Positions 1 to 27,106 are shown, counted from the first letter of the stretch. The stretch is 27,106 nt of DNA from Marine Group I thaumarchaeote (GCA_044358425.1 CP054849.1:745399-772504); one strand, 5' to 3'. Numbers and translations are program-made. Notes: generated from the letters alone by a model not told the origin.

Positions 1-135
1 TTGGTTAGATAGGGGAATATGTTGAATACCTTTCATTCTAATTTCAGATGATTAAAACGGTTTGACATCTGAAATGGATTGCTGATACCAATTAACATTA
101 CAAACATTATTCTGTGCACATAATAAAAAAAAGAT

Positions 136-411
136 ATGTCAAAAATGATATTCATTAAAGAAATTATCAGTATAGAAAAAGAACCAAGATTATGTCCAAC
201 ATGTGAAAAACCCGATAGATTAGAGTCAGGTTTGATCAGAGAAGATAGGTCATCAGGAAGAACAATTCTATGTACAAGATGTGAAGCATTGATTGTGATT
301 ACAACAGACAAAATAATCAAACCAGAATTATCATCAACTAAAGATGATACAATTTTGCTAAAAGAGCCACACCTAATCCGACAAGTATCAACTTTTAATC
401 ATCTTATGTGA
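136..411 (+). CDS. Small Zn-ribbon-like hypothetical protein
   Basis: 91 aa ORF with two CxxC pairs (CPTC, CTRC). Confidence 0.75.
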   Translation: MSKMIFIKEIISIEKEPRLCPTCEKPDRLESGLIREDRSSGRTILCTRCEALIVITTDKIIKPELSSTKDDTILLKEPHLIRQVSTFNHLM

Positions 412-423
412 AATAAAATTTGG

Positions 424-720
424 ATGGATTCCAATTCATTTGATTCGGTTGACTATTTAATTTTGGCATCAATTACACAAGGTGTAACAAAATATACCAG
501 TATTTTTAAAAACTGCAAAAAAACAAATGCTGCAAAATTCAGAGATCATGTAAATAAATTAGAAGATGTCAATTTGATTACAATAGATAAAAGTGAGAAT
601 TGGTTTACAAGAAATACAAACCCTTCAATAATTTTGAAAGACGAAGGAAAAAGATTTGTTAAAGAACATTCAACAAAAATTAATCAAGAATGGGAATTAT
701 TTAAAATGAAAAATAATTGA
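424..720 (+). CDS. Putative winged-helix DNA-binding protein
   Basis: Pattern DYLILASI...HVNKLEDVNLI...ILKDEGKRFV resembles wHTH proteins; starts 12 bp after the previous ORF. Confidence 0.6.
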   Translation: MDSNSFDSVDYLILASITQGVTKYTSIFKNCKKTNAAKFRDHVNKLEDVNLITIDKSENWFTRNTNPSIILKDEGKRFVKEHSTKINQEWELFKMKNN

Positions 721-725
721 TGAAA

Positions 726-974
726 TCAATTGTCAGATTTTGATAGTAATTCCTTTATCACATAACCTCTGACATTTGCAAACTCCCATTCCTTCAAATT
801 TGCCAGACGACATTCTTCCTTAATTATCAAACCTGCAAGTCCATCACTCCAGATATGACGTTTTACATCATAAACTTCAACAATTTTACCATGTTTTGTA
901 ATTTTAATAGCACCATGACAACGCTTGATTATTTTTAATGCCACTTTAGCATAAATTTTTTCAAAATTTGTCAT
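726..974 (-). CDS. Hypothetical protein
   Basis: 82 aa ORF, convergent with 424..720, protein-like composition. Confidence 0.7.
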   Translation of the reverse strand: MTNFEKIYAKVALKIIKRCHGAIKITKHGKIVEVYDVKRHIWSDGLAGLIIKEECRLANLKEWEFANVRGYVIKELLSKSDN

Positions 975-1056
975 ATCATAGTAGGAATTATTTCATTTCA
1001 AAAAGCTTCTGTTTATTCATTCAATAGCAATATACATCACATTAGTCAATCATGGA

Positions 1057-1123
1057 TGCTGATGATTAATCAAACTCTCTAAGCTATACTGATAAAATGA
1101 TGAGCATTGCCGAATTATGAAGC
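1057..1123 (+). ncRNA. Box C/D-like guide sRNA, copy 1
   Basis: C TGATGA 1060-1065, D' CTGA 1089-1092, C' ATGATGA 1097-1103, D variant ATGA 1117-1120, terminal GCT/AGC pairing, T-run after; intergenic; paralog at 13741. Confidence 0.8.
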
Positions 1124-1137
1124 GTTTTTAAAAATAA

Positions 1138-1350
1138 TTAAGAGTGATCATGACCACAATCACAGCCATGATCATCACTTTGAAGTGATCTTAGTTTGGT
1201 AATTGTCTCATCATGGATTTTTAGCAAATCAGTTACCTGATTTTTCAAGTTTTCATCATTCCAGTTTTCTTTCTCTAATGAACGAACTGTTTCAATTATT
1301 TCAAGATCAGTATTCAATATACTATCCATTAATTCTTCTTGTTGATTCAT
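1138..1350 (-). CDS. Small helical protein with Cys/His-rich tail
   Basis: 70 aa ending DDHGCDCGHDHS; follows the DUF151 gene on the same strand. Confidence 0.7.
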   Translation of the reverse strand: MNQQEELMDSILNTDLEIIETVRSLEKENWNDENLKNQVTDLLKIHDETITKLRSLQSDDHGCDCGHDHS

Positions 1351-1393
1351 AATCTATCATCAAGATACTAAGAAAAAAACCATTCGAATTGAA

Positions 1394-1819
1394 TTATGCT
1401 TCCATTTGTTCTTTCAATAATTTTTTTCTTACCAATATTGGAATTTTATAATATGCACCCAAAGCCATTGCATCAGAAGCCCTATGATTTTTCAAAACTA
1501 AATCCTTCTTACCAGTAAAGTATAGATTTGCTCGTAAAACATCACCACTTTCATAAATTTTGACTTTTACAAGAGAAATTTCATTTTGTTCACAAATTTC
1601 CTCAATCATTCGATATATTGACGGAGATTGTTCACCGTCAGGTTCATCAAAACTTGAGATATGTTTTGCAACTTCACCAGAAAACGCACGCATGTGAAAT
1701 TCTTTACCATTGTCTGCTTTTAGAACAACCATTCCTTCTAAAGCATAAGGATCCACAAAGCCCACATAAGTAATTTTTACAGAATCATAATCAGGATCAG
1801 GAGCTTGATCAATTTCCAT
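1394..1819 (-). CDS. Bifunctional nuclease family (DUF151) protein
   Basis: VVLK strand, RASDAMALG motif (family consensus RPSDAIALA), C-terminal PILV. Confidence 0.85.
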   Translation of the reverse strand: MEIDQAPDPDYDSVKITYVGFVDPYALEGMVVLKADNGKEFHMRAFSGEVAKHISSFDEPDGEQSPSIYRMIEEICEQNEISLVKVKIYESGDVLRANLYFTGKKDLVLKNHRASDAMALGAYYKIPILVRKKLLKEQMEA

Positions 1820-1950
1820 GGTTTTACGCTTAAAGTTGGCAGATATTATTTATAAAGATAGCAAAAGATATGGATCAAAAAATAGTTCATAAATTATTAC
1901 TTAATTACGCCGACCCCAAATTATTTAAAATCCCGATATAAGGAAGCTTA

Positions 1951-3765
1951 ATGTCTACAAACCCAGAAAAAGCAGTTACTTACGTCCTAAGTAAAAATGT
2001 GACAGAATATATGGACAAAGATGTTTTGATGTTGGATCTAAAAACACTAACAAGGGAAGCAGCTACTATGTTACGTAATTATGAAACAGATGACATTGTG
2101 GTTGTAGATTCTAAAAAATTCCCAGTAGGAATTGTTACAGATGAAGATATTCTAAGTAAAGTTAGTGATGCAACCGTATATGCAGAATCTACCACATTAG
2201 AGCAAATAATGAGTAAACCACTTATCACAATTAATGAAAAATCAACATTGCAAGATGCATTGCACATTATGCGAGACAACAATGTTAGAAAACTTCCAGT
2301 TGTTTCAAAAAAGAATCAAGTTCTTGGAATGATTCTTCAATCAACTATAGCAAATATTATCAGAAATGCAACATCAACTACGCCTCGACTTTTGAGTCCA
2401 CCAGTAAAAGCAGTTTTAGGAAACCTGGGATTTGTGTTACAATTTGCAGGAGTATTACTGCTTGTTCCAGCAGTTGTTGCCACATTACTTGAAGATACTG
2501 TTACAGCATCAGGAATTTACTTAACTACTGTGTTATTGCTTGTTACGGGATTTTTCTTGAATTCCTATGGTGAAAAATCAAGTCTTAATTTACAACAAGC
2601 GTCAATACTGGTGTTTTCAAGTTTATTCTTACTGTCGTTATTTGGAACAATACCATATCTGTACGTATTTCCAAGTAATGAAACAAATGTTCAGGTATTT
2701 GCTGATGCATTCTTTTCCAGTGCAGCAGGATTCACAACAGGAGGAATTTCGTTATTTGATGAACCTGAAAAGCTAACTCAAAGTTTCACATTTTTTAGAA
2801 GTTATACACAGTTAGTCGGAGGAATGAGTTTCATTTACTTAGTAATCACTGCATTTTATCCAGAATCAAAATTACAAGCTATGCGTGGTTTTATTTCTGG
2901 AAAGACACTTCACATGAAAGAACTTTTCCTTACGATTACAGTCATTTTTGCAATTTATATCGTAATTGTTGCATTCTTGTTGTATTTATTCGGAGAAAGA
3001 AACATCATAGATAATTTTTCTCTGGCGATGAGTACATTGTCTACTGGAGGATTTACACCGACATCTACAATTCTTGAAGATTTGTTATGGCAAGAACATA
3101 TTGTATTAATGGGTGCAATGATACTAGGAGCTTTACCATTTACATTCCACTATGCATTTGTAAGAAAAAAATTCTTGTCTCCAAAATTAGGAAAAGAGGT
3201 ATTAGCATATTTTGCAATTTTAGGGGGAGCGACGTTATTGTTTGTAGCAATTAGTGGATTGGATCCTATGGAAGGCGTATTTTATTCAGTATCTGCCAGT
3301 ACAACAGCAGGACTACAAATGGATAGTTTAGCCGGTCTTAGCGGTGGCGCACATTCAATTCTAATAATTTTGATGTTTATTGGAGGATGTGGATTTTCAA
3401 CAGCAGGAGGCTTAAAGATTTTCAGATTATTTCATCTCAAAGATATCAAATCATTTATTTCAAAAGTAGGAAGATCAAAACTAAGTGATCAAAGTAAAAA
3501 AGAAATAATTTCCACATTAATCATAATTGCACTATTTCCAACAATTTCTGCAATTACAGGAGCACATCTTGCAGCAATTGAAGATGTTCCATTTCAAGAT
3601 GCATTTTTTGAAGCAGCAGGGATTATCACCACTGGAGGATTGTCTGCAGGAGTAATCGACAAAGATACTGATCCAGCTACGATGATAGTATTAGGATTTT
3701 TAATGATTTTTGGAAGATTAGAAATTATAGCAATTATCTATATTTTTGTGCCTAGACTCAGTTAA
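1951..3765 (+). CDS. trkH: TrkH/TrkG-type K+ transporter with N-terminal CBS pair
   Basis: CBS motifs (VGIVTDEDIL, IMSKPLITI, VRKLPVV); four P-loops FTTGG, LSTGG, STTAG, ITTGG; GGCGFSTAGGLKIFR; MIFGRLEI. Confidence 0.92.
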   Translation: MSTNPEKAVTYVLSKNVTEYMDKDVLMLDLKTLTREAATMLRNYETDDIVVVDSKKFPVGIVTDEDILSKVSDATVYAESTTLEQIMSKPLITINEKSTLQDALHIMRDNNVRKLPVVSKKNQVLGMILQSTIANIIRNATSTTPRLLSPPVKAVLGNLGFVLQFAGVLLLVPAVVATLLEDTVTASGIYLTTVLLLVTGFFLNSYGEKSSLNLQQASILVFSSLFLLSLFGTIPYLYVFPSNETNVQVFADAFFSSAAGFTTGGISLFDEPEKLTQSFTFFRSYTQLVGGMSFIYLVITAFYPESKLQAMRGFISGKTLHMKELFLTITVIFAIYIVIVAFLLYLFGERNIIDNFSLAMSTLSTGGFTPTSTILEDLLWQEHIVLMGAMILGALPFTFHYAFVRKKFLSPKLGKEVLAYFAILGGATLLFVAISGLDPMEGVFYSVSASTTAGLQMDSLAGLSGGAHSILIILMFIGGCGFSTAGGLKIFRLFHLKDIKSFISKVGRSKLSDQSKKEIISTLIIIALFPTISAITGAHLAAIEDVPFQDAFFEAAGIITTGGLSAGVIDKDTDPATMIVLGFLMIFGRLEIIAIIYIFVPRLS

Positions 3766-3800
3766 GATAGAATTTAATTTCACACCAAAATCAAGACATC

Positions 3801-4625
3801 ATGGAACAATCTAGCCTAATCAACAAAGGAAAAAAAATGATAATTTTAGGATTTACGATTATAGGAGTTTTGTTTGTGTTGTATGGAAGATATCAGGATC
3901 CAGAACTTTTGACACCTAGTGCAATTGATACAATTCAAAGAATTGCATACGGGTTTTACATCACATTGGTAGCAGCATTTGGTGCAATTGCTATTGGAAT
4001 TTTTAGATATCATAAAGGAAAAGTTGAAACAAATGGGAAGGATCTTTCAACAATTATTGCATTGGTAACTTGGAGCTTAAAATCAAGAAAGATCTTTTTA
4101 TCAACATTTGTTGGATATGGAATATTTTTTGCATTAATTTCAGGAACATTAGTGTATCAACCGGAAATTAATTTTGTGACACATTACGGAGCAGTAATTC
4201 CATCAGGATTTATCGCACCATGTTGTGATGAACCAGGATATATGCCAAAAATTATAGTTTACATAACAGAACATATTGGTTTACAAATTATTCCAATTAA
4301 TTTAGTACTGCAAATTATTGTTTCATATTTAGTTGGACTTAACGTTTCAATTGCAGTAACAGCATATTCGATATCAAAGAAAGGAGGAGGAATCAGCACT
4401 ATTGGTGCAGCAACAGGATTGTTTATTGCATGTCCAACATGTGCTGGAACATTTTTATCAATTTTCATAGGAACTGCAAGTGGAATTGCATTGTCTGTAG
4501 CACTTTCACAGATGCAGACATTTTTGATTGGAGTCTCAATTCCCATTTTGATTGTAACCCCATATCTAATGGCAAGAAAATTAAGAAATGCCGATGGAAG
4601 TTGTAAAATTAATTTTGAGAGATGA
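3801..4625 (+). CDS. Multi-pass membrane protein with CC and CxxC motifs
   Basis: About 6 hydrophobic segments; APCCDEPG, ACPTCAG. Confidence 0.85.
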   Translation: MEQSSLINKGKKMIILGFTIIGVLFVLYGRYQDPELLTPSAIDTIQRIAYGFYITLVAAFGAIAIGIFRYHKGKVETNGKDLSTIIALVTWSLKSRKIFLSTFVGYGIFFALISGTLVYQPEINFVTHYGAVIPSGFIAPCCDEPGYMPKIIVYITEHIGLQIIPINLVLQIIVSYLVGLNVSIAVTAYSISKKGGGISTIGAATGLFIACPTCAGTFLSIFIGTASGIALSVALSQMQTFLIGVSIPILIVTPYLMARKLRNADGSCKINFER

Positions 4626-4869
4626 ATGCCTTGACTTCAGGAATTTTATAATTCCCGATATCATATCCGTCTCGTCGAAGGTATTTCAAAGATAATTTGT
4701 AAATTAATTCATCATGATCAACTACATCCATAATCTCACTCCATAGAATTTTCTGATTATTTTTGATATTTTCTTTAAATTGAGGAATTAGTGATTCAGC
4801 GATAGATTTGCACTCTTCCATTGTTTTCCCGTTTTTGTAGGCACGAACTCGACGGTCACATGAATCCAT
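4609..4869 (-). CDS. Hypothetical protein
   Basis: 86 aa ORF with short tail-to-tail overlap with 3801..4625. Confidence 0.7.
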   Translation of the reverse strand: MDSCDRRVRAYKNGKTMEECKSIAESLIPQFKENIKNNQKILWSEIMDVVDHDELIYKLSLKYLRRDGYDIGNYKIPEVKAFISQN

Positions 4870-4947
4870 AATTAAAAGTCCTAAAAATAGTAAATAAACC
4901 TAATTTGAAAAGATTGTAACAAATACAAGGAATAACCAAATTAATGA

Positions 4948-5202
4948 ATGGTAATTAGTTCTGCTCAAGAATATGTCGAATTTTTTATCAATTTGAACAT
5001 GGGAAATGAGGTAAGTTTGTTACGATTTATCAATAATGAAAAAATGACATTAAAGCAAAAATTGAAAAATAAAATTAATGAAAAAGAGCCAATTGAAAAA
5101 GGTATCAATATTTTAGAATCAATAATTAAGGAAATTTCCGAAAATGGAGAACCAAAAGTGTTAAGCAAATATCAAATATCAAATGAGAGAAAACATGGAT
5201 AA
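4948..5202 (+). CDS. Hypothetical protein
   Basis: 84 aa ORF; stop overlaps the start of the next gene. Confidence 0.7.
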   Translation: MVISSAQEYVEFFINLNMGNEVSLLRFINNEKMTLKQKLKNKINEKEPIEKGINILESIIKEISENGEPKVLSKYQISNERKHG

Positions 5203-5761
5203 AAATTCAGAAATTATCAGAACAGAAGTTATTAGAATTTTAAATGAAAGTGGAAAAATTCGAAGTAATGAATTAGCAAAAAGAGTTATCAAAAAAGTAG
5301 GTAATGAAAAAACAGTCTATAGAGAAATAGGTCAATTAGTAGAATCAGGGGAAATTGCACGGACCATACACAGTAGGTCACATATTGAATATGAATTAAT
5401 TAATTTATACGAATCCGTTAATAATCAATTAAAGAATTTGTATAGTGAAGTAAACTTAATTTTTGAAGAAATAGAAAAATTTGAACAAATTAGTAAGGAA
5501 AAGGATTTTTCTCAACTTGAGCGCTTAAGAAATACAATTGATCTAATACATGCAATACAATCAGCAGATAGCATCATAAAATTACTATCGTATTATCCCA
5601 CATTCAAAAAAGATCAGATGTTTTCACAAGTTAAAAGAAGAATTAGTGATTGTTGGGAAAGGATGATGAATAGTATAATACATCAACCTGAAGAAGATTT
5701 TTTGAATGAAATAATTAATAATTTGCAAATTGGAAGAAAAAATCAAAATCACGTAAATTAA
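5183..5761 (+). CDS. N-terminal wHTH plus helical domain protein (start may be ATG 5195)
   Basis: VIRILNESGKIRSNELAK...TVYREIGQLVESGEI...IEYEL is wHTH-like. Confidence 0.75.
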   Translation: MRENMDKNSEIIRTEVIRILNESGKIRSNELAKRVIKKVGNEKTVYREIGQLVESGEIARTIHSRSHIEYELINLYESVNNQLKNLYSEVNLIFEEIEKFEQISKEKDFSQLERLRNTIDLIHAIQSADSIIKLLSYYPTFKKDQMFSQVKRRISDCWERMMNSIIHQPEEDFLNEIINNLQIGRKNQNHVN

Positions 5762-6030
5762 TAATTTTTTAATTTATTCAAAACAATTTTAAAAATTGAG
5801 TCATTATCTAACAACACGTAAGGCAGATCATTTTCCTCACAGGCTTGACCACTTTCAGTATCACGAGTAACCAAAATCATATTATTTTCTTTAGCATAAT
5901 TTATCACCGAATAATCTGTTCTTAATTTGTGGCCATCCATGCGTAATTTTTTAACACTATAAGCATCAAATCCCAATTCCTTAAGTTTCTCATCCCAACC
6001 ATCATCCATTTCATCAATTAAAATTTTCAT
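5758..6030 (-). CDS. PIN-like protein (DUF5615/Mut7-C type)
   Basis: MKILIDEM, LKELGFD, DYSVINYAKENNMILVTRD match the family pattern. Confidence 0.85.
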   Translation of the reverse strand: MKILIDEMDDGWDEKLKELGFDAYSVKKLRMDGHKLRTDYSVINYAKENNMILVTRDTESGQACEENDLPYVLLDNDSIFKIVLNKLKNY

Positions 6031-6174
6031 ATAATCATAAAATTATTTTACAATATTAGTGTAATACGCACAGTTTTAAAAAATTACAAAATAAATTGAA
6101 AAAAGATTTTTTTAAGCTAAATCATGAGAAAATTTTACATTGGACATGTAATAATAATTTTTTAATTTGAGTTA

Positions 6175-6408
6175 ATGTCAAAAATAGAAGCATACGACAT
6201 CAAAGCAAGAAAAAAAGTAACCATGAACAATCCAAGACCATATCTAATGAAAAATGGTTCATGGGCATTAAAAGGAACTAGTTCAGAAACCGGAATATCA
6301 CTATTTAGAATAGTGGGTAGAAATAAACCAAAAATTTCTCAATCCCGATTTGAATCATTCAAAAATTTGTTTGTAAGCAGACAATGTGAATGTGAAAAAA
6401 TCTGCTAG
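6175..6408 (+). CDS. Zn-less DUF5679/CC1-like small basic protein
   Basis: AYDIKAR...PYLMKNG..ALKGTSSETGISLFRIVG aligns by eye with the Zn-ribbon protein at 22816 but lacks its four Cys. Confidence 0.75.
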   Translation: MSKIEAYDIKARKKVTMNNPRPYLMKNGSWALKGTSSETGISLFRIVGRNKPKISQSRFESFKNLFVSRQCECEKIC

Positions 6409-6462
6409 TTTTGATTTTTTTAAGATTAAAAATTTAATTAAAGAAAATTTGTTTAGCAAGTA

Positions 6463-6732
6463 ATGAAGAATTTAACAGATAATAGAATTAGGAAAATAAT
6501 TTTAACAGAGTTTTATAAAAGATCCCAATCAAAATCAGATAATCCTAAACTTCACATGTACAATTTTCCAGAATTAAAAGAAACAGATAATGAAAGAATT
6601 TTTGAAAATGTCAAATTTTTGATTAATAAAAATTTGGTTAGAGGAGGAATTGATCAAGATGAAAAGCAATCTTTTCCATGGATTAGCAGATTGACGCCAT
6701 TAGGAACAAAATTGATAGAAGATAAAAAATAA
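6463..6732 (+). CDS. Putative winged-helix protein
   Basis: RKIILTEFY...NVKFLINKNLVRG...RLTPLGTKLIE. Confidence 0.7.
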   Translation: MKNLTDNRIRKIILTEFYKRSQSKSDNPKLHMYNFPELKETDNERIFENVKFLINKNLVRGGIDQDEKQSFPWISRLTPLGTKLIEDKK

Positions 6733-6795
6733 TGAATAAACTAGTTCAAAAATAAAATGATCAAGTACTTATTTCTAAAAACATAACAATAATCA

Positions 6796-7032
6796 ATGGA
6801 TGAAAAAAAAGAGGATAAATCAGAAGAATCAAAACAAAATCACAGAATTTACTACAAATCATTGACAAAAATTATTGCAGATATGGAACAGGAAATAAAC
6901 AGTGATGGGGAACCTGCAGTTAAAGAGCATCTTAAAAGTAGAATTGATGCAATTGAAAAAGACAGAAAGAGGATTAGAGAGTTATTTCCAGATATGACAA
7001 AGGAAGAATGGGATAATGACAACACCAACTGA
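6796..7032 (+). CDS. Hypothetical coiled-coil protein
   Basis: 78 aa charged helical ORF. Confidence 0.7.
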   Translation: MDEKKEDKSEESKQNHRIYYKSLTKIIADMEQEINSDGEPAVKEHLKSRIDAIEKDRKRIRELFPDMTKEEWDNDNTN

Positions 7033-7222
7033 AAAAAATCACAATAAACATCTAGATTTACTACATGATTACAAAATACATCTAATAAAACAGGTTCAAG
7101 AATTAGAAAAAATGGATAAAAAATCAGAGTTTTTAAAAAAATGGAATGAAACCACCATAAAAGATAGAAAAAAAGAGATTCAAGTAATTGATAAAATTTT
7201 AAAAAATATGATTAGATTTTAA
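7016..7222 (+). CDS. Hypothetical coiled-coil protein
   Basis: 68 aa ORF overlapping the end of the upstream gene by 17 bp. Confidence 0.65.
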   Translation: MTTPTEKNHNKHLDLLHDYKIHLIKQVQELEKMDKKSEFLKKWNETTIKDRKKEIQVIDKILKNMIRF

Positions 7223-7572
7223 TCATGATATTTTTGTGTTAAATCATAAATAGAATTACAAATAATATCCATATGTTCAATTGAAACACCATCAATCCAA
7301 ATTACTTCTTCATCGATACTAAAGTCATATAATACATTTTTAAAATTTGAATTTACAAATATTTTTTCATCATGGATTAATTTCATTATTTCATTTAATT
7401 CAAGTTTTGAAAAAACATAATTGCATGTCATCAAATCGACATTTACAGAATAATTTCCATGTAATGGATTAATTTTAGATTTAATGAAAGGTTTGTTTTG
7501 TTGTTGACATTCTCTGTAATGTTTATCATATTCAAACATTTTAGAGTCTGCAAGATATTTATGAAAAGTCAT
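7219..7572 (-). CDS. Hypothetical protein
   Basis: 117 aa ORF following 7604..7984 on the same strand. Confidence 0.7.
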   Translation of the reverse strand: MTFHKYLADSKMFEYDKHYRECQQQNKPFIKSKINPLHGNYSVNVDLMTCNYVFSKLELNEIMKLIHDEKIFVNSNFKNVLYDFSIDEEVIWIDGVSIEHMDIICNSIYDLTQKYHD

Positions 7573-7603
7573 GACTTCTAAAAATTTTAATTAGAATTAA
7601 GAA

Positions 7604-7984
7604 TTAGATGTCTGAAGTAATTTTTTTAATTTTAGTAATTAATTTTATTTTTGTACTCATTGGGGTTTCAGGCTCCATTGTGAAAAATACAATATTTCGT
7701 TTTGTGTAAATAACAAGTTGTGAAACTTTTTCTCTTTCTACGTGAATGTATCTAACTTTGCCTAAAGAACGATCAAATTCTTTTCTCATGGTACGTCTTT
7801 GTGCCACTTGTTGACAAAAATGCTCTTCTTCTTTTTGAGAATTTAGACTGGTTTGACCTTTTTTCATTATACCCTCTCGAATATTGCCTTTAGAATCAAT
7901 TATTGCGGCAAATCTCATTTTTGAGTTTAAACTAACAATTTCTTCAACAAGTTCAAGAAGATCAATTTTCTTTTTTATGGCCAC
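7604..7984 (-). CDS. Roadblock-like protein (DUF6659-like)
   Basis: MRFAAIIDSKGNI...RKEFDRSLGKVRYIHVEREKV; GTG start. Confidence 0.8.
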   Translation of the reverse strand: MAIKKKIDLLELVEEIVSLNSKMRFAAIIDSKGNIREGIMKKGQTSLNSQKEEEHFCQQVAQRRTMRKEFDRSLGKVRYIHVEREKVSQLVIYTKRNIVFFTMEPETPMSTKIKLITKIKKITSDI

Positions 7985-8078
7985 AATTCAGCATAGAATT
8001 TGTCAAATATAAGCCCTTAAAATTAAAAACAGTGCATAGCAAATGGGTATTTATTAATTGTAAATTTAATTAAAAATT

Positions 8079-8303
8079 GTGAGAACAGGGACACCATGGA
8101 TGATAATAGGTGGAAGCATGTTCATTTTAGGATTAATTTTATTTTATTCAATTAATTCTGAAGATAATGTAAATTTAGAAACCATAAAAAATATTGGGAC
8201 ATTTGTAGGCCTAACAGGTATTGGAGTAGCAGTTGCAGGAATTTTACTATTTTTAATTAACAGAAATCCTCAACCAATTAATGAAAATTACGATACAAAA
8301 TAA
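8079..8303 (+). CDS. Small two-TM membrane protein
   Basis: Two hydrophobic segments; GTG start. Confidence 0.7.
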   Translation: MRTGTPWMIIGGSMFILGLILFYSINSEDNVNLETIKNIGTFVGLTGIGVAVAGILLFLINRNPQPINENYDTK

Positions 8304-8383
8304 TTTCTACACATTACTAATTTTAAAAGAAAATACCATTGTAAAAAATAAACTATAATAGTACAAAAAAAAGAATCTGGTAA

Positions 8384-8806
8384 ATGTCTGAAAAAATATG
8401 GTTAGGAGGAATTTATCTTAAAGAAGAAGGTGGATATAAAATAATTTTAAAATCGTTAACTCATTATAAGAAAAGATTACAAACAATCCACTCCAGTCCA
8501 GAAGTAAAACAAGCAGCAGCAATGTTTGCTCCAGTATTACAATCACAAGCTAAAAAAAGAATTCCAATGATAGAAAGCACGAAAGAAAATATTGAAAAAT
8601 TTTTACTTGGTTCAAAAGCAACAGAAGAATTAGAACAAAATCTAGAGATTATACAAAAAGCATTAGAATGTAGAAAATCGGATATCGAAAAGGCAGAAAG
8701 TACATCTGAGGACTATTTTATAAAATTGATAAAGGATGTTGAAGAATCTAAAAAAGATTTACCAGACATAGAGAATGCATTGTTAAAAATTAAGTCATAT
8801 AGTTAA
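8384..8806 (+). CDS. Hypothetical helical protein
   Basis: 140 aa ORF with typical composition. Confidence 0.75.
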   Translation: MSEKIWLGGIYLKEEGGYKIILKSLTHYKKRLQTIHSSPEVKQAAAMFAPVLQSQAKKRIPMIESTKENIEKFLLGSKATEELEQNLEIIQKALECRKSDIEKAESTSEDYFIKLIKDVEESKKDLPDIENALLKIKSYS

Positions 8807-8811
8807 TAATT

Positions 8812-9042
8812 TTACAAGCCTTGCAAATACCAATCATAGTAAGGTAAAAGCAATTTACATTGTTTTTTCTTTTCGGATTCAGATGAAAGTTCAACAATTT
8901 TTTTGATCTTGCCTTTAAGGTATTCAACAGTCAAATCACTCTTGAATTCAAGCATAATTTGTTCCAAAATTTCTAAAAATTCATCAGATGAAGTGCCTTC
9001 AAAATCATTTACAATATTTCGTACTTTAATCTCTAAGGACAT
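8812..9042 (-). CDS. Hypothetical protein
   Basis: 76 aa ORF in a minus-strand run downstream of EF-2. Confidence 0.7.
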   Translation of the reverse strand: MSLEIKVRNIVNDFEGTSSDEFLEILEQIMLEFKSDLTVEYLKGKIKKIVELSSESEKKKQCKLLLPYYDWYLQGL

Positions 9043-9057
9043 ATCAATTCATTATTT

Positions 9058-9297
9058 TTATTTAGATAATTTAAACAAATCTTCATCATCCCAAGTTAAT
9101 CTAAATTTTCCAGTTACTCGAAACATATTGATTTTACCCCCATCCTTAAAAATTAGTTTATAGCTTTTATGAGATGTATCTTCAATCTCTAATGAAACAT
9201 TATCTTTCTTTGTTTGAAAAACTATAGGATTATTAGAAATTTGATTCCAGTCCTCATCATCAAAATCCATATAGAATTTTGTATATAGTAATCCCAT
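9058..9297 (-). CDS. Hypothetical protein
   Basis: 79 aa ORF with beta-strand-like pattern. Confidence 0.7.
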   Translation of the reverse strand: MGLLYTKFYMDFDDEDWNQISNNPIVFQTKKDNVSLEIEDTSHKSYKLIFKDGGKINMFRVTGKFRLTWDDEDLFKLSK

Positions 9298-9343
9298 GAA
9301 ATAGGTTAGAAACTACCTGAATAAAAACTAGATAAAATCAATT

Positions 9344-9919
9344 TTAAGAGTCATATTGTGAAACATTAACCTGATGGTAACTAACAATTGTTGGAAAGAT
9401 TTGCTCGTAATCAACATCATTTTTAATAATTTTAAAAAGTTGTGAAATTAATTGTTGGATCATCAAGTGTTCATCACGATACAATGTCTTTTTGGGATTT
9501 TTGATAGAATCTAGAATTGTAAATCCAGTATCAGTCTGGAGTAAGATTTTCAAAAACATAGTCCCAATGAGAATTTTTTCATCAATATCCTTGTGCGGAA
9601 ATGACACATCCAAATTTTTTATTTTCAATTTGATATCATGAAATGCTTTGTTTGTATTTTGTTCCAATCGTTGTTGAGATTTTTCCTTATAATTTGGTGT
9701 AGGAACGTAAAATTTCATATTTCCTTTCTTTTTCACAAATATGATTTCTTTTTCAATTAATGAATTGCGTGCATTTTCAAAAGTATTTTTGGCCATATAT
9801 TGAGGGACAATGAGTTTTATCAATCCGTTATGATGTAAATCAGGATTATTTTTTATTGATTGTAAAATAATTCTTTCACGCTCATAGATCTTTATGTTAG
9901 GCTTCAATTGACTCATCAT
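9344..9919 (-). CDS. N-terminal wHTH plus helical domain protein
   Basis: RERIILQSIKNNPDLHHNGLIK...TFENARNSLIEKEII..KKKGNMKFY; same size and layout as 5183..5761. Confidence 0.75.
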   Translation of the reverse strand: MMSQLKPNIKIYERERIILQSIKNNPDLHHNGLIKLIVPQYMAKNTFENARNSLIEKEIIFVKKKGNMKFYVPTPNYKEKSQQRLEQNTNKAFHDIKLKIKNLDVSFPHKDIDEKILIGTMFLKILLQTDTGFTILDSIKNPKKTLYRDEHLMIQQLISQLFKIIKNDVDYEQIFPTIVSYHQVNVSQYDS

Positions 9920-9948
9920 ATTTAGGTCGACCTATATTAAATGAGTCA
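9909..9948. promoter_or_regulatory. 40-bp nested dyad, putative operator
   Basis: TGACTCAT-N6-TAGGTCGACCTA-N6-ATGAGTCA; both arm pairs are centred at 9928.5 and cover the start of the wHTH gene. Confidence 0.6.
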
Positions 9949-9980
9949 TCTATTAAGGTTTTTCATTAAAATTTTAAAAA

Positions 9981-10127
9981 TTAACGGAATAATTCTAACT
10001 CTTCTAGAATTTTATTCATATCATGTTTCCAACGTCTCATTTTATCGATATCATGAGGTCGATTATCTTCCAAATCCTTTTTCTTTTTTAGCAATTCATC
10101 ATATCTATGATTATCTACTCGAACCAT
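9981..10127 (-). CDS. 48 aa microprotein (not in the ORF track)
   Basis: MVRVDNHRYDELLKKKKDLEDNRPHDIDKMRRWKHDMNKILEELELFR; starts 25 bp after the EF-2 stop and fills the gap. Confidence 0.7.
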   Translation of the reverse strand: MVRVDNHRYDELLKKKKDLEDNRPHDIDKMRRWKHDMNKILEELELFR

Positions 10128-10152
10128 ATAGAGAAATTAAAAACTAATGATA

Positions 10153-12345
10153 TTATTCTTTATCAATAAACTCGTTAACACCTGGTGGCTCAGGGGCTAA
10201 TCCTTTTCTCTTTCGAATATCCTCTACAGCTGTTTTTAGCATGGATTTTGGAACTTCAGTCCATTCTTTAAAAGAAGTATTCCATGTTGCACGTCCTGCA
10301 GTTTGACCTCTCATAGCTTCAGATAAAGTAAAAGTTTCAGAAGCAGGTAATTCACCAATAACAATACTTGATGCACCTTTTTGTTGCATGTCTAAGACTT
10401 TACCACGTTTACCAGAAAGTATAGTTGCAACGTTTCCTACCAAATCAGTCGGTACACGAACTTCAATTGCAAGAGTTGGTTCTAAAACAGCAGTACCTGC
10501 AGTTAACAATGAACCCATACATGCTCTACGTGATGCAGGACCTAGTTGAGATAAACCTCTGTGAGCTGTATCTTCATGAGGTACAAAGTGAGTAAAAATG
10601 AATTTACAATCCCTCATTTGTTCTTTACAAAGTGGGCCTTCTTTCATTACTTCATCAAATCCAGAATTAATTGAGTCAGTAGATTCTTGTACAAATTGAA
10701 CACCTTTTGTTCCATTAATCAAAACATTACCACGAGAATCAAACTTCATAACTCTCTTAATTGTATCAGTATCCCAACCTGCACCTTTCAATAAATCAGC
10801 AACTACTTTCTTATCTTTCATATCACTAATTTCACCAGTTCTTAGCATGTGAGCAATTTCAGGCTCCAATGGTTCAACTTTCATGAAAATTTTATTGTGT
10901 CTATTTGGAGATTTTGCCATGATTGGTTCACAAGCAGCTTTAACAGTTTCTCTATAGTTAATCAAAGGTTCAGATGTAATGATTTCACATTTTGCATCTT
11001 GAATTCTATGTGTTGCAACATCCAAGTGTAATACACCCATTCCAGCAACAATAGTTTCACCACTTTCTTCATCAATTTTTACAATCAAATTTGGATCCTC
11101 AATTGTGAGTTGTCTCAAAATTTCTACAAGTTTAGGTAAATCTTTAGGATGTTTTGGTTCAATTGCAATTTGAACAACAGGTTCTGAAACATATTTCACC
11201 CCTTCAAACATTGGAATATCTTTAACAGATGATAATGTATTACCAGCACGGCATTCAGTTAAACCCAATAAAGCAGGAATATTTCCAGCTCCCAATTCAC
11301 CAACTTGTTCTCTTTGATTACCCATAAAGAAATTAACAGATTGAACTCTACCGTCTCTTTTCTCATCAATAATGTGAAGTGTTTGTCCATCTTTGATAGT
11401 TCCAGAAAATAATCGTCCAATTGCAACAGGACCTGCTGCAGGGTCTAACACCATATTGACAACCATCATAATTGTTGGTCCATCATCTTCACCGGCAAGT
11501 AATGCCTTACCAACATCAGATTCTAAATCACCTTTCCAAATTTGAGGGATTCTATATTTGATAGCGTCTTTTGGTGCAGGATGATGCTTTACAACCATTC
11601 CAAGTACTGCATCTGCCAAAGGTGCTTTTTCTACAAGTTCAGGAAGTTTTTCAGCAGTATAAGCATCAATTACATCTTTGAATGTTATTCCTCTTTCTTT
11701 CATTAAATCAGTGTTAATTGCCCATCTATCTTTAGCAGAGCCAAATGTTACACTTGCATCCTGAATTGATACTTTCCATTTTTCTTTGTATTCAGGTTCA
11801 GCATAAGTATCAACTAATTGATTGAAAGTAGAAACAACTTCTGCAAGTTGGGCTTGCATTTTTTCTGGAGTTAATCTCAATTCTTTGATTAATCTATCCA
11901 CTTTATTGATAAACAAAACAGGTCGGACTCTTTCTTCAAGTGCCATTCTTGTTACAGTTTCAGTTTGAGTCATAATACCTTCAACTGCATCACATACAAC
12001 AACTGCACCATCAATTGCTCTAAGACTTCGAATAACCCTTCCACTGAAATCAACGTGGCCAGGAGTATCAATCATGTTAATGACATAATCATTGTCGTTT
12101 TGAGAATAAAGCAAAGTAACATTAGCTTGGTAAATTGTAATTCCTCTTTCTTGTTCTTCTTTGTCAAAGTCCATTGCAAGTGCTTTTCCAGCAGCTGAGG
12201 GGGCAATAATTCCAGAATAAGCTAACAGACTATCACTCATAGTTGTCTTTCCATGGTCAACGTGTGCAATTACACCAAAATTACGAATATTTTGTTTATT
12301 CTTGATAATTTTCATTACTTCTTGTGTTGACTTGAATTTTGCCAT
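10153..12345 (-). CDS. fusA: Archaeal elongation factor 2
   Basis: AHVDHGKTT, RGITI, DTPGHVDF, NKVD; diphthamide loop HEDTAHRG; 730 aa. Confidence 0.99.
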   Translation of the reverse strand: MAKFKSTQEVMKIIKNKQNIRNFGVIAHVDHGKTTMSDSLLAYSGIIAPSAAGKALAMDFDKEEQERGITIYQANVTLLYSQNDNDYVINMIDTPGHVDFSGRVIRSLRAIDGAVVVCDAVEGIMTQTETVTRMALEERVRPVLFINKVDRLIKELRLTPEKMQAQLAEVVSTFNQLVDTYAEPEYKEKWKVSIQDASVTFGSAKDRWAINTDLMKERGITFKDVIDAYTAEKLPELVEKAPLADAVLGMVVKHHPAPKDAIKYRIPQIWKGDLESDVGKALLAGEDDGPTIMMVVNMVLDPAAGPVAIGRLFSGTIKDGQTLHIIDEKRDGRVQSVNFFMGNQREQVGELGAGNIPALLGLTECRAGNTLSSVKDIPMFEGVKYVSEPVVQIAIEPKHPKDLPKLVEILRQLTIEDPNLIVKIDEESGETIVAGMGVLHLDVATHRIQDAKCEIITSEPLINYRETVKAACEPIMAKSPNRHNKIFMKVEPLEPEIAHMLRTGEISDMKDKKVVADLLKGAGWDTDTIKRVMKFDSRGNVLINGTKGVQFVQESTDSINSGFDEVMKEGPLCKEQMRDCKFIFTHFVPHEDTAHRGLSQLGPASRRACMGSLLTAGTAVLEPTLAIEVRVPTDLVGNVATILSGKRGKVLDMQQKGASSIVIGELPASETFTLSEAMRGQTAGRATWNTSFKEWTEVPKSMLKTAVEDIRKRKGLAPEPPGVNEFIDKE

Positions 12346-12524
12346 AATGCGAAAACCAGTCGAGCATTATATAATGTATGTGATATTTAGTCATGAAATT
12401 AAATTGTTAATTTTTTTAATCTTACAGAATTTAGAATTTTAAAAAAATCTACAAAAATGATCGTCGCTAATTAAACCAGAATAGAATGATTTGGATTTTT
12501 ATTACGACCCTTAAAAAAACAAGT

Positions 12525-13352
12525 ATGGAAATTTCAGTAGGACATACTCCAGATTCTGATGATGCATTCATGTTTTATGGAATGTTTACTGACAAAGTCC
12601 CATCACCAGATTTTACTGTAAATCATGTGATCGAAGATATAGAAAATTTGAATCTCAAGGCAACAAATCCAGAATTAGATGTAACTGCAGTTTCAGTACA
12701 TGCATGCGCATACATCCCAGGGTATACAATTCTAAGAAGTGGCGGAAGTTTTGGGATTAATTATGGTCCGATAGTTACAGCAAAAAAACAAATGACAATT
12801 GAAGAATTAAAAAAATGTAAAATTGCAATTCCAGGAAAAATGACATCAGCATTTTTGCTACTACAATTAATGATAGGAAAATTTGACTATGTTGAAATGA
12901 ATTTCAGCGACATTCCAAAAGCAGTAGAATCAGGAGAAGTGGATGTAGGATTAGTAATTCATGAAACTCAATTATCATATGAACAGGAAGGAAATGTAAA
13001 AATTTTAGATGTTGGAGAATGGTGGGATAAAACCACAAATGGGTTACCAGTTCCATTAGGTATCAATGTAATGAGAACCGATTTAGGAATGGATACAATT
13101 GTTAAATTTGACAAATATTTACAAGCATCAATTGAATTTGGAATAAAGAATTTTGATGATGCTTTAGAATATGCAATGCAATATTCAAGAGGAAAAGAAC
13201 GCTCTTTAATTGAAAAATTTGTGAAAATGTACGTAAACCCAGTAACTGTGAACATGGGAGATCCTGGAGAACAAGCAATTAGAAAATTATTTGAGATGGC
13301 AAAAGAAAAAGGATTAGTTCCAGATTTTGAAATTAGTATTGCCACCAAGTAA
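12525..13352 (+). CDS. mqnD: 1,4-dihydroxy-6-naphthoate synthase (track start 12486; ATG 12525 more likely)
   Basis: GHTPDSDDAFMFY, DIENLN, YGPIV, IAIPGKMTSA, GLVIHE, LPVPLG, MYVN. Confidence 0.92.
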   Translation: MEISVGHTPDSDDAFMFYGMFTDKVPSPDFTVNHVIEDIENLNLKATNPELDVTAVSVHACAYIPGYTILRSGGSFGINYGPIVTAKKQMTIEELKKCKIAIPGKMTSAFLLLQLMIGKFDYVEMNFSDIPKAVESGEVDVGLVIHETQLSYEQEGNVKILDVGEWWDKTTNGLPVPLGINVMRTDLGMDTIVKFDKYLQASIEFGIKNFDDALEYAMQYSRGKERSLIEKFVKMYVNPVTVNMGDPGEQAIRKLFEMAKEKGLVPDFEISIATK

Positions 13353-13378
13353 TTATAGAACAAAAAAATTATTCAATT

Positions 13379-13687
13379 ATGTCTGATGAACTTGATGGTG
13401 ACGGTATTGGTGGAGCAGTTTTAGAAGTTTTAACAGGTAATGCATTTAGGTTATTGGTAAGTCACACTAGAAAAGACAACAAAGGAGATTATGGAAAAAC
13501 TGAAAAAATCATAATGGGGTTAATCAAAGAAGAAGAACAAGTACAACGTCCAGAACAAACAAAAGAAGATTTGGAACGCGCATTAATTGGAAAATTTGTT
13601 ACATGTAAAGTTCAATACAGAGATTCAAAAACAGATGCACTAGTATGTAATGTATTTGTTCAAAAGCCACCAGAAGGTTCAGTGTAA
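13379..13687 (+). CDS. Hypothetical protein, possibly a degenerate SNase-like OB fold
   Basis: GAVLEVLTGNAFRL...KEDLERALIGKFV...RD...LVCNVFV follows thermonuclease spacing. Confidence 0.6.
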   Translation: MSDELDGDGIGGAVLEVLTGNAFRLLVSHTRKDNKGDYGKTEKIIMGLIKEEEQVQRPEQTKEDLERALIGKFVTCKVQYRDSKTDALVCNVFVQKPPEGSV

Positions 13688-13740
13688 TTTTAAAAATAAA
13701 ACATAGATAAGAAATATTTAGTTGAAATTTAACAATTATT

Positions 13741-13812
13741 TGCTGATGATTATGTCAACGGGTTCTCTCTGATTTTCCTCAAAACTGATGAATATTGCCG
13801 AATTATGAAGCA
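13741..13812 (+). ncRNA. Box C/D-like guide sRNA, copy 2
   Basis: C TGATGA 13744-13749, D' CTGA 13769-13772, TTTT-cctc-AAAA internal hairpin, C' TGATGA 13786-13791, D variant ATGA 13805-13808, terminal TGCT/AGCA stem; AT-rich TATA-like stretch about 25 bp upstream. Confidence 0.85.
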
Positions 13813-13817
13813 CGAAA

Positions 13818-14174
13818 TTAATACAGTTCAATGAAATTTGCAAGAATAATTGTCATAGTACCATAGACTATCAACGATAAAGCAGCAAGGAAACATCCCC
13901 AGTTTACTGCCTTTTCATATTTGAAACCACTTCTATAATCAAGGAAAATTCCTCGCAGGCCATTAAAGCCATGAACAGATACCAAAATTAGAATTAATTC
14001 TAACAGTATGGCATAAGTTAAGTTCTGATAATTTGAAACTACAAATTCATAAGACAAGGAAGATGCAAAATGTCCTGTTGAAAATCTTACCGAAATATGT
14101 AATGCAACTAATCCAATGGCGCCCAAGGCAGTACCATAATGAATTTTCCTAATGTGACTCTCTCTAATCCTCAA
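13818..14174 (-). CDS. sdhD: Succinate dehydrogenase-type membrane anchor (SdhD-like)
   Basis: Three TM segments; HYGT, ALHI, HGFNGLRGIFLDY. Confidence 0.8.
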   Translation of the reverse strand: MRIRESHIRKIHYGTALGAIGLVALHISVRFSTGHFASSLSYEFVVSNYQNLTYAILLELILILVSVHGFNGLRGIFLDYRSGFKYEKAVNWGCFLAALSLIVYGTMTIILANFIELY

Positions 14175-14596
14175 AATTCAAAAAACACATCCAGTGCATA
14201 GTATAATGCTAATGCTGAAACACCCATAGTGACATAGATACATAATCTATTTTTTTTACCCATTGATTGAATTTGATATGGATAATCAGGTCTAGTTGGA
14301 GTTCCAATTCCAAGTCCACCTTGTTGAAACATTAATCTAATTCCATTAATTGCATGAAACGAACCTAAAGCAATCATCACAGACAATACAACAAAACCAG
14401 TAGGCGAGTATGTCAAAAACAACATTTGTCCCCAAGACATACGATCAAGAATAGTTGCAGCATGAATTACATGTACAACAAAAAACACCAATAGGTAAAT
14501 TCCAGAAATTCGCATAAGTAACCAAGAAACTCTACTTATCCCATAACCTCTAGGGTTAAACCATGAACGAATGCCTTTCTTATTTTCTTTGTTCAG
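14171..14596 (-). CDS. sdhC: Succinate dehydrogenase-type cytochrome b subunit (SdhC-like); probable CTG start at 14596 (track start 14515)
   Basis: MRISG, VVHVIH, FHAINGIRLMF; the frame stays open upstream (NKENKKGIRSWFNPRGYGISRVSWLL). Confidence 0.8.
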   Translation of the reverse strand: MNKENKKGIRSWFNPRGYGISRVSWLLMRISGIYLLVFFVVHVIHAATILDRMSWGQMLFLTYSPTGFVVLSVMIALGSFHAINGIRLMFQQGGLGIGTPTRPDYPYQIQSMGKKNRLCIYVTMGVSALALYYALDVFFEF

Positions 14597-14688
14597 ACCT
14601 TTACTAAATTTACACAGTATATAGTATCAAATTACTTGACTTTGCTGGTGCCAAAAATCATATAATACAGGTAAAGAGAACAAGGGTT

Positions 14689-14946
14689 ATGACAGATGAT
14701 GTATGCGATTTTTGCAAAGGAGCTGGTTCAAGTTCAACAAATGTATGCGTATATTGTAATGGAACAGGAGAATGGAATCAAGCTGCCCAATCATATGTAA
14801 AAAATCACATTTGTCAATGTATTGTATTGGACAGAAAATTTTGTCCTGTATGCAACAAACCATGTCATCACGATACAAGTCTAAATCCAAAGCAAACAAT
14901 TGATTCAGGACATGGTGGAATGTCAGTGCCTGAAATTCCAATGTAA
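14689..14946 (+). CDS. Cys/His-rich Zn-finger protein with DnaJ-type CxxCxGxG repeats
   Basis: CDFCKGAG, CVYCNGTG, then HICQC, CPVC, CHH. Confidence 0.8.
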   Translation: MTDDVCDFCKGAGSSSTNVCVYCNGTGEWNQAAQSYVKNHICQCIVLDRKFCPVCNKPCHHDTSLNPKQTIDSGHGGMSVPEIPM

Positions 14947-15044
14947 GAAAATAATTATCAGAATTTTAAATAATTAAAAATCACTAAAATCGGTTAATTT
15001 TACAATGGTTTAATTACGACACCATTTGATTAAAGCTAGAAAAC

Positions 15045-15362
15045 ATGTCATACAATAGAGAAGATAGACAAATGTTTGATGCAAAATGCGGTGATTGTGG
15101 TACCGATTGTCAAGTACCATTTCAACCAAAAGAAGATAGACCTGTATATTGCAGAGAATGTTTCCAAAATCACAAACCAGCACCAAGAAATAGAGACAGA
15201 TTTGGTGGCAGACAAGGTGGAAGATTTGGTAGAAGAGATGATAGACCACGAGAAATGCATGATGCAAAATGCGGTGATTGTGGAAATGATTGTCAAGTAC
15301 CATTTCAACCAAAAGAAGACAGACCTGTATATTGCAGAGAATGTTTCCAAAATCACAGATAA
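15045..15362 (+). CDS. Tandem CxxC-x17-CxxC domain protein with Arg/Gly-rich linker
   Basis: Two copies of CGDCG.DCQVPFQPKEDRPVYCRECF; linker RDRFGGRQGGRFGRR. Confidence 0.9.
   Translation: MSYNREDRQMFDAKCGDCGTDCQVPFQPKEDRPVYCRECFQNHKPAPRNRDRFGGRQGGRFGRRDDRPREMHDAKCGDCGNDCQVPFQPKEDRPVYCRECFQNHR
15077..15357 (+). repeat. Intragenic 98-bp direct repeat (15077-15174, 15260-15357)
   Basis: 4 mismatches in 98 bp by manual alignment; offset 183 bp (in frame). Confidence 0.95.
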
Positions 15363-15517
15363 CATAAACAAATTGTTTTGAGAAAAACACTCAAAACTTT
15401 GTAACTTTTATTAAATTTTCAAAAAAACAACTTTGCGGCATAATAAAAAATTTGTAATTAAATAGATCGAAAAAAAATTGATTCCCTAATATATGATGAA
15501 ATTTAATTAATCATAGA

Positions 15518-15799
15518 ATGGTTCTTGTAAATAAAAAAATGTTAGCAGGAGGAATGGCAATGGTAATTGTTGGATTAGCGTTGACTATTAACATCAATGC
15601 AGCAGTTCCGGTAGGTCAAGCAGGAATGACTGAAGAAGAAAAACTGGATTTGATGTTAGCAGAACAAGAAAATGAAGATTACAATACATTGGCAGGGATT
15701 TTATTCGGATTAGGGTTTTTACTAGTGTTGATTAGTTTTGGTGCTCGAAGAAAGAAAGGCAGTAAACCAACAAAGAATGTTGAAAAAAAAGTGGAATAA
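15518..15799 (+). CDS. Small two-TM membrane protein with basic tail
   Basis: Two hydrophobic segments, acidic loop, RRKK tail. Confidence 0.8.
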   Translation: MVLVNKKMLAGGMAMVIVGLALTININAAVPVGQAGMTEEEKLDLMLAEQENEDYNTLAGILFGLGFLLVLISFGARRKKGSKPTKNVEKKVE

Positions 15800-15825
15800 G
15801 ATTCATTTTCCGTTTATTTTATACA

Positions 15826-15960
15826 GTACAACATCTTCTGAGATGTACGTTTGATTCCAAAATCGCGTTAACCAATTCGGGTTAACAAAACGTGGTAAAT
15901 GTAGAACGGAACTCTCCAATCTACATGAGGTTGGTTGAGACTCTTCATCTCACCAATCTC
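15826..15960. ncRNA. Candidate structured non-coding RNA (four tandem hairpins), family unknown
   Basis: Stems ACATCT/AGATGT, GTTAACC/GGTTAAC, ATGTAGA/TCTACAT, GAGGTTGGT/ACCAATCTC; about 41% GC by hand count; no convincing ORF. Confidence 0.55.
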
Positions 15961-15995
15961 ACTATTCAGAAAATTATTAAACATTTTAAGTCAAA

Positions 15996-16319
15996 ATGAA
16001 TTTGAAACAAGTAATGATTCAAGCAGAAATTAGCATATACCCATTAGCAACAAAGACAACTAGTGTGAGTTTTTACATTGCTAAATCAATCGAATCAATA
16101 AAAAATATAGAAAATTTAAGATACGAAATTAATTCGATGGGAACAATTTTAGAATCAGATGACATAGATATAATCAACAAAGCATCTAAAAGCATGATAG
16201 AAACAATTCATCATTTGGGAATTAATAGAGTAGAAGTAATTTTAAAAATAGATTCACGTAAAGACAAGCAGGTAAAAATGGAAGAAAAAATTGAATCAAT
16301 AAAAAAACAAATGGATTAA
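15996..16319 (+). CDS. Thiamine-binding protein family (MTH1187/YkoF-like); start may be ATG 16014
   Basis: AEISIYPL, SVSFYIA, YEINSMGTILE, RVEVILKIDSRKDK, MEEKIESI. Confidence 0.9.
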   Translation: MNLKQVMIQAEISIYPLATKTTSVSFYIAKSIESIKNIENLRYEINSMGTILESDDIDIINKASKSMIETIHHLGINRVEVILKIDSRKDKQVKMEEKIESIKKQMD

Positions 16320-17431
16320 AATTGTTTTAAAATTCCAAAATGAGTATTTCTTTGAGCAGGAATTCTACCTATTTCTTTAACCATAGTTGCCAATTCATCC
16401 ACTGAAGAAGTAGTTGGCTTTCCAGCTGCACGATATATTTCCTCAGAAAATGCAGTTCCAACTAAATCACTTCCACCATTAGATAAGGCAACTTGAGCTA
16501 ATTTTTTGCCATAAGCAACCCAATAGACAGAGATATTATTCAAAGTATTCGCAAGCATCAATCTAGATAATGCAATAATTCTCAAATCATAAACTGAAGA
16601 ACATTCATTTGTTACTAAATTATTTTGTTCTAGTTCAGTATTATCTAAACTAAATTTCAAAGGAATTAAAGTTACAAACCCATTTGTTTTCTTTTGAAGT
16701 TCACGAATTTTTATTAAATGATCAACAATATGTTCTGGTTTTTCAATATGACCGTACAGCATTGTTACATTACTTTGGATTCCCATTGTATGAGCTTCCT
16801 CAATGACATCCAACCATTGTTGTCCAGTACATTTACCTCTTACAATTTTACCACGTATATCAGGATGAAATAATTCAGCACCACCACCTGGCATCGAATC
16901 TAATCCAGCAGTTTTCAAACGAGATAAAATTTCTTTGGTAGAATTTTTTGTTAATTTTGATAAGAAATGAATTTCTGCTGCAGTTAATGCCTTAATGTTT
17001 AATTCAGGATGACTTGTTTTGATAGTTTTCATCATATCTTCATAATATTCTAAAGGAAGATCAGGGTGAAATCCACCAACAATATGTACTTCTGTTGCAC
17101 CCATTTGTTTTGCAATGCCAACACGTTGTTCAATTTCTTTAGGAGTTAAGGTATAAGCGTCATCCTCATCTCCCTTTCGATAAAATGCACACATTTGACA
17201 ACTTGCAGCACAAACATTAGTGTAATTCATGTAATACGAAGCAGCAAATGTTACAGTATCCCCAACTAATTTTTTCCTAGTAGAATCTGCAACTGCACCA
17301 AGTAAATGTAAATTGTCATAATCCATTAATTCCAAACCATCTTTGTAAGACAATTCCTCACCTGCCAAAGCACGATCTAATGCCTGAGAATCACCTACAA
17401 TTTGCTCTAACATACAGTTACGCATTCTCAT
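16316..17431 (-). CDS. mqnE: CofH-family radical SAM enzyme, most like aminofutalosine synthase (start may be ATG 17413)
   Basis: CAASCQMC; KALTAAEI, GGGAELF, TMLYGHIE and VYW are MqnE-type rather than CofH/MqnC-type; mqnD is nearby. Confidence 0.8.
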   Translation of the reverse strand: MRMRNCMLEQIVGDSQALDRALAGEELSYKDGLELMDYDNLHLLGAVADSTRKKLVGDTVTFAASYYMNYTNVCAASCQMCAFYRKGDEDDAYTLTPKEIEQRVGIAKQMGATEVHIVGGFHPDLPLEYYEDMMKTIKTSHPELNIKALTAAEIHFLSKLTKNSTKEILSRLKTAGLDSMPGGGAELFHPDIRGKIVRGKCTGQQWLDVIEEAHTMGIQSNVTMLYGHIEKPEHIVDHLIKIRELQKKTNGFVTLIPLKFSLDNTELEQNNLVTNECSSVYDLRIIALSRLMLANTLNNISVYWVAYGKKLAQVALSNGGSDLVGTAFSEEIYRAAGKPTTSSVDELATMVKEIGRIPAQRNTHFGILKQF

Positions 17432-17487
17432 AAGGATATATTCCTTATACTCTTAAGAAATAAGTAACCAATAAAATCAGAATATGT

Positions 17488-17661
17488 GTGGTACTTCCAT
17501 TAATTGATGAACATAAACCAAAATGTTACTTATGTCACGAAGGTTTTGAAAATATCGAAGAATTAAGAGAACATCAAAATTTGAAACATAAAGATTTCTT
17601 TGAAACAAATGAAAAACAAAATAACAGAGAACCTGCACCAGGGGATGTTACAGTTTTTTAG
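17488..17661 (+). CDS. 57 aa C2H2 zinc-finger microprotein (not in the ORF track)
   Basis: GTG start; CYLCHEGFENIEELREHQNLKH = C-x2-C-x3-F-x5-L-x2-H-x4-H. Confidence 0.85.
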   Translation: MVLPLIDEHKPKCYLCHEGFENIEELREHQNLKHKDFFETNEKQNNREPAPGDVTVF

Positions 17662-18220
17662 TAGTGTTAATTGATTTCAAAAGTTCTTGTGCAGTATCTT
17701 TAGAAATTTGAGCCAAAGTGCAGTGTTCATCAATAGATAGTGCTCTTTTGAAACAACTAATAGATTCAGTAAGATTTCCTAATTCACCTAAAGAAAGTCC
17801 TTTGTATGCAAGAGCCATGGAACATTTTTGATCAATATCTAATGCTTCATCATAACAAGCAATTGCATCTAAATATTGTTCACTCAAATGTAATGCAGAA
17901 CCTTTGTTAATTAGAGCATCAATATTTTTTGGAGATAATTCAAGAGCCTTATTGAAACTACGTAGAGATAATTTGATTCTACCAAGAATTTGTAAAGTGA
18001 CTCCTTTATCGATTAAAGCAGAAATATTTTTTGGATCAATTTTTAAAATCAAATCATAGAATTCAATGGCTTCTAAAAAATTCTCATCATCAATGCAATT
18101 ATTTGCGTTTAAAAATAATTCAACTAATTCTTTATTCAATAAATCATCTAATTCATTGTTAATAATATAGTGATCCTCAGTTTGAATTTTATTTTGTGGA
18201 ATTGAGAGTAGTTTTAACAT
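17648..18220 (-). CDS. Tetratricopeptide repeat protein
   Basis: About 4 TPRs (ALIDKGVTL, ALINKGSAL, ALAYKGLSL). Confidence 0.92.
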   Translation of the reverse strand: MLKLLSIPQNKIQTEDHYIINNELDDLLNKELVELFLNANNCIDDENFLEAIEFYDLILKIDPKNISALIDKGVTLQILGRIKLSLRSFNKALELSPKNIDALINKGSALHLSEQYLDAIACYDEALDIDQKCSMALAYKGLSLGELGNLTESISCFKRALSIDEHCTLAQISKDTAQELLKSINTTKKL

Positions 18221-18314
18221 ACAGAAAATTGAAAATTATTGAATTAAACTACGAGTAATTCCGACATAACCTATCTAAACAGATTAGAAGATATCAGGCT
18301 CAAATAAGGATAAA

Positions 18315-18340
18315 AATGAATTAAAAGAGTTTAATTCATT
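18315..18340 (-). terminator. Perfect 11-bp hairpin directly after the microprotein stop; possible terminator or 3' stabiliser
   Basis: AATGAATTAAA-agag-TTTAATTCATT, running into a short T-tract on the minus strand. Confidence 0.45.
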
Positions 18341-18342
18341 CA

Positions 18343-18444
18343 TTAACAATCCTTGCATTCAGGGTCAGTGCAGACAGGATTGTGTTTTCCATCGCGTGTA
18401 GGACGGGCTGTATCTCTACGTCTTTGTGTTCTTGTCATAACCAT
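18343..18444 (-). CDS. 33 aa Arg-rich/Cys-rich microprotein (not in the ORF track)
   Basis: MVMTRTQRRRDTARPTRDGKHNPVCTDPECKDC; TTTTTAAT about 20 bp upstream; hairpin downstream. Confidence 0.6.
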   Translation of the reverse strand: MVMTRTQRRRDTARPTRDGKHNPVCTDPECKDC

Positions 18445-18492
18445 AATAGGGTTTCATGATTAAAAAGGTTAATTCAAAAATACACATAGTGG

Positions 18493-18720
18493 TTATGAGG
18501 AAAATTTGTCTCTAGGATCAAGTTTAAGGGAATTGTTAAAACATTCCATTGATTCAGCATAACGCCCTAAGCTTCGAAGTGCAGCACCCTTGTAGTTCCA
18601 TAAATCAGGGTCTTTTGGGTCTAGCAATAATGCCTGTTCAAAAAAAGATAATGCGTTGTTAAAATCACCATTTTCTAATAGAGATTTACCAGAAGATACA
18701 AGTTCTTCGATTTTACTCAT
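18493..18720 (-). CDS. Short TPR protein
   Basis: Two TPRs (GKSLLENGDFNNAL, LWNYKGAALRSLGRY). Confidence 0.9.
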   Translation of the reverse strand: MSKIEELVSSGKSLLENGDFNNALSFFEQALLLDPKDPDLWNYKGAALRSLGRYAESMECFNNSLKLDPRDKFSS

Positions 18721-18836
18721 AGTAATTGAAAGATATTGTACATATTAAATTTGAACATATGAACAAAAATTATCAATGAAAAAATATACGACTAAATAGA
18801 ACAAATTGCTATTTTCAATAACATAGGATTAAGAAA

Positions 18837-19391
18837 ATGAATGTATTTAAAATTTTTATAATTTTAGCAATTACAATTGGAACAGTACAAACAGTAAGTG
18901 CTCAAGATAATGATTCGGGAAATGAATTAAAAATATCAGATGATGAAAAAATTATTTTATTTGCAGGTTTTTCTATTGCAGTAATTGCAATATTTCTATT
19001 TTTAGCTAGAGATGTCATATTGAGAAAAAAGACGGCATATGATAAACAAGAACATGATTCAAAAAAAGATAGAACATATGAAAAATATCACTCAGATTGG
19101 GGAGACGATTATGAAGAAATTGGAAAAAGAGGAAACACCAGAGAAGAGAAAGAGTTCAGAGATGAATTGGCAAATCAAAACTTACCTAATTATTATGAAA
19201 TTTTGGGAATAAAAAAAGATGCAACTGCAGAACAAATTAAGAAAAGTTTTAGAGAATTGGCAAAGAAAACTCATCCAGATAAAACCAAAGAAGATTCTGA
19301 ACAAGAAATGATTAAAATCAATAAAGCATATGAAATATTATCAGATGAAGAATCAAAAGAAAAGTATGACAGATATTTTAAATCAAATTAA
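18837..19391 (+). CDS. Membrane-anchored J-domain protein
   Basis: Signal-like N-terminus, one TM, C-terminal NYYEILG...THPDK...INKAYEILSD. Confidence 0.92.
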   Translation: MNVFKIFIILAITIGTVQTVSAQDNDSGNELKISDDEKIILFAGFSIAVIAIFLFLARDVILRKKTAYDKQEHDSKKDRTYEKYHSDWGDDYEEIGKRGNTREEKEFRDELANQNLPNYYEILGIKKDATAEQIKKSFRELAKKTHPDKTKEDSEQEMIKINKAYEILSDEESKEKYDRYFKSN

Positions 19392-19792
19392 ACGGATTCT
19401 AATTTAATAATTATCATACTCAGTTCGATTGAATCAGGAGTTTGAACACTATTAGTTAAATTGGTTAAAATTTCCAAAGGAGTTGATGTTCCATCTAACT
19501 CAATAGAAGTGGATATTTTTAATTCACCAAATTCAGTATTAGGTCCAAGCATTTTTTTAGTGAGTAAAGGAACAACTGAAAGATCATTGATTGCACCTTT
19601 CATTTTGTATGCATACTTTTCAGAAAAATATACACCTCCACGAGTTGTAGGTTCATTAACAGGTACAGATGAATTTTCAATCGAAACATCAACTAGAAGA
19701 TAATCTTTGTCATTAAGACGAAGTGTAAATTTTGGGGAATTACTAGCAGTTAGATTCATCAAATTTTCAAATAAATCAGAATTAACAGACAT
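19388..19792 (-). CDS. Hypothetical beta-rich protein
   Basis: 134 aa ORF with 4-bp stop overlap with the J-domain gene. Confidence 0.75.
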   Translation of the reverse strand: MSVNSDLFENLMNLTASNSPKFTLRLNDKDYLLVDVSIENSSVPVNEPTTRGGVYFSEKYAYKMKGAINDLSVVPLLTKKMLGPNTEFGELKISTSIELDGTSTPLEILTNLTNSVQTPDSIELSMIIIKLESV

Positions 19793-19918
19793 GAAAAAAA
19801 TTTCAATCCTAAATTATTGAATCTTGTGATTAAAAATTAAGAAAATATCGATCATTTCTGGAATAATTAAAAAATTTCTTGGAATATATTTAAAAACTCA
19901 AATTATGATCGAACAATA

Positions 19919-21235
19919 ATGCAAGAACTTGCAAATACTCATTCAATGAGAAATGAGATTCTTAGTTTAATGGCCCAACATGGATTAGAAAATGATTGTT
20001 ATCTAGAAATGTTAGACTATACAATCGACCTATTTGATAGTCAAGGTTTAGGAGTAGATTATTACGGATATCACAATATCAATCACGAATTAGAAGTAAC
20101 ATACGTGTCATTACTAGCACTTGATCAAAAAAAAATCAAATTCACTGAAGAAGATAAAAAGTACCTATATGTTGCAGCGTTGTTCCATGATTTTGATCCG
20201 CAAAAAAGTGTAGATAAACCTCACGAAGAAAGTGTATTGAAATTTATTTCTGAAGATAAAAAACTTAGAGAATTATTAATTTCTGCAGATATTGACCTGG
20301 AAATAGTCAAAGTGTTGATTTTAAGAACTACATATCCGTGGAATGGAGAATTAAAAAAAAATGCCGAAAAGGAAATTAAAAAATGTTTTGAGAAATCAGA
20401 AAAAACTAGAAACAGTTTAGCATTACAAGAACACATAATGGAAATTGGATGGTATTTATCAGTAATTGATAGAATTAGTGGTTATGCATTAGGAGATTTT
20501 ACAAAAGCAATGGAGATGGCAAAAATGAATGCACATGCACTTGCATGGAGACCATCAATAATTATAAGAACAGCAGTAGCATATTTTGAAGAGATATTAA
20601 ACAAAGAGACAGAAATTGCACAAACAATTCTAAGAACCTTACCAAAAGAAATGAGAAAGAATTTTTTTGATACAGTATTATCTTTTATGAAGATGAGGGA
20701 ACAAGAAGTATGCATTCAAGCAGATTTTGCTTATGAAAATCTTAAATTGGTTCCAACAATTGAAAACAAAAGTTCTCAGGAGGATCCAGAATTTGCTCAA
20801 AAACTATATGACATATTTTTAGAATTACCAAAACCATTACAGTTTGGAAAAGATAATTTCAAAGAATCAATAAAAGATAAAAATACAATTATCAATACCT
20901 TGAGATTAAATGACAGTAATGGAGAAATCATAGGTTTTTCAAAAGGGGGTCCACTTGAAAATTATCAATTACGTGAAGAAATTAGAGATGAAAATTTTGG
21001 CTTAAAAAATACCATATTTTTAGAGCCTTTAGCCTTGAAAATGGGATATTGGGGACTACGTGGAGGTAGTGAGATGAGACATATGTTCATCATGCAGGCA
21101 CATTCAATGAAATACAAGTATTTGACTAGTTTTGCACTACGGGATGTAATTAGAGCAAGAATTACAAAAGAGGATGCAGAATTTGTCCAATTATTTGATC
21201 CAGAAAGATGGGATTACTATAGAGTAAAATTATAA
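19919..21235 (+). CDS. HD-domain metallohydrolase with probable C-terminal GNAT-like domain
   Basis: YHNINH, AALFHDFD, HEE, later D; C-terminal EIIGF...FLEPLALKMGYWGLRGG...AHSMKYKYL. Confidence 0.85.
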   Translation: MQELANTHSMRNEILSLMAQHGLENDCYLEMLDYTIDLFDSQGLGVDYYGYHNINHELEVTYVSLLALDQKKIKFTEEDKKYLYVAALFHDFDPQKSVDKPHEESVLKFISEDKKLRELLISADIDLEIVKVLILRTTYPWNGELKKNAEKEIKKCFEKSEKTRNSLALQEHIMEIGWYLSVIDRISGYALGDFTKAMEMAKMNAHALAWRPSIIIRTAVAYFEEILNKETEIAQTILRTLPKEMRKNFFDTVLSFMKMREQEVCIQADFAYENLKLVPTIENKSSQEDPEFAQKLYDIFLELPKPLQFGKDNFKESIKDKNTIINTLRLNDSNGEIIGFSKGGPLENYQLREEIRDENFGLKNTIFLEPLALKMGYWGLRGGSEMRHMFIMQAHSMKYKYLTSFALRDVIRARITKEDAEFVQLFDPERWDYYRVKL

Positions 21236-21243
21236 AAAAATAA

Positions 21244-22692
21244 ATGAAAAAATCACTTCTACAAATACTCGAATCTAAGATAAAAGGTGAGGTACATCAT
21301 GAAAAATATTTCAGAAAATTTTATTCAGTAGATTCAAGCTCATATCAAATAACTCCACAGATCATAGTTATTCCAATTAATGAAGAGGATGTGATCAAAA
21401 CAATAAAAATTGCAAAAAAATATGAAACATCAGTTACCGTAAGAGGTGCAGGAACTGGATTAGTTGGAAGTGCATTAAATTATGGAATAATCATAGATAT
21501 GAAAAAAATTAATTCAATTAGAATTAATAAAAAATCAGCAATAGTGGGTTCAGGAGTTTTAAAAGGCAAATTAGATTTAGAATTACAAAAAAAAGAAAAA
21601 TTTTTTCCTCCAAACCCATCAATAGGAAATTTTTGTTCCCTTGGAGGAATGTTAGGAAACAATTCAAGTGGAAGTAGAAGTATAAAATATGGTAGTACAA
21701 TAGATAATATTAAACAAATTACATTCATTGATGGAAATGGTAAAAGAATTACATTACCAAAAAATAAGAAAGTTAGTAAAAAAATATTTCAAAATATAAA
21801 AATAGATAAGGATAAAATCCCTAAAACATCAAAAAACTCTTCAGGATATCAAATAAAGAAAATCACATCAGAAAAAAATTCCCATAAAATAATTATAGGT
21901 TCTGAAGGAACACTAGGAATTATTATTTCTGCAAAATTAAATATTTTAGACATTCCAAAAAAGAGAATATTATACATAATTGCATACAAATCAATTTTCG
22001 AAGCAGCAAAAAACAGTCAATTAATCACTAAAACAGCACCTTCTACGCTTGAATTTGTAGATAAAAATACCCTAAAACATATCAAATTTAATTTTGATAA
22101 ATCGACACAATGTTTACTATTTGTAGAATACGATGAAAACATAAAAAATACTCAAAAAGAATTAAAGTTAATTATTTCAGGCAAAATAATTCAAAAACTT
22201 AGCACAAATTCAGATATGAAAACATGGTGGAAGCACAGGGATGCATCATTACACTATAGTTTAAAATCAATCAAAAAAGAATTAAGAATTCCTCATATCA
22301 TTGAAGATGCCGCAGTGCCATTAGATAAAATGTCAAAACTGTTTTCAGTATTGAAAAGTATTGAAAGAAAATACAAAGTAAAAACAATAATCTATGGACA
22401 TATAGGAAATGGAAATATCCATGTTAGATTAATTTCTAAAAAAACAAATACAAAATTAATTAAAAATATTGCAATTGAATATTTTAATGAAGTAATTAAA
22501 AACAATGGAACGATTTCAGCTGAGCATGGAGATGGACTTGCACGGTCTGAATTTATAAAAAAACAATATGGAGAGATAAATTATCAAACATTTAAAAAAA
22601 TTAAACAAATACTAGATCCTAATTTTATTTTAAACCCTGGAAAAATCATTACAGAAAAAAGTACAGTGATAAAAAATTTAAAAAAATATTAG
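21244..22692 (+). CDS. FAD-linked oxidoreductase (GlcD/D-2-hydroxyacid dehydrogenase family)
   Basis: RGAGTGLVG, GGMLGNNSSG, KYG, GSEGTLGII, GHIGNGNIH, AEHGDG, DPNFILNPGK. Confidence 0.93.
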   Translation: MKKSLLQILESKIKGEVHHEKYFRKFYSVDSSSYQITPQIIVIPINEEDVIKTIKIAKKYETSVTVRGAGTGLVGSALNYGIIIDMKKINSIRINKKSAIVGSGVLKGKLDLELQKKEKFFPPNPSIGNFCSLGGMLGNNSSGSRSIKYGSTIDNIKQITFIDGNGKRITLPKNKKVSKKIFQNIKIDKDKIPKTSKNSSGYQIKKITSEKNSHKIIIGSEGTLGIIISAKLNILDIPKKRILYIIAYKSIFEAAKNSQLITKTAPSTLEFVDKNTLKHIKFNFDKSTQCLLFVEYDENIKNTQKELKLIISGKIIQKLSTNSDMKTWWKHRDASLHYSLKSIKKELRIPHIIEDAAVPLDKMSKLFSVLKSIERKYKVKTIIYGHIGNGNIHVRLISKKTNTKLIKNIAIEYFNEVIKNNGTISAEHGDGLARSEFIKKQYGEINYQTFKKIKQILDPNFILNPGKIITEKSTVIKNLKKY

Positions 22693-22815
22693 ATTTTAGA
22701 ATTACCAATACGAAAAATATAGTTCAGGATCATGAAAATTGAGATCGGATATTTGCCTATTAGTAAAAAAAATTCAACAACTTCTCGCTAATACAAGAAC
22801 GAGCCTACAAAGATC

Positions 22816-22959
22816 ATGACAATAGGATATTGTGTCAAGTGTAGAGACAAACGAGAAATCGGTAGTCCAGCACCATACACCATGAAAAATGGAAAACCTG
22901 CAATTAAAGGCACATGCCCAACATGCAGTACAGCCATTTTCAGAATAGGTAGAGGATAA
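22816..22959 (+). CDS. 47 aa DUF5679-like Zn-ribbon microprotein (not in the ORF track)
   Basis: MTIGYCVKCRDKREIGSPAPYTMKNGKPAIKGTCPTCSTAIFRIGRG. Confidence 0.9.
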   Translation: MTIGYCVKCRDKREIGSPAPYTMKNGKPAIKGTCPTCSTAIFRIGRG

Positions 22960-22983
22960 GGATTTTTCAAAAAACCCAATCTT

Positions 22984-23226
22984 CTAGTTACTAGATAGGT
23001 CTTGCCATAGCGAAAGCAATGGCGATGGATCTTTTTCAATTTCTTGAGTAATTCTATTTTTTAGAACAAATGAAAAATTTTCAATTGCATCCTCCCCACC
23101 ATCATCAAAAATTTCTTGACCAATCTCTTTGATTCTAGTATGTTTTTGATCTATTTCTGAAGAATCAGGATTTTGTAAACAAAAAGTCATTAAATCAATT
23201 AATTCCTCTTCAAGCATCATATCCAT
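22984..23226 (-). CDS. Hypothetical acidic helical protein
   Basis: 80 aa ORF downstream of sod. Confidence 0.7.
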   Translation of the reverse strand: MDMMLEEELIDLMTFCLQNPDSSEIDQKHTRIKEIGQEIFDDGGEDAIENFSFVLKNRITQEIEKDPSPLLSLWQDLSSN

Positions 23227-23267
23227 ACATTAAGACCAGAGTAATTCTTAATGAATCTTTTTTCAGA

Positions 23268-23888
23268 TTAAAAAATTTCTTCAAATCTGTTTGTCACATA
23301 ATCCCAATTAATTACATTCCACCAAGATTCAACATAATTAGGTCGTTTGTTTTGGTAATTAAGATAGTATGCATGCTCCCACATATCAATTCCTAAAAGA
23401 GGTGTTTTTTGTAATGTCCAAGGACTATCCTGATTAGGAGTAGTAATGATTTCGATTTTATGATATGTTTCATTAAAAACTAACCAACACCATCCACTAC
23501 CTTCAATGGAAATTGCTTTTTGAGAAAAAATTTTTTTGAAATTGTCAAAATTATCAAAATAGACATCAATTTGATCTTCTAATTTTCCGCCAGGCACTTT
23601 ATCACTTTTAGGGGTTAAAGTTTCCCAAAATAATCTATGATTTTCAAAACCTCCACCAAAAAAGTTAATTGATTTTTGTCCTGATTCAGGAAGTGAATAT
23701 AATTCAGATAAAATTGCAGAAATGTATTTTGGATGAGATGCAGCACCTATCTCAGCAAGAGACGCATTTAGACCATCAACGTATGCCTGATGATGTTTTA
23801 AATGATGTATTTTCATAGTTTCTTGATCAAAATAGGGCTCTAATTCATCATAATCATATGACAATCGTGGAAGTTGATAAAGAACCAT
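23268..23888 (-). CDS. sod: Fe/Mn superoxide dismutase (Mn-type signatures)
   Basis: HHLKHHQAYV, GGGFENH, GSGWCWL, NQD, DMWEHAYY. Confidence 0.97.
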   Translation of the reverse strand: MVLYQLPRLSYDYDELEPYFDQETMKIHHLKHHQAYVDGLNASLAEIGAASHPKYISAILSELYSLPESGQKSINFFGGGFENHRLFWETLTPKSDKVPGGKLEDQIDVYFDNFDNFKKIFSQKAISIEGSGWCWLVFNETYHKIEIITTPNQDSPWTLQKTPLLGIDMWEHAYYLNYQNKRPNYVESWWNVINWDYVTNRFEEIF

Positions 23889-23935
23889 AGATAAAAAAAG
23901 ATAATCAACATATATTATTCAAACTGAAACAGGAC

Positions 23936-24550
23936 ATGAGAAAATTAGGTACAATAGATTTAGAAGTTTTACAGTTAGCAGTTGATCAAAATGGAACATT
24001 TAATGAAACTCATTTAGAGAATTCAAAATTAAAAAGACACGGAGTTGGAAAAATTTTAGACACATTAGCATCGCTAAAAGATAGAAAATTCATTTCAATG
24101 AATGAAAATGGCTCTTTTACAATTACTGAATTAGCTAAAGAGATTCTTTGGAGTTCAAAAATTCCAATATGGGCAAAAATTTTAAGATTATTACAAATTA
24201 AATCATGTGATTTACAACAAATTATAGAAACAATAAACAGTTCAGAAGATGAAATTTTTAACGAATTAGAACAATTAAGAAAAAAGCAGTTTGTTTTAAT
24301 GTCACCGCAACGTCAAGATGAAAAGTTAATCAAAGTTTATGAAATTTTACCAGAGGGAATTGAAGTAATTGATAAAACAGAAACACAAGGATTTGAAAAT
24401 ATTAATTTTGGTAAAAATAAATCAGATGGAGAAATAATAGGAACAATTGAAGAGATTTTAGATCAAGTAAAAAAATTAAATTGTTCAGATGATGAAAAAA
24501 ACAATATTACAAAAAAATTGGAATTATTGAAAAATAAATTAGAAATCTAA
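23936..24550 (+). CDS. Tandem winged-helix protein
   Basis: Two wHTH-like units (LASLKDRKFI..FTITELAKE; LEQLRKKQFV..YEILPEG). Confidence 0.75.
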   Translation: MRKLGTIDLEVLQLAVDQNGTFNETHLENSKLKRHGVGKILDTLASLKDRKFISMNENGSFTITELAKEILWSSKIPIWAKILRLLQIKSCDLQQIIETINSSEDEIFNELEQLRKKQFVLMSPQRQDEKLIKVYEILPEGIEVIDKTETQGFENINFGKNKSDGEIIGTIEEILDQVKKLNCSDDEKNNITKKLELLKNKLEI

Positions 24551-24574
24551 CTACAGTAAAATGTTAAAATTGAA

Positions 24575-24967
24575 TTAAGGATGTGAGCAAAGTTCTGCTA
24601 AAACTCCACTTAATGATTTTGGATGGATAAAAGTGACTTTAGTTCCTGCAGAGCCAGGTCTAATTTTCCCTAAGAATTGAATTCCACAACCTTCCATTCT
24701 TTCAACTTCACCTTCAATATCACTAGTATCTAATGCCATATGATGAAGTCCTGGACCTTTTTTATCTAAAAATTTCTTAATTGGACTTGAATCATTTGTA
24801 GGTTGCATTAATTCAATTCGACCATTCTCCAGTGCAATAATTGCAACTTTAACACCTTCAGATTCTACTGTTTCAAATTCAATTTCATCAACACCTAAGG
24901 CTTGTTGATAGACTTTAGCAGATTCTTCAACATCATTTACTGCAATGGCAATATGATCAATTTTCAA
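24575..24967 (-). CDS. mce: Methylmalonyl-CoA epimerase
   Basis: IDHIAIAV, IELMQP, KFLDKKGPGLHH, FIHPKS..GVLAEL; TTG start abutting the mutase stop. Confidence 0.96.
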   Translation of the reverse strand: MKIDHIAIAVNDVEESAKVYQQALGVDEIEFETVESEGVKVAIIALENGRIELMQPTNDSSPIKKFLDKKGPGLHHMALDTSDIEGEVERMEGCGIQFLGKIRPGSAGTKVTFIHPKSLSGVLAELCSHP

Positions 24968-26569
24968 TTAAAAGACCTCCTTTGGACGATATTCTCCAAA
25001 TACTTCTCTGAAAGTATTGCTAATTTCACCAGTTGTTGCAAATGCTTTTGCAGCAGTTACAATGTAAGGCATGAGATTATCTTCAGTTTCAGCAGCACTT
25101 TGCATTGCAGATAATGCTTTTTCTAATTTTTTAGAATCTCTTTCAGTACGTAATTTTTTTAATGCTTTCTTTTGTTGAATTTCAATCCTACCATCAATTC
25201 TAAGAAGTTCAGGTTGTTCTTCATCTTCAGAATATTTGTTGACACCAACAATTACTCTATCAGCATCATCAGTTTCTTTCTTTAGACGATATGCATTTGC
25301 TCTTATTTCAGACTGGAAGAAACCTTTCTCAATTGCTTTTACTGAACCACCCATTTTTTCAATCTTCTTCAAATATTTCCAAACATCCGCTTCAATTTGG
25401 TCACATAATTCTTCTAAGTAATATGAACCTGCAAGAGGGTCTGCAGTTTTAGTTATTCCACTCTCATGGGCAACAATTTGTTGTGTTCTTAATGCAATTT
25501 TTGCAGATTCCTGAGTAGGAAGAGCCAATGCTTCATCTCTCGAATTAGTGTGAAGTGATTGAGTTCCACCTGCAACTGCAGCCATAGTTTGAATGGCAAC
25601 TCTAACAATGTTGTTGTTTGGTTGTTGTGCAGTTAAAGATTCACCACTAGTTTGAGTATGGAATTTTAATTGTAATGAACGTGGATTTTTTGCATGGAAT
25701 TTTTCTTTCAATATTTTTGCATAAACTTTTCTTGCAACTCTAAATTTAGCAACCTCCTCAAAGAATTCAATTGTACAACAAAAGAAAAAGGATAAACGAG
25801 GTGCAAAGTCATCAATTTTTAATCCCTTATCCAAACAAGTTTGGATGTATGCAATTGCATTTGCCAATGTAAATGCAATTTCTTGTGTAGCAGTACAACC
25901 AGCTTCTCTCATATGATATCCAGAAATAGAAACAGGATACCAAGATGGAACTTTTTCAGCACAGAATTCAATCATATCACCAATTAATCTCATTGATGGT
26001 TGTGGAGGATAGATGTAGGTATTACGTGCGATGTATTCTTTTAGAATATCATTTTGAGTTGTTCCTCTAAGTTCATGACTTTTGAAACCTTGTGATTCAC
26101 CAACTGCAATGTAATATGCAAGCAATGTTGATGCAGTAGAATTAATTGTCATGGATGAACTAACTTTTCCAAGAGGAATTCCATCAAAAGCAGTCATCAT
26201 GTCTTTGATTGAAGTAATTGATACCCCTACTTTTCCAACTTCACCTTCTGCTTGAGGGGAATCAGAATCATAACCAATTTGAGTGGGCAAATCAAATGCC
26301 ATACTAAGTCCAGTTTGACCTTTTTCAAGCATGAATTTGAAACGTTCATTAGTTAACTGTGCATCACCGAATCCAGAATATTGTCTCATAGTCCAAAATC
26401 TTTCACGGAACATTTCAGGATGAATTCCTCTTGTGAAGGGATATTTTCCTGCATCCTCAGTTTGTCTCTTTTTAGAAGATTTTTGGTAAATTCGTTTTAC
26501 AGAATATTCTGAATCAGTAAAAATTTTCTTTTCAGGTGCTTTGGATTTAGTTACTTTCTTTGTTGCCAT
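24968..26569 (-). CDS. mcmA: Methylmalonyl-CoA mutase, large (substrate-binding) subunit
   Basis: PFTRGI, WTMRQYSGF, AFDLPTQ, GTTQNDILKEY, SISGYH, QSLHTN; no B12-binding domain (split archaeal type). Confidence 0.97.
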   Translation of the reverse strand: MATKKVTKSKAPEKKIFTDSEYSVKRIYQKSSKKRQTEDAGKYPFTRGIHPEMFRERFWTMRQYSGFGDAQLTNERFKFMLEKGQTGLSMAFDLPTQIGYDSDSPQAEGEVGKVGVSITSIKDMMTAFDGIPLGKVSSSMTINSTASTLLAYYIAVGESQGFKSHELRGTTQNDILKEYIARNTYIYPPQPSMRLIGDMIEFCAEKVPSWYPVSISGYHMREAGCTATQEIAFTLANAIAYIQTCLDKGLKIDDFAPRLSFFFCCTIEFFEEVAKFRVARKVYAKILKEKFHAKNPRSLQLKFHTQTSGESLTAQQPNNNIVRVAIQTMAAVAGGTQSLHTNSRDEALALPTQESAKIALRTQQIVAHESGITKTADPLAGSYYLEELCDQIEADVWKYLKKIEKMGGSVKAIEKGFFQSEIRANAYRLKKETDDADRVIVGVNKYSEDEEQPELLRIDGRIEIQQKKALKKLRTERDSKKLEKALSAMQSAAETEDNLMPYIVTAAKAFATTGEISNTFREVFGEYRPKEVF

Positions 26570-26573
26570 AATA

Positions 26574-27106
26574 TCACTTCACTATTGATTTACTAAGTTT
26601 ATCAGCTGCAGTAAATGGATCCATTTTTTTAGAATTTATTTTTTTAAGATAATTTGAGAAAGTCTTATCAGATTGCATCATTTCTTCAACCTTTTCATTA
26701 ATGTTATTTAAAACAATGTCTTTTAATTCGGCTTCAAAACGTTCAAGATCCTTTTCTTCTTTGAATTTCTTTTTTATAGTCATCATATCTTTGAGAGTTT
26801 TTGCAAAAACACTGATCCCTGCATTCTTTTTTACAGAAGTTTTTAAAATTGTAGGATTTCTATCTGAATCCCCAATAAAGTCTCGTACTGCATCAAATAG
26901 TTGATTGGTTCCAGGAAGATCACTTTTGTTTACTAGATAAATATCCCCAATTTCAGTTAATCCAGCTTTAATTGTTTGAATACTATCTCCAGTATTTGGA
27001 TTAAAAACAACTACAGTGATATCTGCAATGTTGGAAATTTCTACTTCAGTTTGTCCAGCTCCAACACTTTCAATTATTATTGGATTAAATCCAGCATATT
27101 CTAAAA
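26574..27106 (-). CDS. meaB: MeaB/ArgK GTPase chaperone of the mutase, 5'-truncated by the window edge
   Basis: Frame open to the window end: IIIESVGAGQTEVEI, GDSIQTIKAGLTEIGD, VNKSD; the track shows only the last 70 aa. Confidence 0.95.
   Translation of the reverse strand, partial: LEYAGFNPIIIESVGAGQTEVEISNIADITVVVFNPNTGDSIQTIKAGLTEIGDIYLVNKSDLPGTNQLFDAVRDFIGDSDRNPTILKTSVKKNAGISVFAKTLKDMMTIKKKFKEEKDLERFEAELKDIVLNNINEKVEEMMQSDKTFSNYLKKINSKKMDPFTAADKLSKSIVK

Follow-up and report, generated by a model that had tools for sequence, protein, structure and literature searches.

Two short intergenic elements of the window, the whole stretch of 27,106 nucleotides that was analysed, are very probably genes of archaeal box C/D sRNAs. 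Based on their sequences and those of their homologues, both would guide the methylation of LSU rRNA position C1799 and fold a kink-turn (K-turn) in a shifted register, the first would clamp a segment of the LSU rRNA, and the second would be its paralogue. The sequence-only reading that preceded this analysis had also recognised paralogous box C/D RNAs, which held, whereas the long guides, the weak box and the undescribed system that it proposed did not.

In an RNP with L7Ae, Nop5 and fibrillarin, the D guide of the RNA would pair with LSU 1795-1804/6, where domain IV begins (E. coli 1668-1679), and fibrillarin would 2'-O-methylate C1799, which faces the fifth guide nucleotide counted upstream from box D. 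The D and D' arms of element 1 together would clamp about 30 nt of nascent rRNA, since the D' duplex (LSU 1813-1823) sits 9 nt downstream of the D duplex. The extra nucleotides beside box C would represent filler which has grown in this genus, and element 2 would combine the same D guide with a different conserved D' arm and linker.

Host genome, anatomy and distribution of the elements

The window comprises positions 745399-772504 of C1 in genome G000, an archaeal genome of 1.36 Mb in a single contig, and has a G+C content of about 30%. Archaeal SSU and LSU rRNA and an archaeal AmoA are encoded in this genome and stretches of it are matched in marine metatranscriptomes; therefore, the host appears to be an ammonia-oxidising archaeon. 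Because 203 kb (15%) of the genome are masked as N, some targets of the sRNAs may be unseen.

Genes for fibrillarin, a Nop-domain protein and two L7Ae-family proteins are present in the genome, so that all three protein partners named previously (L7Ae, Nop5, fibrillarin) are encoded, and fibrillarin was found in 41 of 41 genomes of the host's family. A fusion of Nop5 and fibrillarin was considered as a cause of the loose spacing described below; the protein is probably not a fusion. The fibrillarin frame of the host comprises 718 aa and crosses a masked stretch of 15 N; in 40 relatives the frame has 219-583 aa for full-length matches, mostly fewer than 300.

Both elements (1057-1123 and 13741-13812, plus strand) were recovered letter for letter as first described, together with their shared ends (TGCTGATGATTA at the 5' end, ATTGCCGAATTATGAAGC at the 3' end) and the box order TGATGA, 23/19 nt, CTGA, 5/13 nt, TGATGA, 13 nt, ATGA, AGC. 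The terminal stem that had been proposed is likewise present, as GCU/AGC, but its U had been counted into box C. For element 1 the features are:

1029-1035, plus strand: putative TATA-like promoter element AATATAC, at -29 to -23 from G1058
1058-1123, plus strand: element 1, putative box C/D sRNA gene of family A, 66 nt; conserved inside, not conserved in the flanks outside GC...AGC
1058-1060, plus strand: 5' half of the terminal stem, GCU, predicted to pair with AGC at 1121-1123
1060-1065, plus strand: box C in the register first proposed, TGATGA
1062-1068, plus strand: box C AUGAUUA in the presumed shifted register, G1061 being the unpaired L1
1069-1088, plus strand: C-D' spacer, 20 nt in the shifted register
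1069-1077, plus strand: box-C-proximal part of this spacer, presumably filler
1078-1088, plus strand: predicted D' guide UCUAAGCUAUA, abutting D', 11 bp with LSU 1813-1823
1089-1092, plus strand: box D' CUGA
1098-1103, plus strand: box C' UGAUGA, 5 nt after D'
1104-1116, plus strand: D spacer, 13 nt
1107-1116, plus strand: predicted D guide UUGCCGAAUU, 10/10 Watson-Crick with LSU 1795-1804
1117-1120, plus strand: box D AUGA
1121-1123, plus strand: 3' half of the terminal stem, AGC

Element 1 is located between minus-strand ORFs at 726-974 and 1138-1350 (70 aa) and is followed by a T-run, GTTTTT, at 1124-1129. The stem GCU/AGC is also drawn by ViennaRNA. Element 2 lies between a plus-strand ORF that ends at 13687 and a minus-strand Sdh_cyt-like ORF with its stop at 13818, and has the following features:

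13712-13721, plus strand: A/T-rich, putative TATA-like element AAATATTTAG
13742-13811, plus strand: element 2, putative box C/D sRNA gene of family B, 70 nt
13753-13768, plus strand: C-D' spacer, 16 nt in the shifted register, with conserved CAACGGGUUCUCU
13769-13772, plus strand: box D' CUGA
13773-13785, plus strand: D'-C' linker, 13 nt, with conserved UUUCCUC(AAA)
13786-13791, plus strand: box C' UGAUGA
13792-13804, plus strand: D spacer, 13 nt, with the same predicted D guide as element 1
13805-13811, plus strand: box D AUGA and 3' stem half AGC

Motifs similar to TTATTTAC occur at an equal upstream distance in the family-B homologues. The linker between D' and C' is 5 nt in element 1 and, with 13 nt, long in element 2.

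Both elements are more than chance occurrences, and they belong to a family that is spread over six genera of the host's family. The 15-mer ATTGCCGAATTATGA has exactly two copies in the 1.36-Mb genome, one in each element. A strict scan of both strands for the order C, D', C', D gave three matches, namely the two elements and one repeat of the GAAGATGATGA type, an acidic-repeat-like string, and none in two reversed-sequence controls. A K-turn-aware scan of the genome likewise returned three matches, the two elements and one canonical sRNA elsewhere, and none in the controls.

The pattern TGATGA-N2-4-TTGCCGAATTATGA, which represents the D half, was detected in 22 of the 24 other genomes of the genus and in none of 16 genomes taken one each from 16 other families of the order. 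With a free first base of box D it was found in 37 of 151 genomes of the family, corresponding to 6 of 27 genera, and box D read ATGA in all 42 matches listed. A looser pattern matched 65 of 201 genomes in a class-wide sample, with all matches in the host's family (64 of 114) and none in the 86 genomes that represented 13 further families; one extra match of this search, in G010, reads TTGA.

From the loci we extracted 58 instances, 49 of them distinct, by patterns which leave the flanks (GC...AGC) free. Family A, which is similar to element 1 and has the D' core AAGCUAY, accounts for 36 of the 49 distinct homologues and the element 2-like family B (CAACGGGUUCUCU, CUGA, then UUUCCUCAAA) for seven, while six have D' spacers outside both families. 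Ten further genes of family B and four of family A were fetched later. In genus g40 a scaffold-only pattern found a family-B-like gene and a third sRNA which has the same ends and two different guides. The box parse and the homologue alignment thus bear out the earlier claim that the two are paralogues whose D guide is constant and whose D' guides differ. The D spacer has 12 nt in 50 of 62 homologues and 13 nt in elements 1 and 2.

D guide and K-turn register

The shared D guide UUGCCGAAUU abuts box D and is complementary to LSU 1795-1804 in 10 of 10 positions by Watson-Crick pairs; the fifth nucleotide upstream of box D faces LSU C1799, which according to the alignment is E. coli 23S A1672. 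Counting to the fifth nucleotide is standard for archaeal sRNAs, as set out in the part of PMC7994747 considered here. The majority 12-nt D guide GUUUGCCGAAUU forms 12 bp, a score matched by 2 of 300 shuffles anywhere in the 4.5 kb of SSU and LSU rRNA, and 16 of 300 shuffles do as well across the rRNA as the 13-mer D guide of element 1 itself.

LSU 1795-1804 is identical in 11 of the 12 genomes that were aligned, G000 included. In G155 the LSU carries A in place of U1797, and the guide of its sRNA, the sole one of its type found in that genome, reads GCCGAUUU in place of GCCGAAUU, an A-to-U change by which the pair is restored. This compensation between guide and target is the strongest evidence for the predicted D target. 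The most likely function of the D guide is therefore to direct 2'-O-methylation to one predicted spot in the LSU rRNA, C1799. The sequence-only reading had regarded the constant guide as a fixed anchor and the D' guide as the retargeted one. Their roles seem to be reversed, since it is the invariant D guide that has the canonical spacer of 12-13 nt, the perfect LSU pairing and the covariation, and the D' arm that is labile.

The GC before UGAUGA, the UUA after it, box D AUGA and the following AGC are invariant in 49 of 49 distinct homologues. We think that the K-turn is probably built 3 nt further 3' than first read, from the stem GCU/AGC, an unpaired G, box C AUGAUUA and box D AUGA. In this register the sheared G-A pairs would be followed by a U-U pair and then, at box C position 6, by a U-A pair in place of the consensus G-C. 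The ATGA, which had been called a weak box D, would thereby be compensated; its constancy among the matches listed above does not suggest a decayed box. A fourth stem pair, U-A, is possible in 50 of 62 sequences.

The register first proposed, which we regard as possible but unlikely, would place box C (C)UGAUGA at 1059-1065 opposite a weakened AUGA with a G-A mismatch for G-C at box C position 6, with little or no stem and true spacers of 23 and 19 nt. Each register contains one deviation from the consensus in box C (AUGAUUA at 1062-1068, CUGAUGA at 1059-1065). UGAUGA matches the core consensus perfectly, archaeal sRNAs with very short terminal stems reportedly exist, and the G at the first GA is retained in 47 of 49 distinct homologues, all of which would suit the first register. 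On the other hand, its box C has a C at the purine position in every homologue and its stem would have to be formed from unconserved flanks, with 0, 1, 2 or 3 contiguous base pairs in 9, 21, 31 and 1 of the 62 sequences, respectively, while this register offers no explanation for the invariance of GC, UUA and AGC.

Two further observations point to the shifted register. The variant GCUAAUGA, with G changed to A at the first GA (the position of G1061), was detected in otherwise intact genes of four genomes and in two sRNA types (family B in G003, G261 and G262, a gene with another D' arm in G126). This change favours the shift because the position holds an unpaired G there versus an essential sheared G in the first register, in which UAAUGA would destroy the first sheared G-A pair. 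Secondly, no homologue would have a C-D' spacer of 12 nt by the first count, whereas in the shifted register the spacer is exactly 12 nt (formerly 15 nt) in seven distinct sequences, all from genera g33 and g38, of which other sequences have longer spacers; it is also 12 nt in the third sRNA type, found in G143.

Two canonical sRNA candidates of the host genome, at 387281-387337 (GGG-U-GUGAUGA...CUGA-CCC) and at about 84854-84906 (GGC-U-AUGAUGU...CUGA-GCC), are laid out as in the shifted register, with a stem of 3 bp, a single nucleotide and then a box C of 7 nt. Since the stem and register positions are invariant they offer no covariation, so that support for the register comes from the invariance itself and from a single type of natural variant.

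D' arms and the C-D' spacer

In element 1, the D' guide UCUAAGCUAUA lies directly against box D' and pairs with LSU 1813-1823 over 11 bp (9 Watson-Crick and 2 G-U). Within LSU 1735-1865 this is equalled by 1 of 2000 shuffles, and by 0 of 2000 for the majority family-A guide; anywhere in the rRNA 6 of 300 shuffles equal the guide of element 1. The core AAGCUAY(R) is the sole part of the family-A C-D' spacer that is conserved across genera. By the first count this spacer has 14-24 nt, and towards box C neither its sequence nor its length is constant. The surplus nucleotides are therefore presumed to be filler instead of guide: of the long guides of 23 and 19 nt that had been proposed, only the 8-11 nt or so beside D' are conserved and pair with rRNA in family A.

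The guide base facing G1814 is U or C across genera; opposite U1813 most guides have A or G and three have C. As these bases vary compatibly, the D' pairing is mostly kept. Most genes have 4 nt between the AGCU core and box D'; element 1 and its close relatives have 3 nt, and a few homologues 6-8 nt. The predicted site consequently moves, from A1816 in most genes to G1817 here and to G1814 in G126 and in the genome of L051, and this inconstancy speaks against conservation of a D'-guided methylation. The D' guides of G018 and G002, both outside families A and B, and those of G147 and G131 gave no anchored rRNA match. The D' pairing region is better conserved than the predicted site, and the D' arm appears labile. 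This lability leaves room for a role as a tether or in extra base-pairing, as in yeast snR75 and snR76; the D' arm of element 1 may also methylate the predicted position G1817 (A1816 in most relatives).

With 20 nt in element 1 and 16 nt in element 2, the C-D' spacers depart from the archaeal rule of about 12 nt, and such a departure is said to lower methylation in vitro. Double guides for closely linked rRNA sites are the standard archaeal arrangement and are thought to help folding, according to the part of PMC7994747 considered here.

The D' arm of element 2 is conserved within family B and so is its linker of 11-13 nt, which suggests that both are under selection; the linker of family A is instead variable, with 4-5 nt. 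The ten D'-proximal nucleotides form 7 Watson-Crick and 3 G-U pairs with LSU 1791-1800, which overlaps the D target, and equally with SSU 1445-1454 (helix 45). Across all rRNA such a pairing is at chance level (128 of 300 shuffles), and near the D target it is equalled by 32 of 2000 shuffles in a post-hoc test. UUUCCUC of the linker is complementary to LSU 1790-1796, as seen by eye and without a statistic.

These properties may also be explained by an RNP that acts mainly as an rRNA-folding tether, in which the D' arm and the element 2 linker are extra, non-methylating pairing arms that help or time the D-guided event or keep domain IV open. We judge this rather improbable. It would account for a family-A pairing region that stays conserved while its distance to D' slides (1814, 1816, 1817), for a C-D' spacer not fixed at 12 nt, and for the D' arm and the linker UUUCCUC of element 2 both being complementary to GAGGGAAUU, a purine tract that abuts or overlaps the D target, along with the shuffle result for that neighbourhood. 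In yeast, extra pairing of snoRNAs, including that between D' and C', may overlap the target and raises methylation 2-5 fold, as described in the part of PMC3116282 considered here. Nevertheless, boxes D' and C' conform fully to the canonical sequences and are conserved, which would be expected for an active second site, the element 1 duplex abuts D' exactly in the fashion of a methylation guide, the D' arm of G155 does not track the rRNA change at 1797, and the linker pairing has just 5-7 bp, read by eye.

In its most specific form the proposal would be that in this clade of mesophilic ammonia oxidisers the C-D' arm has been freed from the 12-nt ruler to become a sliding tether of variable length, that the linker of element 2 is a second tether and that the K-turn is built on the second GA with a compensated U-A pair, a combination we put forward tentatively and consider doubtful. 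If true, both tethers would seize the rRNA beside or overlapping the D-guided methylation site, and the RNAs would be an archaeal counterpart of the eukaryotic asymmetric extra-base-pairing snoRNAs. The folding or tethering role suggested by the sequence-only reading hence persists as a minority view of the D' arm alone; for the RNA as a whole, an ordinary C/D guide is preferred.

It seems even less likely that the D' arm of element 2 guides another RNA, either SSU helix 45 (GGGGAACCUG, 1445-1454) or a non-ribosomal RNA. The helix 45 pairing comprises 10 bp (7 Watson-Crick and 3 G-U) that abut D', but it scores the same as the LSU site, and this score is reached by 128 of 300 shuffles. Natural variants of the element 2 type disagree: the G155 variant GAGGUUCUCU retains 9 bp with this SSU sequence versus 6 bp with its own LSU (by eye) and so favours the SSU, whereas the L156 variant GGGAUUCUCU pairs better with the LSU and loses the SSU pairing, also by eye. 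In the helix 45 pairing the fifth position faces the first A of the loop.

Neither D' arm gave an anchored match of at least 7.5 in 5S rRNA, RNase P RNA, SRP RNA, the rRNA spacer, the 500 nt upstream of the SSU or the 300 nt downstream of the LSU. Among 32 tRNAs predicted by aragorn, the best match of the element 2 D' arm was tRNA-Ser(UGA) with 10 bp; this candidate was rejected, as five relatives lack compensating changes and a change in the tRNA of G053 breaks the pairing. LSU 2407-2416 (9 Watson-Crick and 1 G-U, 4 nt from D') was rejected as well, the guide of G007 differing at two paired positions while the LSU is identical. A genome-wide, G-U-tolerant search gave dozens of matches of 12-15 bp, as expected at 30% G+C, and was uninformative.

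Gene status and relation to known guide RNAs

Upstream of 61 distinct homologues the consensus AATATA occurs at -29 to -24 from the G of GC, with an A+T content of 100% at -27 and -26, and this position corresponds to the usual archaeal distance between TATA box and transcription start. A run of at least four T within 15 nt downstream is present in 27 of the 61, and sequence conservation ends at the GC and AGC boundaries. Each element is presumed to be its own transcription unit with a TATA-like promoter about 26 nt upstream, and with a predicted RNA of about 66 or 70 nt that extends from GCU to AGC.

Element 1 is covered by metatranscriptome contigs from two studies. Three contigs of one study cover 1062-1350, 1063-1305 and 1005-1322; in the second, one contig from a relative covers 889-1102 with 19 differences, all within 889-1042 and none in 1043-1102. 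The relative's contig shows constraint on element 1, and the contigs, as assemblies that carry neither strand nor transcript ends, show its presence in RNA libraries. The cover of element 1 may stem from the 3' end of the minus-strand 70-aa ORF. Two contigs begin at 1062 and 1063, near the predicted 5' end; they were not counted as a transcript start because both belong to one study and the ends of a transcript are not visible in contigs. Stretches without cover carry no weight.

That the elements are not RNA genes at all and represent a conserved DNA or mRNA element, such as a terminator or an L7Ae-binding K-turn at the 3' ends of minus-strand transcripts, is hardly credible: element 1 does start 15 nt past the point where the minus-strand 70-aa ORF stops, the end of element 2 does sit 6 nt from a minus-strand ORF stop and the RNA-library contigs are strandless, but the box order, the guides and the rRNA complementarity are exclusive to the plus strand, the TATA-like box lies on that strand at a fixed distance in 61 homologues of varied contexts, guide and rRNA covary, and both strands fold no better than shuffles (z from -0.19 to 0.90).

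A search of the window against Rfam yielded no match at gathering score. Under permissive settings the best match of element 1 was U54 (RF00206; E = 8, 19.4 bits versus a gathering score of 40), and sR12 (RF01147) reached 15.5 bits versus 38 (E = 9.5), so that element 1 is not a member; in both cases the similarity is weak and driven by the boxes. A minus-strand, snR61-like match of the permissive search at 1172-1264, inside the 70-aa ORF, is at chance level. A search of article full texts found no paper on box C/D RNAs of ammonia-oxidising archaea. The elements represent an uncatalogued family within a known RNA class, marked by a neat variant of the boxes and a lengthened spacer; they are not a new system. 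The earlier suggestion of an undescribed system is not sustained, given that box order, partners and guide-target anatomy fit this well-known class, although the family itself is uncatalogued.

Compared with the archaeal box C/D sRNAs of Pyrococcus, Sulfolobus and Pyrobaculum, as far as they are described in the part of PMC7994747 considered here, the elements share the length of 50-70 nt, the order C-D'-C'-D, a terminal K-turn and an internal K-loop, a D spacer of 12-13 nt, a guide abutting its box, two guides at closely linked sites of one rRNA (element 1) and the need for L7Ae, Nop5 and fibrillarin, all encoded here. They differ in their AUGAUUA/AUGA boxes (as read here) versus RUGAUGA/CUGA, in the C-D' spacer of 16-21 nt in this genus, and in their mesophilic, streamlined host with very few such RNAs (4 candidates in a genome scan). 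The combination of a catalytic guide with accessory complementarity near or overlapping the site, including elements between D' and C', and the unequal spacer lengths resemble yeast snR75, snR76 and snR70 as presented in the corresponding part of PMC3116282. Unlike in these snoRNAs, both box pairs are intact here and the size is archaeal, and an accessory role is presumed only.

Box C/D guide RNAs have barely been described for ammonia-oxidising archaea, which are among the most abundant microbes of the ocean. The K-turn register together with the box D variant forms a natural experiment that can be tested by two point mutations, and the graded C-D' spacers of 12 to 21 nt form another, on how strictly the archaeal RNP measures distance.

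The eukaryotic modification 25S/28S Cm2197/Cm3701, guided by snR76 in yeast, is conserved in plants, human and yeast and has no archaeal entry in Table 2 of PMC11542601. The family described here predicts, in a form that can be tested, a single conserved ribose methylation where LSU domain IV begins, and a compensatory change backs this prediction. The eukaryotic Cm2197/Cm3701 presumably lies in the same GGGAA-N-UCGGCAAA segment at the start of domain IV, and we take Cm2197 to be the C located three nucleotides 3' of the predicted C1799 site, which serves as a lead only.

A third sRNA type in a sister genus

A third box C/D sRNA type was detected in G143, a genome of a sister genus, and was recognised by the frame that it has in common with elements 1 and 2, the two paralogous sRNA genes of the window:

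G143, contig C3, 17123-17180 (locus L103), minus strand: third sRNA type

The sRNA shows the GCUGAUGAUUA...AUGAAGC frame as in elements 1 and 2, but both guides differ. With the rRNA of the window's genome (G000) as reference, each guide forms 10 bp, the D' guide at LSU 861-870 and the D guide at SSU 810-819. Since the same frame is combined here with two other guides, the GCUGAUGAUUA...AUGAAGC frame is a habit of the lineage extending beyond the element 1/2 family alone.

Further candidates in the genome of the window

Based on their box layout two candidate sRNAs were identified outside the window in G000, which could be searched only incompletely for further copies and targets because masking (N) covers 202,863 of its 1,357,507 bases:

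G000, contig C1, 387281-387337 (locus L114), plus strand: box C/D sRNA candidate, 57 nt
G000, contig C1, about 84854-84906 (locus L113, 75-127), plus strand: canonical box C/D sRNA candidate

The first (GGG-U-GUGAUGA, 12 nt, AUGA, UUCG, UGAUUA, 13 nt, CUGA-CCC) is a candidate box C/D sRNA of canonical look. Its D' guide forms 9 bp with SSU 453-461, a match equalled by 134 of 300 shuffled guides and thus no better than shuffled. The second is arranged as GGC-U-AUGAUGU, 10 nt, CUGA, UUAA, UGAUGA, 12 nt, CUGA-GCC, and its D guide forms 12 bp (8 Watson-Crick and 4 G-U pairs) with SSU 1399-1410 (equalled by 28/300 shuffles).

Open reading frames in the window

Window 1138-1350, minus strand: 70-aa ORF that follows immediately after element 1, in convergent orientation

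This ORF ends in a His/Cys/Asp-rich tail, DDHGCDCGHDHS. The minus-strand Rfam C/D-like matches inside it (snR61, snoR127) are weak and at chance level (E 4-5). At 15010-15390, where no tandem repeat was reported, four ORFs of 101-126 aa, distributed over both strands, overlap within a 380-nt stretch, which suggests an unusual composition or a non-coding feature.

Nop-domain protein and fibrillarin

G000, contig C1, 292299-294452 (locus L037, 1495-3651), minus strand: Nop-domain and fibrillarin domains in a single 718-aa open frame

RREGG and RFDDRRREGG repeats connect the two parts. Since the frame runs across a masked 15-N stretch and the fibrillarin frames are separate in relatives, this is probably not a true fusion. 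The arginine/glycine-rich repeat closing the Nop5-like part is still curious.
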